64,000 nt of DNA from a phage: the NCBI GenBank assembly GCA_012338575.1, contig GCA_012338575.1_3616.1, one strand, 5' to 3'. This document shows, one piece after another, positions 1 to 64,000 of this stretch. A program made the translations under genes and the position numbers. How positions within the stretch are numbered: the first letter of the stretch is position 1; each line of letters starts with the position of its first letter. The notes beneath the pieces were generated by a model, which did not search any database, was not told the origin of the DNA, and saw nothing but the letters and a program-made list of their open reading frames with translations.

Positions 1-13
1 AAAAAAAAAATTA

Positions 14-41
14 TTGACACGCTGCAAAATTAAAGTAAACT
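14..41 (+). promoter_or_regulatory. sigma70-like promoter (TTGACA, 16 bp, TAAACT)
   Basis: TTGACA 14-19, TAAACT 36-41; leader hairpin GGCGGGAA-tgtt-TCCCGCC precedes SD of CDS 90-485. Confidence 0.4.
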
Positions 42-89
42 AGACACAAAAGGCGGGAATGTTTCCCGCCAACACAAAGGAAAAAGATC

Positions 90-485
90 ATGAATAAGAA
101 CGTACGCCGCATCATGAACGAACTGGCAAACGATGAAAAAATTATTGATATGCATTTGGTCAACATTTGCCGCCGTTGTGTAACATATAACAACCGCGCC
201 GCAAAAGCGCGTGAGATGAACGCAAAAGGCACCTTAAAGCCCTTTCAGGTGGTTGTAAAATCTATAGCTAATGCAGCAGGCCAGGCGCATGACCACAACA
301 ACGAGAGCACTAATATTGATCCGTCTTACGTAATGAAACGGATCCGGACTTGCAAGAATAAAGAGCAGGTGTATAACGTCATAGATTGGCTGGACTCCAT
401 GGGCGATGTGGTTTATAATAGGTTTTCTGCAGCTATCGAGATCCAGCTTGACAGATTGGACGGGAAAGTACTGAAAACTTACTGA
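90..485 (+). CDS. hypothetical early protein (131 aa)
   Basis: ORF with SD AAGGAAAAAG 5-6 nt upstream of ATG; own promoter. Confidence 0.6.
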   Translation: MNKNVRRIMNELANDEKIIDMHLVNICRRCVTYNNRAAKAREMNAKGTLKPFQVVVKSIANAAGQAHDHNNESTNIDPSYVMKRIRTCKNKEQVYNVIDWLDSMGDVVYNRFSAAIEIQLDRLDGKVLKTY

Positions 486-486
486 G

Positions 487-530
487 TTTATTTTTAGATG
501 GCCTTGACTCCAGGGCCATCAATAAAGTAA
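487..530. repeat. conserved 44-bp intergenic element copy 1 (palindrome GATGGCCTTG-ACTC-CAGGGCCATC carrying TTGACT)
   Basis: Near-identical copies at 1106-1150 and 4861-4905, variant at 1444-1485; 10-bp stem hairpin; no U-tract after hairpin on either strand. Confidence 0.7.
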
Positions 531-564
531 CCTAACCACAGTTGAGCGGAAAGGGGGCTTAAAG

Positions 565-684
565 ATGAGTACTACACGCCAGCACACAAAGGTAACTATT
601 ATCGTTTGCATCATTGGTTACATCCTGGCGCAAATGTTGATGGGTAGCGCCAACGGTATCGCAAAATTTTTCTTAAACTTTTAA
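565..684 (+). CDS. small hydrophobic protein (39 aa, predicted single TM helix)
   Basis: ATG 565 preceded by AAAGGGGG; not in ORF track (below 60 aa); translation MSTTRQHTKVTIIVCIIGYILAQMLMGSANGIAKFFLNF. Confidence 0.4.
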   Translation: MSTTRQHTKVTIIVCIIGYILAQMLMGSANGIAKFFLNF

Positions 685-685
685 T

Positions 686-715
686 TGACAAGCTAACTTA
701 GATCAGTATACTAAC
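686..715 (+). promoter_or_regulatory. sigma70-like promoter (TTGACA ... TATACT)
   Basis: TTGACA 686-691 and TATACT about 17 bp downstream; followed by leader hairpin GGGAAAACTTCCC. Confidence 0.45.
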
Positions 716-762
716 CACATAAACGGGAAAACTTCCCAGAACACACAAAAGGAGAAAACACC

Positions 763-1104
763 ATGACTACTATGACCGCCGCAGATAAAGCTATGCAGAT
801 CGCCGCGCTGAAAAAACAGATCGCAGACCTTGAGAACAAGATCGATAACTTTGAAATCGACGAGGACAAGTACGACGAAAACTATGATGAATGGTTAGAC
901 GAGATCTACGGCGAAATTATGATCGGAAACATTTCTTTTCTTCCGTCGCGTATCCTCAAGGAGCTAGATCCTATCGCTTACCGCTGCGGATTTAGCGACT
1001 ACATCGACAGCCTGGATATTGAGGACGATGAAGAATACCAGGAATTACAGACAGAGTTGGAAGAAGCAAAAGAAGAGCTTGCGGAGCTGGAAGAAAACGA
1101 GTAA
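763..1104 (+). CDS. hypothetical acidic early protein (113 aa)
   Basis: ORF with SD AAAAGGAG; strongly acidic C-terminal half. Confidence 0.6.
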   Translation: MTTMTAADKAMQIAALKKQIADLENKIDNFEIDEDKYDENYDEWLDEIYGEIMIGNISFLPSRILKELDPIAYRCGFSDYIDSLDIEDDEEYQELQTELEEAKEELAELEENE

Positions 1105-1105
1105 G

Positions 1106-1150
1106 ATTATTTTTAGATGGCCTTGACACCAGGGCCATCAATAAAGTAAA
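1106..1150. repeat. conserved 44-bp intergenic element copy 2
   Basis: GATTATTTTTAGATGGCCTTGACACCAGGGCCATCAATAAAGTAAA. Confidence 0.7.
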
Positions 1151-1193
1151 CTTTATACTGTTAACACTGAACTAATGCATAGGAGTTAAAACC

Positions 1194-1439
1194 ATGGCCG
1201 CACTAATTACCAAATATTACGCCCCTACCAACACCAAAAGCGCCCGTATCATGGTAAAAGGCTTCGGACGTAAAAAGGTTTACACCTGGGATTATTCCCT
1301 AGACATGGAAGACAACTACACCAACGCGATGACCGATTTTATTAATGAACTAAATAAGCAGATCTTAACCAATTATAAGGTTACCGACATCGCCTATGTT
1401 GGGGAAGGTGGGATCTGTTTTGTCGGTATTGTCAAATAA
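1194..1439 (+). CDS. hypothetical early protein (81 aa)
   Basis: ORF with SD AGGAG upstream. Confidence 0.55.
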   Translation: MAALITKYYAPTNTKSARIMVKGFGRKKVYTWDYSLDMEDNYTNAMTDFINELNKQILTNYKVTDIAYVGEGGICFVGIVK

Positions 1440-1443
1440 GCTG

Positions 1444-1485
1444 TTTTTTCGGTGGCCCTGGTGGCAGGGCCATCTATAAAGATAG
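1444..1485. repeat. variant copy of intergenic palindromic element (GGCCCTG-gtgg-CAGGGCC)
   Basis: Same architecture (T-run, GC palindrome, ATAAAG) as the 44-bp element but diverged. Confidence 0.5.
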
Positions 1486-1515
1486 TTTATTAACACCATG
1501 AAAGGAGAAAGTAAC

Positions 1516-1869
1516 ATGATCAGCGGGGCTAGTTTTATTATTGGCGCTATTGCTACGGCTTTAATTGTAAACAAGATCCAATCTAAAAACGAGAAAGAGA
1601 GCAACGCGCTCACAGAATACCCATTTTGGGTATTCAACGACAATGAAGACTATATTATCAAGTACAAGGATGAGAAAGGAGACCAGGTAACACCGCGACC
1701 GATCCCGGCTTACAAGATGCAAGAAACACTATACCGCCTAAAGGCTGGAGGCGCAAAAATCGTAGACTTTTGGGGATATGATTGCAAGGATCAGGAGGTT
1801 ATAAAACGGCGTATCCGGGCGATTCAGGCAAATATTGAAGTTAGCAAGGGGGGAATATATGAAGATTAA
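1516..1869 (+). CDS. hypothetical protein with N-terminal hydrophobic segment (117 aa)
   Basis: ATG 1516 follows SD AAAGGAG at correct spacing; track ORF starts 18 nt earlier inside the SD. Confidence 0.55.
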   Translation: MISGASFIIGAIATALIVNKIQSKNEKESNALTEYPFWVFNDNEDYIIKYKDEKGDQVTPRPIPAYKMQETLYRLKAGGAKIVDFWGYDCKDQEVIKRRIRAIQANIEVSKGGIYED

Positions 1870-2056
1870 TTTTGAGAAGATTGTAAAGCGATCTCATGAT
1901 TCCGAGGAGTTGCCGGAACGCCGCCAGCGCAACAATAAACTGAATAAGCCAAAAAGATTTGGGAAGATCTGGCGGAATCATTATGATCGTAAATTGCCGG
2001 GCCTACTTTTGGAACGTGAACGACAAGCGGAACGATACCGCCACAAAGGCAAATAG
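1859..2056 (+). CDS. small basic protein (65 aa)
   Basis: ATG 1859 after GGGGGG; overlaps stop of upstream gene; Arg/Lys-rich. Confidence 0.45.
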   Translation: MKINFEKIVKRSHDSEELPERRQRNNKLNKPKRFGKIWRNHYDRKLPGLLLERERQAERYRHKGK

Positions 2057-2063
2057 CAACCAA

Positions 2064-2090
2064 CGCCCCGCCATTGTGCGGGGTTTTTTA
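2064..2090 (+). terminator. rho-independent terminator
   Basis: CCCCGC-cattgt-GCGGGG followed by TTTTTT. Confidence 0.7.
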
Positions 2091-2238
2091 TTTCTATCCT
2101 ACGAATAGCGCCCCTGGTTGGCCCCACAAACGCCACAAAAGCCCCTACCTATGCAATCCCCTTTATTAACCTGAAAACATCACCCAGGGCCGTTTTATGG
2201 TGTTAAAAAATATCATTGACAGTGATTTTATTTAAAGC

Positions 2239-2267
2239 TTGACACCTTGGAATAGTCCGGATATACT
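2239..2267 (+). promoter_or_regulatory. sigma70-like promoter (TTGACA, 17 bp, TATACT)
   Basis: TTGACA 2239-2244, TATACT 2262-2267. Confidence 0.5.
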
Positions 2268-2302
2268 AACCACATCAAAGCAAGAAGGAAGGAGTAAACG
2301 CC

Positions 2303-2563
2303 ATGCGTAAATTAAAAAATTTTGATAAAGTTGATGTTGTCCTGAATAATTTTTACTACTGCAATAACAAGGCCATTTGGTGGCGTGATAGTTCCACCGA
2401 TAAAGTCAAGGCGCGCTTTCTCCAGGGGCACTGGCAAGGCCGTCCAGTGATTAAAATCATGGGGCAATTGGTAGCGTTTAAAAATTGCCGCCGTGTTGAT
2501 GACGTTGAAGAGATTTTAAGCATTTTGCGCCACAATAATTTAAAAAATAGTGTTGACAAGTAA
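2303..2563 (+). CDS. hypothetical early protein (86 aa)
   Basis: ORF with SD GGAAGGAG. Confidence 0.55.
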   Translation: MRKLKNFDKVDVVLNNFYYCNNKAIWWRDSSTDKVKARFLQGHWQGRPVIKIMGQLVAFKNCRRVDDVEEILSILRHNNLKNSVDK

Positions 2564-2580
2564 ATCTCGATAAGTATACT
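2553..2580 (+). promoter_or_regulatory. sigma70-like promoter (TTGACA, 16 bp, TATACT)
   Basis: TTGACA 2553-2558 overlapping stop of upstream gene; leader hairpin GGCGGGAAAACTTCCCGCC follows. Confidence 0.5.
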
Positions 2581-2637
2581 TAAACACACAGGCGGGAAAA
2601 CTTCCCGCCACTAACAAAGAAAATAGGAGAAAATATC

Positions 2638-3261
2638 ATGACCACCGTTAACATTACCACAGGTTACAATTTATCTTTCGACGTGCTGACCGATGAACAA
2701 AAAGAAAAAGCTATTGAAATGGTCCGCGAAAGAGAAGAACACAGCGGGGATAACTTTTTTGCAGAAAGTGTAATTGAAGACTATAAAGAACATATCTTTC
2801 CAGAGTATGGCCTTGAAGATACCAAGGTACATTGGTCCGGATTTTGGTGCCAGGGTGACGGCGCGTCAATCAGTGCGGGAAACGTGGATTTAGAAAAATT
2901 CTTGCGTAAAGTCAAGTCTCTGACTAAATTCCGCTCAATTCGTCACTTGTTCGGCACAATGCACGATGGCGAACTATCCGCAAGTGTTGAGCGTGATCCA
3001 TATAGCCGCTATAGTCACGAAAACACTGTAAGCGGGTACATCGATACTACATGGCTAGATCTGACCGCCAAACAAGAAAACAAAGTGGAAGACCTGGAAG
3101 AACTGATCACCGAGACGGTACGGGAGCTATCCCGCAAGGTTTACGTAGACCTGGAGGAGGCCTATCTAGAACAGTTCACTACCGAAAACCTGATCGGCCT
3201 TATTGAGGCCAATGATTGGCGGTTTGATGTGGATGAATATGGAGAGATGAGTTTTTCATAA
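2638..3261 (+). CDS. hypothetical early protein (207 aa)
   Basis: ORF with SD ATAGGAGAAAA; largest early ORF, acidic. Confidence 0.6.
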   Translation: MTTVNITTGYNLSFDVLTDEQKEKAIEMVREREEHSGDNFFAESVIEDYKEHIFPEYGLEDTKVHWSGFWCQGDGASISAGNVDLEKFLRKVKSLTKFRSIRHLFGTMHDGELSASVERDPYSRYSHENTVSGYIDTTWLDLTAKQENKVEDLEELITETVRELSRKVYVDLEEAYLEQFTTENLIGLIEANDWRFDVDEYGEMSFS

Positions 3262-3269
3262 ATAAAGTG

Positions 3270-3297
3270 TTGCAATAATCTAAAAACCTGCTATATT
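3270..3297 (+). promoter_or_regulatory. sigma70-like promoter (TTGCAA ... TATATT)
   Basis: TTGCAA 3270-3275, TATATT about 16 bp downstream; leader hairpin GGGGGCAA-gacg-TTTGCCCC. Confidence 0.4.
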
Positions 3298-3351
3298 AAA
3301 ACTCAAGGGGGGCAAGACGTTTGCCCCACACAAAACAAAGAGGAAAACATT

Positions 3352-3732
3352 ATGAAAAACACTACTAAAGCTATTGACACCGTTATGTTTAACCTGGTTA
3401 CCTTTCGCGAGGATATGAAAGATCTTCCACGTGAAACAGTGTGCGATCACATTGAAAACTATCGCAAACTAATCAAAGAGTTGCCTTTAAAACGTGACCA
3501 GTATGCGGCTAACGCTATGCTCAACGCCATGATCAAAAAGATGATTCAGTGTGATTTAACCCTGGCCTATGATTATGCAGGTGGTCGTTTTGCAGTATAC
3601 AATCAGCCCGTGCCTGGTATGGGCACCACTGAAGAATTGCACGCGCTCAATCTAAAACAAGACGTGTGGGATAGTATGCCCCGCGTGGTGGTGTGGGCAG
3701 AAAGCGGAAAGATTTACGGCGATAATTTTTAA
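3352..3732 (+). CDS. hypothetical early protein (126 aa)
   Basis: ORF with SD AAGAGGAAAA. Confidence 0.55.
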   Translation: MKNTTKAIDTVMFNLVTFREDMKDLPRETVCDHIENYRKLIKELPLKRDQYAANAMLNAMIKKMIQCDLTLAYDYAGGRFAVYNQPVPGMGTTEELHALNLKQDVWDSMPRVVVWAESGKIYGDNF

Positions 3733-3742
3733 TCAGGTAACA

Positions 3743-3768
3743 GGCGGCATATTTGCCGCCTTATTGTT
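3743..3768 (+). terminator. rho-independent terminator
   Basis: GGCGGC-atattt-GCCGCC then TTATTGTT. Confidence 0.55.
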
Positions 3769-3796
3769 AAACAGAACTGCAAAAGAGGTACATAGA

Positions 3797-4168
3797 ATGG
3801 AATTTATTATTTTGGCCGTATTAGTTGCCTTGTTTAACGCCTGGATCGCTGGCAAGATGGGTAGATCCGCCTTTTTATGGTTTATTATATCTATTTTCCT
3901 GGGGGTGGTTGCAACTATTGTACTTGTTATCCTTGCAATTGTTGACAAAGGCGATAATAGAAAGGGTAAAGTATTTTCCGACCTGTATGACGCGCAAACA
4001 TTTGTCAACGCCTATTATAGTGATCTTCCAGTCTCCCTACGCTGCAGCCTTGCACAACAGGTTTTCGATGAAGCTAAAACCAGAGATCACGCCCATGAGA
4101 TTTGTTTAACTGAGGCGGATCGCCTATTTGAGAGGAATAGAAAATATGTGGGCCAGCCGTTTAAATAA
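3797..4168 (+). CDS. membrane protein (two predicted TM helices at N-terminus)
   Basis: ATG 3797 after AAAGAGG; MEFIILAVLVALFNAWIAG... hydrophobic. Confidence 0.5.
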   Translation: MEFIILAVLVALFNAWIAGKMGRSAFLWFIISIFLGVVATIVLVILAIVDKGDNRKGKVFSDLYDAQTFVNAYYSDLPVSLRCSLAQQVFDEAKTRDHAHEICLTEADRLFERNRKYVGQPFK

Positions 4169-4391
4169 TACCACGTTAATTAATCCCTTTGATGAAGATT
4201 TGAAGCCAGCCGCCTGGCGTGATGGATTCAATAACGAACGCTTTATTTTCAGGCCTGATCTTAAGGAATTTTGTAACAATGGATCGAACAACGACAGAGA
4301 TAATTTTTCTTGTGATGTGCGTGGTGATGGTACTCCTGGGGGCCATTGTAAACCACGTCACTACTACCAGGATGAAAGGGGGAGACGATGA
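4146..4391 (+). CDS. hypothetical protein (about 82 aa)
   Basis: ATG 4146 after GAGAGGAA; overlaps upstream stop. Confidence 0.4.
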   Translation: MWASRLNNTTLINPFDEDLKPAAWRDGFNNERFIFRPDLKEFCNNGSNNDRDNFSCDVRGDGTPGGHCKPRHYYQDERGRR

Positions 4392-4507
4392 CAACCAAGG
4401 ATAAGCCCCGCACCGATAAGGTGCGCCGGGTTATGGTATGGCTTGAGATCATCGCCCTTGAAATATTGTTAGGCGTAGGGATGTATTTTATCGCTGTAAG
4501 TAACTGA
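4388..4507 (+). CDS. small membrane protein (39 aa)
   Basis: ATG 4388 after GGGGGAGACG, ATGA-type overlap with upstream gene; not in ORF track. Confidence 0.4.
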   Translation: MTTKDKPRTDKVRRVMVWLEIIALEILLGVGMYFIAVSN

Positions 4508-4648
4508 TAACGGCCCCCGATCCCTGGGGTCCTAACTTTTTCAAAAAATTTTTCTTCCGGGGTGTTGCAATCCGGTCCGAAATATGGATAATAATAATCA
4601 ACGGGGAGCTAATCCCCACCAACACAAAAACCAGAAAGGAGAAACAAA

Positions 4649-4849
4649 ATGAGCAACAATATCCGCGTTATTAACTTCAAAAAAGAAGAAAAAATTGCCG
4701 TGCTGATTGACGGTCAAGAAATCTTCAAGGGCTATTATGAAGATCATCAAACTGCGATTAGTATCACTCGCGTGATCGGTTACCATAATTTCTACCCCCA
4801 AGGCGCTGAGGCAGCAGTAAAACGAATCAAAGAGATTGTAGGCCTGTAA
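4649..4849 (+). CDS. hypothetical early protein (66 aa)
   Basis: SD AGAAAGGAG; preceded by promoter-like TTGCAA..ATATGGATAATAA and leader hairpin GGGGAGCTAATCCCC. Confidence 0.55.
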   Translation: MSNNIRVINFKKEEKIAVLIDGQEIFKGYYEDHQTAISITRVIGYHNFYPQGAEAAVKRIKEIVGL

Positions 4850-4860
4850 AATTTATTTTT

Positions 4861-4905
4861 AGATGGCCTTGACTCCAGGGCCATCAATAAAGTAAATTTA
4901 AACCC
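4861..4905. repeat. conserved 44-bp intergenic element copy 4
   Basis: TTTATTTTTAGATGGCCTTGACTCCAGGGCCATCAATAAAGTAAA. Confidence 0.7.
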
Positions 4906-4942
4906 TGTTAAAATACCACGCAGTTAACAAGGAGTGATAGAC

Positions 4943-5242
4943 ATGTTTATCCAGGCTAATAATCTTTATTTCTTTGATGGTCAGATCGTAGATGGTGTGG
5001 AAGTGGAGATCACCGGGTGCCCTGGCGGTCAGGCTATGACTTTTCGGAATAATGCCTTTAATGATTCTCATATCGTTATGAGAATGGAAGTTACGAAGCT
5101 GGATGACAAGAAAACACTTATTGACTATTCTGTGAAAGATCATCCAGACTACCACATGATCTATGGTGATTTGTGCATTGTTGACCGTGACAAGGTGAGC
5201 GGCATTGTGATCGCTATTGTGAACGATGTTTTCTCAAACTAA
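4943..5242 (+). CDS. hypothetical early protein (99 aa)
   Basis: ATG 4943 after AAGGAG. Confidence 0.55.
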   Translation: MFIQANNLYFFDGQIVDGVEVEITGCPGGQAMTFRNNAFNDSHIVMRMEVTKLDDKKTLIDYSVKDHPDYHMIYGDLCIVDRDKVSGIVIAIVNDVFSN

Positions 5243-5259
5243 TTTCAACAGGTGATTTT

Positions 5260-5610
5260 ATGAAAGTTAAATTATATTACCTTAATGAGCTTAACCCCCT
5301 TGCCCAGGTCCGCGCCCTAGCTAATACCTTGATTTGTGAGAAATCTGTATATTGTGTTGAGCTTAACGCTATGCGTGAACGTCTCAAAGGTGGTTACTTT
5401 AATATCCATGCTGCAATCAACGGCCTGAATATGGAATTTATCCGTTTACGTAACAGCCGCCGGAATCTGGCAAGAATGGAACAAGATCCGGCCCACCTTC
5501 GTAAGCTGGTTATTGAAAATCATCTGATGTTTAATGCCGAGGGTGATTATTACCATTTTCACCGCAAACGCTGGTACCGTGGCGGCAATACAGGCAAGAA
5601 TGCAAAATAA
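5260..5610 (+). CDS. hypothetical early protein (116 aa)
   Basis: ORF with SD AGGTGA. Confidence 0.5.
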   Translation: MKVKLYYLNELNPLAQVRALANTLICEKSVYCVELNAMRERLKGGYFNIHAAINGLNMEFIRLRNSRRNLARMEQDPAHLRKLVIENHLMFNAEGDYYHFHRKRWYRGGNTGKNAK

Positions 5611-5646
5611 GGCCCCAGGCAGGGCCTACAGCGACCTAAACACTAG

Positions 5647-5680
5647 CAGGCTATGCAATCGCATAGCCTTTATTGTTTTG
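5647..5680 (+). terminator. rho-independent terminator
   Basis: AGGCTATGC-aatc-GCATAGCCT followed by TTTATTGTTTT. Confidence 0.7.
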
Positions 5681-5811
5681 ACGTTACAACGGCCCTAGGG
5701 CGCTTAAAAAATTTTTAAAGAAGTACTTGCATCATTCCCGACAATATGGATAATAAGAGTTGTCGAGGGGGAGGCCTCCAATCATTGACCAGATAGATAG
5801 GAGTTAAAATC

Positions 5812-6096
5812 ATGGCTATTGTTACCGCTGGCGATGTAGTAGAAATGGAAGCAAAATACTTAAAAGCGGGTATGCATATCCTACGGAATGATCAAGAGTT
5901 ATTATTAACGATGGTTGACTATAATCACGGCCAGGATTATCCAAGCATCGACTACTTTTTTGAGTATGTTGATGAAGAGTTGAAAGAGGATGAGGCCTAT
6001 TGCGGTGAGTTCTGCAACTTCTTTTGTCCTGATGAGGTTGTAAAGGTTATTTATCAACCTGGCGTAGCTTTCCCGCTGCACGCTATCAATAAATAA
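5812..6096 (+). CDS. hypothetical early protein (94 aa)
   Basis: SD ATAGGAG; upstream promoter-like TTGCAT..ATATGGATAATAA. Confidence 0.55.
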   Translation: MAIVTAGDVVEMEAKYLKAGMHILRNDQELLLTMVDYNHGQDYPSIDYFFEYVDEELKEDEAYCGEFCNFFCPDEVVKVIYQPGVAFPLHAINK

Positions 6097-6160
6097 ACCT
6101 GGCGGGGCCGAAAAGGCCCCTACAGCATAAAATTATGAAAATAAAGAGAGGTAAATCATC

Positions 6161-6394
6161 ATGATGGAACAAATTAAACGCACCGAGGCTATTAATGGCA
6201 ATGTGATCTATTTTGTTAGCAAAAACGAAAAAGGCGTACCATATGCGGCGGTAATAGTACAACCTGACGGCGATTATTGGTTTACTGTGTACGGCGCTTA
6301 TTCTTTTGGGCGTCCAGTGCATGATAAAATTTTGAAAGTAGCGAACCCTACCGGGAAGAATATCACAGCAGAAAAATTTTTTGAAAATAGTTGA
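6161..6394 (+). CDS. hypothetical early protein (77 aa)
   Basis: SD AAAGAGAGG. Confidence 0.55.
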   Translation: MMEQIKRTEAINGNVIYFVSKNEKGVPYAAVIVQPDGDYWFTVYGAYSFGRPVHDKILKVANPTGKNITAEKFFENS

Positions 6395-6469
6395 CATGAC
6401 CATATAAGACTGTAATATATAAATCAGAGGGGGCAACGAACCCCACCAACTACAAAGAGGATAAAAATC

Positions 6470-6649
6470 ATGGCTATTATTGCAAAGACTGAGATCGTAG
6501 GCTTAGATTCTATTCTCCTCGCATATGAGGAAGCTATAGAAATGTATGTGGTTTCCTATGGTGAGTATATCCGTGAATATAAATCTATTGATCTGGCTTT
6601 TGAATGTTATATCCGCCAGGTTAATAAAGCGTACGATGATTATCGTTAA
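6470..6649 (+). CDS. small protein (59 aa)
   Basis: ATG 6470 after ACAAAGAGGATAAAAATC; own promoter TTGACA..TAATAT; below track threshold. Confidence 0.45.
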   Translation: MAIIAKTEIVGLDSILLAYEEAIEMYVVSYGEYIREYKSIDLAFECYIRQVNKAYDDYR

Positions 6650-6735
6650 AATAGTTTGACAACAGCCATCTTACAAAGCATAATACATAAGGCGGTGGAA
6701 TGGTCCGCCACCTGGAACAAAGAGAGGTAAAAATC

Positions 6736-7011
6736 ATGGCTATCATCGAAAAAGTAAACGTTCCGACTACTTACAATAAAGGCTATAACGGCTATAAAAA
6801 CTATAATCAGTGGAACGTTGCACTGTGGATCAATAACGACGAAAGTTTATACTTCTTTGCCCTGGGCCTGATTAATGAGTGTGGCAATAAAGACGCGGCA
6901 GCTGATTTGATGGTTTACCGCTTGAAAGAAGATGGGATCACTCATACGCCTGATGGGGTGCCTTACAATAAAACTAACATCCGCGCCGCTATGGTTGGAA
7001 TGCCTCACTAA
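6736..7011 (+). CDS. hypothetical early protein (91 aa)
   Basis: ATG 6736 after AGAGAGG; promoter TTGACA 6655-6660 with CATAAT. Confidence 0.55.
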   Translation: MAIIEKVNVPTTYNKGYNGYKNYNQWNVALWINNDESLYFFALGLINECGNKDAAADLMVYRLKEDGITHTPDGVPYNKTNIRAAMVGMPH

Positions 7012-7081
7012 TAGCCGCCTTACCCTGGGGCTGTGGTAGCGGCCCCATGAATAAGGTTACTAACAGAAGAGAATAAACACC

Positions 7082-7186
7082 ATGAAACAGAAATTAATCG
7101 ATGCAGTGATCTTGGTTATTGCCCTGGGTATTGGCCTGATTGCAACCATGTCTAATATGATCTTGTCTTCCAACGGTATCGGGTGA
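7082..7186 (+). CDS. small membrane protein (34 aa)
   Basis: Hydrophobic mini-ORF MKQKLIDAVILVIALGIGLIATMSNMILSSNGIG; weak SD; speculative. Confidence 0.3.
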   Translation: MKQKLIDAVILVIALGIGLIATMSNMILSSNGIG

Positions 7187-7195
7187 GGTTGGCAA

Positions 7196-7411
7196 ATGAT
7201 CACTAACAAAACAGGCAAAACAGAATTTTTACGCAACTTACAGATCGGCAAGCCTGAGATCTGGTACTGCACTAAAACACCGCGTGACGAAATGAAAGAC
7301 TTCACCGCCACGCTGCAACGGGTAAAGATATCTATCACGCAGAAAAAGGCCTTACTAGTGGTGGAAGGGGAGATCCCCCAAACCGTTGTTATAGTTGAGC
7401 GTACCGCATAG
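7196..7411 (+). CDS. hypothetical protein (71 aa)
   Basis: ORF with SD GGTGAGG. Confidence 0.45.
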   Translation: MITNKTGKTEFLRNLQIGKPEIWYCTKTPRDEMKDFTATLQRVKISITQKKALLVVEGEIPQTVVIVERTA

Positions 7412-7502
7412 TTTAATTTATACCGATACCCGAAAATTAACCAACAAATCATAAACAGGCGGTTACCGCCGCCTTAAACGTAGCAGAAAGAGGATAGACA
7501 CA

Positions 7503-7793
7503 ATGAAAAAGATGATCGCAGTGGTTGCCCTGGTTGTTGGACTTAGTGCGCCTGCAATGGCTAATGAGCTGGCAAAAGAGGTTAATCTAACGGATATTCA
7601 TGCCGTCAATCGAATCGGGGTTACTTATCGCTTATGCCTTGCCACTAAAACTTTTAATGACGGTACAACAGAGTACTACGGATTCGAGGGTATCCGGTGC
7701 GGTGAACTTGCTCGCGACCTTAAGGAAGATCCAGACCTGGAAGATTTGCCGATGACGGTAAACGGTAAAGCTTACGTAAACCGCCAACAATAA
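7503..7793 (+). CDS. secreted/periplasmic protein with signal peptide (96 aa)
   Basis: N-terminus MKKMIAVVALVVGLSAPAMA is a classic signal peptide with AxA cleavage motif; SD AGAGGA. Confidence 0.6.
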   Translation: MKKMIAVVALVVGLSAPAMANELAKEVNLTDIHAVNRIGVTYRLCLATKTFNDGTTEYYGFEGIRCGELARDLKEDPDLEDLPMTVNGKAYVNRQQ

Positions 7794-7809
7794 GTAAGGG
7801 CGATGTAAA

Positions 7810-8001
7810 ATGAATACTGAACAAGTTAGAAAGGTATTGGCGGTACTGCGTTATCATAATCATAAAAAGGTGATAGACGATCCTGATTATGTAGATTCAA
7901 GCCTGGAAGAAGACACGCTACAAGCTATAGGCCATATGCAAGAATTGCTTAAACGCATGACAGAGAAAAACCGACCGGACTACATAGGGGGTAAAATATG
8001 A
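7810..8001 (+). CDS. hypothetical protein (63 aa)
   Basis: ORF with SD AAGGG. Confidence 0.45.
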   Translation: MNTEQVRKVLAVLRYHNHKKVIDDPDYVDSSLEEDTLQAIGHMQELLKRMTEKNRPDYIGGKI

Positions 8002-8309
8002 TCGCTATTACGCCAACCGTTTTAGATTGGTATCGGCAACGCATAGCGCCTCCACTGGCTATCTTCAAAGATGCGGAAGCAAAACAACGCCGGATCTCAA
8101 TACATGAGATCATCAACCTTAACGCTGGAGGCACACCATACCGCCCAGGGCCTGGCCGTGAGATGGACAATACATTGGCGATCCTGAAGATACGCCGTAA
8201 ACGGTCCTCCCTTACGCTGGATTCATTACACACAATGCAGTCTCCGTTCCAGGTGACTGGGAAACGGATCGCCAGGTCCTGGACAAAGGCCAATGACCGG
8301 ACCGTATAA
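7998..8309 (+). CDS. hypothetical protein (103 aa)
   Basis: ATGA overlap with upstream gene; SD GGGGG. Confidence 0.45.
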   Translation: MIAITPTVLDWYRQRIAPPLAIFKDAEAKQRRISIHEIINLNAGGTPYRPGPGREMDNTLAILKIRRKRSSLTLDSLHTMQSPFQVTGKRIARSWTKANDRTV

Positions 8310-8527
8310 ATAAAAAGTGTTTTGGTACTGATTTTGGGGTTGACTTGTTCGGCCCCTTTTGCTATTCTTATTAAACGGGCGGCACTTGGGAACAGGGGGA
8401 GACAATCACCAGGCCTGCCTGTCATATAAGAACTATAAAAACCGTTGACATCTGCCAGGGGGTGGGGTAACATTTATCTTGAAGGGGCAAAGGTGCCCAC
8501 ACAACAACCAGAAGAGAGGAAAACACT

Positions 8528-8800
8528 ATGTCAAGCTGGATTAATCAAGAAGTCGAATCACGTTTTAATGCTATTTGGGATCTCATCGAAAAAGAAGACG
8601 GCACATCAAGCCCCTACCTCAACAATTTGGAATTCCATTTTGTGGAAGCGATGAACGCAGAACATGATCACGAAGGTGGTGCGGACGAGTTCGCTAAAGG
8701 GTATGGCTTCAACAATGCCAACGAAATGATCGAGGCGGTTGTACTCCAGGCTGAGGAAGATTATCAATTAAAAACGCTTGAATTCTGCCGCCGTAAGTAA
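8528..8800 (+). CDS. hypothetical acidic protein (90 aa)
   Basis: SD AGAGAGGAAAA; two upstream TTGAC(T/A) promoters. Confidence 0.55.
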   Translation: MSSWINQEVESRFNAIWDLIEKEDGTSSPYLNNLEFHFVEAMNAEHDHEGGADEFAKGYGFNNANEMIEAVVLQAEEDYQLKTLEFCRRK

Positions 8801-8860
8801 TAAGATAATGACACGGGCCGGGAGGCCCACTAATCAGAACCACACAAAGAGGTAAACATC

Positions 8861-9124
8861 ATGAAACGTCTTGATCAGCTTAAACTAGTTCAGTACATGG
8901 CCTACAAAGTTCTTGAAGTCCAAAAAGGTAGCAAAAAAGAGGTTTGCGAGAAAGCATATAAGATCTTTACCCGTAAAAAAGATGATTGGATGTTACGCCA
9001 GACCAAAAAAGCCGATATCCTGGGATACCTGGAAGAAGAGATCCGACTTGAAGAACAAGAAGAGATCCGCCGTAGTGAGGCAGATTATCAGGCAGCTTGG
9101 GAAAACTGGATGAGCAACAAATAA
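8861..9124 (+). CDS. hypothetical protein (87 aa)
   Basis: SD AAAGAGGTAAA; leader hairpin GGGCCGGGAGGCCC. Confidence 0.55.
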   Translation: MKRLDQLKLVQYMAYKVLEVQKGSKKEVCEKAYKIFTRKKDDWMLRQTKKADILGYLEEEIRLEEQEEIRRSEADYQAAWENWMSNK

Positions 9125-9190
9125 TACAACAAGTTACATGGTCAGGGGCAATAAAGCCCCTTGATCGCATAAAAATTATGCTATCCTTGG

Positions 9191-9219
9191 TTGACAAGGA
9201 TCGGCAGTTTTGCTATATT
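9191..9219 (+). promoter_or_regulatory. sigma70-like promoter (TTGACA, 17 bp, TATATT)
   Basis: TTGACA 9191-9196, TATATT 9214-9219. Confidence 0.55.
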
Positions 9220-9267
9220 CTTTTTGAAGGGAAGTTGTAAGAAAATTAACTAAGAGGTAAAAACACC

Positions 9268-9687
9268 ATGAACATTAAATCTAATAATCCGGCATATAGC
9301 TTTGATAACGCTTTTTGTCACGGTCCGGCGGCGAAAGGATTCGAAATCGATGGTAAACTAATTATTGTCAATGTTGACGGGGAAGAGGTTGCAGTATATC
9401 CGGTGGCAGACGTAAAAAGCCGTTTACAATGCCGCATTGATGTTACCGCCTATCAGCTTGATCCGGTCCGCATAGTTGCCCTGGTCTTGGAAGAAGAAAT
9501 TAAAGCCATGCACCATAGCAACAGATTTATTGGTGACGCGCAGGATAATATGAAAGTATGCCGCCATAAAGTTAATGAAGTGCTTAAAGAGTACGGCTAT
9601 AAAGATCTTATGATCAAACGTGAGGAAAAATTCCGCTACCGTAACGACCTGGCAAATCGAATCTATGAAATATACGAATCATTATAA
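9268..9687 (+). CDS. hypothetical protein (139 aa)
   Basis: SD AAGAGGTAAAA. Confidence 0.55.
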   Translation: MNIKSNNPAYSFDNAFCHGPAAKGFEIDGKLIIVNVDGEEVAVYPVADVKSRLQCRIDVTAYQLDPVRIVALVLEEEIKAMHHSNRFIGDAQDNMKVCRHKVNEVLKEYGYKDLMIKREEKFRYRNDLANRIYEIYESL

Positions 9688-9705
9688 TTTCTTAACTAAA
9701 CTATC

Positions 9706-9733
9706 AGGGGCTTTAAAAGGCCCCTTTCTTTTT
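9706..9733 (+). terminator. rho-independent terminator ending the rightward early block
   Basis: AGGGGC-tttaaaag-GCCCCT followed by TTCTTTTT. Confidence 0.65.
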
Positions 9734-10329
9734 GTCTGTATTTCTCCTACCACAAACGGCCCAGCCTGGCAAGTGGAATAATTGACTAGCCATCAATCCC
9801 ACACACTGTACAAATATACATGGAAAATAACTATTGCATAATTTTTCATTGTGTGGTAGCAAGTCCATTTTTACCCGTTTTCTCTCTCAAAATTGCACGT
9901 AATGCCGCTATTGCACAAAATTTAACCTGATGCACATCTTCAATATCTTGTCAACAACTAAAAATCTTTATAAGTCATACACTTACACACTCACAAAAGC
10001 GTGTTCTACGTGAAAAATCGAGTATAACTATAGCCGCCAGATCTCAGAATTTACGTACGCTCACCATTCTATAGTCTGCTAAGTATTTATTCCAACCATG
10101 GAATAACGGAATAGTCAATACCTGCATAAAATAATTATTCGTGTAAACTGCATAACATAAATCAGCTTATGTGTCAACATTCTTGGTAAACAGTCCGAAA
10201 TTGTAACGGTAAGTTATAATAAACAGAGAAATCTTTAGTCGTCTAATGTTTACTGTACATAACTATACTGACTGGAATCATTAGATGACTAAGAGAAAGA
10301 TAAGAAATAATTAACAATACAATTATTTT

Positions 10330-10520
10330 ATCTGTAACAATAAGGCAACTATGCAAACGAATATTATGGCGCGACGGAGTCGCGACATAATATAAAAGCA
10401 GTAACCATCACCCCCGTGATAGTTTGTCTGCAATCTATTAATCAGATCATAGTTGCCTTGTATTCAGTTAATCATGACATAACAAGCAAGGCAACTATAG
10501 ATCTGCTAATAGTTGCCCTG
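10330..10520. repeat. four copies of 12-bp motif ATAGTTGCC(T/C)TG in alternating orientation
   Basis: aaggcaactatg (10334), atagttgccttg (10451), caaggcaactat (10489), atagttgccctg (10509). Confidence 0.6.
10362..10392. repeat. 31-bp near-perfect palindrome
   Basis: TATTATGGCGCGAC-gga-GTCGCGACATAATA. Confidence 0.6.
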
Positions 10521-11359
10521 CTTTTATATTATGTCATAGGAACGCCCGAAGGGGTGACCTAGTCACCTGGCATAGCCAGCGAAAGATTATTAACTTGTTA
10601 ATTGTTAACTTGCTAATTGTTTTCATGCAAACGAATGTCATGGCTTATCCTATCTGTGTAAACAGTTAAGGTGTAAACTATCCAGGCGTAAACAGTCTAT
10701 GCGGGAACAATCTATACGTGAACAGTGAAACATGAAATAATAACAGTCGTTATTGTGTCGAAAGTGTATAAGGTGTATAAGGTGTCAGACAAGTTTTTCT
10801 CCTCTTTGTCAAGTGCTGCATGAAAATTTACAAACTGGTATGGTAGCATTTTTGCGGCCCTGTTTACATTCAGCGATGTATGTATAACCCTTGTTGTGTG
10901 GGCGTTTAGACGTCTGGACGGTCAGAAGTCCGCAGGTTAATATCTAATCTATTGGCTGCTAACTATATCCCACACAAATAGTAAGAAATATAATTGTTAT
11001 GTGCGTAAACGGTAACTCATGTTATCAATCCCTGTATGTATCGCCAGTGGTGCGCATAATGGGTATTATGTTAAATTGCCCGTAATGATAACTATTCTCA
11101 CAATGATAGGTATTCTCATTCAACCACATCAGATAGCTTGCAAATGTTGTGCCACTGTGTGAACGGCCTCGCCTATTAATTTGCCTCACTACCTCGATAT
11201 TTGAGAATTGTTATAAGAATGAGAAGTATTCCCATTCCGTCCGCCTGGCAGCACTCCTGTAGGTCCTGCAAGGACTCTAGCTGAAAGCTAGACCCTTCGG
11301 GCCTCCCTGTAGGTCAGGTCAAAATCGGGGTAGAACTGGGCCTATTTAGATATTTCTGG

Positions 11360-11505
11360 CTGGCTCTTCAGACATGTGTGGGAAAAGCCGACCCCTCCGG
11401 CGGCGGGGAGGGGGTCAATTAAAAAATTTACGTGGTGTATGAAGCGCTCTTCAGGTAAGGCATGTATTATGGGATGAAACCCTCTTCAGGTAAGGATATT
11501 TGTGG
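11360..11505. repeat. repeated CTCTTCAGG(TAAGG) motif cluster with GC hairpins
   Basis: ctcttcagac (11367), ctcttcaggtaagg (11447, 11487), more copies at 11883 and 12543; hairpin GACCCCTCC-ggcggc-GGGGAGGGGGTC. Confidence 0.5.
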
Positions 11506-12254
11506 GTGTGATATTTGCTGGAAAGCCAGATATGACGGGACTCCCGGCGGGGCAGGGGTAGTACAGACAGGGAAAATATGGGGGATGTAGTTGGGTGAAT
11601 TGATCAGACAGGTAGGGTATGGAATATGTTACAAGTATGTTAAATATGGAGGTCGAATATCTGTAGGATTTGTGTGTAAAATCAAAGACTTAAGTGGTGT
11701 TGTGGTATTTTCTATAAATAATTCAAGTTTAATAGGTAATATTTGCCTCTATCCACTTTGTGTGGTAAACAGATTCAGATGAGATTGGTTTACAAGTGTA
11801 TACATAATATACAAATTAAAGATACAAGAAACCCCCCTCCCCCTTCGGCTACCATTCACCTTTTCCTCTGACTGGTACTTAAACACTTATTCAGACTCTT
11901 CAGGTTATCACCCATATATCATATGGCAGTGACTGGTGTCCTCCGGCCCCTCTTTCGTCACCCGTCCGCTTCGCCATGCTAATGCCATAGCCAATGGTTC
12001 GGTTGTTCACCCTGTTCACTCAGGTGTATCTCCATACCCCTTCAAACCGAAGAGAACAGAAAACCCGAATTACTCGGTAAAAGAAAAGAGAAGAACTTAA
12101 TTTTATCAGGATAGGCAAGAATGTCAAGGCATGACTGCTCACTAAACAAGCAAACAGTCATGTGTGGGAGGTAAGTGATTGTGGTGGTAGGAAATTTAGT
12201 TGAAAGATGTGTTATAGGTGCTTCCAGCACTTTAGCCGGGCAGCTAATTGTGTG

Positions 12255-12470
12255 TCAGTCCAGCGGTTCATCCTCTACTTCACTGAAATCAATGTTCATG
12301 GTCTCTTCCCAACCATCGATCTCAGCACAAGAGTGGAGTTCTTTAGGGTTTACTCCCAAAGCCTCAGCAACAGAGTCTATATTTAACACCTCTGGCAGGT
12401 ATGATTCATCGAATTCAAGGTAAATCAGGCCACGAGTGTTGTCAGCTCCACCAAATATTTCTATCTTCAT
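12255..12470 (-). CDS. hypothetical acidic protein (71 aa), last gene of leftward block
   Basis: ORF with SD GAGGAG before ATG. Confidence 0.5.
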   Translation of the reverse strand: MKIEIFGGADNTRGLIYLEFDESYLPEVLNIDSVAEALGVNPKELHSCAEIDGWEETMNIDFSEVEDEPLD

Positions 12471-12591
12471 GAAATCTCCTCTGGAAATGAGAGTGTGAAC
12501 TGGGTTTTATACGTTCCAATGCACAGGAATTATGCACGTTTGCCTCTTCAGGCCATGCTTTAGCATGAGGAACCTGTGTGGGCTCGGTGCT

Positions 12592-12903
12592 TCATAGTCT
12601 ACCACCTCTGAACTCTTCGTGCTCAGGCATAATAGAGAACCAGATATCTACGATGTCTTCCCACGTTAGGTCATCAGCCTCAGGATCTACCTGGAGCGGG
12701 AGCGAAGATGGAGAACCTTCAGAATCGAAGTTTTCCTCTTGCACTGGCTCAGTCAAGGGACATATAGTCACTCCTTTGGATGTCTCTTCAGATGCATGTG
12801 TGTTTATCATGTTCCACCCGTGAGTATTCCGGCAACAGCCGCTATGGACGTAATGATCATCAGGATCACCACCAAAACTTCGGACAATGTTTTCATTGTG
12901 CAC
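12592..12903 (-). CDS. hypothetical protein (103 aa)
   Basis: ORF in leftward array. Confidence 0.4.
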   Translation of the reverse strand: MHNENIVRSFGGDPDDHYVHSGCCRNTHGWNMINTHASEETSKGVTICPLTEPVQEENFDSEGSPSSLPLQVDPEADDLTWEDIVDIWFSIMPEHEEFRGGRL

Positions 12904-13057
12904 TCCATATTCTCCAGACTATGTGTGGATACTATCACTGGAGCGGCAATGTGTCAACAGAAACGCCGCGAGGGTTTGGTTAAAATCCGAGCGTATGGTG
13001 ATTTGGGTCAAAACGGACGTGCGTTCTCGCTACGCTCGAAATGAAAAATATATACAC

Positions 13058-13378
13058 TTAGAGCTTTTTGCGGTCCAGAACCTGCTTACGTTGAATAAAG
13101 TGCATAAACGTCTCAGCCCATGAGCAATTCTGATACTCTCGGTACTTATGCATTGCCTGACGGCTCACACCGTATTCTGCAGCAAATGTGGAGACACGTA
13201 GAAAATCTGGCAGATCATCATCTTCAAAATATACAGTGCTGAGAGCAATATCGTTATCGTCGTATAGAACAATTTTCATAGATGATACCTCAAGATGTTG
13301 GTGGTTTAGGAAAACAGCCAAATTCTTTCTAAAGCGCTCTATAATGAGATTATCTGTACAAGGTATGCAATCGTGCAC
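13058..13378 (-). CDS. hypothetical protein (106 aa)
   Basis: ORF in leftward array. Confidence 0.4.
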   Translation of the reverse strand: MHDCIPCTDNLIIERFRKNLAVFLNHQHLEVSSMKIVLYDDNDIALSTVYFEDDDLPDFLRVSTFAAEYGVSRQAMHKYREYQNCSWAETFMHFIQRKQVLDRKKL

Positions 13379-13434
13379 CAGATAAAGAAAAGGACGCCAC
13401 AGAGCGTCCTAGGTGTCTTAAATTTGATATTTTG

Positions 13435-13746
13435 CTATACCCATGAGGGCTTATCAAGGTTGGAGTAGCTGAAAGGTGTCAAAAGGTGACTGTCAAAATC
13501 TCTCAAACTATCCAGATCTTTTTCCTCGTCCTGACACCATCTGTGCCTACATTTATTGTTGTAGTGCATGGAATGCATAGCGTTCTGCAACTTAACAGGC
13601 ACAAGTGATTCAGGGGTAGATAGTATTGTTGGGTATGCCAGAACCACCTCAAACAGTGGAAACACATCGAAACTAAAGTCTACCTCTGCAGAGGTTGATG
13701 GCATGTAGGAGTATTTAGCCGCCTTTGTAGACATAATCCACCCCAC
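13435..13746 (-). CDS. hypothetical protein (start uncertain)
   Basis: ORF overlapping 3' end of upstream gene; start may be internal Met. Confidence 0.3.
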   Translation of the reverse strand: MGWIMSTKAAKYSYMPSTSAEVDFSFDVFPLFEVVLAYPTILSTPESLVPVKLQNAMHSMHYNNKCRHRWCQDEEKDLDSLRDFDSHLLTPFSYSNLDKPSWV

Positions 13747-14069
13747 ACAGGTTTGATAATACCTTCACCGAATAACTCTTCATATCTAATCTTATCCGGA
13801 TCCCACTCCTGGATAATTTCGAAGACAATATCCAACCCTGGGATAATCACTTCTCCAGTGTCAAGTTTGGCAAGAACAAAACCAGAAGGCTGAATGGTTT
13901 CCCAGTTTCTACGATTGGAATAGAAGACCTCGAAAATATCACCGACCTTGATCTGTTGATCAAGATGCTCAAGGTTCTCTTTCATACGGATGCAGCGGAT
14001 TTTTCGTGCAGGCCATAGACCACCTGCATCACGTTCATTCAATTCTTTTACAGTGATCGGTATACCCAT
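13680..14069 (-). CDS. hypothetical protein (129 aa)
   Basis: ORF in leftward array. Confidence 0.45.
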   Translation of the reverse strand: MGIPITVKELNERDAGGLWPARKIRCIRMKENLEHLDQQIKVGDIFEVFYSNRRNWETIQPSGFVLAKLDTGEVIIPGLDIVFEIIQEWDPDKIRYEELFGEGIIKPVWGGLCLQRRLNTPTCHQPLQR

Positions 14070-14091
14070 CTCAAATCTCCTTCATAGATAG

Positions 14092-14116
14092 TAAAAAGAG
14101 GGGCCCAAGCCCCTCT
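14092..14116 (-). terminator. hairpin terminator (leftward)
   Basis: GAGGGGC-ccaa-GCCCCTC flanked by A-run/T-run. Confidence 0.5.
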
Positions 14117-14124
14117 CTTTGTCA

Positions 14125-14430
14125 TTATTCTACAGAGCGTTTGAACAGAATGTCTGCCTCGGACATGTGCTCAACCTCTTCTTCGATTTTAGCTCGACGT
14201 TTTTCAGCCTCATATCGAATATCGAACTCGGTAGCCACCAGAGATTTGATGAATTTAGGAGAATACAGATGATCCTGCTTCTCAACAAGAATGATATCCT
14301 TGATGGCATCTTTCAGATCTTTAATCTGAAGTTGGAGTTCCACCAGTTCTTCGATTGTTTTGCGAAGGCGATCACGCTCTGCAGTGTCAGAAGGAAGAGA
14401 GGTGAACAGTTCAACTTTAGATTTAGCCAT
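14125..14430 (-). CDS. coiled-coil protein (101 aa)
   Basis: ORF; heptad-like charged sequence. Confidence 0.45.
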   Translation of the reverse strand: MAKSKVELFTSLPSDTAERDRLRKTIEELVELQLQIKDLKDAIKDIILVEKQDHLYSPKFIKSLVATEFDIRYEAEKRRAKIEEEVEHMSEADILFKRSVE

Positions 14431-14458
14431 AGTAAGAGTCTCCTTATGTTGTTTTAAA

Positions 14459-14710
14459 TTAACGTTCTACAAAAATACCGTTCAGTTCAATAACCAGGAA
14501 TTTCTGGTCTTCACTATCGTCTCGTGCCAGCACCTCACAGACGTATCGGTCATCCCCATCATCATCGCAGTCAAATACAAGACTGAGGACTTTATCATGA
14601 TAAACCTTCGCCACTACCGCCTCGTAAGTATTGCCGATTGTGAATCCAAGATAATCTCCGATGCATTTGACAACAACATGGTCGCCAGCATTCAAGTCAA
14701 TCTTCGTCAT
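14459..14710 (-). CDS. hypothetical protein (83 aa)
   Basis: Start at internal ATG preceded by AAGGAG. Confidence 0.45.
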   Translation of the reverse strand: MTKIDLNAGDHVVVKCIGDYLGFTIGNTYEAVVAKVYHDKVLSLVFDCDDDGDDRYVCEVLARDDSEDQKFLVIELNGIFVER

Positions 14711-14865
14711 TACTGCGCTCCTTGGGTAATAATACTGTATGTAAAACTTTAACCAGAGATGTGAATAACGCCCCAAAACACACCGACAGCGCTAAAACAG
14801 ACAAGGCCATCATTAAAGCTTCAGTAAAATCAGTCACTCCTCACCTCTTGTTAGTCACTATACTG

Positions 14866-15129
14866 TCATTTATCCTTGCCGTCAAGAACTTTTTTAAATC
14901 TTTCAGGTATATCGCCTGTTCTTAGATAGTTCATGACCTCACAAGGTTCCCACTTGAATTTCTTACAGAGCAGGGCGGCTGAGATTGTTTCATTGCGAAA
15001 AGAAAGGATATTAATATCCCACTCTGAGAACCCCAACTTCCGAAGGGTAGCTACAGAAATCCTCACCGCAACCCAGCAGCAAAAACATGCAACAAACGCC
15101 ACTGCTACAACCCACATCAGTATGTTCAT
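14866..15129 (-). CDS. membrane-anchored protein (87 aa)
   Basis: N-terminal hydrophobic helix MNILMWVVAVAFVACFCCWVAV. Confidence 0.45.
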   Translation of the reverse strand: MNILMWVVAVAFVACFCCWVAVRISVATLRKLGFSEWDINILSFRNETISAALLCKKFKWEPCEVMNYLRTGDIPERFKKVLDGKDK

Positions 15130-15218
15130 ACAAGCACCTCACTGAAATACAAGACACAGTGTTAAGGTTACAGACCAGCAAATAATTAACAGTGCCGTTG
15201 CAACCTTGGCAAGATTTA

Positions 15219-15506
15219 TCATAGTGCCTCTAAGATTTCATACCCTTCGGGTCGGAATACAAGCCACTCCGTGGCTCCGTTTGGTCGATACGCTTTATAC
15301 AGAACAACCTGATCTCGGCACATGCACATAGCTACATAGTTTTCATCCACACCTGCAGCCTGCATTGCAGCTTCTTCTCCGGCAACTGCTTTGCTTACAA
15401 CCTCCTTAGTTGGCAGGTGTGCGATCAGCTCGTCACCATCATTAATTCCAAAATGGCTGAGTTCTCCATTGGTATCTTTAATCTTAATCTTAACCAGATC
15501 TTTCAT
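15219..15506 (-). CDS. hypothetical protein (95 aa)
   Basis: ORF in leftward array. Confidence 0.45.
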   Translation of the reverse strand: MKDLVKIKIKDTNGELSHFGINDGDELIAHLPTKEVVSKAVAGEEAAMQAAGVDENYVAMCMCRDQVVLYKAYRPNGATEWLVFRPEGYEILEAL

Positions 15507-15835
15507 TAGTCTTCCTCCAGGTTCAAAGGCCCTAAGATTTCATATGCCAGATTAGAAGTTACCAGAGGGTCTTCTGCATCTTTAGTATTGTACCACCCAT
15601 GAATAACCAGAGTCCCACTTTGTTTCATGTCCAACTGGAACTCTTCTGCCGTTTCCTCATCCAGCTCCAAGATTTCCATAAGGTATTTGATGTTAGGAAG
15701 GTATGCAGCTGTTACAGTTCCCTCCACCAAACCTTCGGGCCAACCTACATCTGGATGACAAGTAGGAACCAGGTTGGTCAGCTTAATGGTGTACGCTTTT
15801 TCTGCACGAGCCTTCAGTAACGGGTCAATCTTCAT
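15506..15835 (-). CDS. hypothetical protein (109 aa)
   Basis: ORF, start/stop overlap with neighbours. Confidence 0.45.
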   Translation of the reverse strand: MKIDPLLKARAEKAYTIKLTNLVPTCHPDVGWPEGLVEGTVTAAYLPNIKYLMEILELDEETAEEFQLDMKQSGTLVIHGWYNTKDAEDPLVTSNLAYEILGPLNLEED

Positions 15836-16185
15836 TATTCGTTCTCCTCTGTGGTGCCTGCTTCCAGTAACAAGTTAAGAATATCTTCTGCACAAGGCTC
15901 ATAGAACTCTTGGCCTTCATTATCAATGATTCGGTAGTCATCCCCGCGAATAATCAGAGGATCACTCTCAAAATTATCGAGACCTTTAACAACGACAACA
16001 CGATCGATTGCCATCATTGTAAGAACTTTATCGACATCTTCCTCTGCTACACCGTACTGCAGCAGAATGTCTTTAGTAGGAGGAACAGCATCCACCACAA
16101 CACCGTTACCAAAACCTTCCGGAAGTTCAGCTAAAATATCTTCCGGAACCACATTAACATCAAAACCAGTAATTTCTACTTTCAT
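15835..16185 (-). CDS. small acidic protein, possible distant member of paralog family A (116 aa)
   Basis: N-terminus MKVEITG...; acidic. Confidence 0.45.
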   Translation of the reverse strand: MKVEITGFDVNVVPEDILAELPEGFGNGVVVDAVPPTKDILLQYGVAEEDVDKVLTMMAIDRVVVVKGLDNFESDPLIIRGDDYRIIDNEGQEFYEPCAEDILNLLLEAGTTEENE

Positions 16186-16446
16186 TTACAGCACCTCTTC
16201 GTCAACTACTTCATAAAAATGGCCTGGGATTGCAATAGCGTTCTCACCTTCACCTACAAACACAGTTCCGTCAAGAATCAACATCATAAGAATTTCTGGA
16301 ATATCCTCTTCCGGAACGTTGCCAAAACCTTTAATCAGCGTGTAGGTTGGAAGATTTACCTCTAAGATGTCACCATCTTTAGAGCGGAAATCAACACCAT
16401 CCTGAATCTCTGCCATTTCAAGGTTTTTCAGTTTAATCTTCATCAA
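16186..16446 (-). CDS. small acidic protein, paralog family A (86 aa)
   Basis: MMKIKLKNLE... ends FYEVVDEEVL. Confidence 0.5.
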   Translation of the reverse strand: MMKIKLKNLEMAEIQDGVDFRSKDGDILEVNLPTYTLIKGFGNVPEEDIPEILMMLILDGTVFVGEGENAIAIPGHFYEVVDEEVL

Positions 16447-16522
16447 TCAGTCTCCTGTCTTGTTAAGATGAAGGTATTATTTCACACAGGGTTGGTGTTG
16501 TCAACACCTGTGTGCAAGAAAA

Positions 16523-16918
16523 TTACTGAAACAGTGCGGATAAATTACCTTCTGGTGGGAACTTATCTGCCAAAAACGGTGTTAGCACAGTAGCCTTCTG
16601 AAGATCTGGGGTCCACTCGTTGTTCAGAACATCCCAGTAGTACGCAATGTTGCTGTGTGGGTGCCGCATTACGAACTTTTTCCCTTCGTAATCATCTGAA
16701 ACCTCTACAGAAGAAATAACAACAGAATCTTCAAGGGTTTCTTCATAGAAAGATCCGCCTTCAAATTTCCAACGAGATGCAAGAGCCCCTGCCTTGAACG
16801 CTGCAGATAAAGGACTGTCGGCAAGAACATACATTTCTTGCACTCTGTCGCTGCGATCTTTGCTTCTTACATTGTATACAGTATCTGAGCTATACTCAAC
16901 ACGGTATAGTCTTACCAT
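16523..16918 (-). CDS. hypothetical protein, paralog family B (131 aa)
   Basis: Shares KKFVMRHPHSNIAYYWDVLNNEWTP motif with 18725-19123 (VFVIVHPDSRVKHYWNARTKTWTP). Confidence 0.5.
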   Translation of the reverse strand: MVRLYRVEYSSDTVYNVRSKDRSDRVQEMYVLADSPLSAAFKAGALASRWKFEGGSFYEETLEDSVVISSVEVSDDYEGKKFVMRHPHSNIAYYWDVLNNEWTPDLQKATVLTPFLADKFPPEGNLSALFQ

Positions 16919-17250
16919 TACCGCACCTCCTCAATAACTTCCACATCTGAACCTACCACAAATGCAAAAGGACAGGTTTCATGAAAGACATCCGGATCGC
17001 CGCCAAGCTTGCTAACAATCTCTCCACCACTAATAAACACAAGCTCACCGATATTCATAAGATTGCTGAAATAGTACCCATAATGATTAAAGAATGCAGC
17101 AGGGTCAGGTAGACTAGTGGCCTCAAGCACTACATCGGTTGAGGTTACTTTCTTATCATAACCTCTCGCCTTTTGAGATGCGAGATCTGCAGAATCCTCA
17201 GGCGACCGGAGATGCACAGGAATTGTTTCACCAATAAAGCGTACTTTCAT
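16918..17250 (-). CDS. small acidic protein, paralog family A (about 110 aa)
   Basis: Starts MKVRFIGE (internal ATG after GGTGA), ends SDVEVIEEVR. Confidence 0.45.
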   Translation of the reverse strand: MKVRFIGETIPVHLRSPEDSADLASQKARGYDKKVTSTDVVLEATSLPDPAAFFNHYGYYFSNLMNIGELVFISGGEIVSKLGGDPDVFHETCPFAFVVGSDVEVIEEVR

Positions 17251-17254
17251 ATTA

Positions 17255-17518
17255 TCACCCAACAACCATAACTTCAAAAGGGGTCATGAACGAATAAACG
17301 GCATCATCATCTGCTTCAAGGAATGCTCCCAAAGACTTCATGTCTGAGCCCTTGACAAATACAAGGTTTTGATCAAAAGCTTCTTGAGGATCAATCCGAT
17401 ACATATTTCGTAGAATATCGCTTATCTCCTCATCAAGAGGTGAGTATGCTGTGCACGTTTTTCCGATCAAGCTTTGAGAATCAGGGTATCCACCTGAAGT
17501 TTTAAAATAAACAATCAT
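17255..17518 (-). CDS. small acidic protein, family A-like (87 aa)
   Basis: LVFVKGSDMKSLGAF resembles family A core. Confidence 0.45.
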   Translation of the reverse strand: MIVYFKTSGGYPDSQSLIGKTCTAYSPLDEEISDILRNMYRIDPQEAFDQNLVFVKGSDMKSLGAFLEADDDAVYSFMTPFEVMVVG

Positions 17519-17609
17519 ATAGTATCACCTCTGGTAAGAGATTGGGATTCCTTTCCCACAAATAATTACAAACCTTCCTTATCGAGGAAGTATGCTAATC
17601 CAAGCAGGA

Positions 17610-17879
17610 TTATTCCTCTACAATCTCATACACATCCGGAGTTACAATCAACTCTTCTCCGTTACCCGGTGCAACAAACACCACCATTCCTTCAGGTGTG
17701 TGCTTTTTAGCCATCTCGATAACATCTTCTCGCAGAGCTGGCTCCATCAGATCAAAACCTTCACCTAGGGCATCACGAACCACCTTCATATAGTCAACTG
17801 GTTGTGCTTCGACAATCATGCCTTCAACCAGTCCACAGTTTTTGTCTGCCAGCTCAGTTTTGAATAATTTAATTTTCAT
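17610..17879 (-). CDS. small acidic protein, paralog family A (89 aa)
   Basis: MKIKLFKTELAD... ends DVYEIVEE. Confidence 0.5.
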   Translation of the reverse strand: MKIKLFKTELADKNCGLVEGMIVEAQPVDYMKVVRDALGEGFDLMEPALREDVIEMAKKHTPEGMVVFVAPGNGEELIVTPDVYEIVEE

Positions 17880-18016
17880 TTAGAGGTCTCCTCAATTATT
17901 TGATATTAATAGCCGTAACCTAACACATTAACTACAACTGCGATTGCAAACATAATTTCAAAGCATGCAATCTCTACATTCGGGACTAATTTCTTAATCA
18001 TGCCCATTGTAGCACC

Positions 18017-18334
18017 TCATTCTCCAAAGTCAATCTTTACTTTGCCTTTCCCTTTACCTTTCTTTCCACCGCATTTAGCCAGCTGACGTGCTGCAACATC
18101 TACCATACGGTCAGTTGCCTCGTAAGCATCACTACCTTTAGCCTTGGCAATAACTTCTTTTCCAGAATTGTCAAAAATGAGCGCCATAACTTCCTGGTGA
18201 TCATTTTCAACTTTTACACTCACACGTGCATAGTTGGCAGAGGGGTGCAAACGCTCCAGCTTAGACATTTTGTGGGAAATGAAAGACACCATACCTTCAG
18301 TGATTTCTACGTTGCCAGTGATTTCAATTTGCAT
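18017..18334 (-). CDS. hpf: ribosome hibernation promoting factor / RaiA-family homolog
   Basis: MQIEITGNVEITEGMVSFISHKMSKLERL...VKVEND...DAYEATDRMVDVAARQLAK matches recalled E. coli HPF (MQLNITGNNVEITEALREFVTAKFAKLEQY...VLKVEK...DMYAAIDGLIDKLARQL) along its length. Confidence 0.7.
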   Translation of the reverse strand: MQIEITGNVEITEGMVSFISHKMSKLERLHPSANYARVSVKVENDHQEVMALIFDNSGKEVIAKAKGSDAYEATDRMVDVAARQLAKCGGKKGKGKGKVKIDFGE

Positions 18335-18416
18335 AACGTGTTCCTTTTAAAGAAGAGGGAACCAAACCCTCTTTGAAAACAATGATACTAAATCTGAAGC
18401 GTTGTGTCAACAGTTT

Positions 18417-18707
18417 TTACAGCTTGTTGTCGATAGTTTTTAAAATATCCACAGCAAGATCTGCCATTTTTCGAACATACTCTGCAAACTCAACAGGATC
18501 CTTGATCAAAGAATTCACAGGGTCGTACCCTAGAGCGTTTAAAATGGCTGCAGCATCTACAACCTTCTCATCATTTGCGAAGATCTCTCCGTCAAACTTG
18601 TAGGTCCATTTTGAGTCAACCTTAGCAGAGCAGGGTTTGTCCATGCTTGTTACACCATCGTCTTTAAACTCTCCTGCGTTATCAATATTTAGAATTAAAT
18701 CCATCAT
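18417..18707 (-). CDS. hypothetical protein (96 aa)
   Basis: ORF in leftward array. Confidence 0.45.
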   Translation of the reverse strand: MMDLILNIDNAGEFKDDGVTSMDKPCSAKVDSKWTYKFDGEIFANDEKVVDAAAILNALGYDPVNSLIKDPVEFAEYVRKMADLAVDILKTIDNKL

Positions 18708-18724
18708 GGTGACACCTCACTGTT

Positions 18725-19123
18725 TCAGTTTAGCCTTTCTTCAACAACCCCATAACTTGGGGCAGAGTCAAGAGCTTTCTGGTTTAAAAGTGGAGTAGCA
18801 GAATCTGCAAACGGTGTCCAAGTTTTTGTTCTGGCATTCCAGTAATGCTTCACTCTGGAATCTGGATGCACTATAACAAAAACTTTTTCACTTGTCAACA
18901 CATTAATTTCTTCTACACCCTTGCTGATAATTTCTCCGTCATAGCCCCCAGTCTGGTATCCTTCGTACCAGGTTCTTGCATAGGCATAGCCAGCCTGCCA
19001 GCATGCAGCCTCCTCCGAGGTGGAGACTACGTAGAAGTCTTTCTCAAATTCTGGAATACGCCCTTGCTTTACGCTCCAAGCCCCGCGAATTTTCATTGTA
19101 ACTTTAAACAGTTTATTTTTCAC
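18725..19123 (-). CDS. hypothetical protein, paralog family B (132 aa)
   Basis: See 16523-16918. Confidence 0.5.
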   Translation of the reverse strand: MKNKLFKVTMKIRGAWSVKQGRIPEFEKDFYVVSTSEEAACWQAGYAYARTWYEGYQTGGYDGEIISKGVEEINVLTSEKVFVIVHPDSRVKHYWNARTKTWTPFADSATPLLNQKALDSAPSYGVVEERLN

Positions 19124-19135
19124 AACGGTTACCCA

Positions 19136-19390
19136 TCACAGCTCTACAATATCTGCATCTGACCCTACCCCAAAGGCATAGTAGGACTCTTCCCCGAAAT
19201 AATATTCAGGTGCACCAGCGGTGATCAGGTCTGATCCCAAGATAAACACCACGTTGTGGCCTACATAACCGTGATGTTGCCGCACAGGATCATCCCACGG
19301 CAACCCTTCAAAGTATACCGCAGGAACGACCTTTCCATTCAGGAAGGATTGTCCCAAGTAGACGTTAGAATCAAGAATTTTAACCTTCAT
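19136..19390 (-). CDS. small acidic protein, paralog family A (84 aa)
   Basis: MKVKILDSNVYLGQ...GSDLITAGAPEYY...DADIVEL. Confidence 0.55.
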   Translation of the reverse strand: MKVKILDSNVYLGQSFLNGKVVPAVYFEGLPWDDPVRQHHGYVGHNVVFILGSDLITAGAPEYYFGEESYYAFGVGSDADIVEL

Positions 19391-19607
19391 GATCGTCCTC
19401 CACTACCTCTACATCCTCACCTAGGGCAAAGTTGTAGGTCCACTGACTGTCAAAGCATTCCTGAGATGCACCAGCGGCAATAAGATCTGCTCCTTTTATT
19501 TTTAAAAGGTCAGGGTAATCTTCGTTAGGGACAGCAGTAAACACTTTTCCTACTAAAGGCTCCTGACCAATATAGAAGCTTGAATCTAAAACTTTAACTT
19601 TCATCAA
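19380..19607 (-). CDS. small acidic protein, paralog family A (75 aa)
   Basis: MMKVKVLDSSFYIGQ...GADLIAAGASQE...DVEVVEDD. Confidence 0.55.
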   Translation of the reverse strand: MMKVKVLDSSFYIGQEPLVGKVFTAVPNEDYPDLLKIKGADLIAAGASQECFDSQWTYNFALGEDVEVVEDDHEG

Positions 19608-19891
19608 CGGTCTCCATCAGGTGGTTGTGGGACGTAAACACTGTTACGAATATCGTCCGCAGTATAGTAATAAGTGTCTCCAACCCTATCTCTGGCTGCA
19701 ATGTACTCTGCTATACCAATAAGTGCCATTGATTTGGTGGCGTATCTTCCCAACTCGTTAGCTCCCCAGTAGAATTTAGACCAATAGGGAATAAGACCGA
19801 ACAAATATACCTTTTGACGAACTTCCCAGTAAGTGCCTTTCCCGACAAGTTTAAACTCAACTTCACCACTGTTAATCTTTTTCATTATCAA
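19604..19891 (-). CDS. hypothetical protein (95 aa)
   Basis: ORF, overlapping stops/starts. Confidence 0.45.
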   Translation of the reverse strand: MIMKKINSGEVEFKLVGKGTYWEVRQKVYLFGLIPYWSKFYWGANELGRYATKSMALIGIAEYIAARDRVGDTYYYTADDIRNSVYVPQPPDGDR

Positions 19892-20184
19892 TCTCCCTCT
19901 ACCGTGGTCGGATTGTCAGTAAGAAATTGAGCATTAGCTGGAGGCACGCCTGACATTTTCCACACAACCATAAGTTTGTAACCAGGCACTCTATTAAGCG
20001 CAGATCGAGTAGAGTTTGTGCACGTATACTTTCGCTTTCCAAACCCGTTCTCCATCATAATCCAGTACCCAGTATCTTTGTCACCAGGTATTGGTAGACC
20101 ACCTTCATCAACCCACTGAATGGACCACGGCACGATGGCTACAGCTTTATATTTAAACTTTTTAAACCACTCAAAAAGTTTCAT
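19888..20184 (-). CDS. hypothetical protein (98 aa)
   Basis: ORF in array. Confidence 0.45.
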   Translation of the reverse strand: MKLFEWFKKFKYKAVAIVPWSIQWVDEGGLPIPGDKDTGYWIMMENGFGKRKYTCTNSTRSALNRVPGYKLMVVWKMSGVPPANAQFLTDNPTTVEGD

Positions 20185-20279
20185 AATTCAGCCTCGCATA
20201 GACATAATCACTATAAACAGGCAAACAATGAATCCGAATGCCACGCCACCCATAAACGTTAATATTGATGCAATCATAG

Positions 20280-20465
20280 TCAATCAGCCTCGCTTGGCAA
20301 CTCTTCTACCTTAACATGCCGAAAAGTGTTACCGTAATGGTTGATCCAGGACATCAGCTCACTTTCTTGCTCTTCCTCTGAGATGGACTCTCGAATGCTG
20401 ACAAGTTTTAAGAAAACCCAATCACAATCTGCACCCATTCTACCAGACAGACAATAATGCTTCAT
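20280..20465 (-). CDS. hypothetical protein (61 aa)
   Basis: ORF in array. Confidence 0.35.
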   Translation of the reverse strand: MKHYCLSGRMGADCDWVFLKLVSIRESISEEEQESELMSWINHYGNTFRHVKVEELPSEAD

Positions 20466-20484
20466 AAAAACCCTCCACCCTGGT

Positions 20485-20685
20485 TTAGAATACTGCCTCT
20501 TTTAATGATCCAAGGAGCAGCAGGTGTGAAATCTGATCCACATTCATGGTAGATTCAATCTCCTCTTTTTTGAAAGGTTCTCGGCAAAACAGAACTACAT
20601 TTGGGTTTTCGCTACGCACTATATAATACAGATCGTTCAAATCATTCTCATAGTAGGTATTAAATTTAAGAATTTTGTCACTCAT
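20485..20685 (-). CDS. hypothetical protein (66 aa)
   Basis: ORF in array. Confidence 0.4.
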   Translation of the reverse strand: MSDKILKFNTYYENDLNDLYYIVRSENPNVVLFCREPFKKEEIESTMNVDQISHLLLLGSLKEAVF

Positions 20686-20969
20686 TTTCTAATCCTCTTC
20701 TTAGATTTTTGGGGAGAAACGCTTTCTGCAATACGAGACAAACGTTCTTCTGAAGCCTTGCCTATTCCAGGTTTTTTGAGTGGATTATCTTTATGACCAC
20801 AATCCAATTGGATATTGGATACCTCTCCAACCTTGTAAGTTAATTCTAGCAAAAGGTTGTCGTCCTTGTCAAATGTTCTTACGATAAATTTTTTATCGTT
20901 CTCCTGAACTTCATATCTGGTACCTGCAGTATACAGCATGGTGCCATCAGTGTAGGATATCCAAATCAT
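20682..20969 (-). CDS. hypothetical protein (95 aa)
   Basis: ORF in array. Confidence 0.45.
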   Translation of the reverse strand: MIWISYTDGTMLYTAGTRYEVQENDKKFIVRTFDKDDNLLLELTYKVGEVSNIQLDCGHKDNPLKKPGIGKASEERLSRIAESVSPQKSKKRIRK

Positions 20970-21313
20970 TGCACCTCCTTCTGCTGCAACAGCATTAACT
21001 CTTTGTTGGAAATCTTTACTGCTGTCTTTATTGTTCCATCTTCACGGAACCACGACCAGAATTCTACAGTGTCACCACTATCAAGCAAGGCATGACCATG
21101 GTAAAAATCCTTGTCCTTAGACAGTTTCTCATCTATATCTGCATCGACACATTCGTGATCCATAGCATTTTGCCTGAATGCATCGGTTATGCCAATGCAT
21201 GCCTTGCTCTCAAGACTAGTATATCCAATATCTTTTAATTCAGTTTCCCAAGTCCAGTATCCTACAAAAGCTACAACAGCTACCCACATTAATATCGATT
21301 TAATCTTTGGCAT
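20966..21313 (-). CDS. membrane-anchored/secreted protein (115 aa)
   Basis: N-terminal hydrophobic segment ILMWVAVVAFVGYW. Confidence 0.45.
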   Translation of the reverse strand: MPKIKSILMWVAVVAFVGYWTWETELKDIGYTSLESKACIGITDAFRQNAMDHECVDADIDEKLSKDKDFYHGHALLDSGDTVEFWSWFREDGTIKTAVKISNKELMLLQQKEVQ

Positions 21314-21373
21314 TCTCTCTACCTCTTTCTTAGTTTATTTAGTTATGGCACATCCTTTGTGCCTTATTGCACA

Positions 21374-21835
21374 CTACTTAAACAACAGTTCAAGATAGTG
21401 CAAAATTAACAGAAGTTGAATTACGCCTAGCACAACGGCAAGTATGTTAATCTTAGAATCAAAAAACTTCTTAACTTTTACCCTAAAAGGCTCCTTAATG
21501 TCCTTTACGATCCTATTTATAGATGATTTCATATCCCTGATTACCATCCTGAACATTAGAGACGGATCTTCCTTCTCTGTAACAGAATCGAAAACATACT
21601 CTCTTCGGTCATAAGGACCTCCAGATCTGCGTATTAACCTCTCCACAGAGACCTCGTACGACACACCTGTAACGTAATCATCTATGACAAGGAGTGACGG
21701 GTCTTTATCGTCCAAGGGTATCAAAGTTATCTTTCCAGATTTTGTTAAAATTTCTCCTTTTTCAAGCAAGGTGTACCAATGCTCTCTACCAAGATTGTTG
21801 AGGCACGTTTTTACATATTTAACAAACATCGTCAC
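21374..21835 (-). CDS. hypothetical protein with C-terminal TM helix (153 aa)
   Basis: C-terminus INILAVVLGVIQLLLILHYL. Confidence 0.45.
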   Translation of the reverse strand: MTMFVKYVKTCLNNLGREHWYTLLEKGEILTKSGKITLIPLDDKDPSLLVIDDYVTGVSYEVSVERLIRRSGGPYDRREYVFDSVTEKEDPSLMFRMVIRDMKSSINRIVKDIKEPFRVKVKKFFDSKINILAVVLGVIQLLLILHYLELLFK

Positions 21836-22035
21836 CCCTCATCGCACGTCTGATATAACCACTCTATAAAATCTTGATACCATTCGCCCTCAGAGCGCTC
21901 CGTAGGCCAATAATCTTCACCCTCTCGTGCATTAAAATCTGAGTATTCAACTTTCCACTCCTTTACCAGCTCGTGGAGAAGGTTTTCAGCCTGCTCTAAA
22001 GATTTATTTTTTACCATTGCTGTCTCCTTTTTCAA
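21832..22035 (-). CDS. hypothetical protein (67 aa)
   Basis: ORF in array. Confidence 0.4.
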   Translation of the reverse strand: MKKETAMVKNKSLEQAENLLHELVKEWKVEYSDFNAREGEDYWPTERSEGEWYQDFIEWLYQTCDEG

Positions 22036-22236
22036 GATAGTTATACATCAGAACTACACCACCTAAGATGGCTACCAGTAACAATACCCCAGATAGCATC
22101 TCAATAAACATGGCTTGAAACACTGGAAGGTCTCCCTAAGTTAACGCACCATTTTAAATACATGCTCTTTTCCCATAAAGGTGCCTGGCTAAGATCTGCG
22201 TAGAACGCAATCTCTTTAAGAACAGTATAAACAGTT

Positions 22237-22473
22237 TTAGGTGCGGTCTCCATCCCTACTCTCCTTTTTCTCCTTACGAATATTCTTGTAGTAATCAACT
22301 AGGCACATTATTACGATGAAGATAACAATAGGCCAAAAAGGTGCAGCAGTGATGATGGTGATAAAATCATCAAACTTCACCTTTCGTCTAGACACGATGC
22401 ATATACCTGTCAAGAATACCGCTGTTATAACGGCTATTACCAGGTAACCTATTAGCACAACATTTATACTCAT
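22237..22473 (-). CDS. small membrane protein (78 aa, two predicted TM helices)
   Basis: Hydrophobic segments VVLIGYLVIAVITAVFLTGICIV and ITAAPFWPIVIFIVIMCLV. Confidence 0.45.
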   Translation of the reverse strand: MSINVVLIGYLVIAVITAVFLTGICIVSRRKVKFDDFITIITAAPFWPIVIFIVIMCLVDYYKNIRKEKKESRDGDRT

Positions 22474-22491
22474 TAGCCCTCCCTTTGTAGG

Positions 22492-23037
22492 TTAAATTGT
22501 ATACTGCAGATGGTTGCTGATGGTGTCAAGAAAATTATCCCGTTCTTTCTCAGAGTTTTCACGGGTGTATCTGAAAAACATATCGAGAATAACCTTATTG
22601 ATATATTCCAGCTCCTCTGTGTTCAGGTACTTAGCAGGGTCTACAATGACATCCCAAGTCTCATACAGACCGCACTCATGATACCCCCAACGCTGCTCAA
22701 TTGTCAAGCTGAGTGGCAAATCTTTACCGTCACAAACAACCTTCCATCTACAAATGCTGGTATCTGGGCGTATCTGTGCACGGTATACCTGTACAAAATC
22801 CAGTTTGAATTTGAGGTACTCGTCATACAATTTAAGCACAAAGCTCTCGATTTGGGGAGACACTTTTGCAGCAAACTGTGCGTATTTATACTTGCACTGG
22901 ATGATCTTTCTGCGTTTTGCAGTTAAATTTTTTGCAGCCAGTTGTTCTTCAGTATATCTCCATCTACGATCAACAAACGCAACAGGGTCTTTGTCCCCAT
23001 AGAGGTCTTCCCAGTTAATCAGAAGCATACCTGTCAC
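22492..23037 (-). CDS. hypothetical protein (181 aa)
   Basis: ORF in array. Confidence 0.5.
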   Translation of the reverse strand: MTGMLLINWEDLYGDKDPVAFVDRRWRYTEEQLAAKNLTAKRRKIIQCKYKYAQFAAKVSPQIESFVLKLYDEYLKFKLDFVQVYRAQIRPDTSICRWKVVCDGKDLPLSLTIEQRWGYHECGLYETWDVIVDPAKYLNTEELEYINKVILDMFFRYTRENSEKERDNFLDTISNHLQYTI

Positions 23038-23267
23038 TCCTCCACAACTTCAAGGCCTTTGCCGCCTCGTTCTGGTAGATTACTTAAAGACAGGTAATAC
23101 GTATAGTCAGGAGAGATCCTGCCAGACTCTGCACCTGCAGCTAATAAATCTTTTCCCTTAACCATGACAACATTCTCGTTTGCAGATAGCTGTTTTGCTT
23201 CCACAATTTTACCAACACAGTCAACCAAGGAAGGGTACCCTAAATCTGTAAGAAATTTAACTTTCAT
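23034..23267 (-). CDS. small acidic protein, paralog family A (77 aa)
   Basis: MKVKFLTDLGYP...GKDLLAAGAESG...GLEVVEE. Confidence 0.55.
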   Translation of the reverse strand: MKVKFLTDLGYPSLVDCVGKIVEAKQLSANENVVMVKGKDLLAAGAESGRISPDYTYYLSLSNLPERGGKGLEVVEE

Positions 23268-23306
23268 GCTACCTCCTACTTATACCGTCCCTGGTAAGAT
23301 AAATTA

Positions 23307-23705
23307 TTACTGAACAGAGCGCGGAGCTGGGAAGGATAACTCTTCTAAAGAGAAGATTTCATTTCCCACAATCCATGTTGCCGGATCATCTGGGTTGACT
23401 GGATAGATAATCATCACCTCGTCCGTGTTACATACCCGCTTTTTACCTGTGGAGTTATCAGCAACCAGCATACGAGGTTCTTCAGAAATACACAGGTAGC
23501 CTCCTCGGCCCACTGTTCCTTCCACAGGGTCTTGTCCTTTGATCACGATGATTATCTTCTCTCCTGAGGTGATATTACCTTGCACACTCACCGTTTGACC
23601 AACTTTAGATGTGCCGAACTTGGTGGTTTCAAACATTAAATCTCGAATTACTGTTGCATAGTCTCCAGACACTTTCTTACCTTCTTTAGTGATCTCAATC
23701 TTCAT
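23307..23705 (-). CDS. hypothetical protein (132 aa)
   Basis: ORF in array. Confidence 0.45.
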   Translation of the reverse strand: MKIEITKEGKKVSGDYATVIRDLMFETTKFGTSKVGQTVSVQGNITSGEKIIIVIKGQDPVEGTVGRGGYLCISEEPRMLVADNSTGKKRVCNTDEVMIIYPVNPDDPATWIVGNEIFSLEELSFPAPRSVQ

Positions 23706-23968
23706 ACACTGGGCTCCTTAAATGAATCTATGTAATCAATTAAATCCCAAGCATCCCTATGACCTGTCAGAGGGTATACTTCTCCAAGAGGGATCATAGC
23801 AATAAGTCTATCAAAAACCCAATCTGGGCGCAACATTTTATGGTGATACTCCCACTCACCTTCTACAGATTTTTTCTGAGTAATCAGGATCTCTGTGTAG
23901 TGTTTCGCCTGTCTTGAGTAAATTGAAAATGACTTGTACATAAATGACCCCCTTGTTGAGAACAACAA
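23702..23968 (-). CDS. hypothetical protein (88 aa)
   Basis: ORF in array. Confidence 0.45.
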   Translation of the reverse strand: MLFSTRGSFMYKSFSIYSRQAKHYTEILITQKKSVEGEWEYHHKMLRPDWVFDRLIAMIPLGEVYPLTGHRDAWDLIDYIDSFKEPSV

Positions 23969-23975
23969 TACATAA

Positions 23976-24260
23976 CTACCAGGTTACTGTCAAGTAGGCA
24001 ACCGTGTTATTTTTCTCTGGAGAGATGCCAACAACATCTACCTGCAGACCTCCTGCCCTCAAATCCCCAACAATATGCGGGAAGTAATCTGAGAGATGTG
24101 AGGGTAGATTTATCGAAAATCCGCATCCCAGAAAGCCTGCTAACGCTTTATTTTGTATCTCCCCTACAATCGCATCATAAATGGAGTTAAGCTCGTCAGG
24201 GAGCGTTACAGGACGTTTTAGCGCTAACTGGTGCAACTTGTCCTTAGCACTCATTTTCAT
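23976..24260 (-). CDS. hypothetical protein (about 94 aa)
   Basis: Internal ATG preceded by GAGG chosen as start. Confidence 0.4.
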   Translation of the reverse strand: MKMSAKDKLHQLALKRPVTLPDELNSIYDAIVGEIQNKALAGFLGCGFSINLPSHLSDYFPHIVGDLRAGGLQVDVVGISPEKNNTVAYLTVTW

Positions 24261-24790
24261 TTCAAATCTGCCTCTGGTGGTGCCAACCACATAAACGGCG
24301 GCAAGTCTAAACGGTTTTTCTTATCCCACACAAAATATGCATATGCTTGCCCGTCAGTTCTGCCGTTTGATTGAAATGATGGACGCTTAGATATTGTGAT
24401 CACAGTAGTAGGTGCATTATCAAGCCACCATTCAAATCTGGCTTTGCTTTCCAGAAAATTAAGACGCAAAAGCATAATAACTACGTCAGCATCTTTCAAC
24501 GCCTTGTCTACAAACTCACGAGCCAGGCTGTATGGTGGGTTGGTGATAATACAGTCAACATGGTTGTATTCTGTATTCAGATAGTCAACACCTTCTTGTA
24601 TTTCTCCCCATGCAGATCCTAACGGCATACGGGAGTAGAACACACCTGAGGCACTATTCCTGCAAGGCTCTAAGTAGGTCCAGTCTTCTGGGAACGGAAT
24701 AAGGTCATACAGCCCTTCTGCACACCACTCCGGTGTCACATACTCATCGTAGGCGTTACGTTGTTCATCAGGTTTTCTAGCACAAGTCAT
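24257..24790 (-). CDS. DNA N6-adenine methyltransferase-like (NPPY motif)
   Basis: IITNPPY catalytic motif and upstream acidic SAM-region; 177 aa. Confidence 0.55.
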   Translation of the reverse strand: MTCARKPDEQRNAYDEYVTPEWCAEGLYDLIPFPEDWTYLEPCRNSASGVFYSRMPLGSAWGEIQEGVDYLNTEYNHVDCIITNPPYSLAREFVDKALKDADVVIMLLRLNFLESKARFEWWLDNAPTTVITISKRPSFQSNGRTDGQAYAYFVWDKKNRLDLPPFMWLAPPEADLK

Positions 24791-24807
24791 GCAAATCTCC
24801 AGATCAT

Positions 24808-24830
24808 AAAAGCCCTCCGAAGAGGGCTTT
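24808..24830 (-). terminator. hairpin terminator (possibly bidirectional)
   Basis: AGCCCTC-cgaa-GAGGGCT flanked by AAA and TTT. Confidence 0.5.
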
Positions 24831-24841
24831 AGAATTAATGT

Positions 24842-25891
24842 TTAAGCTTCTTCGACAATTCCTGCACCCAGGATTTTTTCATTGAGCTCTTTTGCTGTTT
24901 TAATAATATTGTCCACCAGACGCTTGCGAGTCTTATCTTTCACCTTAACCTCTTCACCGCCGTTCAGAGTAGTCTTCAATTGAGACAGAATATCCTGAAG
25001 TTCGACGACAGAGAATCGCTGCAGATCTTCTGAAGTAATTTCACCCAGGGCGATCCGGACGGTCTCGCCACTTTCCATCTGCAGATTCAGGAACACAGTG
25101 TGAACATCATCTTTCATACCATTTGCTTTTGCAGACTCAACAGCATGAACTAACTCATCTAAAGATGTGCATTGGTGAACCTCTGGCAGGCCTGCTTCGC
25201 CTAGCACACCCTCTTCATCACTTTTTGCCAAAAGCTTTTTCGGTTTCTGTCCATTCTGAATGCGCTGAATGTTTTCATCGTCCAGAATGATAGCACCAGT
25301 TCTAGATGCCAGCTCTTCTCCATCTAACCACACTTCACCGCCAGCTGTGATGGATGCGATCTCATCTTCTGTCAGCACCCCACCGTAGTATTTTTCGATC
25401 AGGCGTTCAAAACGTTTTTTCCAGTAGCTGACTTGAGTATTCATGTTCACACCGTTACCATAAGTGCCACCTTGATAGTAGTGGAACATAAACTCTGTGT
25501 CCGGAGCCACAGTACGTTCTTTACAACCAAGCCATAAGATTGTTCCAGCAGAGCAGCACATCCCTTCAGCATGTGCAACAACGCTTGCCTGAGACTCTCG
25601 GAATGCCTGCAGATAAGCCATTGCAATGTGCACGCAACCCCCAGGGCTATTGATGATCACCCTAATGCTTTCTTCCGGCTGAGCCATACGGATCGTCTGC
25701 AGACGAGACATATGATCTTGTAAGTCTTCCAAATCGTCGATATAAAGAACGTGGTCAACAACAGGTGTTGGGTAGCTGTATGTTTCCATGATACCGCCCG
25801 GCATACCAAACATTTTATTACTCATAGGTTCGAAACCGTTCTGTTTTTCTTTCATGCCGTGTACCATGGTGCTGCGAGGTGTTAAATTCAT
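24842..25891 (-). CDS. ClpP-family serine protease homolog with long C-terminal extension
   Basis: INSPGGCVHIAMAYLQAF...GMCCSAG...MFHYYQGG aligns with recalled ClpP INSPGGVITAGMSIYD...GQAASMG...MIHQPLGG (Ser and His conserved); 349 aa vs about 207 for ClpP. Confidence 0.65.
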   Translation of the reverse strand: MNLTPRSTMVHGMKEKQNGFEPMSNKMFGMPGGIMETYSYPTPVVDHVLYIDDLEDLQDHMSRLQTIRMAQPEESIRVIINSPGGCVHIAMAYLQAFRESQASVVAHAEGMCCSAGTILWLGCKERTVAPDTEFMFHYYQGGTYGNGVNMNTQVSYWKKRFERLIEKYYGGVLTEDEIASITAGGEVWLDGEELASRTGAIILDDENIQRIQNGQKPKKLLAKSDEEGVLGEAGLPEVHQCTSLDELVHAVESAKANGMKDDVHTVFLNLQMESGETVRIALGEITSEDLQRFSVVELQDILSQLKTTLNGGEEVKVKDKTRKRLVDNIIKTAKELNEKILGAGIVEEA

Positions 25892-25951
25892 GAGAAATCC
25901 TTAATATTGGAAGTTGAAAGCTATTTATTTAAACCTGATTCACATTTACCT

Positions 25952-26263
25952 TTATTTAGCAATCACTATAGAGTACTTACGATTGTCAGAAGCATCACAG
26001 CTCAATGATTGCCAGTCTACCACATACCACGTATCATTGTCAACAATTACTTTATCGCCTGTTCTGTAGCAGGTGCTGCTTTCAATAATCCGAGACTCGA
26101 TAAAGAATCTGTGTCGGCGCTCACGTAGCAACGCTAAGTTGATTATATTACCACCACTGTCCTTGATCCATACATTCTTGGATCCTTTATATGCCAAAAT
26201 TGTCTCGCCGTTATAGACAAACAGGCAGTATATTTTATTCAGTCTCTCTTGTATTGTAGCCAT
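25952..26263 (-). CDS. hypothetical protein (103 aa)
   Basis: ORF. Confidence 0.45.
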   Translation of the reverse strand: MATIQERLNKIYCLFVYNGETILAYKGSKNVWIKDSGGNIINLALLRERRHRFFIESRIIESSTCYRTGDKVIVDNDTWYVVDWQSLSCDASDNRKYSIVIAK

Positions 26264-26361
26264 ACTATCTCCCTCTCTTGTCAGATAATAATATCTAAAG
26301 CTTTACCTGTTTGTCAACAACTGTTTTAGATATTTAAGGGTGGAATAACCACCCTTCTGCA

Positions 26362-27150
26362 TTACTCGGAAACAGGGGTCCAAATATGATTTGCACGATC
26401 CTCAATAAGATTGAGTGCGATCTGACGGCCCAACCCGGAACGAACGACATCGTCTGGACTATCAAAGCTGATCATTCCAACCTCAGGATCTGGATGACGA
26501 GTAAAGAAATCCGTCACCCATGCAAGGCCAGATTTACCAGGGATGTCACGTTGGCTATTATCGCCCATAATTACAAGGGTGGCCTGATCAGAGATCCTTG
26601 TGATAATTGACAACATTTCTTCAGGGTTAGTTTGCTGTGCCTCGTCAATCAGGACAAAGCACCGCTCATCGAAACTACGACCACGAATGCTTTCAACTTC
26701 ACAAATCTCGATACGGCTGTTCTGACCGTCTCCCAGCATTGCGGCAAAAGCACCTTTGCCAACACGACGACAAATCGTGTCCATCATGCTACGAAGGTAA
26801 GGCCAAAGCTTCTGCATTGACGTTCCCGGTTTGTATCCGCTTGATTTTCCGGTCTGTACATAAGGACGTGCAACAATGATCTTATCAATCTCATTCTTAC
26901 GCAGAAGATCACCTGCATATGCAGATGCCATGAATGTCTTACCGGATCCAAACACACCGTTTACAATAATAATCTTACGTGACCCTAGATAATCAAGATA
27001 CTTTTGCTGCTTTTTATTCATCGGTCGGAGAGCTGGAGCGGTGTGCTCTCGTTCGTCAGCAAATTTCTCAGCAGCTTTACGCAGGCGATCAGATTTGCGA
27101 GCCTCTTTAGCTTCATCACGCATGCGTTTTGTTTCTTTAGCTCGACCCAT
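26362..27150 (-). CDS. phoH: PhoH-like ATPase
   Basis: Walker A GVFGSGKT, RGRSFDERCFVLIDEAQ and GDNSQRD motifs typical of PhoH. Confidence 0.7.
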   Translation of the reverse strand: MGRAKETKRMRDEAKEARKSDRLRKAAEKFADEREHTAPALRPMNKKQQKYLDYLGSRKIIIVNGVFGSGKTFMASAYAGDLLRKNEIDKIIVARPYVQTGKSSGYKPGTSMQKLWPYLRSMMDTICRRVGKGAFAAMLGDGQNSRIEICEVESIRGRSFDERCFVLIDEAQQTNPEEMLSIITRISDQATLVIMGDNSQRDIPGKSGLAWVTDFFTRHPDPEVGMISFDSPDDVVRSGLGRQIALNLIEDRANHIWTPVSE

Positions 27151-27188
27151 GTTGGGACTCCTTTCAGATTGAGATGTGTCTGGAACTT

Positions 27189-27539
27189 TTACTGCAACAG
27201 TTTTTCAATAGCCGCTTCCATGCTGCTTGCAACAGCCTGAACTCGGATATTCATCTCTTCTTGGTGGATCAGCTCCTTAAGCTCTTTAATGGTAAATTCT
27301 TTAGAGAAACCCTCCACCATAATCTTGTGCAAGGCTTCTTGCGTGTCTACTTGCAAGAACTTTTCCAGTTTGTTGGCAGAGGCTTCTAAATCAGCCCGAA
27401 TACGAGGGTCATCTGTGCGATTCAGCATTAGGCGTAAACCATCAAGATTAGTGGAAATAGCGTCTGCATGTTGAGTAACTAACCGTGGCAAAATGAGATC
27501 TACAAACTTATTAGCCAAATCGATACGTTCTTGTGTCAC
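27189..27539 (-). CDS. hypothetical protein (116 aa, GTG start)
   Basis: ORF. Confidence 0.45.
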   Translation of the reverse strand: MTQERIDLANKFVDLILPRLVTQHADAISTNLDGLRLMLNRTDDPRIRADLEASANKLEKFLQVDTQEALHKIMVEGFSKEFTIKELKELIHQEEMNIRVQAVASSMEAAIEKLLQ

Positions 27540-27649
27540 TGTTGCACCCCCTCTTCATCTTCATGATGTTTCTTTTCACGCTTGTGTTTTTTCTTAAGCT
27601 CAAGCGCAATCTCTTTCTTGTACGCCTTCTTCAAGGCTTTTTTAGCCAT
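27536..27649 (-). CDS. small lysine-rich protein (37 aa)
   Basis: ATG after AGGAGG (6-nt spacer); MAKKALKKAYKKEIALELKKKHKREKKHHEDEEGVQQ; stop overlaps downstream GTG; not in ORF track. Confidence 0.45.
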   Translation of the reverse strand: MAKKALKKAYKKEIALELKKKHKREKKHHEDEEGVQQ

Positions 27650-27711
27650 TTGGCACCTCCTCTGCTTTCATTACGACAATTATAACCAACTTAACAAAGC
27701 TTTGTCAACAA

Positions 27712-28185
27712 CTAGTCTACCTGAACCCAACCGCCTGATACTTTTTTAAACATTCTTTGGTTATCACTACCTCGGAACGGTTTCTTGGTTGGTAAATCTT
27801 TTACATACTTACCGTCAATGATGATATCAGCCAGTTTAAGAACATCACTAGAGATATGGTCAAATGTGAACCCAGTATATACAAGAATAGTTTTCTTGTC
27901 ACCAAATTTTTCCTTAATTTTCTCCATCAGGCTAATAATATCTGGCTCATTATAGTATGCTAAGGGTTCTCCACCCAGCAGAGAGATACCGCACACAGAC
28001 GGGTTATCTAAATCTGACAAGATTTTTTGCAAGTCTTCTTCAGTGAACTCCCTCCCCTTATCTTTTGACCAAAATGCCTGATTAAAGCAACCAGGGCAAG
28101 CGTGTGGGCACCCAGATACCCACAAGGCAGTTCTAATACCTGGCCCTTCGGTGTAAGATATTTCTGTGTATCCGACAATGTTCAT
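27712..28185 (-). CDS. nrdG: anaerobic ribonucleotide reductase activating protein (radical SAM)
   Basis: GPGIRTALWVSGCPHACPGCFN matches recalled E. coli NrdG GPGTRCTLFVSGCVHECPGCYN (CxxxCxxC cluster). Confidence 0.8.
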   Translation of the reverse strand: MNIVGYTEISYTEGPGIRTALWVSGCPHACPGCFNQAFWSKDKGREFTEEDLQKILSDLDNPSVCGISLLGGEPLAYYNEPDIISLMEKIKEKFGDKKTILVYTGFTFDHISSDVLKLADIIIDGKYVKDLPTKKPFRGSDNQRMFKKVSGGWVQVD

Positions 28186-28298
28186 AGATACTCCGCATCA
28201 CATTTAGGGCAATGCCAGATAAAATCGTCTAGTGCCTTGCACCAACGAAGATTGCAACTACAGCCGCACTTGCAAATTTTATAAATACCTGTAGACAT
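28182..28298 (-). CDS. small Cys-rich zinc-ribbon-like protein (38 aa)
   Basis: ATG after AGGAGG; MSTGIYKICKCGCSCNLRWCKALDDFIWHCPKCDAEYL (8 Cys); stop overlaps nrdG start (ATGA); not in ORF track. Confidence 0.5.
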   Translation of the reverse strand: MSTGIYKICKCGCSCNLRWCKALDDFIWHCPKCDAEYL

Positions 28299-28350
28299 AC
28301 TGTACCTCCTTAGTTTATAGCATGTTTAAGATATGTGTATCTTTCTACGA

Positions 28351-29283
28351 TCATTTACCACAAATCTTCTTGTATACCTCTTCTACCGTGTCAAACACTT
28401 CAGGCCTGTAGTAGAAAAACTCAGTGCTACCGTCAAATTTTACAGGAAAGTTTATTTTATACTTGCTGAAGGCCTTATGCACAGATTTTTCTAAATCTAC
28501 CATGTTTTGAGTTGATCCGCTCCACGTTTTTACTACGTGAAGAGTGTGGACACCTGCGCCAGATTTACGAGCACTGTTAAGCACCTCATTTTTCCTCCTG
28601 TGCATTTTAACGCATACACCGATTTTCATAAGTGTTGGCACTTCTAAGTCATCAACCATAATGTAGAGTTTACCGTACTCATGAGATAAGAATCCATTTT
28701 GTGCGCATTTACAGCAGCCACGACCACTTTTTAGGTTATTAGGTTTAGCAGACCACTTATACCCACAAATTTTGCACCTACATTGCACTTTTGTGTTATC
28801 ATTGGTAATTTTCTCTAATATTTCTATGTCTGGGTTGGCTTTGTGGATAATTGCAGCATGCTCCTTATGGGTTAACGCTTGACTTTGCCCACGTCTTAAG
28901 TCATAGCACTCTGGGCAGCCGTTTCTTTGGTATAAGTGGTTTTCAGGGTATTGTTCAAACACACCGTGTTCAGGGCAAACAATTTTTACAGGCGTTCTCA
29001 TGTTCGCATATTTGACTAATGAGTAATCGTACTTGTCCCCATGAGCAGCCATAGCCTCTTTTATGAACTCTTCAGTGTTCTTTTTCGCTGACCCACCACA
29101 CCTTGGACAACCATGCTTCTTGAAAGCATGTGCCACAGGGGTTTGCCAGAACTCACCGTGCTCAGGACAAATTATACACACAGGTGTCTTGTTGTTTTTA
29201 TACTCCACTTTGAAGTAATCATATTTGTCACCATGTATAGTCTGAGCTTTTTCTATAAACTCTTCGGTTGTTAGTCTCCTCAT
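28351..29283 (-). CDS. free-standing homing-endonuclease-like protein (GIY-YIG/T5orf172-like C-terminal domain, duplicated N-terminal zinc-ribbon repeats)
   Basis: Two tandem repeats of HGDKYDY...CPEHG.F...GCP.C; C-terminus GKLYIMVDD..LMKIGV...GSTEFFYY resembles GIY-YIG-like T5orf172 pattern (family assignment from memory). Confidence 0.5.
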   Translation of the reverse strand: MRRLTTEEFIEKAQTIHGDKYDYFKVEYKNNKTPVCIICPEHGEFWQTPVAHAFKKHGCPRCGGSAKKNTEEFIKEAMAAHGDKYDYSLVKYANMRTPVKIVCPEHGVFEQYPENHLYQRNGCPECYDLRRGQSQALTHKEHAAIIHKANPDIEILEKITNDNTKVQCRCKICGYKWSAKPNNLKSGRGCCKCAQNGFLSHEYGKLYIMVDDLEVPTLMKIGVCVKMHRRKNEVLNSARKSGAGVHTLHVVKTWSGSTQNMVDLEKSVHKAFSKYKINFPVKFDGSTEFFYYRPEVFDTVEEVYKKICGK

Positions 29284-29323
29284 TACCAGACCAGACCCTT
29301 CCGCTATTCACTTTATATTGCAT

Positions 29324-29350
29324 ACTATAGAAAAGAGGAATAGAAGTCAA
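29324..29350 (-). promoter_or_regulatory. sigma70-like promoter for the endonuclease-like gene (TTGACT, 15 bp, TATAGT)
   Basis: On minus strand TTGACT (29350-29345) and TATAGT (29329-29324). Confidence 0.4.
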
Positions 29351-29382
29351 TAAAAACAAAAAATGAGAGCATCCTTGCTCTC
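29351..29382 (-). terminator. rho-independent terminator after nrdD
   Basis: GAGAGC-aaggat-GCTCTC followed by ATTTTTTGTTTTT on minus strand. Confidence 0.65.
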
Positions 29383-29393
29383 AATCTCTTTCC

Positions 29394-30671
29394 TTATTTA
29401 CTCAACGGACACCAGTCTACATTCCCAACATGTTTAACACGTTCGATAACCTCTGCTTGTTTACCTGTGTTATACGGTCTACTGTTCGGGCTGGAGAGAT
29501 AGCCAGACACTCTTCGGATCACTGAGATATATTGTTCATCGTGGCATCCGCACGCAGGGCAGCAGAACCCTTTAGCTGTTGCACTGAACTCACCAGAGAA
29601 ACCACACTTAAGACATTTATCCACAGGTTGGTTAATACCAAAATACATAATGTGTTTATACCCGAAGTCAACAAGAGCCTCTAAAGCATCTAAGTTGTTT
29701 TTCAGATTTGGTGTCTCTACATATCCGATGTTGCCACCAGAGGAGATCATAGCAAAACCTTCCTCATACGCCCACTTATCAAAAGGAGAGCTATTGATCC
29801 ATACTGGCTGATGGAAACTGTTGGTGAGATATTCATGCTCGTGCTTCAACACTTCAGGATATTCACGATCCAGACAGGTTGCAGCTTTATAGCATAGACT
29901 CTCAGAAGGGGTGCCGTACAAGCTAAACGCTAGTCTACTTTCCTTCTTGTATCGCTCACAAGCATCTCTCATGTGCTGAAGGATTCCAAGAGCTAAAGCC
30001 TTGTCACCCTCTCTGCCCAAAATCTGACAGGTTTCATACACACCGATATACCCAATACTGATGGAAGCGTACCCGTCATAGAAGAGTTTATCAATACTCT
30101 CTTCAGGATCCAGGCGGGCAAGAGCGCCTTCACACCACATGATGGGGTTCTGCCCTGCCTTTGTTCCTTTTAGACGGTTAACCCTTACAAGGTGAGCCTC
30201 GTATGCAAGATCCAAGTATTCGTCAAGAACCGCAAAGAAATCAACACCTTCCGTCTTAGCTTTTGCCGCAATCATTGGCAGGTTAAGGCTAACAACACCC
30301 AAGTTGAATCTGCCAAGGTATTTCTCCTCACCTGTTTCCAAGTCATTGTATTTGCTAAGAAAACTCCGGCAACCCATGCTCGTTACTTTGCCATCTGTCG
30401 AGCCTGTCACTTTTCTATTTAGTGGTACAGATACGAAGTCAGGGTAGATACGTTCTGCACAGCATTCCAGAGCTAATCGTTTCAAATCATAGTTAGGATC
30501 CCCAGGGTTCATGTTGACACCCTCTTCCAGGAAGAACAGCACTTTAGGGAACACAGGTGTAATACGTTCTTCACCAAGACCCATTTTGTGGACTTTCAAG
30601 TAGTTTTTGGTAATCATTCTACCAAAGACCGAGGTATCCAGTCCTAAACTTAATGTGATAAAAGGGGTTTG
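29394..30671 (-). CDS. nrdD: anaerobic ribonucleoside-triphosphate reductase, exon 2 (glycyl-radical domain)
   Basis: Begins QTPFITLSLGLDTS (cf. recalled E. coli QTPFVTFGFGLGTS); contains GDPNYD, C-rich zinc site and RVSGYL glycyl-radical motif. Confidence 0.8.
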   Translation of the reverse strand, partial: QTPFITLSLGLDTSVFGRMITKNYLKVHKMGLGEERITPVFPKVLFFLEEGVNMNPGDPNYDLKRLALECCAERIYPDFVSVPLNRKVTGSTDGKVTSMGCRSFLSKYNDLETGEEKYLGRFNLGVVSLNLPMIAAKAKTEGVDFFAVLDEYLDLAYEAHLVRVNRLKGTKAGQNPIMWCEGALARLDPEESIDKLFYDGYASISIGYIGVYETCQILGREGDKALALGILQHMRDACERYKKESRLAFSLYGTPSESLCYKAATCLDREYPEVLKHEHEYLTNSFHQPVWINSSPFDKWAYEEGFAMISSGGNIGYVETPNLKNNLDALEALVDFGYKHIMYFGINQPVDKCLKCGFSGEFSATAKGFCCPACGCHDEQYISVIRRVSGYLSSPNSRPYNTGKQAEVIERVKHVGNVDWCPLSK

Positions 30672-30928
30672 CGGTCCCCACCCTTATGTTTCCACAAGGC
30701 CAGACTATCTCTTGCCTGAAATCACACCGTGTGATTCTTAATCAGACCTCTGCGTTTCGGAATCTTCCATAATCCCTACACCAAAAGGTTAGTCGTTACA
30801 ACCGCCTCACTCCTTGTGAAGCTAGTCACGGGATTGGCATAGCTTTCGCCTTAGCGTTCCCCGTTAGCCAGCGATCAGCTGACCCCTCATACTGAGGTTA
30901 GCAGAGTTTTAAAACGGCCAGTTTGTTA
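30672..30928 (-). mobile_element. group I intron (ORF-less, td-like core) interrupting nrdD
   Basis: 257 nt with no ORF; exon 1 ends in T, intron ends in G; contains AACGGGGAAC, CAATCCCGTG, AACGACTA, CCGAAACG, GATAGTCTGG strings recalled from the T4 td intron core; splicing restores a 712-aa NrdD. Confidence 0.75.
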
Positions 30929-31789
30929 ACCGTTGACAGAAGTTAACGTATTGATTTGATAGAGCAAAGTCTGCATGCTGTCAAATACGTCTTTATCTGT
31001 CATTTGCATTGCAACAGTTTCGGCATCTGGCAACCAATGTTCCTGGCAAAATTTAAGGTTCTTCTCATAGGTTGCTTCAACATACTGTGCCAGATAATGA
31101 TCAATATGGCTCATAGTCTGACCACCATATTGAGCACTAGCTACCGCACTGGAGATTTGGCTAAGGATTGTTGTTGCAACCCCTATTGACTTCGGCTTAC
31201 TGACATGAGCGTTACCAATGTTGAATCCGTTTTCCAACATATCTGGATAGTTTACCAAACAACAGTTTGTTAACGGACTGATCAAGTAGTCAAGATCATG
31301 CACATGGATGAAGCCTTTATTGTGCTCTTCTGAGACACGGTCTGGCAGGATCTGTGTTGATGCAAGGTGTTTGCTAAGGATGCCTGCAAGCAGGTCACGA
31401 TGAGTGTGTACATGATTGGTAGGCTTATTTGCGTTTTCTTTTGTAAATTCATCACAAGTGCGATCCAAGAAGCCACTAATATCTGCAAGCAGTTTTCCAC
31501 CTGCCTCTCTGTTATTATCTCTTGTCTGCCTATACTGGATGTATTCTCTGGCTGCACATTTTAAACCCATATCCATAAGAGCGTCTTCAACAAGGATATG
31601 GATATTTTTTACAGAGATCGTGCACTGGTCGGTTGGTAGATTGTTAGCAACAACTTCATTAACCGCGCAGGCGATCCGGTAAGCTTCTTCTTCAGTATGT
31701 CCAGACTCAAGTAAGGCGGACTCTGCCGCCTTGATCACCTTAATTCCGTTATAGACCTCTTCTCTGCCGTCCCGTTTTACAACTTTCAC
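30929..31789 (-). CDS. nrdD: anaerobic ribonucleoside-triphosphate reductase, exon 1 (ATP-cone and N-terminal half)
   Basis: MKVVKRDGREEVYNGIKV ATP-cone; HDLDY, GFNIGNAHVSKPKSI; ends ...NTLTSVNG as in recalled E. coli ...NTLHTANG. Confidence 0.8.
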
Positions 31790-32064
31790 TTTTTCTCTCC
31801 AAAATCATTCTTAACAAAAGAGATGAAATCGTCGGCACCACCTACATGGACACTATCAAGATCGCTTTCTAAGAAGATCTGCGGTAACGTTCTTGGGACG
31901 ATTGGACTACACTTCTCAATAAGCTCTTCTTTTGTGTATCCATCTCCAAGTGTCTTATATACAAAAGGCAGACCTTTACTGACTGCAAATTCTTTTGCTC
32001 TTACACAATGTGGGCAGTCATCTTTACCGTAAATAATAAAGAAAAAAGATTTTTCACAGCTCAT
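31786..32064 (-). CDS. glutaredoxin-like protein (CPHC active site)
   Basis: YGKDDCPHCVRAKEF thioredoxin-fold motif; ATGA overlap with nrdD start. Confidence 0.65.
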   Translation of the reverse strand: MSCEKSFFFIIYGKDDCPHCVRAKEFAVSKGLPFVYKTLGDGYTKEELIEKCSPIVPRTLPQIFLESDLDSVHVGGADDFISFVKNDFGEKK

Positions 32065-32067
32065 ATA

Positions 32068-33156
32068 TTAAAACTCCCAAATTTCTTCTTCAGCGTCGTT
32101 AACAGTTGTGTTGACTCGGTAGTCGGTGTTCGACATTTCCTGGTTAGCCGTCTGTTGCAATGAAGGTTTCATCCACACCTGCATAAACGGTAGCGGGTCC
32201 TTTGTTGGCGGCACAAAATCTTTGTCGATGTCGTAGTAATCATAAATCGGTGAGCAGTTATAGTCAACCCATTCTTTAAGCAACGGTGAGTTAAGACCTA
32301 TAATCGCTCTTCCTTCGCTGAAAATATAGTCACTCCAACCGTACTCCTTGGTTCGTACTTCATCAAGAATCTCTTTTAACTCTCCCTTTATCTCAAGGAA
32401 GCTTTTCTCCCATGCTGGATCATTAAGCAGGATATCAATGATGGCAAAATCACCTTTCGAATGCAGCATTTCGTCAAGCATGATTTTTTGAACAAGCTGC
32501 GCCACCTGAACAAAAATACCCTGTTCAGCTACTGCGAAAGTGCATGCAAAACTTGCAATAAACTCAATACTTTCTAGAGCTAAAAGTGCAAAAAGCGCTC
32601 TAAGAATGCATTTCCGCACAGTATCTTCTTCAACACTAGAAGGATCCAGTCGATATTTTGCACCAATAATCTCAAGCTCTTGCATGTATTTGACAATAAC
32701 TCCAGATCTGCTCAGTACGTTCTGGTTTTCCTGAATCTCTTCTATAATCTCCCGAGCATTAGGAAGGCATTGTCTAACAATCTCTGAGTAGGTTAGTGCG
32801 TGAAGAACTTCAATCTCTGACTGTTTCATCAATAGAGTGAAAAGCTCACTATTAGTGATGAATGGTGAAAAGAGGCAGATGATCGATCTTGCCGCAACGC
32901 TATCAGCCTCCCATTGCCACATCAAGGTCTGCACCATCACGTCATAAGTTGACTTGGAGCATGTTACAAAATCTGAAATAGATTGCGACAAATCCACTTC
33001 ATCCTCTGCCCAGTCTTGTTCTTTTTGTTTTTTGTACAGTTCGAACAGTTGTGGATATTTTTTGTTAATAGAGTCGTACATACCCATTTGCTGTCCTAAA
33101 AACAGCGGATAGTCACCAGTTTTATGAGCAGTGTTCTCAGCATTAAATACAGCCAT
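32068..33156 (-). CDS. nrdB: ribonucleotide reductase class Ia beta subunit
   Basis: 362 aa; position after nrdA; di-iron/tyrosyl radical protein-like composition and C-terminal EEEIWEF tail. Confidence 0.7.
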   Translation of the reverse strand: MAVFNAENTAHKTGDYPLFLGQQMGMYDSINKKYPQLFELYKKQKEQDWAEDEVDLSQSISDFVTCSKSTYDVMVQTLMWQWEADSVAARSIICLFSPFITNSELFTLLMKQSEIEVLHALTYSEIVRQCLPNAREIIEEIQENQNVLSRSGVIVKYMQELEIIGAKYRLDPSSVEEDTVRKCILRALFALLALESIEFIASFACTFAVAEQGIFVQVAQLVQKIMLDEMLHSKGDFAIIDILLNDPAWEKSFLEIKGELKEILDEVRTKEYGWSDYIFSEGRAIIGLNSPLLKEWVDYNCSPIYDYYDIDKDFVPPTKDPLPFMQVWMKPSLQQTANQEMSNTDYRVNTTVNDAEEEIWEF

Positions 33157-33195
33157 TATTCTACCTCTAAGACAGGGGCCGAAGCCCCTTTAAAA

Positions 33196-35511
33196 TTACA
33201 GTGCACAGCTTTCGCAATACGGATCTTCAACTGAACTATCTGCAATCAAAGGATAGTTCTTTCTGGTTTCATCTTCAGCTTGTTTCTTGGCATGAAGTTC
33301 CTCTGCCAAGGAGTCACCAGCACCAACTCTGGAGTTTAAATAATACCATGTCTTCATCCCGAATTTAGTGGCACGGATAAGGTACCCTAGCTGCTCCTTC
33401 ATTGAAATTTTACCATCTTTCAACTTGGTGTAGTCTATGTATAAATCCGCGCTGATTGCCTGGCCTGTGAATTTTTGAATCACAGCGTACATATCGATCA
33501 TATCGTTAGTATCAACGTCCCAAGCCGAAGTGTAATACTCTTTCAGCTCATCGTATTCAGGAACGATAAACAGCACCTGCCCTTGTGGCGATTTTTTAAA
33601 GATAATGTGCTCACGGACAGGATAAACCCCGTTAGTGGTGTTTGTTGCCAGCGAAGAGCTTTCATTAGGCATATATGCTTCAAGAACGCTATTACGTAGC
33701 CCACCGTTTTCAATGATTTCTTTACGTAACCCTTCCCAATCCTGTTTAAGAGAAGGATCTTTCACCACGCTATCGACCTCTTTGTTATAGGTGTCGATTG
33801 GTAACCAACCTTCTGGATATTTTGTTTTATGCATCCACTCGCAGACACCACGCTCTTTTGCCAACCGTAAACTTGCCTTATGCAAGCTGTAGCTGTGAAG
33901 TTCTGCAAGATCGTGAACAAGCTGTTTACTTTCAGGAGATCCGTAAGTAATCTTGTGGCTGGCAATAAAATGTGCAACGTTGGTAAGGCCAACCCCGATG
34001 GATCTGCGTTTTTTAACAGTGCTCTCCATATTTTCATACGGATATGTCATGATTTCCATAACATTGTCAATCATAAGCACCGTGTAGTATGCAACATCCT
34101 CATACTCTTCTGGAGTAACCCTTCCAGCTACAAGGGATGACAGGAAGCACAATGCAACTTCGCCGTCATCAACATCGTGCTTGAAGATATTACGCATATC
34201 TGAATAGCCTTTTGTCGGGAGGGCTATTTCTGCACACAGGTTACTTGAATAGATCACATCTTTAAAAGGTGTATGTCTATTCATCTCGTCTGTCCAGTAT
34301 ACGTACAGCCTTCCAACCTCAGTACGCTGCGTGATCAGCTCAACAGCAAGATCTCTAGCTCGGATCCATGTTTTAGGAATACTATCATCTTTAGCTATAC
34401 GATCAACCTCTGCATCAAACTCCTCCATAGACATGGTGAAGATACCTTCATGCAGTTGAGGCGCGTGCTTATAAGAAACAAGCATCCAATCTAAATTCTT
34501 AGCCACACGGTTGATAAACGACCTATTAATACCTATAGAGTAGTCCATGGTGTTGATTCTTTTTGAAGCAACAGTCATAGGGTTTCTCAAACGGATTAGC
34601 TCATCAATCTGCGGGTCTAGTGCAAGAAATGATACTGTTGCAGAACCGCCACGTGATTGTTGTCTGTTCTCCTTAACCCCAGCATCAATACCTCGATAAT
34701 ATGGAATCTTACCCATATGTTTAATAGTGTTACCACGAACACCATCGCCTGCAGATCTTGATGATAAATAGTAGCCGATACCTGCTTGGTTAACCGTCAT
34801 TGTGTACGCAACTTCACGTGCCACACCAATAGATTTTGCTGTATCGTCAGCTTTTATTACACAACAAGATGCATACCCTGTCTTACCTGTGCGCAGCCCG
34901 TTTAAGTACGGTGTCGGGGCATTGATCTTTAAGTCGGACAGATAAGTGTATAATTTTACAACATCGTTGATACGACGTTCTTTCGGCATATTCTTCATGA
35001 CAGCCATTGCTATCCCCATAAACATCATCTGAGGAGATTCAAACAAGGTGTCTTTAAGAGTATCCTTGATCCCGTATTTGTCGCGAAACTGTTTAAGGAC
35101 TGCATAGCCATAACCGAGATCTTTACTGTGATCAATAACAGTGCCTAAAGTGTTTAACTCGGTAAAGCTATAACCCATATCCTCCCAATACCCTTTCTCA
35201 ACCATGTCGTTGTAAAATGATGGTAAGGAAGGGATCTTTGTAAACCCTCCAAAAGCCTCTTTATAAATCTGACCAATAAGAACACGACCAGCCATACGGG
35301 AATGTGCTTCGTCTTTACGGCTAACACAGGAGTCTATAATAGCTTGGTTAACTTCTTTGGTTGTACATCCATCATACAGTCGTTTGTATGCATCCAGTGC
35401 AATATGTGACCAATTGCCGTTACCGTCGTCACCGAAAATAGCTGCCTTATTTAAACGTTCTGGATCGAATGCCACTTCACATCCGTTACTTTTAATTACC
35501 TTGGTGATCAA
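33196..35511 (-). CDS. nrdA: ribonucleotide reductase class Ia alpha subunit
   Basis: 771 aa; N-terminal ATP-cone (VIKSNGCEVAFDPERL); catalytic NLCAEIALPT motif. Confidence 0.85.
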   Translation of the reverse strand: MITKVIKSNGCEVAFDPERLNKAAIFGDDGNGNWSHIALDAYKRLYDGCTTKEVNQAIIDSCVSRKDEAHSRMAGRVLIGQIYKEAFGGFTKIPSLPSFYNDMVEKGYWEDMGYSFTELNTLGTVIDHSKDLGYGYAVLKQFRDKYGIKDTLKDTLFESPQMMFMGIAMAVMKNMPKERRINDVVKLYTYLSDLKINAPTPYLNGLRTGKTGYASCCVIKADDTAKSIGVAREVAYTMTVNQAGIGYYLSSRSAGDGVRGNTIKHMGKIPYYRGIDAGVKENRQQSRGGSATVSFLALDPQIDELIRLRNPMTVASKRINTMDYSIGINRSFINRVAKNLDWMLVSYKHAPQLHEGIFTMSMEEFDAEVDRIAKDDSIPKTWIRARDLAVELITQRTEVGRLYVYWTDEMNRHTPFKDVIYSSNLCAEIALPTKGYSDMRNIFKHDVDDGEVALCFLSSLVAGRVTPEEYEDVAYYTVLMIDNVMEIMTYPYENMESTVKKRRSIGVGLTNVAHFIASHKITYGSPESKQLVHDLAELHSYSLHKASLRLAKERGVCEWMHKTKYPEGWLPIDTYNKEVDSVVKDPSLKQDWEGLRKEIIENGGLRNSVLEAYMPNESSSLATNTTNGVYPVREHIIFKKSPQGQVLFIVPEYDELKEYYTSAWDVDTNDMIDMYAVIQKFTGQAISADLYIDYTKLKDGKISMKEQLGYLIRATKFGMKTWYYLNSRVGAGDSLAEELHAKKQAEDETRKNYPLIADSSVEDPYCESCAL

Positions 35512-35738
35512 TTTGCTTCCTCCACTTCATTAACGTATTTATCAAGGCAGGTATCAGTATCTTGCTGGATAAAGGTATCCTCTTCTACAGAGATATTTAT
35601 AATTTTACCTGTATACTCGTCATAATAAACATCATCATACATTTTAATATCGTTTGTCAGACCGTTGAACCAAAGCCAACCAACATATTCTGCCCGACTT
35701 GCAAAACCAAGATCCTTCCACTTGGAGTTATGACTCAT
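35508..35738 (-). CDS. hypothetical protein (about 76 aa) coupled to nrdA
   Basis: Internal ATG after AAGGTGG; stop overlaps nrdA ATG. Confidence 0.45.
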   Translation of the reverse strand: MSHNSKWKDLGFASRAEYVGWLWFNGLTNDIKMYDDVYYDEYTGKIINISVEEDTFIQQDTDTCLDKYVNEVEEAN

Positions 35739-35748
35739 CTTCACCACC

Positions 35749-36249
35749 TTAGCTTTCAATACCGAATAATTTTTCCAGGCGATGCAGATCTTCAAAATTG
35801 AAAGGTTCATCAACAATATGAATATCTTCAGCCTTTTCAGATTGTTTTGTATACTTTCTTACATTAACACGATCCTCTACAGGGATATCATACGGAAGAT
35901 CTTGAACAAGCATTGCCTCACCGGGTGCTTTATCTACATCTAAAATATCTACACCGTTATACATTTGTGGGTATCTAAAGTCTGCACGCATGACACCAGC
36001 AAATACATCTGCCTTTCGATAATGTGTTGGCTTATTTCTGCATCGAACGTTTTTTCCACGAAGAACATCAATACTTTTTAAATCAAACCCTACGGCAAAG
36101 AGTGCAGCTCGGAGACCGTTTCGTGTGCGAACGTTAAACCCGGGAACGGTAGATAGGAAATCTAAAGTAACTGAAATAAATGTCTTTTTAGGAATCATAA
36201 CATTACTCATATCTGTCTCCATTTCTGGCTCACCAACAAAGTGAGCCAT
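35749..36249 (-). CDS. hypothetical protein (166 aa) in nucleotide-metabolism operon
   Basis: ORF; no family recognised. Confidence 0.45.
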   Translation of the reverse strand: MAHFVGEPEMETDMSNVMIPKKTFISVTLDFLSTVPGFNVRTRNGLRAALFAVGFDLKSIDVLRGKNVRCRNKPTHYRKADVFAGVMRADFRYPQMYNGVDILDVDKAPGEAMLVQDLPYDIPVEDRVNVRKYTKQSEKAEDIHIVDEPFNFEDLHRLEKLFGIES

Positions 36250-36308
36250 TATTATAGATTATCTGATAGTATTAGTCAACACAGAAGTTACCTATCGCTG
36301 TGATAGGA

Positions 36309-37292
36309 TTAACCTTTCACGAAGTGGTTATTAAGCAGTTGTCTGTGCTGAACCCACCCACAAAAGTTGGCAGACCAGAATTTACCATCACGGTCTTGAT
36401 GGGTTACACCTTCCTGCCAAACACAGCTGTCTTGTGTGATTTCACATGAAGATAGATAGTAGTTTAAACGTTCCATTGCGTTATCGTGATCCATAGGTGT
36501 TGCCTGGTGCTCGTAAGGGCTTGCATGAATACGATCCCCACCAATCAATTTTTTAGCCACACTGTCTGCCTTTTCAAACGTGCTGTCAATATTTCGATAA
36601 GATACTTGTGCACAGCAACTAGCACTGATAGACAGAGCTTCTTTAGTATCGAGGATGCAGAGCTTTCCTTCTGTGTCACGTACAGCGTAGTTAAACTCTC
36701 CGTCCAAATAAACGTGCTCTACATATGGGGTGTGCCATTGACCCGGTTTAAGGATCTCAGAGGTGCTATTCACAAGAGCTTCCCACATGCAATTAGCCAA
36801 CATCTGAATCGTAGGATCCGCATCGTGCCAGCAACGGAGGTGGAAAAAATTATTCCACTCGGTGCTTGTTACAACTGTTTTCATGCGTTGAAAAGGCTCC
36901 ACTAAGCGGTTACATACTTGCTTATGGTAACCAGCAAGGGCGAACTTCTCTGCATGCCAAGCGGCGTTTTTTGCAGCTTCTTTCCAAAATTCTTCAGGAG
37001 TTAACTCCATGTCAGTGTACTCTACACGGATCTTTTGATCGTGTTCCCCACCATCTTCCATCCCTCGCTTATTTGCACCGAAGCGAACTGGCATTGCAGG
37101 ATTCTCCACAATCTGTTGCAGCATCTTGCCGACAGGAACTGCACGGGAAGACATGGCGTTTCGGCTGAATACTCGATGCGTCATAAGCTCTGAGTGAATA
37201 ATTCGAGGATACTCTAGCTCAAAAGTGGTGATGCGCTTACCTTTCTCGGAAATGCTGTCAGCAATGATCTTTGCAGTGCACAGTTTTAGCAT
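36309..37292 (-). CDS. putative flavin-dependent thymidylate synthase (ThyX-like, divergent)
   Basis: ELMTHRVFSRNAMSSRA resembles ThyX RHRx7S signature but with T in first position; 327 aa is longer than typical ThyX. Confidence 0.4.
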   Translation of the reverse strand: MLKLCTAKIIADSISEKGKRITTFELEYPRIIHSELMTHRVFSRNAMSSRAVPVGKMLQQIVENPAMPVRFGANKRGMEDGGEHDQKIRVEYTDMELTPEEFWKEAAKNAAWHAEKFALAGYHKQVCNRLVEPFQRMKTVVTSTEWNNFFHLRCWHDADPTIQMLANCMWEALVNSTSEILKPGQWHTPYVEHVYLDGEFNYAVRDTEGKLCILDTKEALSISASCCAQVSYRNIDSTFEKADSVAKKLIGGDRIHASPYEHQATPMDHDNAMERLNYYLSSCEITQDSCVWQEGVTHQDRDGKFWSANFCGWVQHRQLLNNHFVKG

Positions 37293-37492
37293 TATTTAGC
37301 TCTCCTTGTTTTAATTTTGGAAATTTCGTCTGGGTTTATGTTGGCCTTAAATGCAAGGTATCTGTTGAACATATCGGAGCACATGTCTTGGGTGATCCTG
37401 GAGGCATACACCAGCTTACCTCCCAGATCATACACCTCTAGCCAGTCACCGTATCTGACTACAGGATCGCCACCTTTAGAACATCTGCCCAT
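37292..37492 (-). CDS. hypothetical protein (66 aa)
   Basis: ORF; stop overlaps downstream start. Confidence 0.45.
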   Translation of the reverse strand: MGRCSKGGDPVVRYGDWLEVYDLGGKLVYASRITQDMCSDMFNRYLAFKANINPDEISKIKTRRAK

Positions 37493-37493
37493 T

Positions 37494-38087
37494 TCAAATA
37501 CCTTCTAAAAACTTTCCTATTTTATACCAGCTGTTAGCGGTATAGTCAACACTGACCTTTAACTCCTCGAATTGCTCATAAGGCGTATCTTTTAGGATTT
37601 TAATAACTTCAGGTCGTGAAGCGAATTGGTTCAGGTATTCATGCCTGTCGTCAATTATAACATCTACAGCCACATTTCCTTTGAAATGTGTGGCGTAGAA
37701 GCCGTGACCCTGGGTGTGATCGTCCAGATCCATAAAATCACTGGTCCAACGCTTTAAGAACCTTGATTTAGATGCAAGGTGACCTTTCTTGCATACCGAG
37801 ATAAATGCAAGCTTGTGACCACGAGCCACCAAATCTTTCATAACCTCAATAGCCCCCTCTTCGGGCTTAAGAAAGTCGTAGAGGAACGGGTCACTCCAGA
37901 AATCAAAAGGCCCTATGATGTTTTCTTTGGGGCGATCAGGCCAATACTTTGACAGATCGTAATACATTAACCCATTAGAAGGTTTAGCGACTGTCTTACT
38001 GGCTGGACCATACAAACGCTCCAACCACTCCCACCATGCTGTTCCTGAGTCTACCAGTGTCAGATCTACATCAATTCCGATTAACAT
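37494..38087 (-). CDS. HAD-superfamily phosphatase (possible 5'(3')-deoxyribonucleotidase)
   Basis: N-terminal IGIDVDLTLVDSG matches HAD motif I (DxDxT). Confidence 0.45.
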   Translation of the reverse strand: MLIGIDVDLTLVDSGTAWWEWLERLYGPASKTVAKPSNGLMYYDLSKYWPDRPKENIIGPFDFWSDPFLYDFLKPEEGAIEVMKDLVARGHKLAFISVCKKGHLASKSRFLKRWTSDFMDLDDHTQGHGFYATHFKGNVAVDVIIDDRHEYLNQFASRPEVIKILKDTPYEQFEELKVSVDYTANSWYKIGKFLEGI

Positions 38088-38698
38088 TCTTCTTGGGCCT
38101 CTTTAGCATCAATATACTTGCACACAATCTCCGATGCACACTCCCAAGGTGCACCTTCAGGGTTTACAACATCAAACTCAACCCCTTTTATTCCGTTATT
38201 TTCCAGACTTAGATAGGTTCTGGAATCATTTCCCCAGTCATATCCGACACGGTGAATACGGAACAACAACAGATCTCCACCTGTGCTGTATGCGTACTCA
38301 CTAAGGCATGCCAGCTCCTCTTTGAATCCACCATCGGAGTAAACAACAACCCCTTTACCTTTAGGGAAATCTTTCTTCAAGGATGTGACTGCGGCCTTAC
38401 CGAAAGCATCTTCACCAAAGATAGGTTTAATCAGATTTTCACTACAATGGATCATCCATTCTCGCGGAGAAACATGCTTGCCGTCTATCATTAAGAAAGG
38501 GCAAGGATCTTCTTTGTAGTGGCGGTCATAAAGTGCATTCCAGAGTTGAGGAGTTACACCAGCTGCCTTAATTGCCACACTGAAGAGCATCTCCTTAACC
38601 TCACGGTGGTGTGAGTTAGGAATAGCTTCCAACAAGAGATCTGCAATGTGGTCCTTACCACTGCTTGGTGGGGCGTTAAGAACAATAATATCCATCAA
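38081..38698 (-). CDS. deoxynucleoside monophosphate kinase-like P-loop protein
   Basis: IIVLNAPPSSGKDHIADLL resembles recalled T4 gp1 IFLSGVKRSGKDTTADFI. Confidence 0.5.
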   Translation of the reverse strand: MMDIIVLNAPPSSGKDHIADLLLEAIPNSHHREVKEMLFSVAIKAAGVTPQLWNALYDRHYKEDPCPFLMIDGKHVSPREWMIHCSENLIKPIFGEDAFGKAAVTSLKKDFPKGKGVVVYSDGGFKEELACLSEYAYSTGGDLLLFRIHRVGYDWGNDSRTYLSLENNGIKGVEFDVVNPEGAPWECASEIVCKYIDAKEAQEEC

Positions 38699-38898
38699 AA
38701 ACCTCCGTGGTATTCTTCAACTGCATCAATAATACTTTTACACTTATCTACCAGCTCGTTAGCCACTACAGCATCGTCTTCCCAAACAGCCTCTTCAATC
38801 TGATCAAGCAATGATCGCATTTTATCCATCATTTCTGGGATAAAGTTTTCTGAAAAGCTGTCTGGAACTGTTAACTTTAGTGTCATTGCGGTCTCCAA
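38695..38898 (-). CDS. hypothetical acidic protein (67 aa)
   Basis: ORF. Confidence 0.4.
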   Translation of the reverse strand: METAMTLKLTVPDSFSENFIPEMMDKMRSLLDQIEEAVWEDDAVVANELVDKCKSIIDAVEEYHGGF

Positions 38899-38913
38899 TC
38901 ATACTATTCGTTA

Positions 38914-39372
38914 TTAGAAGTTTGTTTTTACACGTCCCTTTTCATCTACCTCATTGTTAGCTAAAAGCGTTACAAAGTCTGTGAAACGGACATGAAGAAC
39001 TCTTTTCTTGTCAAGGTATCCTAAAGCCACCCCTGAAAAATTTAGCATCAAGGGGGCTAAAGAAGCTCTAGCACTGAAATGCTGTTGTTCTACTCTTCCA
39101 ACACCTTTAGTGTAGGATGGGTTAAGATTGTAAGTTCTGAATCCCAGTTTTGTTGGAGCTTTAGAATTAAAAACAACTTTATAGCGTTTCTTACTCAACT
39201 TATGCTCCAGGATAATAATTCCCTTATCACCCTTGATAAGTTGAAAATCTGTAAAGTGCTCTTTTAAGACGAAAGGTAGTGCCAGTCCCATAGCCTGGCC
39301 TCTTTGTACCGCTGTCTCACCAAAAGCTTTTGCATCAGTAAGTTCTTTGGTCAAGTCTATGCTTTTGATCAT
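38914..39372 (-). CDS. hypothetical protein (152 aa; start uncertain)
   Basis: ORF overlapping 3' end of upstream methyltransferase gene. Confidence 0.4.
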   Translation of the reverse strand: MIKSIDLTKELTDAKAFGETAVQRGQAMGLALPFVLKEHFTDFQLIKGDKGIIILEHKLSKKRYKVVFNSKAPTKLGFRTYNLNPSYTKGVGRVEQQHFSARASLAPLMLNFSGVALGYLDKKRVLHVRFTDFVTLLANNEVDEKGRVKTNF

Positions 39373-40153
39373 ACCGGGTCTCCAAAATGTATTGTAGTTC
39401 TTTCTTGCCTATACTCTTCATTCCAGCAGTCTTACCTGCTTCTTCTTGAAAAGAAGAATAGCATTCAGCAAACACTCTGTCAACACCGTCAACTAAAGAT
39501 TTTATGAAATATGTAGATTCTTCAGATTTTGGATCATCATCACCCAATACTTTTCCAGCGTTATACCCAACACGTCTTACACAGAAGTCGTAGTCATCCG
39601 GTGTGCTAAAAGAAAATAACTTATTCTCTCCAATATCTACAGGATCCCTATTGCACTCCTTCTTCTCCCAAATTTGGAAAACACATGGCACGTCATAAGG
39701 TTTGCCATTAAGTAAAAACGAGTTCTTAGGGCACCTTTCGCTGTAGACAAGGTGCATAGACATGTCCAGTTTGTTTGAAAAAAATATTTTTTCAAATGTC
39801 CGTGGCAAGATGAAGGCTATAGCCCCGCCAAGCTCTAGCAATGATGCACAATGGTTAAAGAATTTGCAAGCTAAAGATGAATTCTTACCAAACGGTGGGT
39901 TACCTATGAAGACATCTGCCTTGGGGTGCACCTCCAAGAAGTTTGCCTGGATGCACGGTGTTGGTCCTTCAAATTCAGGATCTGGTACTAAATCGTACGA
40001 CAGTATCTCTGAAAATAGTTTTGAAAAAGAACCTCTTCCAGCAGAAGGCTCAACGTATGCACAATTCCCATACTTATCTTTTACTTTACCAACAAGATAT
40101 TCTGCATACTCAGGGTTTGTGTAATATTTGTCGTTGGACTCTTTCTTACTCAA
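39335..40153 (-). CDS. DNA adenine methyltransferase (gamma-class-like, NPPF motif)
   Basis: SAM-binding EPSAGRGSF and catalytic VFIGNPPFG motifs. Confidence 0.65.
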   Translation of the reverse strand: MSKKESNDKYYTNPEYAEYLVGKVKDKYGNCAYVEPSAGRGSFSKLFSEILSYDLVPDPEFEGPTPCIQANFLEVHPKADVFIGNPPFGKNSSLACKFFNHCASLLELGGAIAFILPRTFEKIFFSNKLDMSMHLVYSERCPKNSFLLNGKPYDVPCVFQIWEKKECNRDPVDIGENKLFSFSTPDDYDFCVRRVGYNAGKVLGDDDPKSEESTYFIKSLVDGVDRVFAECYSSFQEEAGKTAGMKSIGKKELQYILETRYDQKHRLDQRTY

Positions 40154-40162
40154 AGTGCCTCC

Positions 40163-40190
40163 AAAAGGAAAAGGGAGGCTTGCGCCTCCC
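40163..40190 (-). terminator. rho-independent terminator (leftward)
   Basis: GGGAGGC-gcaa-GCCTCCC followed by TTTTCCTTTT on minus strand. Confidence 0.65.
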
Positions 40191-40198
40191 TATACTTG

Positions 40199-41182
40199 TT
40201 AGATTATCTGAATCAGGGTGTTTTTCATCTCTTCTCTGGTACGGATGTTGTTACGATCACGAACAACAGATCCACAACCTTCACAGCGGTATGTTTTAAA
40301 TGCACTCAGCTGAGTATATGCCAAAGCTTCTTCCTCGTGAAGGTGTTCTCCACCACAGCGTGGGCAACGAACCTTTGGCTCCTCGTCCTGGTAGTACAAT
40401 GACATGTTTGGGTGCTGCTTAGCAAACGGGCGAGCCAGCAAATACAGTCCTTCCAGAGACAGGATATCACCAACATTATACTCCCGCATCTGTTTAAATG
40501 CCTCAAGATCACCATGGACACACTTGATCCACATTTCAAATGTGTGATCAATCAGTTTCTGTCGGGCCAGTTGGAAGTATTTGCATGCATACTCCAAAGT
40601 GTTTGCATTCAAACGAAATGCCTTTTTGATCATTTTAAGGGTGTCAACATCTTTGTAGGGGCTTGTTGGAGGCAACCCGTGAAATGCAAATCGTTGGTTG
40701 GCCCACCCGCAGTCAAAACCTGAATTGTGGGCTACTGCGACATCGCATTTATCCAGATAATACCACAAATCCTGAATCAATTCGAGATCATTGTGAATAT
40801 CCTCATCCCACATTTTGTAATCTGGAAGAGCGCAATCAACCACACTAGGGCTGTCTAACCACTTACCTGCGAAAGTTAGCATATAGGGCATAACTTCAAT
40901 ACCACAGGTTTGAATGTTGGTCTTATAGTGCCCAAAGAACCAGCCGTTTGTTGGGGATGTCTCTGTATCATACACCCAAACTTTAGCACCTTTGTGCTCT
41001 TCAAGGAAGCGCTCCGTTGCCTCTCCTACAATCTCTGACATATTCTCTTGTGCACGTTTAAGCTGTAGTCGGATCCAGCTCTCACGTGACTCACGGCCTA
41101 AAAATTCACGAGCAATTTGTCTATTAGTGTATCCCTGTTGCTTTAGTGTTAAAATTTGCTCAAGAGTTAACTTTGTCATCAT
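40199..41182 (-). CDS. putative DEDD-type 3'-5' exonuclease with N-terminal HTH and C-terminal zinc ribbon
   Basis: VWVYDTETSP and HNSGFD exonuclease-like motifs; N-terminal LKQQGYTNRQIAREF HTH-like; C-terminal CPRCGG...CEGCG. Confidence 0.45.
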   Translation of the reverse strand: MMTKLTLEQILTLKQQGYTNRQIAREFLGRESRESWIRLQLKRAQENMSEIVGEATERFLEEHKGAKVWVYDTETSPTNGWFFGHYKTNIQTCGIEVMPYMLTFAGKWLDSPSVVDCALPDYKMWDEDIHNDLELIQDLWYYLDKCDVAVAHNSGFDCGWANQRFAFHGLPPTSPYKDVDTLKMIKKAFRLNANTLEYACKYFQLARQKLIDHTFEMWIKCVHGDLEAFKQMREYNVGDILSLEGLYLLARPFAKQHPNMSLYYQDEEPKVRCPRCGGEHLHEEEALAYTQLSAFKTYRCEGCGSVVRDRNNIRTREEMKNTLIQII

Positions 41183-41194
41183 CGTTAAGATTCC

Positions 41195-41416
41195 TTAGTA
41201 AAACTGAAGAATGTCTTTTAAAGCGAAGTCACGATATTCGCCCTTGTCTACATCGAAGGCACGCATCAACCACTGCTCTTCTTTATGATACTCTGTAGAG
41301 CCAAACCATAAATTAGGCTCAGTAACGCAGCGATCTGCAACAACACCTTTCCAGTTACGGTATTTCATCCTGATCAGGACTGAGTCGCAAGGATTGAATA
41401 CCTTTTTCATCCCCAT
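41195..41416 (-). CDS. hypothetical protein (73 aa)
   Basis: ORF. Confidence 0.4.
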   Translation of the reverse strand: MGMKKVFNPCDSVLIRMKYRNWKGVVADRCVTEPNLWFGSTEYHKEEQWLMRAFDVDKGEYRDFALKDILQFY

Positions 41417-41960
41417 AGAAATCTCTCTCCTCAGTTTTCTTTATAAACTCTTGCATGTAGAACTCAATAGCCTCATGCTTGGTGCACTCCGGATCAATGA
41501 CAAGATTGAGATCTGATTCTGCTCGTGCAATAATCGTAGCTTTAGAGCATCTCCTCAAGAACTTTGTCATATCATCTCTGTAGTTTTTGTGGAGCGGGAA
41601 GTCGCTGTAGTCTTTCTCCAAATAGTCAGCCATCCGGCGCAACGCCTCTGATAAACTGCAATCTGTATACTCGTTACAGTATTTCATCCAGTATTTAAGC
41701 ACATACCCCTCAAAGGTATTAGTGCATTGAGACAAAACACCCCTGCAACGACCAGTCAGATGATCATGATCTAAACAAGGCTTACGAAGTGGCTCGCACA
41801 AGATCGGATCAAGACCATCCTGCTCCTCTGACAATTCTTTTCGAAAGTTGGCTATGTCCTTAGAATCTTTTAACCACCCGTTATGAACTGGAGCTTTGAC
41901 AGCTTTCTTTCTTATTTTACGCTTTGCGATAATCCCTCCAGATGAGCCCTGCCTATCCAA
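41355..41960 (-). CDS. endonuclease VII-like (HNH-related) nuclease
   Basis: CLDHDHLTGRCRGVLSQCTN matches Endonuclease-7 signature (DHDH.TG..RG.LC..CN). Confidence 0.6.
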   Translation of the reverse strand: MDRQGSSGGIIAKRKIRKKAVKAPVHNGWLKDSKDIANFRKELSEEQDGLDPILCEPLRKPCLDHDHLTGRCRGVLSQCTNTFEGYVLKYWMKYCNEYTDCSLSEALRRMADYLEKDYSDFPLHKNYRDDMTKFLRRCSKATIIARAESDLNLVIDPECTKHEAIEFYMQEFIKKTEERDFYGDEKGIQSLRLSPDQDEIP

Positions 41961-42541
41961 TAAGCATCTGCGAGATCGGCCTTACCTTGTACCAAATTGA
42001 TCCCGTCTAGGAACCCAGGTTCAGATACTTCGCAGGCCTTAACCATCAACTTTTTATCCATTGTAACAGGTTTCTTCACAGTATGCTCTTTACCTGTCTT
42101 TTTGTCAAGCTTTTTCTTCTCCTCAAAAGCAAGTTCTTCAGGAAGATGACTACGAGCAAACTTTTTGGCAGTTGTTGGTGTCACTGTGTGGACCTTAAAC
42201 AGGCCGTCATTTTCACAATCAGCTAAGGCATCCCAAAGCATAATTTCAAGACCGTAAAACAACCCAGCCAGTTCACGTGTGGCATCCCCGCGTGATCCAA
42301 AGGAAAGCCCTTCCATAACCACGGTGTCAACGTGATGCGTGTGGATATAATATCTGACCTGTTTGCAGATCCAGTCAATACGCTCAGCAGCTGTTGCAAA
42401 AGAAACCGTCCCTGGTTTCTTCTCTTTTGCAGATGAGCTTTGAGTTCGTAACACAACCTTATGAACAGGCTTTCCATCGTCCCATACAACGCAAGCTGTG
42501 TGTGTCAACGACTGGTCTATGGATAATAGACGCTCTCTCAT
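41912..42541 (-). CDS. putative RuvC-like Holliday junction resolvase
   Basis: N-terminal LSIDQSLTHTACVVWD and internal EGLSFGS, C-terminal DAYWIG resemble RuvC catalytic acidic motifs (weak). Confidence 0.4.
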   Translation of the reverse strand: MRERLLSIDQSLTHTACVVWDDGKPVHKVVLRTQSSSAKEKKPGTVSFATAAERIDWICKQVRYYIHTHHVDTVVMEGLSFGSRGDATRELAGLFYGLEIMLWDALADCENDGLFKVHTVTPTTAKKFARSHLPEELAFEEKKKLDKKTGKEHTVKKPVTMDKKLMVKACEVSEPGFLDGINLVQGKADLADAYWIGRAHLEGLSQSVK

Positions 42542-42873
42542 GCTTCCTCATCCTCCTCTCCTTCATCAGGAGCATAAGCCTTATCTTTGAACAAGACGAG
42601 AGAGCAAAGCTTAACATCTGTTTCCACACTGGTGAACATGCATAACCGCTCGCCCTCAATCAGTTCACAATCCTCTTTTAAAACAGCAGACCATACACGG
42701 TCATCTGCGTAATCATCAGTGTACAGGATGTATGAAATGGTGTCATCTTCATACAACCGCCACATACCTGTGGCAACAACGAATGTATTTTTTGTTTTAA
42801 GTGTCCCTGTTGTATGATCATCCTCAAAAACAGCTTCCATAATTGCACTATCTACAGAATTTTTAGTCATCAA
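42538..42873 (-). CDS. hypothetical acidic protein (111 aa)
   Basis: ORF. Confidence 0.45.
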   Translation of the reverse strand: MMTKNSVDSAIMEAVFEDDHTTGTLKTKNTFVVATGMWRLYEDDTISYILYTDDYADDRVWSAVLKEDCELIEGERLCMFTSVETDVKLCSLVLFKDKAYAPDEGEEDEEA

Positions 42874-44009
42874 ATTGCTCCAACATTTCTAAGAACGTTA
42901 ACAAGTTTTGTTTGATCATTGAATGTTCGCTTCATATACAAACAGTCAAAAATTATACTCATCCATTGACCTACGGAAATTCTACGATCAACACCATTGA
43001 AGTCAGTATACTTAACAACACCTTTCGGGAACCACTTCTTGTACTGATCAATAATAGCCACCCACATCTCCTTTGGAGTGCTGCACTGAGACAGCAGGTA
43101 GAATGCTGAGGCATCCCCGAACTTACCCTTACCGATAAGTCCTTGATACGGCTTAATATTGTCGGCAGAGTCACCACACAGCATTTGGTATCCGAAGAAC
43201 AGCATTCCGTAACCACCAACCTCTCCATTAGGCTTCATGAAGATGTTCCCCATACCGTTATCGATCAGCATAGGGGTTTCCCTTACAAAATCTCCCTTAT
43301 CGTTTCGCATGGGATCGAACACAAGCCCCGGTAGTGTTCTTTGGTCCTTATCAATAGAGATAATAAACTTGTTGAACTTACCTGTTTTTTGGTAGTGGTT
43401 CCAACCTTCAAATTGCTGGATAGCTAACCAGTCGTCAGCCTCGATACCGTTGATCACTTGAGCATTGTACTGCTTTTGGAGATACTGTCTTGCATCTCCA
43501 AGCAGCAGTGGTCGAAGAGTATTGTTACGGTTGGCTTTATATCTTTCCGGCATTGGGAGATCTAGTCTGAAGTTACCTGTGCCTCCCAGCACCCCAACGC
43601 ACCGATCTTCCGGAATACCGAGATAATTAAGGACTGCATTAGCTTTACACTTAATTGTGTGCAAGCAGTTCTCTACAGGATCTGGGGTTTGGATATCCAA
43701 GACATCGAAATCTTCTCGTGTCCACGGAATAAACTCCTTGCCAGCCTTTTTACATGCAGCTTCACGGTTGGTATTCTCAGCTTTTAACCAACCACCAACG
43801 GTGTTCTTCTGCCGCCCCCAGAACTCTGTTCGTGTTTTAAACATCTTCTTACGTCCGGAGGCTTTGTGTGTTACCTCAATTGTCCTTTTTTCACAACTTG
43901 CTGCAGCTTGATATGCAACCTGATCGAAGTCATAATAAACTATAGCGTCAGGTTCAAGAAGATCAGTCAGACAATCTATGGACTCAATAAGTGGATATTC
44001 TCTACTCAA
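42870..44009 (-). CDS. 5'-3' exonuclease / flap endonuclease (FEN-like)
   Basis: GIEADDWLA, IISIDKDQRTL and GDSADNIKPYQGLIGKG motifs typical of the 5' nuclease family. Confidence 0.6.
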   Translation of the reverse strand: MSREYPLIESIDCLTDLLEPDAIVYYDFDQVAYQAAASCEKRTIEVTHKASGRKKMFKTRTEFWGRQKNTVGGWLKAENTNREAACKKAGKEFIPWTREDFDVLDIQTPDPVENCLHTIKCKANAVLNYLGIPEDRCVGVLGGTGNFRLDLPMPERYKANRNNTLRPLLLGDARQYLQKQYNAQVINGIEADDWLAIQQFEGWNHYQKTGKFNKFIISIDKDQRTLPGLVFDPMRNDKGDFVRETPMLIDNGMGNIFMKPNGEVGGYGMLFFGYQMLCGDSADNIKPYQGLIGKGKFGDASAFYLLSQCSTPKEMWVAIIDQYKKWFPKGVVKYTDFNGVDRRISVGQWMSIIFDCLYMKRTFNDQTKLVNVLRNVGAI

Positions 44010-44310
44010 AGACCCTCCTGTTAGTTATTCTGCAAGATGGTTGGATGCTGTAATGGAATGCATCATCACTCTCTGCAATAAGTGACTCAACATCCCAATA
44101 CTTTTCAAAAAGGAACGGATTAGACCCCCAGTGGTAGGTTATTTTCATCAAGGAGTCTGGTATCATATAACCACAGATCTTAATTACATCGCCCGGTTGA
44201 ATTGTGTTTTCATGAAGGTTTTTTGCCTTCTTCAGAATCATACCTTTGTGATTCTCATTTGCATACAACTGGACGATATCTTTATCTTCAACAATGAAAA
44301 TTTTAAGCAT
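44002..44310 (-). CDS. hypothetical protein (102 aa)
   Basis: ORF. Confidence 0.45.
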   Translation of the reverse strand: MLKIFIVEDKDIVQLYANENHKGMILKKAKNLHENTIQPGDVIKICGYMIPDSLMKITYHWGSNPFLFEKYWDVESLIAESDDAFHYSIQPSCRITNRRVFE

Positions 44311-44369
44311 ACCTAGTTCTCCTAGTTAATAAATAGTTAACTGATAATATCAGATCAGAGACTCATTTG

Positions 44370-44663
44370 TCAAGACTTTTTAGTCTTTCTCGGAGAGCTT
44401 TTTGTTGATCTTTTTCTTTTGTGGTAAATTCCAAGTGCAGCATTTTCTTGGGCACACGTTTTAACGGTTTTTAGATCAGATCTTTCAGCTTTAGGTAGAT
44501 TAAGCTCCCACCAACCCAACCAGTAAAGCTCTGATTCTGACAGCTGCTCAGATTCAGCCTTCCGATACAAGGCTTGCATACCTCTGATGATATCGTCCAA
44601 AGGTGTATCGAATACAAAAGCTGTCTTATCAAATTTCTCTTTTACAGGTTTCTTAGCCATCAA
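44370..44663 (-). CDS. hypothetical protein with basic C-terminal tail (97 aa)
   Basis: ORF. Confidence 0.45.
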   Translation of the reverse strand: MMAKKPVKEKFDKTAFVFDTPLDDIIRGMQALYRKAESEQLSESELYWLGWWELNLPKAERSDLKTVKTCAQENAALGIYHKRKRSTKSSPRKTKKS

Positions 44664-45117
44664 GGTAACCCTCTATCCACGAAAAGTCAGTCTTCCATTC
44701 TGGAACTTTACTAAGCTCACGCCACTCTGCAAAGCAGTCTCGGTAATAGGCCTCTGCCATACCCTTGGTGATCTTATTCACCTTAGCTAACTGACTAACT
44801 GCCTGAGCATACTTCCCACGGATATTTGCTAACCCAGGATGCACCGATGTGTGACAATCCGGGCACAACGCTATCAGTCCGACAAGCCGGATCACTCCCT
44901 CTTCGAAAGTGTAAAGTTCATGACACTCCACTGGGTGTTTGCTTCCTTTACCGCCGCACACCTCACAGGTGTAGTTGGCTTCTCTATAGCACTTCTTGCG
45001 GATCTTATCCCACTCACTCTTCTTCACAGCGTTTCGGAGGTTATTATACCAAGCTGTTTCTGGGATCAGTTGCACAATAAGCCTGCGTTCAGACTTCATT
45101 AAACGTCCGTCTTCCAC
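44653..45117 (-). CDS. zinc-binding protein (HNH-like Cys/His cluster)
   Basis: CEVCGG...HPVECHE...CPDCH arrangement. Confidence 0.35.
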   Translation of the reverse strand: MEDGRLMKSERRLIVQLIPETAWYNNLRNAVKKSEWDKIRKKCYREANYTCEVCGGKGSKHPVECHELYTFEEGVIRLVGLIALCPDCHTSVHPGLANIRGKYAQAVSQLAKVNKITKGMAEAYYRDCFAEWRELSKVPEWKTDFSWIEGYLDG

Positions 45118-45126
45118 GTATTCTCC

Positions 45127-45333
45127 TCACTCAAAGAAATGGGTGCGAGGACAAGATCCAGCCTCGCCTTGTTTCACAAGCTCGTAGAGCTCACCTTGAC
45201 TTGTCTCATAAAGGCAAATACGTTTACCATTGTCCCGATATACATCGACAAGATACGCTGTTTCACCTGCAAACACGACACCACAGGCCAGACATGCTGC
45301 CATGAACAAAATTGCCAACAGAAAGTCTTTCAT
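45127..45333 (-). CDS. small secreted protein (68 aa, signal peptide)
   Basis: MKDFLLAILFMAACLACGVVFA hydrophobic leader. Confidence 0.45.
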   Translation of the reverse strand: MKDFLLAILFMAACLACGVVFAGETAYLVDVYRDNGKRICLYETSQGELYELVKQGEAGSCPRTHFFE

Positions 45334-45396
45334 GGTTAAACCCTCCTAAACATTTTATGAGGTAACAATACCACGTCCGTGTGGTTATGTCAATGA

Positions 45397-45867
45397 TCAA
45401 TCAAGGACAACACCGCCTGACTTTTTAAACACCTCGATCAACTTCTCAATCTTCTGTTCATGCTGACCATATCCAGCACCAGGCAACGAAGCCCAGCGGG
45501 AACGGCATTTATGGATAGCCTCGTGGATACGCCCTTCGTCAATGTCGGCGAGAGCCTTGCACTCACGGATCAGTTGCAACGCAATCTTGTCCTGACTGGC
45601 AGGGCCAAAATCTGGCAATCCTAACTGTTCCATGTAGTGTTTAGCAAACTTCTCCAAAACCTGGTAACGCCCAGCAGCGGAGGAGGTAAGTTTAGCATTT
45701 AGCTTAACGTAAACACCGGGATGCTTGCTGTAATCGCTGAACAGCTTGCCTCCGACTATGACATCGTATCCCCGATCCTTGGTAGGTTGTCTACCATTAT
45801 CTGTGCCTTCCGAATATGCGATCATATCCAAGAAAGCCTTTCGTTGAACATTTTTATCAAGTTTCAT
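45397..45867 (-). CDS. endolysin, lambda R-like lytic transglycosylase
   Basis: QRKAFLDMIAYSEGTDNGRQ...YDVIVGG...AGRYQ...WASLPGAGYGQHE is near-collinear with recalled lambda R (QRKAFLDMLAWSEGTDNGRQ...YDVIVGG...AGRYQ...WASLPGAGYGQFE). Confidence 0.85.
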   Translation of the reverse strand: MKLDKNVQRKAFLDMIAYSEGTDNGRQPTKDRGYDVIVGGKLFSDYSKHPGVYVKLNAKLTSSAAGRYQVLEKFAKHYMEQLGLPDFGPASQDKIALQLIRECKALADIDEGRIHEAIHKCRSRWASLPGAGYGQHEQKIEKLIEVFKKSGGVVLD

Positions 45868-46009
45868 TTTTCATACTCTCCAGTTCACTCATAACGAGCC
45901 CCGATCAGCACCACTGTGTGGTGTGGCTAGGTTGCACAGTTCATACATCAGGGCATATGTAGGTGCAAATTGAAAACACTTATTCAATTGGCTACTAAAC
46001 ATACCTAAA

Positions 46010-47293
46010 TTATTCCAGCACCTCCCAAGTGTCTGGGTTAACATTTCGGACGCAGATACCGACAGGGAATTGGTAGTTGTTGTCTTCTGTCCTTGCTTGA
46101 TATTTGAAGGTGACAAACTTGCCGATCATTTCCTGCATTCTGTCATAGCTACGCTCCTCGTGCGTACCTTTCATCTTCATTTTAACAACAATACCTTCCT
46201 TGTCAACACAGATAAGAACACCTTCATCATTCTTATCTTTCTCAACGTCAATAACTTTCACCTCTGCGTCGTTGAACTTTTTCCATTTCAATGCTTCAGA
46301 TGTTCGCTGACCGTACTCGTATTTACCGCAGAAATTACGCATGATAGTACCTTCATATCCTTCGGACATGAATATACCAACAGATTCTTCGCAATGATCA
46401 ACTGTGTACGCAAGCTCTGCGTCAACAACCTTGATATGGTCAAGCATCAGAGTGGTAACGGTATCCTCTGCATCCATAAGATCCTTGCAGCGTCCAGACT
46501 CTGTTTCTGGATCCCACCACACCTTGTCGCTAGGAATATCAAAAATGTGATACTCAAGATCGTAGCTACAGTACCCACCGTAACGCAAATCATCACGAAC
46601 AGGCTCAACATCGACAGGAATATCTACCTTGTTGAAGTTTTTGTATGTTGATAAGCCTGCCTTAATTGCGGCATGACGGCGTTTTTTATCTGCCTCATAG
46701 TCTTTATCGATCTCGGCCTGAATCTCTTCCTGTGTGCGCCACCGTTTAGCAAGAGACACTATTTTCTGCAAAGGAAGACCATGAATGTATAGTTCCCCAT
46801 CAAGTTGTTTAATCCCAGTGGTAGAATGGAAAGAACGAAGTTGCTCTAAAAGCTTTCCTTGAATAGGGTAGGACTTATTACCACGGGAAATAAATTTAGG
46901 CTCACCATTTTGGAAAACAACAAGCAGACGAAGGCCATCTAACTTACGCAAGATCCAGCAAGGTAGTTTAAGTGCCTTGCCACGCTTCAGGTAGTCATGC
47001 ACCAGCATGGGTAAAAGATCAACACCCTGCTCGCAATCTTCCATGTTTTCAACATACCCCAGACGGACTTGTTTTTCCCACTTGCTGATAGCCTCAAGCT
47101 CGGCCTGTTGCTCAGCGGTAGTCTCATTGGCACGACCTACGTTCTTAGGTGTGCATACCGTCTCTTTGTACTGCAATTTACCGTCAAGCTTGCCAAACTC
47201 TACGATAACCTTTTCGCCATCAGTGAATACTTTCCACTGTTGGTAGCTGCCATCTTTGTTCAGTGCGTACAGTGTTGTTTTGATTTGATGCAT
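46010..47293 (-). CDS. ATP-dependent DNA ligase-like nucleotidyltransferase
   Basis: Motif I RKLDGLR (KxDGxR), motif IV EGTIMR, motif V LKWKKF. Confidence 0.6.
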   Translation of the reverse strand: MHQIKTTLYALNKDGSYQQWKVFTDGEKVIVEFGKLDGKLQYKETVCTPKNVGRANETTAEQQAELEAISKWEKQVRLGYVENMEDCEQGVDLLPMLVHDYLKRGKALKLPCWILRKLDGLRLLVVFQNGEPKFISRGNKSYPIQGKLLEQLRSFHSTTGIKQLDGELYIHGLPLQKIVSLAKRWRTQEEIQAEIDKDYEADKKRRHAAIKAGLSTYKNFNKVDIPVDVEPVRDDLRYGGYCSYDLEYHIFDIPSDKVWWDPETESGRCKDLMDAEDTVTTLMLDHIKVVDAELAYTVDHCEESVGIFMSEGYEGTIMRNFCGKYEYGQRTSEALKWKKFNDAEVKVIDVEKDKNDEGVLICVDKEGIVVKMKMKGTHEERSYDRMQEMIGKFVTFKYQARTEDNNYQFPVGICVRNVNPDTWEVLE

Positions 47294-47562
47294 TACTCGG
47301 CCTCTTCCTTAAAAATTTTAAACATCTCTTCTTTACTCATTACCAACCAGTCTCCCATAAAGTCAACTAGCCAATCTCCCTGGTACAAGACAAGGTTACC
47401 AAAAGGCTCGACAAGCTCACACATGCGACGAAGATCTCTGGTCCGAACAGGTGACGATGTAAACACACCTGTATCAATCCACCGTTGCAGATCAGATACT
47501 GATGAAGAGCTTCCGTCAAACTGGTGGGCTTCTACAGGTTTAGCAAGATTAAATAACGGCAT
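47293..47562 (-). CDS. hypothetical protein (89 aa)
   Basis: ORF. Confidence 0.45.
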   Translation of the reverse strand: MPLFNLAKPVEAHQFDGSSSSVSDLQRWIDTGVFTSSPVRTRDLRRMCELVEPFGNLVLYQGDWLVDFMGDWLVMSKEEMFKIFKEEAE

Positions 47563-47857
47563 TGCAGTCCTCCTTCTGTAGTAGGTCTTTTATAGGATAA
47601 ACAAGTAAGTGTGGATCGGAATAACGTATAGTCTTATTCTGCCACACTATGAACTTTATTACAACCAAATTTACAATATCTTTATCACCATGTAGCCCAA
47701 CACACACATTTGTCCATATTTTGTGGTTGAAGATCTTGCTATCGATGTAGATTTTAGTGTCAAACTTATCTTCCATTCTACCTATAAGTTTGATCAGCTC
47801 CTTCATCTGGTCGCCAAACACAGCATCTTTTTCAAGATCTCTGGAATGCTTGTACAT
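47549..47857 (-). CDS. hypothetical protein (102 aa)
   Basis: ORF. Confidence 0.45.
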   Translation of the reverse strand: MYKHSRDLEKDAVFGDQMKELIKLIGRMEDKFDTKIYIDSKIFNHKIWTNVCVGLHGDKDIVNLVVIKFIVWQNKTIRYSDPHLLVYPIKDLLQKEDCNAVI

Positions 47858-47887
47858 AACTAACTACCTCGCTGCATACTTTCCATA

Positions 47888-47912
47888 ATAAGTAAAGCCG
47901 GGATCACCCGGC
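47888..47912 (-). terminator. hairpin terminator (leftward)
   Basis: GCCGGG-tgat-CCCGGC followed by TTTACTTATT on minus strand. Confidence 0.5.
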
Positions 47913-47919
47913 TATGTTG

Positions 47920-48633
47920 TCAAATATACTCTGTTACATCCTTGAAGCTCGAAGGCTTCATAATCTTACCTTTGCTGTCAAGGAATATAATAACTTTATT
48001 GCCGTTGTAGAACTCCTCTTTAGCAACGAAACCTTCGTAGCGACCACCAAAACGACGCTCAAGATCTTTAATCTCCAACTCGATGAGTTGTTCAGCAGGC
48101 ATATCTGCACTGGCACCGTGTGAATGCCGTAGATGGTTGATCCGCGCAAACTTACTGTCATTAGATTTGAGAACCTTCCGCATCATCCCACACACATCCC
48201 CGCTAAGCTGGAACAGCAAAGCTGTTGATAACTCCGCTAGTCGGTAAGCAGACGCTTTTTGCTTTGGTGTGTTTTTAGCAGCGATCAGTGTATCATAGAA
48301 CTCCCCAATCTTAAACTTAATATCTCGCGAATTATCAAACAGACTTGTCCACTTTTCGTAGTTATCGTTGACAAGATAAGCGGCATAACTTGTAACAACG
48401 TGCAGATCACAGGCCTCTTTTAGCAGGTGATCTCCACCATCACCTTTCTCCAACTCTTCAAGAACCTCATTAAACTCTTCTTCAATAAAACTGAGCTGGA
48501 GTTCGAATGGTGTGTATGATTTTTTCACTTTAGCTGCTACACGGTTCCAATTTTCCACCCAACTGGCAGACCAAAGGTAGTTTTCTGGCTGAGACAGTTT
48601 TTCCAGGTTGTCGATCAGTTTAGTATTTAGCAT
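47920..48633 (-). CDS. possible MazG-like nucleotide pyrophosphohydrolase
   Basis: FIEEEFNEVLEELEKGD...LKEACDL acidic helix pattern reminiscent of MazG EExxE motifs; weak. Confidence 0.35.
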   Translation of the reverse strand: MLNTKLIDNLEKLSQPENYLWSASWVENWNRVAAKVKKSYTPFELQLSFIEEEFNEVLEELEKGDGGDHLLKEACDLHVVTSYAAYLVNDNYEKWTSLFDNSRDIKFKIGEFYDTLIAAKNTPKQKASAYRLAELSTALLFQLSGDVCGMMRKVLKSNDSKFARINHLRHSHGASADMPAEQLIELEIKDLERRFGGRYEGFVAKEEFYNGNKVIIFLDSKGKIMKPSSFKDVTEYI

Positions 48634-48647
48634 TAAAAGGTCACCTC

Positions 48648-49409
48648 TTACAGTTCCATAAAGTTTTCTACAGTTTCAATAAATGCTTTATCAGAGAAAG
48701 CGTCAACAGCACCGTTAAACCATACAGGGATCCCGCGATCCTCATATTGATAAAGGTCGCTACGTGAAATGCCACTTCCATCTGCACTCTGCGAATCATA
48801 CTTGTTTACAATCAGCAGTTTTGTGCCTTTACAAGTAGCAGGAAACAATTCCCAGTTAAAATTAATAACTGTGTTAGAACAACCTACCAGGATCACCATA
48901 TCATTGCTGGTAAGAGATGTCAACAGGTCATACATGTCTGTATACTTAGGAGCAACCTCACCGAAGAACACTACATTGGGCTTAACCCAGGTATACTTGC
49001 CTGTATCTACCTCCGTGTACCCTATATTTTTAATTACATCATTACCTTCAGCATCTTCATAGGTGATTTCAGGCAAATACCCGTGGACATGTAAAATATC
49101 TTCATGTTTTACACCAGCACGCTCCAGCAAATCATCTACATTGGTGGTCAGGTTGATCACACGACCAGACCAGCGGGAATACCACTCAGCGATCCGGAGA
49201 TGTGCAAGGTTAGGATCAACACTGCCCAGAGCTACACGACGTGCATTGTAAAAGTCATGCACCTTATAGTAGTTCTTGGCGAAGGTGTGGATGTTGCACA
49301 CCTCATCTATGCTGAAATTCTCCCACATTGCAGTACTACCAGATCGGAAAGTGGGAATACCAGATTCAGCGCTCAAACCAGCACCGGAGATAATAATCAG
49401 TCGTCGCAT
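48648..49409 (-). CDS. Sir2-family NAD-dependent deacylase-like protein
   Basis: ISGAGLSAESGIPTFR (GAGxS..GIPxFR), TTNVDDL (cf. TQNxDxL) and HVHG motifs. Confidence 0.7.
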   Translation of the reverse strand: MRRLIIISGAGLSAESGIPTFRSGSTAMWENFSIDEVCNIHTFAKNYYKVHDFYNARRVALGSVDPNLAHLRIAEWYSRWSGRVINLTTNVDDLLERAGVKHEDILHVHGYLPEITYEDAEGNDVIKNIGYTEVDTGKYTWVKPNVVFFGEVAPKYTDMYDLLTSLTSNDMVILVGCSNTVINFNWELFPATCKGTKLLIVNKYDSQSADGSGISRSDLYQYEDRGIPVWFNGAVDAFSDKAFIETVENFMEL

Positions 49410-49417
49410 AAGTGCCC

Positions 49418-49768
49418 TCAGTAGATGTTTTGTTTAATCTCTATTCCAAACTTTTTAAACGAGTCAGCTGCAAGCATGAATTTACGAGCCGCTGATGGAT
49501 TAGAAGTATGTACGAAAATCTTCACGTTGTCAACCACGGGAGGCTTACCGAATACAAATTTTTCCTCCAACATGGATAGGCAATCGTATCCTTCGAATAC
49601 TTCTCCTAGGTCGTTGTCCATATGCCACTCAGAAACGCGTCTGTAGAGCTTTCCCTTATCGTTAATAAAATCCATAAACTCGGAGGAATTCTTCAGCCAA
49701 ACAGCGTCTGGGAGCCCGTAATTTGACGGATCTCTTAAGTCATCTAGCCACACAATCAACTTCTTCAT
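49418..49768 (-). CDS. hypothetical protein (116 aa) between Sir2-like and ligase-like genes
   Basis: ORF; no family recognised. Confidence 0.45.
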   Translation of the reverse strand: MKKLIVWLDDLRDPSNYGLPDAVWLKNSSEFMDFINDKGKLYRRVSEWHMDNDLGEVFEGYDCLSMLEEKFVFGKPPVVDNVKIFVHTSNPSAARKFMLAADSFKKFGIEIKQNIY

Positions 49769-50700
49769 TGCATATAGTTCTCGTTGTGGAAATAGTAATC
49801 AAGTATCTCACGGCGTTCCTGCTCCAGGAGGCAGTTCCACACATCCTCTGTGTAATTGCTACGAATGAAGTTTACCATGCCGTAAAACTCTTCGTCAACA
49901 CGTTTAAAGATATCATCATCCCAAATCTTCCAAGCTTTACCCCTCATTACGGCCTTCCGTGCCAGATAGTATGGAGACTTGATCTTCAGCTGCAGATCAT
50001 AAGGGTAGTAAGGCTTACGAATCATATACCCTTCACCTCTTGTTTCTGCAGCTAATTCTTTTGCATAGCTGAACGGAATTTCACGCACAGTGTGAGGACG
50101 TTTTGCACCAAGGTATTTGGCAATCCCATCTAAAGCTGCTTCTGGTAGCATTATTCCAGAATCATTATATCTGCAACCTATCAAATATGCGCCATGATCT
50201 TCCTGAACAATATGCGGATCTGAAGGGTGACAAATTTCAAACATGAATGTCATGTTTTCATTGCCCATAACCTTCTTGATAAGATCTAAATTACCACATT
50301 GCTCTTGGATGGTTTCCTTTGCAAGGTTACAATATGGAGAATCAAGAGACCCGGTTGTTGAGAACAATAGTTCACCTTTATGAGATGATACCACACCGAG
50401 GAATCCGTTCTTTTTCTCTACCGCAGTAACAAGTTTACTGTCCGGTAGGTTGGTGGAGTTTTCTCCTAAGTTGAATACTTTTGTGAAAGGCCATGCCACA
50501 ACATTCCCCTCATTGCCAACAACAATACCTCGGCACTCCAGTAAACGCGGAGACAAATGCCACAGATTGTTGTAGAATACTTTTCTGGCATATTTATAGA
50601 TCTTTAATCCAAGATCTGGATAATACCGACTGGTTACAAGACCTTTGTCTACTAGGTCATCTGCATTAAAATACTTCATCATACGTTCCTCATTTGTCAT
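49765..50700 (-). CDS. RNA-ligase-like nucleotidyltransferase (Rnl2-like motifs)
   Basis: Motif I EKKNGFLG (KxNG), motif IV GEGYMIRKPYYPYD (cf. recalled T4 Rnl2 EGYVLKPCYP), motif V LKIKSPYY. Confidence 0.5.
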   Translation of the reverse strand: MTNEERMMKYFNADDLVDKGLVTSRYYPDLGLKIYKYARKVFYNNLWHLSPRLLECRGIVVGNEGNVVAWPFTKVFNLGENSTNLPDSKLVTAVEKKNGFLGVVSSHKGELLFSTTGSLDSPYCNLAKETIQEQCGNLDLIKKVMGNENMTFMFEICHPSDPHIVQEDHGAYLIGCRYNDSGIMLPEAALDGIAKYLGAKRPHTVREIPFSYAKELAAETRGEGYMIRKPYYPYDLQLKIKSPYYLARKAVMRGKAWKIWDDDIFKRVDEEFYGMVNFIRSNYTEDVWNCLLEQERREILDYYFHNENYMQ

Positions 50701-50800
50701 TTTGTCAGTCTATCCTGCCACACAAATAACCTAGTGTCAACACTTGAAATTAACAAAACAGTTAGGTATACTATCATTAAAATTAAAACGGAGGATTGCT

Positions 50801-51211
50801 ATGTCTAAAATGCTATATATCGTGCGTGGTCTGCCAGGGTCTGGCAAATCAACACTGGCAAATGCGCTATCTTTAGAAGGTCTGTATCCACATTTTGAGA
50901 ACGACATGTTCTGGTATGACGATGACGGCAATTACAACTGGGATGCAAGTAAAGTAACACTCGCAGCAAAATGGTGCAAAGATAACGTAGAAGATATGAT
51001 GCGTATGGGATACGACCGTATCGTGGTAAGTAATACGTTTACAAAAGAAAAACATGTGCAGGAATATGTTGACATGGCAATCAGTCACGGGTATAGTTAT
51101 ACCGTGATCGTGGTTGAAAACCGCCACGGTAATAAAAGCATTCATGATGTTCCAGACAAGGTTGTGGATCGTATGGAACGCCAGCTTAAAAACTGCATTA
51201 AACTTAAATGA
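50801..51211 (+). CDS. P-loop polynucleotide-kinase-like kinase
   Basis: ATG 50801 after GGAGG; LYIVRGLPGSGKSTLAN resembles recalled T4 Pnk kinase IILTIGCPGSGKSTWA. Confidence 0.5.
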   Translation: MSKMLYIVRGLPGSGKSTLANALSLEGLYPHFENDMFWYDDDGNYNWDASKVTLAAKWCKDNVEDMMRMGYDRIVVSNTFTKEKHVQEYVDMAISHGYSYTVIVVENRHGNKSIHDVPDKVVDRMERQLKNCIKLK

Positions 51212-51218
51212 GGAATGT

Positions 51219-51773
51219 ATGAAATACTTTGTAACAAGCGACACACACTTTCTCCACCAGCGGGTCATGGAGTTTGATTCATGTCAAAAACACAGATCTC
51301 AGTATGATCACAATCTTGACAGTATGAATGCGGGAATCATCGCCGAGTGGAACTCTGTTGTGTCACCTGCAGACACTGTGTTTCACTTGGGAGATATTGC
51401 GTGCACTAATGATAAGAATATCAACAAATTGCTCCCAGATGTTCTAAATATGTTGAACGGACATATTATTCTTGTTCGTGGTAACCATGACACAAGGACG
51501 ACTGTCAGAATTATGAAAGAGTTCGGTCATGATGTTGTAGATTATTACGAGCTTCGCCACAACAAGAATTTGATCTGTATGAGCCATTACCAGTTTGCAA
51601 AGTGGAACAGAAAGCCTCACGGATCAGTCCAACTGTTCGGTCATGCTCACGGAACCACACAGCAGTTGTTTGGCAGGCAGTTTGATGTCGGTTGGGATGT
51701 GTGGGGGAGACTCTTACCATTAGAAGAGGCATACCGTATTGCAATGAGTCTTGCTATTGACAGCGGGGAGTAA
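51219..51773 (+). CDS. calcineurin-like metallophosphoesterase
   Basis: ATG 51219 after GAGGAA; motifs SDTHF, HLGDI, LVRGNHD, GHAHGT. Confidence 0.6.
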   Translation: MKYFVTSDTHFLHQRVMEFDSCQKHRSQYDHNLDSMNAGIIAEWNSVVSPADTVFHLGDIACTNDKNINKLLPDVLNMLNGHIILVRGNHDTRTTVRIMKEFGHDVVDYYELRHNKNLICMSHYQFAKWNRKPHGSVQLFGHAHGTTQQLFGRQFDVGWDVWGRLLPLEEAYRIAMSLAIDSGE

Positions 51774-51820
51774 TCCCTGCTATTTTAAAGAAAATTGCCA
51801 CACAAGGAGAATCAGGAGAT

Positions 51821-52171
51821 ATGAAAGATGGGGATAAGCTGCTATATCTTAAAGTCCCCCTTGAAATACTGTCTATGTCAAAAGTTTTGAATGACACAAC
51901 TGGGGAGGCTGTTGTTCTTGACTTATATGACAAGATCGTATACTGCTACCTGCACAACTGGTATAAGCTTGGAGGAAATTCACGCTTCACACCAAGCACA
52001 AGGAAAATTGCAGCAGATGTTGGGATAAAGAAAACAAAAGCAGCAGCGTGCGTTAAAACTTTAGAATGTGCAGGAGTGGTTGAAATATCCACACAAGGGA
52101 GAGGTAAAAGATGTACATTTTCCAAAGTTTTGCCACCAGAAGAGGTTATTCGAATGTCAACAACTGGTTAG
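51821..52171 (+). CDS. putative DNA-binding protein (HTH-like)
   Basis: TRKIAADVGIKKTKAAACVKTLECAGVV helix-turn-helix-like segment; adjacent to tandem palindromic repeats. Confidence 0.4.
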   Translation: MKDGDKLLYLKVPLEILSMSKVLNDTTGEAVVLDLYDKIVYCYLHNWYKLGGNSRFTPSTRKIAADVGIKKTKAAACVKTLECAGVVEISTQGRGKRCTFSKVLPPEEVIRMSTTG

Positions 52172-52242
52172 ACCAGTAAAAACTTAAATATCTGTACTAT
52201 AAGGATTCGTATGTTTTATGTTCGCTCTGGAACAGAGGTCAG

Positions 52243-52286
52243 TAACTGTCCGTGATACGGACACTAACTGTCCGTGATACGGACAC
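52243..52286. repeat. perfect tandem duplication of 22-bp unit TAACTGTCCGTGATACGGACAC (each with palindrome GTCCGT-gat-ACGGAC)
   Basis: Two identical adjacent copies; followed by AT-rich GTAC-repeat region 52320-52410. Confidence 0.8.
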
Positions 52287-52429
52287 ATAAAGAATATAAC
52301 TAAAATAACTAAATAATAAAAAATAAAAGATCTAGTACTTATGGTACTAAGTACATATACTTAACTTATGTAGAATATACTAGATCCTAAGTACCATGTT
52401 TTAAAATTATTACTTACTATAGGTAGTGT

Positions 52430-52700
52430 CGGCCCTTCATTGGCACTCGCCTACGAGGGGCGAGATGCCGGGCCTCCTTGGTGCACACAATAACAGAAGT
52501 GCATACATGCAGGTCTGTTAACATGTGTGGGAGCGAAGCGATAGCGCAGGCCAAAGGCCGAGCACTGATGTGGACCACCGACGAAAGCTTGCCAGCTCCG
52601 TAAGGAGTCGGTTGAGAGTCTCCCGCGCGAGCTTGGATGAAGTTTATGTGTGGAAACTGACAAGAAGGCCCCTAAATCGCTCCACAGCTATATGAACTAT
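52430..52700. other. GC-rich hairpin-dense non-coding region (candidate structured RNA)
   Basis: No plausible ORF; long hairpin GGCCC..GGCA-CTCGCC-tacgagg-GGCGAG-a-TGCC-GGGCC and several palindromes in otherwise AT-rich DNA. Confidence 0.35.
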
Positions 52701-52789
52701 ACCAGGTAATGCAATCGCACCAGTTTGATAGAAAAGCTCGTTACAAAGTGATACAGTGAGTTTTTCTATAACTTGAAGAGGAGGCAGCT

Positions 52790-53368
52790 ATGGGTTCACG
52801 CAAAGATGACCGTGAAAAGATTGCAAAACGTTATCAGAATGAAGAACAGATGGAGAAAACTTTCAAGTGGAAGCCTGGTTTCCAGCGTAATCATTCTAAC
52901 GCTCGTGATCGTAAGCATCCGGATAAGTGGCTAACACCGCCAAATGATGGCATGCAGGTTGGTGATGAGAAGGAGATGTCACCTGGAAAAGATGGCAACT
53001 ACATTCGCACTAAGGAAGCTGGTCCAAAGGATGACAGCTATCTTGTAGATAAGGTTCTTAATGGTATTGATGTAGATGTTGACACTGCACGAAACCTTTT
53101 TCTTGGTTGGTATCGTACAGGGTTTTTCGACATCAAGGCTATTCGTCGTGTTTGCGATATTAAAAAGTCTGCCTATGATGATGACTCCCTACATCGCACT
53201 CTGAGACAATACTCAGAGAGATACGGTCATCCAGTTATCACTCTTGACGATATTAACGAAGTGATGTATCATGCAGAGGTTGTTGCAGGTAGATTCGGTG
53301 ATGCATATCTAGATATCCTTTCTGCAAAGGATGAGGTAATGTTAAATAAGATTTACTATGAACGCTGA
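52790..53368 (+). CDS. hypothetical protein (192 aa)
   Basis: Strong SD GAAGAGGAGG. Confidence 0.6.
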   Translation: MGSRKDDREKIAKRYQNEEQMEKTFKWKPGFQRNHSNARDRKHPDKWLTPPNDGMQVGDEKEMSPGKDGNYIRTKEAGPKDDSYLVDKVLNGIDVDVDTARNLFLGWYRTGFFDIKAIRRVCDIKKSAYDDDSLHRTLRQYSERYGHPVITLDDINEVMYHAEVVAGRFGDAYLDILSAKDEVMLNKIYYER

Positions 53369-53567
53369 GGGGTGCTTAATGAACAATCCGGTAGCAAAGA
53401 ACTGTACTAAGTTTAATAAGTCTGCGATTCACACTGACAGGAAAAAGGGCTGGTCTCCTGACATTGACGAGGAGCTTGAGAGTTACTTTGAAGACCTGGT
53501 CACTAATGCAGATGAGGTTGCGATTAAAGAATACGCAGACAGGAAGGATAAGGCCGGAATCTGTTGA
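53358..53567 (+). CDS. hypothetical protein (69 aa)
   Basis: ORF overlapping upstream stop. Confidence 0.4.
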   Translation: MNAEGCLMNNPVAKNCTKFNKSAIHTDRKKGWSPDIDEELESYFEDLVTNADEVAIKEYADRKDKAGIC

Positions 53568-53643
53568 CAAAAATAGTGTTACCTGATAAGATCTGCAATA
53601 TGATGTGATGCAATTTTAACTTACGAGGTCTACAGGTAATGCT

Positions 53644-53886
53644 ATGTTTAAGGTTAAGCTCGTTTTTCGTTCCATGAATGAGGATTATTTAGAAGATGAA
53701 GGTGAATTTCGTGCACTGGATGATGCAATAGATTTTGCCAACGACTTAGCTTGTATGAATACAGGTTATGGGCTATGTTGTTGGGATGGTGGTGTTCAGA
53801 TCGGTGATAGCAAGATCTTCTACTTCTACCCTGAGCCTGATAACAAACAAATTAAGTATGTTTTATTTATTTGTGCTTTACAATGA
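53644..53886 (+). CDS. hypothetical protein (80 aa)
   Basis: ORF. Confidence 0.45.
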   Translation: MFKVKLVFRSMNEDYLEDEGEFRALDDAIDFANDLACMNTGYGLCCWDGGVQIGDSKIFYFYPEPDNKQIKYVLFICALQ

Positions 53887-54176
53887 GGTTGTTTTCGTGT
53901 ATCATGATGAATATCCAATTTAAAGATGAATTTGATGGCTTTATCTCCGGATGCTTTGAAACAGGGTTCGGAGAAGACTGAGTTCCCTTAGAGGGCTTGA
54001 TAGTGCACCACACTTAAAATGGTAGGGGCAGCCAGCACATGACGATGTGACCCCAGCCAACCTGTAATAAGGTCGAGCCTGAGCGCGGTAATGGGTATAG
54101 CTGGAAAACCCACTTGTTGGGTCTTGCTGGTCCAGGACGCTGGACAAGTCGCAGGGAATACCACCCTGCGGCGAAC

Positions 54177-54205
54177 TTGACAATCAGTATTTGCTATGAT
54201 AAAAT
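54177..54205 (+). promoter_or_regulatory. sigma70-like promoter (TTGACA, 17 bp, TAAAAT)
   Basis: TTGACA 54177-54182, TAAAAT 54200-54205. Confidence 0.5.
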
Positions 54206-54233
54206 CCACCTATCACGTGATAATGGAGGAAAC

Positions 54234-54572
54234 ATGGCGGATACAACTAAAAAGCGTCGCCGTAGAGGCAGACCTCTGAAAGAGGAGTCCAACGCCATTC
54301 AGCTAGAGAAGAACATCCTTGATATGAAGGAATCTTTTATAGCGATGGTTCCAGAAGCTCACAAAGTTTTAAGAGAGCTGATGTTGGACCCGAAAACCAA
54401 ACAAAATATTCGTCAAAGCATTGCAGAGTATGTTCTTGATAAGGCAGACCGAATGCAGGAAGAATATGATGAGATGTTTGGTGAAGAGGAAGAGGTGGTA
54501 GTAGAAGAGGCTGAAAAACCAGCACCTTTTATGCCATTTACCACAGAAATACAGCCTGTTGGCAATAGTTAA
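54234..54572 (+). CDS. hypothetical protein with basic N-terminus and acidic C-terminus (112 aa); possible DNA-binding/small terminase-like
   Basis: ATG 54234 after GGAGG; KKRRRRGRPLKEE N-terminus. Confidence 0.45.
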   Translation: MADTTKKRRRRGRPLKEESNAIQLEKNILDMKESFIAMVPEAHKVLRELMLDPKTKQNIRQSIAEYVLDKADRMQEEYDEMFGEEEEVVVEEAEKPAPFMPFTTEIQPVGNS

Positions 54573-54581
54573 AATATTTTC

Positions 54582-54610
54582 TTGACAAACTTTGCTTAAC
54601 AGTGTAATAT
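54582..54610 (+). promoter_or_regulatory. sigma70 consensus-like promoter upstream of tRNA cluster
   Basis: TTGACA 54582-54587, 17-bp spacer, TAATAT 54605-54610. Confidence 0.6.
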
Positions 54611-54668
54611 TGTAAACATGGTCTCCCACCTTTTCTGGCGGCTAAGGTGTAAAAGAAAGCCACCCAGT

Positions 54669-54743
54669 GCCCTGTTAGCTTAGTGGATAAAGCAGCGGCC
54701 TTCTAAGCCGTTGACACTGGTTCGAGTCCAGTACGGGGTGCCA
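54669..54743 (+). tRNA. tRNA-Arg (anticodon TCT)
   Basis: Manually folded cloverleaf: acceptor GCCCTGT/ACGGGGT, D-arm GCTT-AGTGGATA-AAGC, anticodon loop CTTCTAA, T-arm ACTGG-TTCGAGT-CCAGT, CCA encoded. Confidence 0.8.
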
Positions 54744-54873
54744 AGTTCTTTTTAATGTAGCTTACTTTAGCAGAGTAAATCTTCGGCAAGTGGCGGTAAC
54801 CACTTTACCGATACCTCATAGTTAGTGGTGAGAACACTAGCTATTTTAAAAAGAATTTAAATATTAGTATTTA

Positions 54874-54961
54874 GGTGAGTTAATTCCGTAGGGGTAGCGG
54901 GGCAGACTGTAAATCTGTTATCATTGCGATTCGGGTGGTTCGACTCCATCACTCACCACCA
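54874..54961 (+). tRNA. tRNA-Tyr (anticodon GTA), long variable arm
   Basis: Acceptor GGTGAGT/ACTCACC, anticodon loop CTGTAAA, T-loop GGTTCGACTCC, CCA encoded; 85 nt plus CCA. Confidence 0.8.
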
Positions 54962-55075
54962 AATTTATATTTTTAAATGCATAAATCATACAGGTAATGG
55001 CATTGATATTTATCGTCGTTTATACTAGTCACTAACTGCTCGAAAATCAGTGTCATTATCAGTATTGTTTATAAA

Positions 55076-55166
55076 AGAGGGTAGGGAGCAATGGTGCTCA
55101 AGCGGTCTTGAAAACCGTCCCGTTGAGGATGACTCGATGATGGTTCGATTCCATTATCCTCTGCCA
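55076..55166 (+). tRNA. tRNA-Ser (anticodon TGA), long variable arm
   Basis: Acceptor AGAGGGT/ATCCTCT, anticodon loop CTTGAAA, T-arm GATGG-TTCGATT-CCATT, CCA encoded. Confidence 0.75.
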
Positions 55167-55264
55167 TATTGTTGACCTTGTAATTAAGCGAAAGCCGGAA
55201 GCAGAACCGGATTATCAAATGTTACAGTCGTCATCGCCGACTAGCAACATGGTCAACATACTGA

Positions 55265-55361
55265 GCTAGGTAAGCCCTTTGGCAAGGGCGAGGATTTTTA
55301 ATCCTGAAAATAGACGAGGTAGTCGTTGAATACATAGGTGGTTCGATTCCATCACCTAGCA
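55265..55361 (+). other. aberrant tRNA-like element (canonical acceptor, D- and T-arms; anticodon region replaced/expanded)
   Basis: Acceptor GCTAGGT/ACCTAGC, D-arm GCCC-TTTGGCAA-GGGC, T-arm GGTGG-TTCGATT-CCATC, but middle is AGGATT-TTT-AATCCT hairpin plus about 30 extra nt; no encoded CCA. Confidence 0.4.
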
Positions 55362-55368
55362 CCTTTTT

Positions 55369-55444
55369 GCTGATGTAGCACAATTGGTAGTGCAATTGAT
55401 TTGTAATCAATAGGTTGCAGGTTCAAGTCCTGCCATCAGCACCA
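55369..55444 (+). tRNA. tRNA-Thr (anticodon TGT)
   Basis: Acceptor GCTGATG/CATCAGC, D-arm GCAC-AATTGGTA-GTGC, anticodon stem ATTGA/TCAAT loop TTTGTAA, T-arm GCAGG-TTCAAGT-CCTGC, CCA. Confidence 0.85.
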
Positions 55445-55445
55445 T

Positions 55446-55520
55446 GGCCCTGTAGCTGGAAGGTTCAAGCAAGCGACTCATAATCGCCAGACGGTGGTTC
55501 AATTCCACCCAGGGCCACCA
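55446..55520 (+). tRNA. tRNA-Met (anticodon CAT; elongator or Ile2-type)
   Basis: Acceptor GGCCCTG/CAGGGCC, anticodon loop CTCATAA, T-arm GGTGG-TTCAATT-CCACC, CCA; paired 1:72 argues against initiator. Confidence 0.75.
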
Positions 55521-55531
55521 AATAGTAAATA

Positions 55532-55608
55532 CTCCGCGTAGCTCAGCTTGGTAGAGCGCCTGATTTGGGATCAGGAGGTCGAGTGTTCGAATCACTCCGT
55601 GGAGACCA
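55532..55608 (+). tRNA. tRNA-Pro (anticodon TGG)
   Basis: Acceptor CTCCGCG/CGTGGAG, D-arm GCTC-AGCTTGGTA-GAGC, anticodon stem CCTGA/TCAGG loop TTTGGGA, T-arm GAGTG-TTCGAAT-CACTC, CCA. Confidence 0.85.
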
Positions 55609-55654
55609 CTTTCAGTTATACTTTAAACATATACAAACAAAAGGAACCTTTAAA

Positions 55655-55924
55655 ATGTATACACTTAAAATTGTAGAGCGTGTAAATCCAACCCATACCG
55701 TAGATTTTCGTGACGATTTCAATCCTCTGGCTGTAAATCTTCGAGAGTCATATCATGAACTCAGCTGCGATGCAGTGGTGGTCTTTTTTGAAGACAACTC
55801 TGAAGGGGCAGTAGCTTGTGTTGTTGATAGTGAGCAGAAGTTTTATATTTACAGAGATGTAGATGCATACTTGATGAATGAAAATGCAGTTACTGTTAGA
55901 ATCATCCACCGAGTGCCTCGATAA
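55655..55924 (+). CDS. hypothetical protein (89 aa)
   Basis: ATG 55655 after AAAGGAA; track ORF start lies inside tRNA-Pro. Confidence 0.5.
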   Translation: MYTLKIVERVNPTHTVDFRDDFNPLAVNLRESYHELSCDAVVVFFEDNSEGAVACVVDSEQKFYIYRDVDAYLMNENAVTVRIIHRVPR

Positions 55925-55977
55925 GTATTAGTCTCCTTTTAGTTAGTTTCGATCTATTTAGGTTACTCAATTTTAAC

Positions 55978-56011
55978 CCGCCCCGTTAGCTGTATAGCTG
56001 CGGGGTTTTTT
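55978..56011 (+). terminator. rho-independent terminator
   Basis: CCCCG..AGCTGTATAGCT..CGGGG followed by TTTTTT. Confidence 0.65.
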
Positions 56012-56029
56012 CGTTTCTGGAGCCTTAAA

Positions 56030-56428
56030 ATGATTTCAGGTTTAACATGGCTGAGTAGGTATAGAGGGATCATAAAAGGTTTAGTTTTTGCAGCGGCTAT
56101 AGGTACAGCTTATCTTGGGGCCGTGTATTGGTTTAACTCTAAGCTTAATGATGCCTACCAAGAGGGTGTGTCAGCAACAGAGTTAAAGTGGGAACGGATC
56201 CTTGATCAGCAACAAAAGCAGGCCGACAAAATTAAAATGGGCCACGCAGAGGAGGTTAAAAACCTTGAAAAATCTCTTTCTGACCTACAGGATAAATTAA
56301 ACATGGCTGAGAAGGCAGGTAAAGAAAAGCAGATTATCTACCTCCAATCACCTGAAGGTAAGAAGTCAACACTCCCTGATCAGCTTATAGATATTTATAA
56401 TGAGAGTATCAATCAGGAGGATCGATGA
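56030..56428 (+). CDS. i-spanin (Rz-like inner-membrane spanin)
   Basis: N-terminal TM helix LVFAAAIGTAYLGAVYWF then periplasmic coiled-coil; immediately precedes lipoprotein gene. Confidence 0.55.
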   Translation: MISGLTWLSRYRGIIKGLVFAAAIGTAYLGAVYWFNSKLNDAYQEGVSATELKWERILDQQQKQADKIKMGHAEEVKNLEKSLSDLQDKLNMAEKAGKEKQIIYLQSPEGKKSTLPDQLIDIYNESINQEDR

Positions 56429-56712
56429 GAGTTGCTACACTGTTTATTGCGTGCTTGTTATTATGTGGGTGTGCAACCAGTGTTGAGAAAGAATACAAGA
56501 TTGACCCTCCAGATGTAGGAAGGTTGATTGTTAAACCCCCGGAAGGTGCCATGAAACCACCTGCTAAAGCTATACCTTTAAAGAAAGGTGCGCCAGATGC
56601 GGTGAATTCTGGCATTATGAGGGATAATAATCTGTCTTGTAGCAATGATAGAGCTAAATTGATCATTTTGCAAGACTATATTAGAACACTGTTTCCAAAG
56701 GAGAGAGGTTAA
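56425..56712 (+). CDS. o-spanin (Rz1-like outer-membrane lipoprotein)
   Basis: Signal peptide MRVATLFIACLLLCGC with lipobox Cys; Pro-rich mature part; ATGA overlap with i-spanin. Confidence 0.55.
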   Translation: MRVATLFIACLLLCGCATSVEKEYKIDPPDVGRLIVKPPEGAMKPPAKAIPLKKGAPDAVNSGIMRDNNLSCSNDRAKLIILQDYIRTLFPKERG

Positions 56713-57137
56713 TGTCTAAGATTTACGGACCGTGTTCTGAAAAGCAGAAGATGATCCTCGAAAACGATGCAGATATTTTGGTAATCGGCGGTGCCGCAGG
56801 GTCTGGCAAGTCGTTCCTTTTGCAGTTGATGCCGCTTAAAATTATTGATGACCCCCACAGCTCTGTGGTTATGTTCCGAAGAACAACTCCACAGTTGGAG
56901 GGTGAGGGTGGACTATGGCCTAAAGCAGTAGCTATTTATAGTGATCTGCCTGAAAACATTAAGCCAAAGTTCAGAGAGAAGGATCATAAGTTCATTTTTC
57001 CACGGTTTGATCCTAACACTGGTAAGTGGGATAGAAGCAAAAAGGGAGCTGTTGTAAAATACTGCCACATGGAGTATGTACAAGATAAGCTTAACCATCA
57101 AGGGCTTGAGTACACCATGGTTTGCTTCGATGAGGGT
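56712..57137 (+). CDS. terminase large subunit, exon 1 (ATPase Walker A/B)
   Basis: Walker A GGAAGSGKS, Walker B MVCFDEG; reading frame hits stop at 57138-57140 inside intron. Confidence 0.75.
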
Positions 57138-57456
57138 TAATTTGTAGCTCTCGTAAAACCTCCCTAATTGCGGGGAAATCTTTATTATTGACACCACCAA
57201 CCTGTTATGGTAACATGATAGAGGCTTCGAAGAGAGATCGAAGGTATGGTAACAGTGTGTTAATTTAGATAATCCGCAGCGAAGCATCCGAGGGGATGAA
57301 CGTTCAACGACTAGTCGAAAGACGTAGAATCAAGCGATTCGAAACGGGAGGGTAAGCGGTTGTTGTCGCTTATAAGATATAGTCTGGTCTGCATGGAGAC
57401 ATGCAGCTGCCTGAAAATGGCGGGGCAAGACTAGCGACCTTGCCCGAACATAAACG
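57138..57456 (+). mobile_element. group I intron (ORF-less, td-like) interrupting terminase large subunit gene
   Basis: 319 nt without ORF; begins TAATTTG after exon T, ends ...GAACATAAACG; contains AGTCTGGTCTGCATGGAGACATGCAGCTG, AACGACTA, CGAAACG strings recalled from T4 td intron; splicing 57137/57457 is in frame. Confidence 0.75.
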
Positions 57457-58578
57457 ACACAATTCGAATGGGAGCAGATAGACTACCTGATGTCTCGTCT
57501 GCGATCTCAGTCAAAGTATCCATCAAGGATGGTTATCAGCTGTAACCCCGATTCAGAACACATGCTTGCCAAACTGGTTAGATGGTGGTTGGACGATGAA
57601 GGGTATCCAGATCCGGAGAAATGCGGTAAGAAAAGATATTTTATCCGACGCGACGGTGAATTTATTTGGGGAGACTCTAAGGAAGAGTTGATAGAGAAAT
57701 ACACCACGGTTAACGGACTGGGTGTAGAGATCAAGCCAAGACCGTTGTCATTCTCGTTCATAGGCGCAACAATATTCGATAATCCTGTCTGTTTGAGAGA
57801 CAACCCAGAATACCTTGCTTTCCTTGAAGGCCTGCCAGAACTTGAAAAAGCCCAGCTTCTTCATGGCAACTGGTTTGCAAAGCCTGAGGGTGCAAACTAT
57901 TTTCAAAGATCTTTCCTTCGTGATGCCGATAGAGTACCCCTTGGATCAGTATCTTGCAGGGCATGGGATAAGGCAGGAACCGAGAGAACTTCCGGTAATA
58001 AATTTCCTGACTTTACCGCCAGTGTTAAGGTAAGTAAAGATAGCGACGGCTTTTATTACCTGTCCGGTGATTATTGTCCTGAGAACGTGGATGACGGGAG
58101 GTATTCCACAGGTCTGGAAGGTAAGTTCTGTAAAAAGGCTGGTGAACGAGATGTGATCATCAGGAAACAGGCGCAGTTTGATGGTGATGATTGTATAATC
58201 GTATTCTCTGTGGACCCCGGTCAGGCAGGTAAGAGTGAGTTCTTAACATCCTCCAGATCCTTGCTTGCCGAAGGGTTTAGGGTTGAAGAAGACCCAATGC
58301 CTTCCAACAAATCTAAACTGACAAGGTTCTCACCTTTTGCCAATCTTGCCCAACAAGGAATGGTTAGGATTGTAAAATCCAGTTTCCATCCTGATACTCT
58401 GGAAGCATTTCTGACTGAACTTGAAAAATTCAACGGGGAAAGATCAACATTTAACAGGAAAGACGACTGGGCCGACTGTGTAGCTTCTGCGATTAATTTC
58501 CTGGAGAAAGAGGAGGTAGCACTTCCTTGTGTGATTCCATCAATCTCATCACCTTCTATGTTCAAGCGTTTTATCTAA
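57457..58578 (+). CDS. terminase large subunit, exon 2 (nuclease domain)
   Basis: Frame open from 57457 (TQFEWEQIDYLMSRL...); 373 aa C-terminal part; followed by terminator. Confidence 0.7.
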   Translation, partial: TQFEWEQIDYLMSRLRSQSKYPSRMVISCNPDSEHMLAKLVRWWLDDEGYPDPEKCGKKRYFIRRDGEFIWGDSKEELIEKYTTVNGLGVEIKPRPLSFSFIGATIFDNPVCLRDNPEYLAFLEGLPELEKAQLLHGNWFAKPEGANYFQRSFLRDADRVPLGSVSCRAWDKAGTERTSGNKFPDFTASVKVSKDSDGFYYLSGDYCPENVDDGRYSTGLEGKFCKKAGERDVIIRKQAQFDGDDCIIVFSVDPGQAGKSEFLTSSRSLLAEGFRVEEDPMPSNKSKLTRFSPFANLAQQGMVRIVKSSFHPDTLEAFLTELEKFNGERSTFNRKDDWADCVASAINFLEKEEVALPCVIPSISSPSMFKRFI

Positions 58579-58628
58579 GTGTTGCCAATCTTAATTAGAT
58601 GTGGTAGAATAGAGTAATCGGAGATACT

Positions 58629-58656
58629 AGCCCTCTAACACGAGGGCTATTTTGTT
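58629..58656 (+). terminator. rho-independent terminator
   Basis: AGCCCTC-taacac-GAGGGCT followed by ATTTTGTT. Confidence 0.6.
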
Positions 58657-58680
58657 ATACTGTTTTGAGGGGTAAAGCTT

Positions 58681-60237
58681 GTGTCCAAAAAGAACCGCAG
58701 GAAACACAACGCCACAGCCAAAACTGTGAATAAATCTGGGAACGCAGGCGCACCAACTCATAATGTTCGTATGAGTGAGATCGGTTCTGGCGCACTTTCC
58801 CAAATTATGGCAGAATCGCAATCTATGATGGTTGAGGAATTGCGTTGGCCTCAGCTGATTGCCACAGTGGAGACTATGAAATGTGATTCCACAGTTGCTA
58901 CTGCCTTAGATACAAAATATGTTTTCATCACGAAAGCATTCAATGATTTTAAGATCCTTTATAATGTTAAAAGTGAAGACTCTAAGAAAGCTGCCGAGCT
59001 TATAGAGTATTCTTTGCGTAATTTGGCAAACCAACAAACTCTTCGAGATATTGCAAGAAGCGCAGCTACCTTTAACGAGTATGGTTTTTCACTGTTTGAG
59101 AAAGTATACCGCAGAGAGAAAGAAGGTAAATATGCCGGGATGCTTCTTATTGATAAAATTGCATTCCGACCTCAGGCCAGTTTGTCCAGATCAGAGCCGT
59201 TTGTCTTTGACAAGAATAGTAGAACACTGACAGGTATTTATCAGTCACCTAATGCATTTCTAAACACTCAGAATGCACGCTGGGCTGGACCTCTTGCTGC
59301 AATGCCTTCAAAAGGCTTTAATGAGCCTGAAATTTTCATCCCTGCTAAAAAGCTTATGCTCATGACCCTGTCAGGAACAGAATCTAACCCTGCAGGTGTG
59401 TCACCTATGATAGGTTGCTACAGATCTTTCCGTGAGAAAGTTCTGATTGAAAACCTTGAGGTTGTTGGCTGTTCCAAAGACCTTGGTGGTGTGCTTGAGC
59501 TGAAAATTCCTTCCAATATTTTGAACAAGGCCAGCATTGACCCGAATTCAATGGAAGGGAGAATGGTTGCAGATCTTATGCTTGACGCAGCAAATGCCCA
59601 TAGTGGGGAGCAAAGTTTCTTTATACTTCCGTCTGATAGAGATAAGTCTGGTAAAGAGCTTTACTCCATGACCCTGAAGGGGGTTGATGGTATGGGTAAG
59701 CAGTATTCGACTAAAGATTTGATTGATGCCCGTAAGAAGGCGATTCTTGACCGTTTCGGTGCTGGCTTTATTAACCTCGGTAACGATAACGTTGGATCCT
59801 TCTCTCTGTCTGAGTCAAAACAGTCTATCCATGGTCATTTTGTTCAGCGTGATATAGATATTATCACTGAAGCCTTCAATAAGGATCTTATTCCACAGCT
59901 TCTGGCATTGAATGGTATCATCCTTGAAGATGATGATATGCCTAAACTGAAACCTGGTCTGATTGAAGAGGTGGACATGGAGAGCTTCTCCAAGTTTGTC
60001 CAGAGGATCGGTGCTGTAGGTTACTTGCCAAAAACTCCTGCAGTAATTAATAAGATTCTTGAAGTAGGCGGGTTTGATGAAAGATTTGACGAGGACATGG
60101 ATCAGGAAGAGCTGATGAAGCTCTTGGGCCAGGACATCAGTAGGGCTGGTGATGGAATGGCTGCAGGATCCACTGGTAACGGCACTTCTAAGATGTCATC
60201 AACCAGAGATAATTCCATATCCAACATGGAAAATTAA
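58681..60237 (+). CDS. portal protein (GTG start)
   Basis: 518-aa ORF immediately after terminase with SD GAGGGG; size and position typical of portal. Confidence 0.6.
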   Translation: MSKKNRRKHNATAKTVNKSGNAGAPTHNVRMSEIGSGALSQIMAESQSMMVEELRWPQLIATVETMKCDSTVATALDTKYVFITKAFNDFKILYNVKSEDSKKAAELIEYSLRNLANQQTLRDIARSAATFNEYGFSLFEKVYRREKEGKYAGMLLIDKIAFRPQASLSRSEPFVFDKNSRTLTGIYQSPNAFLNTQNARWAGPLAAMPSKGFNEPEIFIPAKKLMLMTLSGTESNPAGVSPMIGCYRSFREKVLIENLEVVGCSKDLGGVLELKIPSNILNKASIDPNSMEGRMVADLMLDAANAHSGEQSFFILPSDRDKSGKELYSMTLKGVDGMGKQYSTKDLIDARKKAILDRFGAGFINLGNDNVGSFSLSESKQSIHGHFVQRDIDIITEAFNKDLIPQLLALNGIILEDDDMPKLKPGLIEEVDMESFSKFVQRIGAVGYLPKTPAVINKILEVGGFDERFDEDMDQEELMKLLGQDISRAGDGMAAGSTGNGTSKMSSTRDNSISNMEN

Positions 60238-60304
60238 AAATTATCAACACAGGGGGTTGCAAAACCTCCTTTGGCGTGATAAAATAATCCACATGGGGAA
60301 TAAG

Positions 60305-60724
60305 ATGCCACAGGAAGAAATGATTTCCTACGAAATCATCTACGAACCTGACACTAAAGATGCTCACGGTGAGTGGATGAGTAAAGACACCATCAAAAAG
60401 GCTAAAGATAATTGGGACGCAGCATACGCCGCAGGCCTAGTTTCTGAAAACCTTTTTCACTTGACCTCTACAGATGCTTTCACTATTGAAAAGACGTGGA
60501 TTCAAGAAGAGTTTGATGTTGTAGTAATTGGCACTGAGCAGGTCATCAAGGCTGGCTCTTGGGTTGCTAAAGTTAAATACAATAATCCTGAACTATGGGA
60601 AGCTAAGAAGGCTGGCATTGTTGGTGGCCTAAGCATTCAGGCAACAGGTAATGTTGATGAAGAAACTGGTGAAATTACCAACGTAAACTTCGGGATCAGT
60701 GTTGTAGAAGAGGGCAATGAATAA
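60305..60724 (+). CDS. head morphogenesis protein (function unclear)
   Basis: ATG 60305 after GGGGAA; between portal and scaffold genes. Confidence 0.45.
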   Translation: MPQEEMISYEIIYEPDTKDAHGEWMSKDTIKKAKDNWDAAYAAGLVSENLFHLTSTDAFTIEKTWIQEEFDVVVIGTEQVIKAGSWVAKVKYNNPELWEAKKAGIVGGLSIQATGNVDEETGEITNVNFGISVVEEGNE

Positions 60725-61701
60725 TGTCTGAAAAAACGATTACTATTAAAGAGAAGGGGATTGCCCTGTGCCACAAGGCGCAAGGCTATAGCGCTAACAA
60801 TAGACCTGTATCTCTTTTGATGAAGAGTGATCTTAAGCCTGAGCAGTTAACAGACGATATTGTTAAGGCACTTCGCCAAGTTACTGTGGAGCTTAGTTTT
60901 GAAGAATACCTGCGTCGTTTCTTCGATATGTGGTATGATGATGCTAAAGCACTTGCACACATGCTTGGTTTTGAGATTGAAGAGGAGGCTTGGGCTAAAG
61001 AGCATCCTGATTGGGAATGGGCGCAAGCTGACGCAGAGTCTTGTATTGCATGGCTGGAAGAGCGTTGTGATAACGTGACCATTCATAAGGCTGCAAAAGA
61101 AGGCAAGCAGCTTAGTGTGGTAGATCAGTACAGCCTGTTAAAAACACAACAGATTTTTGAACAAGTAACCGCTGATCTCTTCGATAAAGAAGGGAACCTG
61201 ATCAAGGCGGTACAGGAACCTGCTGAGGTGGATAAAACTACCGAGGTGGATGATGTTGCAAAATCCGCAAATACCGAGGAGAATCCGGTGGACGTAACCA
61301 AAACTAAAGAGTATCTGGATCTGCTGAAGCAAGTAGAAGAGCTGAAAGCAACCCAGAGTAAAGCTGAAGAAATCATCAAGGCCCAGGTTGAAGTTGAAAA
61401 AGCTAAAATGCTGACTAAGGCTCAAGCTTTAAGCTTTGTTGGTGAAGAAGATCACGCAACCCTGGTTGACTTCATGCTGGAAAAAGCTAACGAACCTATC
61501 GTAGCTATGCTGGAGAAAGCTCAAGCAAAAATTGAAGAGCTGGAAGCAGAGGTGCATAAAACTAAAGAAGAGTTTGCCACCACTGAACATGGTAATGATG
61601 GCGAACCTGTTGTGGATGATATTGCAAAATCCGCAGAAGAAATTCTTGCTGAAAACGTTGCAAAAGCACTTGCTCGTGCACGTGCAGAATCTAACAAATA
61701 A
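60724..61701 (+). CDS. putative scaffolding protein (acidic coiled-coil, internal VDD(V/I)AKSA repeat)
   Basis: Ala/Glu/Lys-rich helical sequence; located directly upstream of decoration and capsid genes. Confidence 0.5.
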   Translation: MSEKTITIKEKGIALCHKAQGYSANNRPVSLLMKSDLKPEQLTDDIVKALRQVTVELSFEEYLRRFFDMWYDDAKALAHMLGFEIEEEAWAKEHPDWEWAQADAESCIAWLEERCDNVTIHKAAKEGKQLSVVDQYSLLKTQQIFEQVTADLFDKEGNLIKAVQEPAEVDKTTEVDDVAKSANTEENPVDVTKTKEYLDLLKQVEELKATQSKAEEIIKAQVEVEKAKMLTKAQALSFVGEEDHATLVDFMLEKANEPIVAMLEKAQAKIEELEAEVHKTKEEFATTEHGNDGEPVVDDIAKSAEEILAENVAKALARARAESNK

Positions 61702-61721
61702 GACATTAACGGGGGAAATAA

Positions 61722-62111
61722 ATGATTACCGCTCAATATTCTGATATCGTGCTCGGCAAAGTTGATTCTAGCGATGCTGGCTACAATTTTAAAGAGATGG
61801 AAATTACACTGACAGAGCACCATCATGCTGGTACTGTTGTAACAAAAACTGGCACTATCGCTAACGATGATGGCTCAGACGTTTATGGCGTTCTCGTAGA
61901 CCGAGCTCTGGTAAAAGATGCAGGAAAAGTTCATCTCGCTGAGCCTCTGCAAACAGGTCAGAAATATAAACTGGTTGTTGCAGTTCATGGTGTTACCTTT
62001 GCAAAAGATAAGCTGCTGGGGTCTAACGGTGAAGCAGCTAAGCAGGCTGTTCTTGAAAAGCTGGAAGCTCTGGGTAACAAAGTTCACGTCCAGACTCTTG
62101 GTGAAGAGTAA
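61722..62111 (+). CDS. putative head decoration protein
   Basis: 129-aa ORF between scaffold and major capsid genes (lambda D-like position); highly expressed codon usage. Confidence 0.4.
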   Translation: MITAQYSDIVLGKVDSSDAGYNFKEMEITLTEHHHAGTVVTKTGTIANDDGSDVYGVLVDRALVKDAGKVHLAEPLQTGQKYKLVVAVHGVTFAKDKLLGSNGEAAKQAVLEKLEALGNKVHVQTLGEE

Positions 62112-62159
62112 GTCCTAAATTGTTCGGGAAAATATTTAAGTTTTACTTTGGAGAAATAA

Positions 62160-63167
62160 ATGATTACTCGTAAAGATGAATTTGGCATTGTTGATTTAGG
62201 TGCTACTCTGGACCTTGTTCCGCGTCAATTCCGCCTGATTACTGGTATGGATCTGTTCGAAACTCGTCTCGGCACCTCAACAATTGCTCAGATCGAGCGT
62301 GTTGATGAAGTTGTAACAGACATTCCGGCACGCCGTCGTGGTGGTGAGCGTAACTACGTTGGTAATGAACGTGCTCAGGTTAAAAACCTGAACATCCCGT
62401 TCTTCCCTCTGGATAAAGGCATCACTGCTGCAGATGTTCAGAACTTCCGTCGTTACTTCACTCCTGATGCTCCGAAAACTGTTCAGGACGTAGTAACCCG
62501 CGTTGTTCGCCGTATCCGTGTTTCCCATGAAGCACTGCGTGAGAAAGCGCTGTTCCAGGCTATTCTGGGTAAATCCTATGCACCTGGTGACGCTACCTGC
62601 CAGTATGACTACTACACTCTGTGGGGTGTGGATCAGAAGTCTGTTGAGATTGACCCTGCAAAAGCAGATCAGGACCCTATGGAGGTTCTGGAAGAAGCTC
62701 GTCTGCACATCGCACTGCAAGCTGGTGATAACGCAGCTGGCTATCGCATCGTAGCCCTGTGCTCACCGGAGTTCTTCAGTGCTGTTACCCATCACCCGCT
62801 GGTAGAACTGGCATACACCTATTACGGCTCTGCTCAGGAACCTCTGCGTCGCCGTCTGGGTGCGGGTGGTCAAGACAGCGTATACCGTGTGTTTGAGCAT
62901 AAAGGTATCACCTTTATCGAAGATATCTCTGGCAATATTCCTAAGAAAGAAGCTCGCATTCTGCCGATGGGTATTGATCAGATGTTCCAGCTGCACTTTG
63001 CTCCGGCAGACGATGTTAACGAAGCAAACACTCCAGCACAGGAACTGTACATGTGGTATAAACACTCTGCATACCTGCGTGAAGAGAAGATTGAATCTGA
63101 AACTTCCATGCTGGCAGTTAACACCCGCCCAGAGCTGGTTGTTAAAGCAACTCTGAAAGGTGACTAA
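62160..63167 (+). CDS. major capsid protein (lambda E-like family likely)
   Basis: 335 aa (lambda E about 341); strongly biased high-expression codons (CTG, CGT, GGT); followed by the strongest terminator in the window. Confidence 0.6.
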   Translation: MITRKDEFGIVDLGATLDLVPRQFRLITGMDLFETRLGTSTIAQIERVDEVVTDIPARRRGGERNYVGNERAQVKNLNIPFFPLDKGITAADVQNFRRYFTPDAPKTVQDVVTRVVRRIRVSHEALREKALFQAILGKSYAPGDATCQYDYYTLWGVDQKSVEIDPAKADQDPMEVLEEARLHIALQAGDNAAGYRIVALCSPEFFSAVTHHPLVELAYTYYGSAQEPLRRRLGAGGQDSVYRVFEHKGITFIEDISGNIPKKEARILPMGIDQMFQLHFAPADDVNEANTPAQELYMWYKHSAYLREEKIESETSMLAVNTRPELVVKATLKGD

Positions 63168-63189
63168 TCACTAATGTGATTCATCCCAT

Positions 63190-63225
63190 ATGGGGAGGGG
63201 GTTCTCCCCCTCCCCTTTTTATTTA
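63190..63225 (+). terminator. strong rho-independent terminator
   Basis: GGGGAGGGGG-ttct-CCCCCTCCCC followed by TTTTTATTT. Confidence 0.85.
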
Positions 63226-63248
63226 TTAGGGTTTAACAGGAGTGTCCC

Positions 63249-64000
63249 GTGAAGAGAGCCGTATATCCAGTTGAGTATGATCCTCTATTAAGAGTTTTCA
63301 ACAATCAGTTAAGTTTTTATCAATTTTTAGCACAATATAACCCAGAAATCAATGTTGGTTTATCAGCCCTGCTGCCACCAACAGAATTCGTTATCGGCAG
63401 TGTTCACTATCCATGTAGAACGATTGTAGACTTCTTCGAGAAGATTGCAAAACACACAGGTCTGCCAATTGATACTGGTATTTCAACTATCCGTATGGGT
63501 GTTATTCTTCTGTTCTTCACAGAGAACCTTGATGAAAGCACTTTAACACTACAAAGCGGGGATGTCAATATCACACTCACCCCGTCGGTGTTTAAAGAGG
63601 TAGATGCTGCTTTCCAAGTTTCCGTGGCAGAGGGCCATTTATGGGACCCTGTAGGGATGCCTAAAAAAGTGACCATAAACGATGAGCAATGCAACATTGT
63701 TTATGAAGAAGATACCCAAACTTTCACCATTGAGTGGCCTAAGAAACGTTCTCAGGTTGTAAATCTTGGGCTGGTCTCTACGATAGCTCCACCGCCTGAA
63801 CCAGAGCCGGAGCCGCCTGTAGGTCCTACTGAACCTGGTGGTGACGGTGAAGTTACTGTAGCAGATCCTCAAGATGTGACTGTATCCTCTTCCTCATTTG
63901 TAGCCATTGAGAATAAGGATGAAATCCTTAAACAGGCTGCAGCTCTTAACAACGAAGATGACAAAAGTGGTTCAAAAGATGCACTCCAAACCTTCGCTAA
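63249..64000 (+). CDS. structural-module protein, 3'-truncated by window end (GTG start)
   Basis: Open frame from GTG 63249 after AGGAG to window end (over 250 codons), absent from ORF track because it has no stop; Pro/Glu-rich linker PPPEPEPEPPVGPTEPGG. Confidence 0.55.
   Translation, partial: MKRAVYPVEYDPLLRVFNNQLSFYQFLAQYNPEINVGLSALLPPTEFVIGSVHYPCRTIVDFFEKIAKHTGLPIDTGISTIRMGVILLFFTENLDESTLTLQSGDVNITLTPSVFKEVDAAFQVSVAEGHLWDPVGMPKKVTINDEQCNIVYEEDTQTFTIEWPKKRSQVVNLGLVSTIAPPPEPEPEPPVGPTEPGGDGEVTVADPQDVTVSSSSFVAIENKDEILKQAAALNNEDDKSGSKDALQTFA

Follow-up and report, generated by a model that had tools for sequence, protein, structure and literature searches.

Lambdoid morons are units of promoter, gene and terminator in which the terminator comes after the gene, and in the T7 early region RNase III processing sites, present as intergenic hairpins, shape individual stable mRNAs. 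Stem-loops at the very 5' end are mRNA stabilisers in ompA and papA (Emory, Bouvet and Belasco, 1992, as cited in PMC3997798). In the promoter-early stem-loop (PeSL) cassettes of RB49/phi1, PST/T4 and nt-1/KVP40, an AT-rich tract, a near-consensus sigma70 early promoter, a G-run/C-run stem-loop, a Shine-Dalgarno sequence (SD) and the ATG follow one another within about 75-90 bp, as they do here (PMC2839356, PMC4122927); in the literature searched, no PeSL is reported outside T4-like phages.

The window, the whole stretch of 64,000 nucleotides analysed, is by sequence an rV5-like coliphage (Vequintavirus), with 96.6% identity to Vequintavirus inoa. Its positions 1-9700 form the distal part of a long early transcription unit of small, hypothetical genes and carry cassettes whose nearest known counterpart is the PeSL of T4-like phages, of which, judged by their layout, they are a variant.

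Layout and spacing of the cassettes

Eight strong cassettes (-35 starts at 14, 685, 2553, 3270, 4565, 6391, 6656 and 8445) and a weak one share one layout, as listed with folding z-scores where available.

14..89 (+): class A, gene 90-485; -35 TTGACA 14-19, -10 TAAACT 36-41; hairpin GGCGGGAAtgtTTCCCGCC 52-70; CA leader and SD 71-89; z -4.26
685..762 (+): class A, gene 763-1104; -35 685-690, -10 TATACT 707-712; hairpin GGGAAaacTTCCC 725-737; leader 738-762; z -2.14
2553..2637 (+): class A, gene 2638-3261; -35 2553-2558, -10 TATACT 2575-2580; hairpin GGCGGGAAaacTTCCCGCC 2591-2609; z -4.52
3270..3351 (+): class A, gene 3352-3732; TTGCAA 3270-3275, TGcTATATT with -10 at 3292-3297; hairpin GGGGCAAgacgtTTGCCCC, about 3307/3309-3327, G/C-run length differing among relatives; z -3.02
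4565..4648 (+): class A, gene 4649-4849; TTGCAA 4565-4570, GATAAT 4587-4592; hairpin GGGGAgctaaTCCCC 4603-4617; z -2.72
6391..6469 (+): class A, gene 6470-6649; TTGACA 6391-6396, TAATAT 6413-6418; hairpin GGGGgcaacgaaCCCC 6429-6444; z -1.88
6656..6735 (+): class A, gene 6736-7011; TTGACA 6656-6661, CATAAT 6679-6684; hairpin 6691-6712 with one U.G pair inside
8445..8527 (+): class A, gene 8528-8800; TTGACA 8445-8450, TAACAT 8468-8473; hairpin GGGCAaaggTGCCC 8485-8498
8778..8860 (+): weak-promoter version, gene 8861-9124; TTGAAT 8778-8783, 17 nt, TAAGAT 8801-8806; hairpin GGGCCgggaGGCCC 8815-8828; CA leader 8829-8860; z -2.55

An AT-rich tract precedes a near-consensus host sigma70 promoter, which in the strong cassettes reads TTGACA or TTGCAA, 16-17 nt, TAnnnT. 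A G-run/C-run hairpin follows, its GC core 9-12 nt past the -10 hexamer in all eight strong cassettes (mode 10, as also across 59 distinct cassettes at 16 loci), and 19-31 nt separate its end from the ATG. The plus strand holds 92 GC hairpins per 64 kb and about 0.06 promoter–hairpin pairs are expected by chance; for at least six of 13 promoters to have a hairpin start 9-11 nt past the -10, the chance p is ~1e-11. The preliminary description's stereotyped, modular design of promoter, hairpin, CA leader and ribosome binding site is thus borne out, and the five hairpins that it listed (52-70, 2591-2609, 3307-3327, 4603-4617 and 8815-8828) are all present. The cassette is limited, however, to about 9 of the 27 genes, roughly one in three of the small early ones; the strong promoters at 2239 and 9191 lack a hairpin, and the 'hairpin' 5767-5779 is unfolded.

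Where the gap to the hairpin is 10-11 nt, a CA or TG dinucleotide lies 7-8 nt past the -10 and is the predicted transcription start. The hairpin begins 2-5 nt after it, at about +3 to +5, and, being downstream of this predicted start, would be transcribed; in the cassette at 6656 the predicted unpaired 5' end measures 0 nt, in the other seven strong ones 2-5 nt. Of ten leaders, nine fold into one 5'-proximal hairpin with SD and AUG open (z -1.2 to -4.5). The CA-rich spacer of the preliminary description is real, with 47% A, 36% C, 8.5% G and 8.5% T against 31/19.5/18/31% A/C/G/T in the window's 101 other leaders (p = 2e-10 for the depletion of T). A strong SD of the AGAGG/GGAG type and the ATG complete the cassette; the AGAGG-like start region described earlier does occur in the cassettes, but ACAAAGAGG is a ribosome-site flavour of the whole phage that also precedes minus-strand genes. 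No U-tract follows the class A hairpins (0-2 T among the 8 nt behind them), whereas genuine terminators of the early region carry T-runs, which makes a terminator role unlikely.

Degenerate, hairpinless and promoterless elements, together with hairpins of the unit's end, are as follows.

2239..2302 (+): strong promoter TTGACA-17-TATACT and leader, hairpinless, gene 2303-2563
3742..3796 (+): promoterless hairpin AGGCGGCAtattTGCCGCCT with a partial T tail, then leader, gene 3797-4168
5727..5811 (+): degenerate cassette, gene 5812-6096; TTGCAT-16-GATAAT, then GGGGGAGGCCTCC 5767-5779 with no stable fold (z +0.20) and no CA leader
6104..6160 (+): promoterless hairpin GGGGCCgaaaaGGCCCC 6104-6120, leader AAAGAGAGGT, gene 6161-6394
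7457..7502 (+): promoterless hairpin AGGCGGttaCCGCCgCCT 7457-7474, then leader, gene 7503-7793; equivalent hairpin in phage tuntematon
9144..9160 (+): hairpin GGGGCaataaaGCCCC
9191..9267 (+): strong promoter TTGACA-17-TGcTATATT and leader without GC hairpin, gene 9268-9687
9706..9725 (+): intrinsic terminator ending the early unit, AGGGGCtttaaaaGGCCCCT and TTCTTTTT

Different hairpin elements sit in other intergenic regions. A separate 'class B' element (488-530 and copies), which embeds a -35, is 17 bp long and of RNase III-like dimensions.

Selection, spread and use as recombination joints

The stems evolve slowly. As mean pairwise difference among 9-10 Vequintavirus orthologues, divergence is 0.027 per site in hairpin stems, 0.122 in loops and 0.078 at synonymous sites, with 0.006 in the -35 and 0.030 in the -10 (stem below loop, p = 1e-4; stem below third codon position, p = 0.012). 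This pattern indicates that the stems are under purifying selection, and as conservation exceeds that of synonymous sites about 3-fold in the stems but not in the loops, it points to selection for pairing and not to mere descent. Between paralogous cassettes stem sequences vary and pairing is always retained; stem-breaking changes are present in some orthologues. Folding is better for the sense than for the antisense strand in 29 hairpins, with the reverse in 14 (21 G.U pairs, p = 0.04 in a weak test).

The cassettes are spread over two subfamilies, the layout recurring in Stephanstirmvirinae and Certrevirus (Justusliebigvirus, Phapecoctavirus and Certrevirus). In other viral contigs the hairpin GGCGGGAA..TTCCCGCC is as a rule a terminator with a T tail (70 of 252 strand instances); a promoter is linked to it in only 7 instances, from 4 contigs with rV5/phi92-like cassette sequences. 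Certrevirus belongs to the subfamily of the window phage and has hairpins of RB49 style, in the promoter spacer or around the -10, as is mostly the case for the promoter-associated hairpins in 50 kb of RB49, so that a promoter's own transcript includes the hairpin incompletely. Class A cassettes are limited to one stretch of about 10.7 kb with small accessory genes: in phage inoa they stand behind 7 of 13 promoters there and behind 1 of 22 upstream (Fisher p = 0.0017). As upstream early promoters of the same unit lack a leader hairpin, it is unnecessary for early expression generally, and its presence may in part go back to the shared ancestry of a local family of cassettes.

Where genes were inserted, deleted or replaced between relatives, the cassettes served as joints, which fall within leader, hairpin or promoter. 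In Gotham, rV5 and naswa two copies of the leader of 8778..8860 flank an extra gene, and the insertion of gene 6736 falls between leader and ATG, its cassette 6656..6735 being a recurrent mosaic breakpoint (6664, 6731). The deletion of gene 9268-9687 in Gotham and ECML-10 joins the two GGGGC hairpins 9144-9160 and 9706-9725 and leaves a hybrid hairpin. Gene modules have evidently been transferred across subfamilies; modules from SD to stop codon are common to the window phage and another subfamily at 90-93% identity. The preliminary description had overlooked both this role as joints and the relation to PeSLs.

Possible functions of the hairpin

We tentatively read the cassettes as self-contained 'plug-and-play' early-gene expression units, a PeSL variant with a role in RNA and in gene shuffling. 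In the sense RNA the hairpin would form a 5'-proximal protective, insulating structure that limits 5'-end-dependent attack by RppH and RNase E on primary transcripts, may likewise shield fragments cut from read-through RNA and, by sequestering its own C-run, would prevent pairing with the ribosome site. RNase E sites need U, and the U-poor leader would offer none while keeping the ribosome site open. Because the cassette is gene-independent and repeated many times, short-homology recombination between copies could shuffle small accessory genes.

The stabiliser role, already proposed in the preliminary description, is the best-supported function of the hairpin, though unproven: it agrees with the position past the predicted start, the selected stems and the U-poor leader, but less well with other features. 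A 5'-terminal stem-loop blocks RppH, yet RppH and RNase E require only at least 2 unpaired 5' nucleotides and prefer at least 3 (PMC8833179), so that with the predicted overhang of 2-5 nt in most cassettes protection would be borderline at best, and RNase E scanning is hardly impeded by a simple internal stem-loop (PMC11194081). Similar modules of hairpin and leader stand without a promoter at 3742, 6104 and 7457 and, three in number, in phage tuntematon, and the placement inside the promoter in Certrevirus and RB49 means that a 5' stabiliser is not the whole story.

These same placements would suit hairpins that act, as has been suggested for PeSLs, on RNA coming from upstream, attenuating or terminating read-through or blocking exonucleases at the 3' end, with gene dose set by the promoters and the position after the start incidental. 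Class A, class B and promoterless elements all have a single GC hairpin, located between the stop codon upstream and the ribosome site that follows, the hairpin of RB49 and Certrevirus is complete only in read-through RNA, and one RB49 stem-loop matched rrnB T1 in how far it lowered expression of lacZ downstream (PMC2839356). We nevertheless consider this unlikely, given the missing U-tract and a distance from the -10 far tighter than it needs; a functional terminator at +4 to +22 would, moreover, cut short the transcripts of its own promoter, and gene 3797, having no promoter of its own, requires that the hairpin before it be read through.

The confinement of class A to about 10.7 kb and the deletion joints within hairpins and leaders would also fit a hairpin without RNA function, a DNA-level trait of a selfish or frozen cassette family whose GC palindromes promote template switching or short-homology recombination and whose fixed spacing stems from common descent, copy homogenisation and the need for clearance of the promoter melting region. 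Stephanstirmvirinae keep the segment 'tatcACATAGGGCGG' between paralogous cassettes, and crossovers of RB49 mini-circles map to the stem-loop (PMC2839356). Conservation of stems but not loops, the G.U pairs favouring the sense strand and paralogue stems that differ widely yet always pair make it quite improbable.

A binding site for a phage or host factor, formed at +4 to +22 by the RNA hairpin or the DNA palindrome, be it the target of a repressor shutting off early promoters or a nut/put-like element modifying RNA polymerase, would explain the position fixed to the promoter, the recurrent families GGCGGGAA/TTCCCGCC and GGGCGGCA-ATGG-TGCCGCC and the 'ACRTAGGGCGG' and AAT(G/A)G apex conserved in Stephanstirmvirinae, but is very unlikely with Vequintavirus loops evolving at the neutral-site rate or faster, stems differing greatly among cassettes (GGGGAG.., GGGCC.., GGGGCAA..), numerous copies in each genome, in contrast to nut or put sites, and no Rfam match.

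Relation to described systems

Intergenic hairpins between early genes recall the RNase III sites of T7, but class A stems of only 4-9 bp are too short for RNase III, and the 17-bp class B alone has such a size. With lambdoid morons the cassettes have in common small accessory genes that each possess a promoter, lie inserted among other genes and are horizontally exchanged; they differ in that the hairpin comes after the promoter, has no U-tract and belongs to units in tandem within an early operon. As in ompA and papA, a sequence-independent GC hairpin lies a few nucleotides from the predicted 5' end, followed by an unstructured leader and then a strong ribosome site, but the predicted overhang of mostly 2-5 nt lies at the limit of protection or past it (PMC8833179), and the element is repeated as a module, also without promoter.

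From PeSLs the cassettes differ in lineage (Vequintavirinae/Stephanstirmvirinae, not T4-like) and in a hairpin that is fixed about 10 nt past the -10 and predicted to be transcribed, while those in 50 kb of RB49 lie mostly in the spacer or -10, and that, having no U-tract, is at its position an implausible terminator. They resemble PeSLs in their many copies clustered among small accessory ORFs, in CA-rich leaders, which RB49 has too, and in the way that insertions, deletions and replacements between close relatives join inside cassettes, even inside a hairpin.

Layout and distribution of the early cassettes

In a database comparison, bases 1-10000 of the window share 93-97% identity with about 60 Vequintavirus (rV5-like) coliphages, phage inoa being the closest match (96.6%). 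Their counterpart in Vequintavirus genomes is the distal end of a long leftward unit, which in the relatives runs from a divergent promoter region through rIIA/B, helicase and DNA polymerase to about 50 small hypothetical genes. The rV5 paper describes a single unit under sigma70-type promoters, with 33 promoters and 20 terminators, and leaves leader hairpins unmentioned (PMC3606486). In the window, 27 plus-strand genes lie within 90-9687 and a strong terminator at 9706-9725 closes the unit. A literature search on Vequintavirinae and rV5-like phages retrieved no start-site, RNA-seq, 5'-end or half-life data; the sole paper in it that mentions these phages applied RNA-seq to a T5-like phage.

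The shared early layout claimed in the preliminary description, here termed class A (sigma70 promoter, GC hairpin, CA-rich leader and ribosome site), is borne out in eight intergenic regions, while a different, longer element (class B) occupies five.

Features of the early region (single numbers give the -35 position or, where there is no promoter, the hairpin start)
14, 685, 2553, 3270, 4565, 6391, 6656, 8445; plus strand; -35 boxes of the eight class A cassettes
8815-8828; plus strand; hairpin of a ninth cassette with a weaker promoter, TTGAAT-17-TAAGAT
2239, 9191; plus strand; strong promoters without hairpin
3742, 6104, 7457; plus strand; hairpin and leader without promoter
488-530, 1107-1149, 4853-4895; stereotyped intergenic class B elements
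1441-1485, 7017-7057; class B variants, likewise intergenic

Each class A promoter consists of an A/T-rich tract (A/T runs), TTGACA or TTGCAA, 16-17 nt and TAnnnT, and is near the sigma70 consensus (score 9-11 of 12). After a gap of 9-12 nt (mode 10) follows a G-run/C-run hairpin 13-19 nt long, then an A/C-rich leader of 19-31 nt up to the ATG that includes AGAGG or GGAG, the SD and start codon of the downstream gene forming the 3' end of the motif. At least 6 of 13 promoters have a hairpin starting 9-11 nt past the -10, for which the chance, at 92 comparable hairpins per 64 kb, is about 1e-11. The region 5727-5811 was rejected as a member, having no stable hairpin (the leader 5769-5814 fails to fold one). 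A similar layout is seen on the minus strand at 18410-18353, with TTGACA-17-TATCAT, 8 nt, the hairpin AAGAGGGTTTGGTTCCCTCTT and then AAGGAAC...ATG.

Between hairpin and SD, A makes up 47% and C 36% of the bases, with G and T at 8.5% each, compared with 31/19.5/18/31% (A/C/G/T) in 101 other leaders of the window, against which the depletion of T is significant (p = 2e-10). In phage inoa, a leader hairpin lies behind 7 of the 13 strong promoters within the distal ~10.7 kb but behind only 1 of 22 farther upstream in the same unit (p = 0.0017); the cassettes, limited to this distal stretch of hypothetical genes, thus form a local family and not a rule for every early promoter. The preliminary description was right about the CA-rich spacer and about a cassette repeated in the distal stretch; AGAGG or GGAG does occur in class A leaders, but the exact ribosome site ACAAAGAGG also precedes minus-strand genes elsewhere and is not peculiar to the cassette genes.

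The class B core GATGGCCTTGACNCCAGGGCCATCAATAAAGTAA is present in three exact copies and folds into a ~17-bp hairpin in which an internal loop separates an AU lower stem from a GC upper stem (z = -4.0; 7017 variant z = -2.8), its loop carrying a TTGACN -35-like box. The lower stem co-varies among copies (UUAUUUU/AAAGUAA versus GCCUUA/UAAGGU). In phage Murica two class B elements are annotated as terminators, yet the T-run is on the wrong side; they could be PeSL-like promoters with an embedded hairpin (PeSL, the promoter-early stem-loop cassette of T4-like phages) or RNase III processing sites. A candidate small RNA is located at 8340-8444: ~70 ORF-free nt separate a good promoter (TTGACT-17-TGcTATTCT) from the next one, and the sequence GGGCGGCACTTGGGAACAGGGGGAGACAATCACC recurs, conserved, in tuntematon and muut, both Stephanstirmvirinae phages; its folding is unremarkable (z = -1.6) and a search for an Rfam match found none.

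Downstream of the unit, 9726-11590 comprises ~1.9 kb devoid of ORFs of at least 60 aa, corresponding to the 'non-coding' box on the rV5 map (PMC3606486). It contains an 18-nt perfect inverted repeat (10384-10401 / 10518-10535, spaced 116 nt) and further short repeats, related records annotate a repeat_region at its counterpart, and it may be an origin or packaging site. The gene at 8528-8800 corresponds to rV5 ORF167, whose product the rV5 record notes as similar to a protein of RB49, the PeSL-defining phage; by tblastn, distant homologues (33-52%) turn up in further, unrelated coliphages as well as in phages of Salmonella and Citrobacter. Furthermore, 23 unannotated 'Campylobacter phage' records (including MG065635, MG065658, MG065659 and MG065672) share 93-95% identity with this region of an E. 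coli phage; mislabelling of the host, or contamination, is the probable explanation.

Constraint on the hairpin and its possible role

Each cassette was aligned over 9-10 Vequintavirus genomes, a set that was retained because an IMG/VR scan for further Vequintavirus orthologues with a 21-nt anchor yielded one contig only.

Mean pairwise difference per site in the aligned cassettes
-35: 0.006
-10: 0.030
Hairpin stems: 0.027
Hairpin loops: 0.122
Promoter spacer: 0.072
CA leader: 0.067
Third codon positions: 0.078

Stems are less variable than loops (p = 1e-4) and than third codon positions (p = 0.012). Among orthologues, changes include ones that are confined to the loop (GGGA to AAAA at 8820), retain a G.U pair (C to U), rebuild the stem (GGGGAGctaatCCCC to GGGGAGacaCTCCCC) or represent slippage in G/C-run length, and a few that break the stem; across 59 distinct cassettes from 16 loci, stem sequences vary and pairing is always kept. 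These comparisons argue that the hairpin is selected as a structure, and conserved stems, free loops and dissimilar paralogous stems, that is, pairing over sequence, are as expected of 5'-terminal stabilisers. RNAalifold on an alignment of 27 paralogous hairpins was uninformative, since stem and loop lengths differ and the MAFFT alignment is not structural; per-sequence folds and orthologue constraint were used in its place. Nine of 10 leaders form one 5'-proximal hairpin each and leave SD and AUG unpaired (z -1.2 to -4.5), the hairpins having free energies of -5 to -15 kcal/mol. The G-rich arm is the 5' one throughout (316 G versus 97 C), and folding favours the sense strand in 29 hairpins and the antisense in 14 (p = 0.04), which points weakly to a function in the sense RNA.

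The preliminary description had viewed the hairpin as a stabiliser of the mRNA, a reading that is supported in part and indirectly. Promoter geometry predicts a start at a CA (or TG) dinucleotide 7-8 nt past the -10, and thus a hairpin beginning at about +3 to +5, where it would hamper 5'-end-dependent decay. RNase E prefers U, and the U-poor leader would present no RNase E sites while the ribosome site would stay open. A 5'-proximal stabiliser in the sense RNA, combined with such a leader, is our leading interpretation, tentatively held at somewhat under even probability. The selected pairing agrees with it; the predicted unpaired 5' overhang (2-5 nt in seven cassettes, 0 nt at 6656) is borderline, as a stabiliser should leave fewer than about 2-4, and at least two unpaired 5' nucleotides suffice for RppH and RNase E, with at least three preferred (PMC8833179). 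RNase E scanning is moreover barely hindered by a plain internal stem-loop, a negligible obstacle (PMC11194081). Against stabilisation also stand the promoterless hairpin modules and the hairpins of Certrevirus and RB49, which lie only partly within the transcript of their own promoter. Should hairpin and U-poor leader stabilise and insulate early mRNAs, the cassette would be a naturally occurring expression part that works regardless of context and could serve phage engineering and synthetic biology. It also offers a concrete test system for the hairpin-to-5'-end distance needed for mRNA protection.

An attenuator or 3' barrier, as the PeSL stem-loop has been interpreted by its authors (terminator or attenuator; PMC2839356, PMC4122927), is unlikely. 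A U-tract was looked for behind the class A hairpins and none was found (0-2 T in the next 8 nt), in contrast to the T-runs of genuine terminators at 2065, 5648 and 9706; as a terminator in this position would in addition abort the transcripts of its own promoter, a role in the sense RNA is favoured and intrinsic termination is rejected. A purely DNA-level or ancestral feature appears improbable beside the constraint on pairing, and a factor-binding site, considered alongside stems of varying sequence, is a little less probable again. Least probable, with only a slight chance, is a dedicated cis element at +4 that RNA polymerase, or a factor of phage or host origin, would read and that would mark early transcripts of the rV5/phi92 supergroup, either through put/nut-like polymerase modification or as a licence for the stability or translation of early mRNAs; both the spacing of exactly 10 nt and the 'ACRTAGGGCGG...AAT(G/A)G' conserved in Stephanstirmvirinae and Certrevirus would then be accounted for. 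An RNase III role is rejected for class A, the stems being too short, as is an N4-type hairpin promoter, and the likeness of CACATAGGG to T7-type promoters is taken as coincidence, since a full sigma70 promoter lies upstream and the rV5 paper mentions no phage-encoded RNA polymerase.

A permissive Rfam 15 scan of 1-12000 gave two sub-threshold chance hits only. The terminator scan lists the class A hairpins 52-70, 2591-2609, 3309-3327 and 6430-6444 solely on the minus strand, while one weaker, lower-ranked plus-strand stem overlaps the 8485-8498 hairpin. In minus-strand orientation, those four have T/G-rich tracts behind them and score terminator-like; they might incidentally stop antisense transcription from convergent minus-strand genes.

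Breakpoints between relatives and occurrence in other phages

BLAST of the window against eight relatives reveals recurrent breakpoints, with joints at 6664, 6731/7065, 8864/8829 and 9131-9162/9702, where leaders are duplicated or a hybrid hairpin is seen. In Gotham, rV5 and naswa an additional gene lies between two leader copies ('actaatca.aac..cca.a.aaagagg'; window 8829-8864), and gene 6736 with the element behind it is inserted precisely between a leader and the following ATG (6731/7065). Gotham and ECML-10 lack gene 9268 and its promoter, and the hybrid hairpin left behind takes its 5' arm from the 9144 hairpin and its 3' arm and tail from the 9706 terminator. Further matches stop at 6664, inside a -35. 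From SD to stop, genes 6161 and 6470 (window 6158-6387 and 6451-6651) are 90-93% identical to Justusliebigvirus genes (muut, ESCO32, Eryne), although otherwise ~2% of the region is common at the DNA level, which points to a recent transfer of gene modules between subfamilies; a stretch of cassettes and genes in naswa shows 87-90% identity to muut. As judged from these alignments, the cassettes act as recombination joints. One indel bypasses them: gene 5260-5610 is missing in rV5, Gotham, navn, ECML-10 and RudolfGeigy, and the joints of this indel (5244/5600) are near the two stop codons, not flanked by cassettes.

The class A layout is also found in the phi92-like phages Eryne and muut, in the phAPEC8-like phage tuntematon, with a conserved 'tatcACATAGGGCGG...' past the -10, and in Pectobacterium phage DU_PP_IV (Certrevirus), which additionally has promoters with a hairpin within the spacer or around the -10; by this distribution it is a lineage trait. 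In IMG/VR viral contigs the palindrome GGCGGGAA..TTCCCGCC belongs mostly to unrelated T-tailed terminators (70/252 strand instances) and is promoter-linked in 7 instances only, from 4 contigs with rV5/phi92-like cassette sequences, so that the scan serves as background only.

Comparison with the PeSL cassettes of T4-like phages

PeSLs comprise an AT-rich tract, a consensus sigma70 promoter, a polyG/polyC stem-loop and an SD with ATG, occur in clusters amid ORFans and bring about the shuffling of modules and the formation of mini-circles (Arbiol et al., Comeau et al.; PMC2839356, PMC4122927). Class A likewise has a near-consensus sigma70 early promoter behind an AT-rich tract, a stable promoter-adjacent stem-loop with a G-run and then a C-run, a 3' end in the SD and start codon of the next gene, many copies concentrated among small hypothetical genes, and indels or replacements between close relatives that join at the cassettes. 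Unlike in PeSLs, the hairpin lies 9-12 nt past the -10, not within or upstream of the promoter, and has no U-tract; PeSL-style embedding of the -35 is confined to class B. In 50 kb of RB49 that were scanned, hairpins lie in the spacer or embrace the -10, and leaders are CA-rich as well. With five shared features, the class A cassettes are best filed as a variant of the PeSL kind, whose hallmark is that the hairpin keeps a fixed distance to the promoter and is predicted to be transcribed; we found no earlier report of a PeSL-type cassette in the rV5-like lineage. For annotation this matters, as related genomes mark promoters only or mislabel neighbouring hairpin elements as terminators. The PeSL idea thereby reaches beyond T4-like phages to a second large group of therapeutic coliphages, the rV5-, phi92- and phAPEC8-like kinds, in which accessory early genes would be both driven and made exchangeable by compact promoter–hairpin–RBS cassettes, in a distinct, tightly spaced version where the hairpin belongs to the message.

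Follow-up and report, generated by a model that had tools for sequence, protein, structure and literature searches.

A repeated intergenic hairpin with an embedded candidate promoter in rV5-like coliphages resembles the PeSL cassettes of T4-like phages

Results

Four copies of an intergenic element

The window analysed here, 64,000 nucleotides of phage DNA, derives from an rV5-like coliphage (genus Vequintavirus) and is 95-98% identical to Vequintavirus genomes. Its plus strand carries the 24-base core GATGGCCTTGACWCCAGGGCCATC exactly at 497-520, 1116-1139 and 4862-4885, and a match with three mismatches lies at 1451-1474, where it was reported on the minus strand of the palindrome. No match to the core was found in 100 dinucleotide-preserving shuffles and none is expected by chance; the three exact occurrences and one diverged copy establish that the repeated element of the original prediction is real. 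Taken as 44-base units, the copies occupy 487-530 (copy 1), 1106-1149 (copy 2, with A rather than T as its first base and the loop ACAC), 4852-4895 (copy 3) and about 1441-1484 (the diverged copy). The predicted coordinates were correct except for copy 3, which had been placed at 4861-4905, about 9 bases off. Searching the 64-kb window with a covariance model of the copies yielded these four sites only (73-81 bits); the best match after them scored 15.7 bits, with E about 1.

Each unit runs in the order T-run, 10-bp G+C-rich stem, A-rich stretch and TAAAYT, with TTGAC embedded in stem and loop as had been described, and all four copies, each of which follows a small early gene, begin 1-11 bases after a stop codon. 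The features are as follows.

483..533, plus strand: copy 1; stop codon TGA 483-485, T-run and 5′ strand of the lower stem 487-496; predicted fold -22.2 kcal/mol, z = -4.0
497-520, plus strand: copy 1 upper stem and loop; putative -35 TTGACT 504-509
521-530, plus strand: copy 1 A-rich 3′ strand of the lower stem; putative -10 TAACCT 528-533
534..1103, plus strand: gene module between copies 1 and 2; 39-aa ORF 565-684 and 113-aa ORF 763-1104
685-740, plus strand: canonical promoter with a 5′-UTR hairpin, inside the module (annotation)
1102..1152, plus strand: copy 2; stop codon TAA 1102-1104, T-run 1106-1115; predicted fold -23.5 kcal/mol, z = -5.8
1116-1139, plus strand: copy 2 upper stem and loop (ACAC); putative -35 TTGACA 1123-1128
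1140-1146, plus strand: copy 2 AATAAAG, followed by putative -10 TAAACT 1147-1152
1435..1491, plus strand: diverged copy; 14-bp lower stem, 1435-1448 with 1478-1491, including stop codon TAA 1437-1439; predicted fold -32.2 kcal/mol, z = -6.0
1451-1474, plus strand: diverged copy upper stem GGTGGCCCTG / CAGGGCCATC, loop GTGG; TTGAC absent (CTGGTG), -10-like GATAGT 1481-1486
4847..4899, plus strand: copy 3; stop codon TAA 4847-4849, 11-bp lower stem, 4849-4859 with 4889-4899; predicted fold -23.6 kcal/mol, z = -5.6
4862-4885, plus strand: copy 3 upper stem and loop; putative -35 TTGACT 4869-4874, putative -10 TAAATT 4893-4898

Existing annotations of these sites differ: in Murica the diverged copy and copy 3 are each labelled as a 45-bp ‘terminator’, and in Gotham the sites homologous to copies 2 and 3 are labelled as promoters (PhagePromoter). 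Searching related genomes, as the original prediction had proposed, located the element in 121 phage records, all of them rV5-like, at about three places each. A Vequintavirus genome carries about three near-identical copies plus the variant, and the element is confined to the genus. It was absent from the E. coli genomes searched and matched no Rfam family, and we found no published description of it in rV5-like phages.

A two-tier RNA hairpin is conserved

The plus-strand RNA is predicted to form a two-tier hairpin, in which a 10-bp upper stem with a 4-base loop is joined through a 2x3 internal loop to an A/U lower stem of 7-14 bp, whose strands are the T-run and the A-rich stretch. The upper stem has the length originally predicted and comprises nine Watson-Crick pairs plus one T·G pair (G·U in RNA). 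Folding gave -22 to -32 kcal/mol on this strand (z -4 to -6), and the minus strand folded more weakly (z -1.6 to -2.7). Across 34 distinct copies 95.9% of the cells were paired, as compared to 36-56% with the partner columns slid. Four lower-stem pairs have changed on both sides, in 29 cells against 10.7 +/- 2.4 after shuffling, a count reached in 0 of 500 shuffles; such pair-count controls overstate significance when sequences are related, and the genomes compared are close relatives (84-98% identical) offering few independent substitutions. In the upper stem three pairs vary, and each of them alternates between a Watson-Crick and a G·U form and takes no other. In the lower stem of the diverged copy, one pair reads C-G in the window but U-A in Murica, and the intermediate C·A was also found. 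Changes that preserve G·U and changes that compensate one another both support the fold. It is also kept in the most divergent relative (-22.6 kcal/mol, z = -6.4), although the loop there has 5 bases and the 3′ flank differs. Because the stem changes only through G·U, the flanks form a compensating helix, and the hairpin outlasts both TTGAC and the promoter spacing, we conclude from this comparison that the conserved object is an RNA hairpin and not a DNA-binding palindrome.

Among five aligned genomes the 47-bp blocks contained one variable column in copy 3, about two in copy 2 and about four in copy 1, most of them loop or -10 positions, and the flanking coding or untranslated sequence was about 10-15% variable. 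In Gotham, copy 1 has lost 5 bases of its 3′ arm, which means that this copy, at least, can be dispensed with, unless the record contains an assembly error.

A candidate promoter overlaps the hairpin

The arrangement of TTGACN, an 18-bp spacer and TAA(A/C)(C/T)T makes a plausible and indeed credible sigma-70 promoter, as originally suggested. Copies 2 and 3 match the consensus at 9-10 of 12 positions (copy 2 at 10), and copy 1 of the window (TTGACT/TAACCT) at 8, which placed it under the listing threshold of the promoter scan. The -10 of copy 1 is TAACCT in the window and TAAACT in most other phages. TTGAC is intact in 37 of the 38 main copies sampled, in which loop bases A11 and C12 are invariant and positions 13 (T/A/C/G) and 14 (C/T) vary freely. 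Identity between the copies extends as far as the final base of the -10 and no further, and the published rV5 promoter P194 has AAGTAAACT as its -10 region too. The putative -10 is weak (TAAACT, TAACCT, TAAATT), and copy 1 of the most divergent relative reads TTGATA, followed by a spacer of 15 or 20 bp. Given the diverged copy without a -35 and this relative with altered spacing, the promoter is not conserved everywhere that the hairpin is. Moreover, conservation of the -10 and of the T-run is not assignable to one function, since both are also strands of the lower stem.

The copies recombine and flank a gene module absent from some relatives

The two ORFs of the module (39 and 113 aa) belong to PHROG families of unknown function. 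A 619-bp stretch made up of this module and one repeat unit is absent from ime, magaca, ECP26 and one IMG/VR contig, each of which has instead one chimeric element, flanked as copy 1 is on the left and as copy 2 is on the right. In BLAST comparisons with phages lacking the module, window positions 3-533 run directly on to those from 1104, the junction falling inside the element. In addition, loop variants are common to several copies of one genome, for example copies 2 and 3 of rV5, copies 2 and 3 of Ga0129313, and copies 1 and 2 of one gut-metagenome phage. The chimeric copy with its 619-bp indel and these within-genome loop variants point to recombination of the copies with each other. The whole region is mosaic, so recombination is not limited to these repeats. 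Part of the identity between copies is a product of recombination or gene conversion, which weakens the original argument from such conservation to a specific function. The original prediction mentioned neither the lower helix nor the indel polymorphism nor a PeSL precedent.

Discussion

We propose that the block of about 50 bp is a composite cassette of the PeSL type that acts at the levels of RNA, DNA and genome, a reading to which we assign a probability of roughly 0.58. At the RNA level, transcripts reading through from the upstream early gene would fold into the hairpin directly past the stop codon; the structure is supported comparatively, and we think that its function is to define the 3′ end of the upstream message and insulate it. 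Host RNase III would cut in or beside the internal loop, as at the early-mRNA sites of T7, and the 10-bp hairpin would then stay behind as a cap against 3′ exonucleases. By analogy this is the likeliest mechanism, which we advance tentatively, at somewhat under even odds; the element obeys RNase III sequence rules only in part, having G-C beside the internal loop where the model substrate prefers A-U. Alternatively, the hairpin could be a plain exonuclease barrier or an attenuator, as claimed for PeSL stem-loops. At the DNA level the block would serve as a sigma-70 early promoter restarting transcription for the small gene downstream, its parts being an AT-rich upstream run, a -35 TTGACN in stem and loop, the 18-bp spacer and the -10 TAAAYT. 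Consensus and conservation suggest that the three main copies are probably such promoters; the diverged copy has lost its -35. At the genome level, where recombination is shown by comparison of relatives, exchange between the near-identical direct repeats homogenises the copies and inserts or deletes the gene module lying between them.

The position directly after stop codons would also suit a terminator or attenuator that halts host RNA polymerase or lowers its read-through, as the Murica labels imply, and the RB49 PeSL211/210 stem-loop, likewise without a U-tract, cut expression of a downstream lacZ as much as rrnB T1 did. RNA cleavage could equally explain that drop, however, and a terminator has no need of a conserved lower helix. 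The element lacks a U-tract on either strand and is therefore not an intrinsic terminator, in agreement with the original prediction: its 3′ flank is AAUAAAGUAA, its T-tail score is 0.37 and its d about -44, whereas of six nearby U-tract hairpins four scored d of +1 to +33 (the others -2.7 and -54), and the reverse complement keeps the order T-run, hairpin, A-run, which excludes the other strand too. We thus regard termination as unlikely. It is somewhat less doubtful that the element works in RNA alone, as a processing or stability signal (an RNase III site or a 3′-exonuclease barrier), the promoter-like hexamers being a by-product of the stem and its A/T-rich flanks and the downstream genes being read through from canonical promoters upstream. 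Retention of the hairpin where the promoter is gone, the weak -10 with its 18-bp spacer, the lower-stem role that would account for -10 conservation, and the architecture shared with T7 sites all suit this account. Against it, A11 and C12 are invariant though unneeded for pairing, the block ends exactly at a -10 whose sequence recurs in P194, and hairpin-embedded promoters are the norm both in this region and in RB49 PeSLs.

The original prediction had suggested that the promoter spacer could be a palindromic operator; on such a model GATGGCC-N10-GGCCATC would be a DNA site at which a dimeric phage or host protein switches the early promoters off or on. The promoter half of that proposal stands as credible, but the operator half does not: every stem substitution keeps a G·U pairing that is meaningless in double-stranded DNA, the substitutions fall at different positions in main and variant copies, and the flanks form a second helix with compensatory changes. 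The arms are perfect over 7 bp and overlap the -35 and spacer, the three copies are near-identical in sequence and not in structure alone, and terminator palindromes can double as transcription-factor sites, as part of the preprint by Fletcher et al. (10.64898/2026.08.19.745784) indicates; yet the half-site centres lie 17 bp apart, neither one nor two helical turns, gene conversion partly accounts for the identity between copies, and no candidate binding protein was found, the neighbouring genes all being of unknown function. We therefore consider an operator very improbable. More improbable still is a selfish or neutral repeat that has no regulatory role, either a scar of recombination or a small mobile sequence spread by gene conversion. 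Shared loop variants and the chimeric copy do bespeak active exchange, and Gotham has a damaged copy with no evident harm; however, the blocks vary far less than their flanks, the old diverged variant retains both helices through compensatory changes, and the blocks keep a constant position with respect to both the stop codon and the start codon downstream.

Our preferred reading, the composite cassette, has several partial parallels. Promoter-coupled terminators (Fletcher et al. 2026 preprint, 10.64898/2026.08.19.745784) likewise occur between tandem genes and place the -35 hexamer inside the DNA encoding a stem-loop that closes the upstream transcription unit. They differ in having a T-tract in the spacer directly upstream of the -10, whereas the present spacer is A-rich and its terminator score strongly negative. 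A textbook example lies elsewhere in the window, at 8336-8373. The T7 sites R0.3, R0.5, R1, R1.1 and R1.3 fold on the same plan as the element: each is a repeated, sequence-conserved hairpin between early genes, with an upper stem of about 10 bp containing G·U, a small loop, an internal loop, an A/U-rich lower stem and no U-tract, and promoters lie within the same intergenic spaces. Counted from the loop, positions 2-3 of the element are the pairs U-A and U·G, as in the R1.1 distal box, which is canonical for RNase III substrates; and if one strand were cut in the internal loop, the hairpin left at the 3′ end would be protective. There is no sequence homology with the T7 sites, however; the element has G-C and not A-U beside the internal loop, T7 hairpins contain no promoter, and cleavage is shown at T7 sites, the element being a putative site by architecture.

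The element most resembles the promoter-early stem-loop (PeSL) cassettes described in the T4-like phages RB49/phi1, PST/T4 and nt-1/KVP40 (Arbiol et al. 2010, PMC2839356; Comeau et al. 2014, PMC4122927), and to that extent it is of a kind already known. It differs in belonging to Vequintavirus rather than a T4-like phage, in sharing no BLAST-level sequence similarity with RB49 PeSLs, in its 18-bp spacer and weak -10, and in occurring as three near-identical copies and one old variant rather than dozens. Its stem-loop is also much larger, with a second helix of 7-14 bp drawn from the AT-rich run and the spacer/-10, so that the hairpin engulfs the promoter; and promoter, attenuator and mini-circle activities have been measured for RB49, whereas the present element is a candidate identified by sequence comparison. 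Both are nevertheless repeated intergenic blocks that reach from an upstream stop codon towards a downstream ribosome-binding site, combining an AT-rich run and sigma-70 -35/-10 hexamers with a stem-loop that lacks a U-tract, tolerates G·T, and may coincide in part with the -35 or fall inside the spacer. In both, the surrounding genes are small and of unknown function, and the early region in which they lie is variable. Other promoters of the window are very like RB49 PeSLs, with TTGACA, N16-17, TATACT, a G-run/C-run hairpin, ACACA... and a ribosome-binding site. RB49/phi1 PeSLs flank ORFans and mediate such indels (PMC2839356; PMC4122927), and two flanking copies here against one chimeric copy in a close relative reproduce the ORFan192 pattern. 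The closest known kind is therefore the PeSL cassette of RB49/phi1.

A repeated intergenic element in rV5-like phages

The original prediction described a repeated intergenic element, and the repeat itself proved sound: exact matches to a core, GATGGCCTTGACWCCAGGGCCATC, lie at 497-520, 1116-1139 and 4862-4885, a diverged copy of the core lies at 1451-1474, and none of 100 dinucleotide-preserving shuffles contained a core match. The coordinates first assigned to the copies were also right, except that copy 3 (given as 4861-4905) had been placed about 9 bases too far to the right. The copies are as follows.

487-530, 44-base unit, copy 1
1106-1149, 44-base unit, copy 2
4852-4895, 44-base unit, copy 3
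about 1441-1484, the variant, a diverged copy without TTGAC

Each copy starts 1-11 bases past a small gene's stop codon, and 42-58 bases separate its end from the next start codon. A covariance model built from the copies recovered only these four sites, and no further diverged copies, in the 64-kb window.

Over its first 6 kb the window shares 95-98% identity with coliphages of the rV5-like genus Vequintavirus, and the element recurs in these relatives: a BLAST search with the element returned 121 phage records, all of them Vequintavirus, with approximately three places per genome. E. coli genomes searched for the element held no similar sequence, and it is therefore neither host-derived nor REP-like. 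Similarly, no Rfam family was found at the element, either at gathering thresholds across the whole window or at permissive E-values across 400-5000. More distant homologues were sought by BLAST with the element, by exact-pattern scans of IMG/VR and metagenomes, and by tblastn with four flanking proteins, and outside of Vequintavirus these searches found neither the element nor the flanking gene A or 66-aa gene. The majority of the IMG/VR hits to a 16-base pattern were chance matches, and the homologues that tblastn detected for flanking genes B and C all fell under 60% identity and came from unrelated phages without the element. Each of the nine neighbouring proteins falls in a PHROG family of unknown function. 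Public annotation of the element is inconsistent: the variant and copy 3 are called "terminator" in phage Murica, copies 2 and 3 are called "promoter" in phage Gotham, and the tables of the rV5 genome paper list it as neither. Among the database records we also noted seventeen "Campylobacter phage" entries (MG065644-MG065690, host C. jejuni) that are about 95% identical to the E. coli rV5-like region, and their C. jejuni host label looks doubtful.

A two-tier RNA hairpin under selection

A consensus drawn from copies of approximately 15 genomes and contigs reads, in order, stop codon, (T/A)TTATTTTTA, GATGGCCTTG, ACNY, CAGGGCCATC, AATAAAG and TAAAYT, and identity among the three main loci extends from the stop codon through the final T of TAAAYT. 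As plus-strand RNA this block folds into two stacked helices, namely a 10-bp upper stem, capped by a tetraloop and including a single G·U pair, and a lower stem formed by the T-run and the A-rich stretch (7 bp in copies 1 and 2, 11 bp in copy 3, 14 bp in the variant), with a 2x3 internal loop between them. Fold energies range from -22 to -32 kcal/mol with z-scores of -4 to -6; the minus strand, where each G·U pair turns into a C·A mismatch, folds more weakly for that reason (z of -1.6 to -2.7).

To this two-helix structure we compared an alignment of 34 distinct 61-base copies. Paired cells made up 95.9% of the total, as compared to 36-56% when the 3′ partners were slid by 1-3 columns. Four lower-stem pairs were altered on both sides, in 29 cells versus 10.7 +/- 2.4 in shuffles, a number equalled in 0 of 500 shuffles, although shuffling is known to err on the optimistic side with related sequences and, because the compared genomes are close relatives, the independent events are few. 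At the variant locus, one pair of the lower stem reads C-G in the window and in rV5 and Gotham; Murica and others have U-A at this place, and a single metagenome contig has C·A. The three variable pairs of the upper stem toggle only between Watson-Crick and G·U forms (A-U/G·U, C-G/U·G and U·G/C-G). In the most divergent relative, Ga0129313_1000039 (84-87% identity), the loop of copy 1 is 5 bases long and its 3′ flank differs, and the copy nonetheless retains the two-tier fold (-22.6 kcal/mol, z = -6.4). Among five aligned genomes, the 47-bp blocks contained 1-4 variable columns (one for copy 3, about two for copy 2, about four for copy 1), chiefly at loop or -10 positions, as compared to approximately 10-15% variable columns in the flanks. 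The element is real and selected, and we conclude that the conserved object is the plus-strand RNA hairpin.

Alternative readings of the palindrome

The original prediction had suggested that the palindrome could be an operator. However, the variable stem pairs switch only between Watson-Crick and G·U pairs, which are mismatches in DNA; because the G·U pairs are preserved, a DNA palindrome or operator offers no explanation for the pattern, and the operator reading was abandoned. That reading had also overlooked the lower helix, the insertion-deletion polymorphism and the precedent of the promoter-early stem-loop cassettes (PeSLs) of T4-like phages. By eye, CATCAATAAAGTA is like WATCAANNNNTTR, which made an IHF site a candidate, but two consensus positions fail and the variant lacks the sequence altogether.

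An intrinsic (Rho-independent) terminator would place a U-tract immediately after a G+C-rich hairpin. The 3′ flank AAUAAAGUAA has no U-tract, the tails of the main copies (AATAAAGTAA...) have T-tail scores of only 0.37-0.38 (1.45 for the variant), and the d-score, whose formula is reportedly that of d'Aubenton Carafa et al. 1990, is about -44 for the main copies and -14 for the variant. By comparison, of six nearby U-tract hairpins four gave d-scores of +1 to +33 and the others -2.7 and -54. That the element is not a standard terminator had been recognized from the start, and these scores agree. Nor could it serve as a terminator for the opposite strand, since the reverse complement repeats the same order of T-run, hairpin and A-run. 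In the promoter-coupled terminators of Fletcher et al. 2026 (10.64898/2026.08.19.745784) a T-tract lies in the spacer just upstream of the -10, and the transcript ends about 10 bp ahead of the next start site. These share with the element the placement of the -35 within a stem, but the spacer that follows the stem in the element is AATAAAG, with no T-tract there, and this candidate was rejected as well. Elsewhere in the window, 8336-8373 does have the promoter-coupled geometry: a hairpin, GGGGTTGACTTGTTCGGCCCC, contains TTGACT and is followed by TTTTGC and TATTCT, so that the stem-loop holds the -35 and the spacer holds the T-tract.

A predicted promoter within the hairpin

Superimposed on the hairpin is an arrangement like that of the PeSL sigma-70 promoters, in which an upstream AT-rich run (TTTATTTTTA) is followed by TTGACN, an 18-bp spacer and TAAAYT. 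Agreement with the consensus is 9-10 of 12 positions in copies 2 and 3; copy 1 of the window, with TAACCT, agrees at 8 of 12 and falls under the threshold of the scan. The -10 context of the element, AAGTAAACT, is identical to that of the published rV5 promoter P194, and AACCACA, found after the hexamer in copy 1 of the window, recurs directly after the canonical TATACT promoters at 685 and 2239. TTGAC is intact in 37 of the 38 main copies sampled. Moreover, among the unpaired loop bases A11 and C12 are invariant, while any base may stand at position 13 and either C or T at position 14, a pattern expected if the first five bases of the -35 matter. Against a promoter, the variant has no -35, copy 1 of Ga0129313_1000039 has TTGATA with a 15- or 20-bp spacer, and the T-run and -10 double as strands of the lower stem. 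On balance we infer that the three main copies likely contain a promoter, and of the original proposal of a promoter with an operator as its spacer it is this part, with 8-10 of 12 matches, that is probable, without the operator.

The element as a crossover point

Copies 1 and 2 bracket a module (534-1103) that comprises a 39-aa ORF, a canonical promoter and a 113-aa ORF, and that is present in some relatives and absent from others. In the related phages ime, magaca and ECP26 and in one IMG/VR contig, only one element separates the 131-aa gene from the 81-aa gene that comes next; BLAST joins window positions 3-533 to 1104 onwards inside of this element, whose left flank is that of copy 1 and whose right flank is that of copy 2. 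This chimeric copy implies that 619 bp, consisting of one repeat and the module, are present or absent as a unit. In addition, loop variants are common to different copies in one genome and differ between genomes: ACTT is found in copies 2 and 3 of rV5 and in copies 1 and 2 of a gut-metagenome phage, and ACAC in copies 2 and 3 of Ga0129313. This sharing indicates gene conversion, which accounts in part for the identity of the three copies in sequence as well as in structure. Break-points in identity between genomes, examined in 150-bp bins, showed the whole region to be mosaic, and clustering of break-points at the element is therefore uninformative.

Other variation in the region was also observed. 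In Gotham (MT682716, 6001-6047), copy 1 lacks GGGCC, five bases of its 3′ arm, and with them both the hairpin and the promoter spacing; this is a natural knock-out or else a misassembly at a hairpin. A 116-aa gene of unknown function (5260-5610, phrog_8549) at an indel of about 5245-5599 is missing from rV5 and Gotham, and no copy of the element was found at the borders of this indel. A non-coding stretch of about 150 bases (2101-2250), downstream of a terminator at 2065-2084, varies between phages by as much as 30%.

Phages of the rV5 type are widely isolated with E. coli O157 control or therapy in view, and one block of the BASEL collection consists of them. In their early regions they carry dozens of unknown small genes that differ between isolates. 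Crossover at the element, through gain and loss of the module, provides a concrete mechanism for this variability. In practical terms, the 50-bp unit could be used for gene swapping, and the natural deletion variants for tests of module function.

A second cassette type and other features of the window

A second and commoner type of cassette was found at 14-89, 685-762, 2553-2637, 3270-3351, 4565-4648, 6391-6469, 8445-8527 and 8778-8860. In these an AT-rich run is followed by TTGACA, N16-17, a TATACT-like hexamer and a G-run/C-run hairpin that opens the 5′ UTR, after which come an ACACAAA-type tract, a ribosome-binding site and ATG. Their hairpins score as terminators on the minus strand. Their layout is very similar to that of the PeSLs of phage RB49, and their sequence partly so; indeed, other promoters of the window resemble RB49 PeSLs in TTGACA, N16-17, TATACT, the G-run/C-run hairpin, ACACAAA and the ribosome-binding site. 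The analysis shows that small early genes of rV5-like phages are organised in PeSL-like cassettes, one type of which is a demonstrable crossover point. Further features of the window are listed here.

1859-2056, 65-aa gene, whose Murica homologue is annotated "T7 gp1.1-like"
2065-2084, canonical U-tract terminator, 3′ of the 65-aa gene
54669-55605, plus strand, cluster of six tRNA genes
57128-57406, group I catalytic intron (Rfam RF00028, 83.6 bits, full-length match)

A possible processing signal

We propose that the RNA hairpin would form or insulate the upstream message's 3′ end, with RNase III as the most likely agent, that the promoter superimposed on it would restart transcription, and that the entire block also acts as a recombination patch. 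As a whole, the reading of the element as a processing signal for RNase III or a phage nuclease, fused with a promoter into a portable 50-bp unit that also serves as a homology patch for moving genes, is tentative, and we would put it at roughly three chances in ten. If it is correct, each small early gene would carry its own module for cutting, 3′ protection and restart.

The processing step is one that we infer from architecture. The element is an imperfect hairpin of approximately two helical turns (10 bp, 2x3 loop, 7-14 bp) placed directly after stop codons, which agrees with the plan of T7-type RNase III sites, intercistronic and with an internal loop between stems. Indeed, when five T7 early RNase III sites were folded with the same tool they shared with the element a conserved, repeated upper stem, some 10 bp long and containing G·U pairs, that ends in a small loop, then an internal loop and an A/U lower stem, and they too lie between early genes and beside promoters. 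Individual pairs were compared with the distal and proximal boxes of the minimal R1.1 substrate (Pertzev and Nicholson 2006), in a register set by analogy. In that register U-A and U·G at positions 2-3 from the loop would constitute the canonical distal box, an A-U would occupy the position equated with proximal-box position 2, a G-C would stand at position 3, where A-U is preferred, and position 4 would fall inside the internal loop, as in R1.1; the fit is at most suggestive. A cut of one strand in such an internal loop is known to leave a stabilising 3′ hairpin. A literature search for transcript mapping or transcript ends in Vequintavirus found none, and the only paper that mentioned the genus had performed RNA-seq on a T5-like phage.

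Comparison with the PeSLs of T4-like phages

The closest known counterparts of the element are the PeSLs of phages RB49 and phi1, which are repeated intergenic cassettes among ORFans, each with an AT-rich run, a sigma-70 promoter and a stem-loop that overlaps the -35 or lies in the spacer and in which G·T pairs are allowed (Arbiol et al. 2010). Promoter and attenuator activity were measured for PeSLs, excised mini-circles were formed, and flanking copies recombined into a single chimeric copy in a sister phage (Arbiol et al. 2010); one RB49 stem-loop reduced a downstream reporter as strongly as rrnB T1. As judged from sequence, the element shares every PeSL property that could be examined in silico: its 3 + 1 intergenic copies are repeated among small genes of a strongly mosaic region, a stable stem-loop overlaps the predicted promoter, with the upper stem covering the -35 and 11 bp of the spacer, and the copies flank a module that in shorter genomes is replaced by one chimeric copy. 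The element differs from the RB49 PeSLs in its phage lineage, in its few copies, in a far bigger two-tier hairpin that engulfs the predicted promoter, and in a weak -10 with an 18-bp spacer. An RB49 PeSL reads, for example, AAAAAGTTG-TTGACA-GGGGATC...GATCCCC-TATACT-ACACACAT, and the several RB49 PeSL stem-loops that we examined lack U-tracts, like the element. A hairpin without a U-tract raises the question of whether the "terminator" function of PeSLs is in fact RNase III processing of the T7 type. Should the proposed reading hold, PeSL "terminators" without U-tracts would become RNA-processing sites, and the PeSL strategy would be general in large lytic phages rather than a peculiarity of the T4 family.

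Follow-up and report, generated by a model that had tools for sequence, protein, structure and literature searches.

A gene-free region of an rV5-like coliphage genome as the probable chromosome terminus, with a conserved folded element beside the direct terminal repeat

Two blocks of genes that are transcribed towards each other are separated, in the phage DNA studied here, by a repeat-rich stretch that seems to carry no genes, which raises the question of what this stretch does. A sequence-only reading had proposed a replication origin, a pac or cos packaging site, or a genome terminus. The window, i.e., the whole 64,000-nucleotide stretch that was analysed, comes from an rV5-like coliphage (Vequintavirus) and is matched by 122 phage records at 90-96%. 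The gap spans 9688-12254; the 2013 rV5 paper shows it, between genes 163 and 164, as a 'non-coding' box. On its left, the final ORF of the rightward block (9268-9687) is followed on the + strand by an intrinsic terminator with an 8-bp stem, a 4-nt loop and a T-run (9706-9725). On its right, the last gene of the leftward block (12255-12470, - strand) encodes a hypothetical protein of 71 aa; it is annotated in all relatives inspected and is intact in 15 of 16 genomes. Pfam returned no match for the proteins flanking the gap, the 71-aa product included.

A comparison of 16 related genomes upheld the claim that the gap is gene-free, in that no ORF is preserved there except inside an invariant block. 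The ORF at 11591-11782 is intact in one of the 16 and that at 9713-9868 in two. The sole ORF kept, 11936-12100, is contained in a nearly invariant block, and for that reason its preservation is uninformative. Small protein genes in the gap were therefore rejected, since ORFs are kept nowhere but where the DNA itself is invariant. Database records conflict with one another in the small ORFs that they annotate in this gap. GC content falls to 0.36 over 10001-11000, and no discrete unwinding element was defined there.

The comparison with relatives supports the assignment of 10788-11245 as a direct terminal repeat (DTR) located at the virion ends and present once in this assembly; the assignment is drawn from phages that are 92-97% identical here. 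The 459-bp DTR of LL12, determined from reads by PhageTerm, maps to precisely this interval at 94.3% identity. The Gotham record annotates a repeat_region at both of its ends (1-459 and 136567-137025), and the records of HdK5, bov10K2, bov22_2 and ECP2303 begin or finish at boundaries equivalent to 10788 or 11245. The homologous segment matches two places in HdK5, and Korf et al. described a 458-bp terminal redundancy for both EdH4 and HdK5. Twofold coverage and read-start peaks at the repeat edges have been reported for the relatives LL12 and KPP-1; in KPP-1, read coverage over the DTR is doubled and the PhageTerm call is T7-type. The KP12 record begins at the edge equivalent to that of the KPP-1 DTR, and PVP-SE1 has a gene-free gap of 2.27 kb. 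The location of the DTR is thus already known for the genus. The repeats reported for LL12, EdH4/HdK5 and Gotham are homologous to the one described here at 94-97% identity, are 458-459 bp long, and have the same boundaries within the same non-coding gap between convergent blocks. These reports differ from our assignment in nothing material, and they give the coordinates of the repeat only, not the elements that flank it.

The ends are fixed and defined by sequence: independent records share the boundaries at 10788 and 11245, and the motifs at the edges and cut sites are conserved. The motif TTTGTAAAT..CTTGACA..GAGG.GA.AA..TGT lies right before the cut (10780-10835, - strand; nhmmer E = 0.002 with a Mydovirus/Seunavirus profile), and the cut position agrees with the end of the KPP-1 DTR to within about 1 nt. 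This edge of the DTR is nearly invariant in 16 Vequintavirus genomes. Its TTGACA is accompanied by no -10 element in Vequintavirus. Within the repeat, a core with the sequence ATTTAACATAATAC.C.TTATGCGCACCAC (11045-11081, - strand) is conserved across genera (nhmmer E = 4.6e-6) and is also recovered as a blastn match to KPP-1. This core match, together with the noted resemblance of PVP-SE1 gp183 to rV5 gp167, set the orientation of the cross-genus comparison; by tblastn, the ORFs flanking the gap in the window have no real homology to the KPP-1 locus. AATGA(T/G)A..TATTCYCA repeats also occur within the DTR, at 11084, 11102, 11202 (inverted) and 11218 (span 11084-11234), and similar AATGAGAAT units are found in the DTR of KPP-1.

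Because the cut sites lie in motifs conserved across three genera, end formation is sequence-specific. A cos site, with short complementary single-stranded ends and no duplication, does not fit, because the ends of the relatives are a duplication of 458-459 bp and not cohesive. Nor does a headful pac site with circularly permuted ends, because the boundaries are fixed, and identical in records from different laboratories. Of the three-way proposal, the genome terminus is the part that is supported. We conclude that the region is probably where a Vequintavirus chromosome, packaged in the T7 manner with short exact DTRs, has its non-coding terminus, the counterpart of the concatemer junction. 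By homology to the read-based determinations, virion DNA would begin at 10788 and end at 11245, the intervening 458 bp would be duplicated at both packaged ends, and sequence-specific cuts at the conserved motifs would form these ends.

The DTR is bordered on each side by a repeat spacer that evolves fast. On the left, 10536-10780 is hypervariable: across 16 genomes pi is 0.14-0.44, and the sequences differ by indels and in copy number. It contains a tandem ATTRTTAACTTGYTA repeat (10586-10615), an array of GTAAACAG-type repeats (10656-10730) and two copies of (A/G)GTGTATAA (10763-10780). The sequence-only reading was right about the GTAAACAG-type repeats, five of whose six window copies are in the region and whose cluster is phased at 15 bp; the tandem repeat that it reported, AGTGTATAA/GGTGTATAA, exists too, at 10763-10780 instead of 10750-10776. 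The GTAAACAG and GTGTATAA arrays are real, yet no part of the region varies more than the one that holds them. Just beyond the other DTR edge, a second hypervariable spacer with small hairpins occupies 11258-11335 (pi 0.28-0.40); in the bin 11250-11299, about 40% of cells are gapped. Further right, at 11364-11500, are CTCTTCAGG(TAAGG) units (CCTGAAGAG when the - strand is read). Two CTCTTCAGGTAAGG units of 22 nt (11439-11460 and 11474-11495) are 91% identical, the GC hairpin previously assigned to this zone is at 11390-11416, and more copies of CTCTTCAG are found at 11364 and 11896. On the equivalent strand, Mydovirus and Seunavirus also have CCTGAAG(A/T)G motifs and a CCCCTCC..GGAGGG hairpin.

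To the left of the variable spacer the sequence is conserved, with pi of 0.012-0.033 across 10350-10499 in 16 genomes. This is where four copies of ATAGTTGCC in alternating orientation had been described, and they are present at 10344(-), 10449(+), 10490(-) and 10509(+); four of the five copies in the 64-kb window fall in the region, against 0.2 expected by its share. An imperfect inverted repeat just outside the cluster, TTAGTCGTCTAATG (10236-10249) with CATTAGATGACTAA (10279-10292), is complementary at 13 of 14 positions. The palindrome that had been noted is at 10361-10393; its arms are 15 nt long, stand 3 nt apart and contain a single mismatch. The outer, AT-rich half is peculiar to this genome: in the 15 relatives, the left arm diverges from the window at 10363-10365, so that the outer pairing is lost and an 8-bp GC core remains.

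The folding of the inverted-repeat cluster (10330-10545) is much stronger than that of shuffled sequence (+ strand, z = -9.0; - strand, z = -9.8). Fold z-scores, a covariance model and low pi support a conserved multi-helix element of roughly 170-210 nt at 10335-10545 on the - strand. Helix P1 is an 18-nt perfect inverted repeat (10518-10535 with 10384-10401). In P3, two of the four ATAGTTGCC copies are paired (10487-10498 with 10449-10460), and P4 is a 9-bp hairpin (10403-10424). The remaining ATAGTTGCC copies (10509-10520 and 10342-10353) and the palindrome permit a second fold; the P1-closed fold is computed at -82.4 kcal/mol, compared with -87.5 for the MFE. The element is almost invariant within Vequintavirus, and its pairing is testable only through other genera. 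A covariance model derived from Mydovirus and Seunavirus homologues matches 10377-10542 on the - strand over its full length at 20.8 bits, the best match in the 64-kb window (the next, unrelated one scores 8.1 bits); this is a modest score (taken over the window, E is roughly 0.007), and layout by itself can give a palindromic cluster a score. The element was defined in Mydovirus and Seunavirus by a P1 closing stem with P2, P3 and P4 on the inward-reading strand, 250-500 bp from the DTR edge; the distance is 253-404 bp in the window and 309-514 bp in KPP-1. P1, P3 and P4 are present, and P2 is not clearly retained in the window's element. Mydovirus and Seunavirus share a P3 sequence that does not vary, and CGCGAACGAAA and GAGTTAC as junction residues. 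In the window, GTTAC is retained ahead of P1', along with portions of the P1 sequence; the P3 sequence is a different one.

In Mydovirus and Seunavirus phages, too, a homologous element lies beside the DTR, with its place and strand unchanged. Among 14 homologues, in an alignment fitted to the model from which all the covariation statistics derive, 97.9% of cells pair, against just 22-47% in slid controls. Compensatory double changes occur in 22 of 59 pairs, compared with 8.8 +/- 1.7 in shuffles, none of 500 of which reached the observed count. The arms of P1 are 116-217 nt apart and still covary fully, and in one divergent element (L037) the P1 sequence is entirely different and the pairing is perfect. 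Overall, MFE z-scores are about -9 to -10. The favoured strand, which corresponds to the - strand of the window, is 8-14 kcal/mol more stable in each genome tested, and G·U outnumbers A·C by 41 to 1. A Fur-box reading of the AATGATAA..ATTATCATT units was judged incidental, given that in other genera covariation has carried the P4 hairpin away from that sequence.

The folded element beside the DTR appears to be undescribed. Rfam 15 gave no family match in 9600-12400 at E up to 5, except a sub-threshold suhB hit over the terminator, and none in the KPP-1, PVP-SE1 and 4MG loci at E up to 1; with gathering thresholds, too, nothing relevant came up. Our literature searches found neither transcriptomics nor a description of a folded element for these phages. 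In bacterial genomes, the invariant 19-mer of P3 gave four matches, none with the element by the covariance model; about four chance matches are estimated from the size of the collection.

On the opposite flank of the DTR, block B (11850-12150, - strand) is non-coding and nearly invariant, with the lowest pi in 5.3 kb (0.000-0.030). A search of IMG/VR with a 24-mer from this block gave two contigs only. It was rejected as a structured RNA on fold z-scores that are not significant (+0.60 on the + strand, -1.17 on the - strand). Within it, a sigma-70-type promoter, TTGACA-16-TG-n-TAAAAT, is aimed at the DTR (12100-12127, - strand; 11 of 12 matches, extended -10), and an equivalent promoter is found at the same relative position in eight of nine Mydovirus/Seunavirus loci. 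The interval that separates the DTR from the folded element yielded no convincing sigma-70 promoter. The promoter at 12127-12100 would fire toward the DTR, on the same strand as the element.

On a bolder reading, which is less likely than not, the ATAGTTGCC and inverted-repeat cluster would represent, in Vequintavirus, a previously undescribed structured RNA of ~170-260 nt that is strand-specific and is conserved by the DTR in at least three genera of Vequintavirinae. Its transcription would run inward from the genome end, or would start at the conserved promoter of the opposite flank and cross the concatemer junction. The element would act as RNA or as a displaced single DNA strand. Reading may proceed from the terminus inward or, after genomes join, cross the junction, and the element may serve in cis as a signal for junction recognition and maturation (packaging initiation and DTR duplication) or for replication priming there. 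In function, it is possibly a packaging or replication element in cis, read as RNA.

That the same fold works as single-stranded DNA is conceivable, if doubtful. According to this alternative, the strand displaced at a fork coming from the terminus would form the structure and load a gp4-like primase-helicase or prime the lagging strand, in a manner reminiscent of rolling-circle plasmid single-strand origins or of phiX-type primosome assembly sites. Folding is indeed strand-specific and tolerant of G·T(U) pairs, the folded strand would by geometry be the lagging-strand template for an inward fork from the nearby end, and no nearby promoter was found. A T7-type replisome is described for rV5-like phages in the rV5 paper. 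Invariance of the U·G pair and of the junction residues is, however, more typical of RNA, and the conserved promoter on the same strand could provide a transcript. T7-type primase-helicases, moreover, are not known to require structured loading sites.

We consider it unlikely that the region is chiefly a replication origin, either with the GTAAACAG array as iterons, or with the promoter and block B acting as the source of a primer RNA or of an R-loop, in the manner of T4 ori(uvsY), T7 phiOL/phiOR and ColE1. The array is enriched, direct and phased; it is nonetheless the least conserved part of the region, differing in copy number and sequence between near-identical genomes, so that an iteron-type origin with at least three conserved direct repeats is not supported. 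Nor is the earlier suggestion that the ATAGTTGCC copies are initiator sites supported: their orientation alternates, and a pair of them makes up one stem of a conserved fold, in which the remaining stems show covariation in related genera. The promoter is strong, conserved and aimed at no gene, the block downstream of it is nearly invariant, and its transcript would include a G5AG6 run, read from the C6TC5 run just left of block B (11832-11843). Against this, Mydovirus and Seunavirus show no such G-run, and block B has no significant fold. GC skew changes sign in the gap, a switch also remarked upon in the rV5 paper; its position, however, coincides with the change in gene orientation. No initiator gene adjoins the array, and the flanking proteins are those without a Pfam match. 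An origin could coexist with a terminus function.

It is improbable that the inverted repeats are instead double-stranded sites, such as operators or boxes for the terminase small subunit, bound by a dimeric protein with no folded nucleic acid involved. Alternating 12-mers near a packaging end do resemble the box arrays of pac and cosB sites. Full covariation between P1 arms so far apart and perfect pairing in L037 despite an entirely different P1 sequence nevertheless speak against this, and the asymmetry between G·U and A·C is unexpected for duplex sites. Finally, that packaging is headful and permuted, the DTR an artefact and the region merely a terminator-rich gap between convergent transcription units is very hard to sustain: terminators are present and one announcement lists Vequintavirus termini as 'circular permutated' by PhageTerm, whereas the revised versions of those records now begin at the DTR edge, at least three groups independently report a repeat of 458-459 bp with the same boundaries, a related genus shows doubled coverage over the DTR, and the boundary motifs are conserved across genera.

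The preferred interpretation, a T7-style terminal region with a folded element that may be an RNA, can be set beside known systems. Concatemer junctions of T7 and T3 have a short exact DTR, pacB, a junction-proximal inverted repeat with a hairpin intermediate, and transcription across the junction. The likeness lies in the short exact DTR made by sequence-specific cuts, the adjacent non-coding cis elements, and the promoter reading toward and through the repeat. The differences are that sequence similarity to T7 or T3 is absent, that this is a myovirus whose TerL is of the T4 type, that transcription of the gene blocks on either side runs toward the ends, and that the element is a covarying multi-helix fold and not a simple palindrome. 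The pRNA of phi29, of about 120-170 nt, is likewise a structured element encoded near a genome end, and relatives keep its structure but diverge in sequence. The present element differs from it in having no match among the Rfam families, which we assume to include pRNA, in belonging to a phage with a conventional terminase, and in that its transcription is only predicted. The sso sites of rolling-circle plasmids and the primosome assembly sites of phiX174 and G4, of 150-300 nt, are also non-coding, heavily base-paired, and strand- and orientation-specific. This is a likeness in general description; those sites serve circular single-stranded intermediates, of which none is known for these phages.

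In practical terms, the assignment indicates where the genome is to be opened, and that a collapsed assembly is short by 458 bp. We know of almost no defined cis elements for end formation in short-DTR phages other than T7 and T3. Here, a fold, cut-site motifs and a promoter stand in a fixed order around the DTR across several genera used in phage therapy and biocontrol. They offer mutable targets for learning how a myovirus terminase finds and duplicates the ends, and they indicate which parts of the 'non-coding' box to keep when these phages are engineered. If the RNA proposal is true, the structured RNA would correspond in function, without being related, to the phi29 packaging RNA or to T7 junction signals, and would do so in terminase-using phages.

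The gap between the two gene blocks is bounded by the last rightward ORF (9268-9687, +) with its intrinsic terminator (9706-9725, +), and by a 71-aa gene closing the leftward block (12255-12470, -). As the sequence-only reading had claimed, the gap is gene-free: its open frames are not preserved in the 16 relatives compared. The region 9700-12260 is matched at 90-96% identity by 122 phage records, nearly all from Vequintavirus (rV5-like coliphages), and 97 of these cover at least 80% of it. Nineteen 'Campylobacter phage' records (MG0656xx; about 92-95% identity in those listed, those shown being unannotated) also match this E. coli phage region, the probable cause being mislabelling or contamination by rV5-like genomes. 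In the rV5 paper (2013) the interval separating genes 163 and 164 is drawn as a box labelled "non-coding"; a GC-skew change is noted there, and no function is proposed.

Elsewhere in the window, the large terminase gene (56712-58578) is interrupted by a group I intron (57128-57406; Rfam RF00028, 83.6 bits), so that part of Terminase_6N lies in ORF 56712-57140 and part in ORF 57490-58578. Introns in TerL were reported in the rV5 paper too, in line with this; a single intron was seen at this locus, and no homing endonuclease ORF. A tRNA cluster at 54669-55608 includes an odd ARAGORN call of 99 nt at 55265-55363, whose anticodon has four bases, and an extra tRNA that Rfam found and ARAGORN missed (54874-54958).

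The suggestion that the gap holds a genome terminus is supported. The direct terminal repeat (DTR) of LL12 aligns to 10788-11245 with 94.3% identity, Gotham is annotated with repeat_region 1-459 and 136567-137025, and the DTR boundary is the record start in HdK5, bov10K2 and bov22_2 and the record end in ECP2303. By these independent lines, the genome ends map inside the gap. A terminal repeat at this position is already known for Vequintavirus; Korf et al. reported a 458-bp redundancy in both EdH4 and HdK5. One paper classed these phages as permuted, and revised records of phages once so classed now begin at the repeat edge. Because the window holds a single DTR copy, the assembly is collapsed or circularised.

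The same layout is found in Mydovirus and Seunavirus. Klebsiella phage KPP-1 (Mydovirus) has a 514-bp DTR with doubled coverage, within 1.8 kb of gene-poor sequence where convergent blocks meet, and the KP12 record begins exactly at the edge of this DTR. The KPP-1 gap has DNA homologues of 70-80% identity in Seunavirus phages (PVP-SE1, 4MG, GAP31 and others); the gene-free gap of PVP-SE1 is 2.27 kb. These loci run inverted relative to the window, as judged from a 37-nt DTR core match and from PVP-SE1 gp183, noted as resembling rV5 gp167. A profile of the Mydovirus/Seunavirus gaps, searched against the window, recovered colinear blocks at the DTR core (11045-11081, E = 4.6e-6) and a DTR edge (10780-10835, E = 0.002). 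The cut-site motifs are conserved. When the genera are aligned, cutting takes place at one shared position, following TTTGTAAAT..CTTGACA..GAGG.GA.AA..TGT, and GTGCT..A|G.CGGAC.G is common to the opposite edge. Thus, judging from these alignments, end formation looks sequence-specific and conserved.

To describe conservation within Vequintavirus, 16 genomes were aligned over 8200-13750 and nucleotide diversity (pi) was computed. Pi is mostly 0.03-0.10 in the coding flanks and 0.03-0.10 in the DTR; it rises to 0.14-0.44 in the segment adjoining one DTR edge (10500-10790, with indels and repeat-number changes) and to 0.28-0.40 at the other (11250-11350). Two non-coding blocks are nearly invariant, namely block A (about 10350-10500, pi 0.012-0.033) and block B (11850-12150, pi 0.000-0.030), the minimum of the alignment. 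In the flanks, 9150-9690 is a swap cassette, about one-third of the 16 relatives lacking the ORF or carrying unrelated sequence there (pi about 0.5, about 31% gapped cells); the 139-aa product of its ORF, which ends the rightward block, had no Pfam match. About 250-300 bp of the leftward block (13050-13300) is absent from about 93% of aligned relatives, and is therefore probably an insertion or accessory ORF (13058-13378) specific to this genome.

In KPP-1, nested hairpins are enclosed by the arms of a perfect 21-nt inverted repeat (L009 4139-4159 and 4324-4344), at a distance of 309-514 bp from the DTR edge and in the flank equivalent to block A. This element, of 200-259 nt, is present in all Mydovirus and Seunavirus genomes tested, and consists of a closing stem P1, hairpin P2, P3 (13 bp, with an insert that varies) and hairpin P4. 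In the alignment fitted to this model, 97.9% of cells are paired (14 distinct sequences), and 22 of 59 pairs show two-sided changes, versus 8.8 +/- 1.7 in shuffles (0 of 500 as high); with slid partners as a control, the paired share of cells is no more than 22-47%. Of the 18 P1 pairs, 11 are compensatory, and in a divergent homologue (L037) the P1 sequence is wholly different, yet paired throughout. Among the nine aligned genomes P3 is invariant, as are the junction residues CGCGAACGAAA and GAGTTAC. Folding is strand-specific. In the model-fitted alignment G·U cells number 41 and A·C cells 1, with 13 of the 41 coming from one invariant pair. For all nine of these Mydovirus/Seunavirus genomes and for L037, one strand has the more stable fold, by 8-14 kcal/mol.

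A covariance model from these genera matches the window at 10377-10542 (- strand, full length) with 20.8 bits, the top match in 64 kb with filters off; the next, unrelated, scores 8.1 bits. In its alignment, P1 corresponds to the perfect 18-nt inverted repeat formed by 10384-10401 and 10518-10535, P3 pairs ATAGTTGCC copies 10487-10498 and 10449-10460, and the P4 region is a hairpin at 10403-10424; GTTAC is kept ahead of the P1 partner arm. As in the other genera, one strand of block A is favoured: the - strand folds at -87.5 versus -74.6 kcal/mol for the other (z near -9 to -10). The leftover ATAGTTGCC copies (10509-10520, 10342-10353) permit a second fold, which is the MFE (-87.5, versus -82.4 kcal/mol for the P1-closed fold). 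Block A is probably the Vequintavirus counterpart of the element. Scans of the window gap and the other-genera loci gave no Rfam match, and the invariant P3 19-mer matched bacterial genomes at chance level only; within the literature and databases searched, the element appears undescribed. Relatives show insertions at window positions 10480 and 10615: LL12 and phita32 carry a 33-nt hairpin-forming insert, TAAACTCAGGCAAAGCCTTCGTCTCAAGGGTGT, in the P3 loop, and SYGMH1 a similar one at a different site. Such inserts are possibly very small mobile hairpins.

The repeats of the gap were recounted, and the repeat-rich character seen by the sequence-only reading holds. Inside the gap lie four of five window copies of ATAGTTGCC, in alternating orientation as described, five of six of GTAAACAG and three of five of CTCTTCAGG. 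The GTGTATAA tandem exists, at 10763-10780 rather than where first placed; it and GTAAACAG fall in the first hypervariable segment (10500-10790). The 31-bp palindrome is present, as are the other repeats, its outer half being private to this genome: ATT at 10363-10365 (GGC in 14 of 15 relatives, G.C in the other) lengthens an 8-bp GC hairpin. CTCTTCAGG reads CCTGAAGAG on the - strand, and this motif and a CCCCTCC..GGAGGG hairpin recur on the equivalent strand in Mydovirus/Seunavirus. An iteron reading is not supported; a replication origin could still lie in the gap. DTR units AATGATAA..TATTCTCA (11079-11120, 11216-11234) agree with the Fur box consensus of E. coli in 12-14 of 19 positions, and the KPP-1 P4 hairpin (L009 4294-4316) in 16 of 19; the likeness is probably incidental to AT-rich palindromes, because P4 covaries away from that sequence in other genera.

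A strong extended -10 promoter (12127-12100, -; 11 of 12 matches) lies just beyond where the leftward block finishes and is directed at the DTR, with equivalents in eight of nine Mydovirus/Seunavirus loci. It and the CCTGAAGAG motif share the strand of the folded element. Block B extends about 260 nt downstream from it, and an RNA-fold test of this block gave no significant fold. About 250 nt downstream of the promoter, bordering the invariant block, is a C6TC5 run (11832-11843; G5AG6 on the - strand) that was not seen in Mydovirus or Seunavirus. It is similar to the G-runs of R-loop replication origins such as those of ColE1 and mitochondrial CSBII.

A conserved strand-specific fold sits beside the repeat. 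It may act in cis at the junction, either as RNA or as a displaced single strand of DNA, to initiate packaging, duplicate the repeat or prime replication. Since the packaged chromosome has the promoter at one end and the fold at the other, a putative transcript from the promoter across the junction to the fold, an attractive idea, could connect both only in joined genomes.
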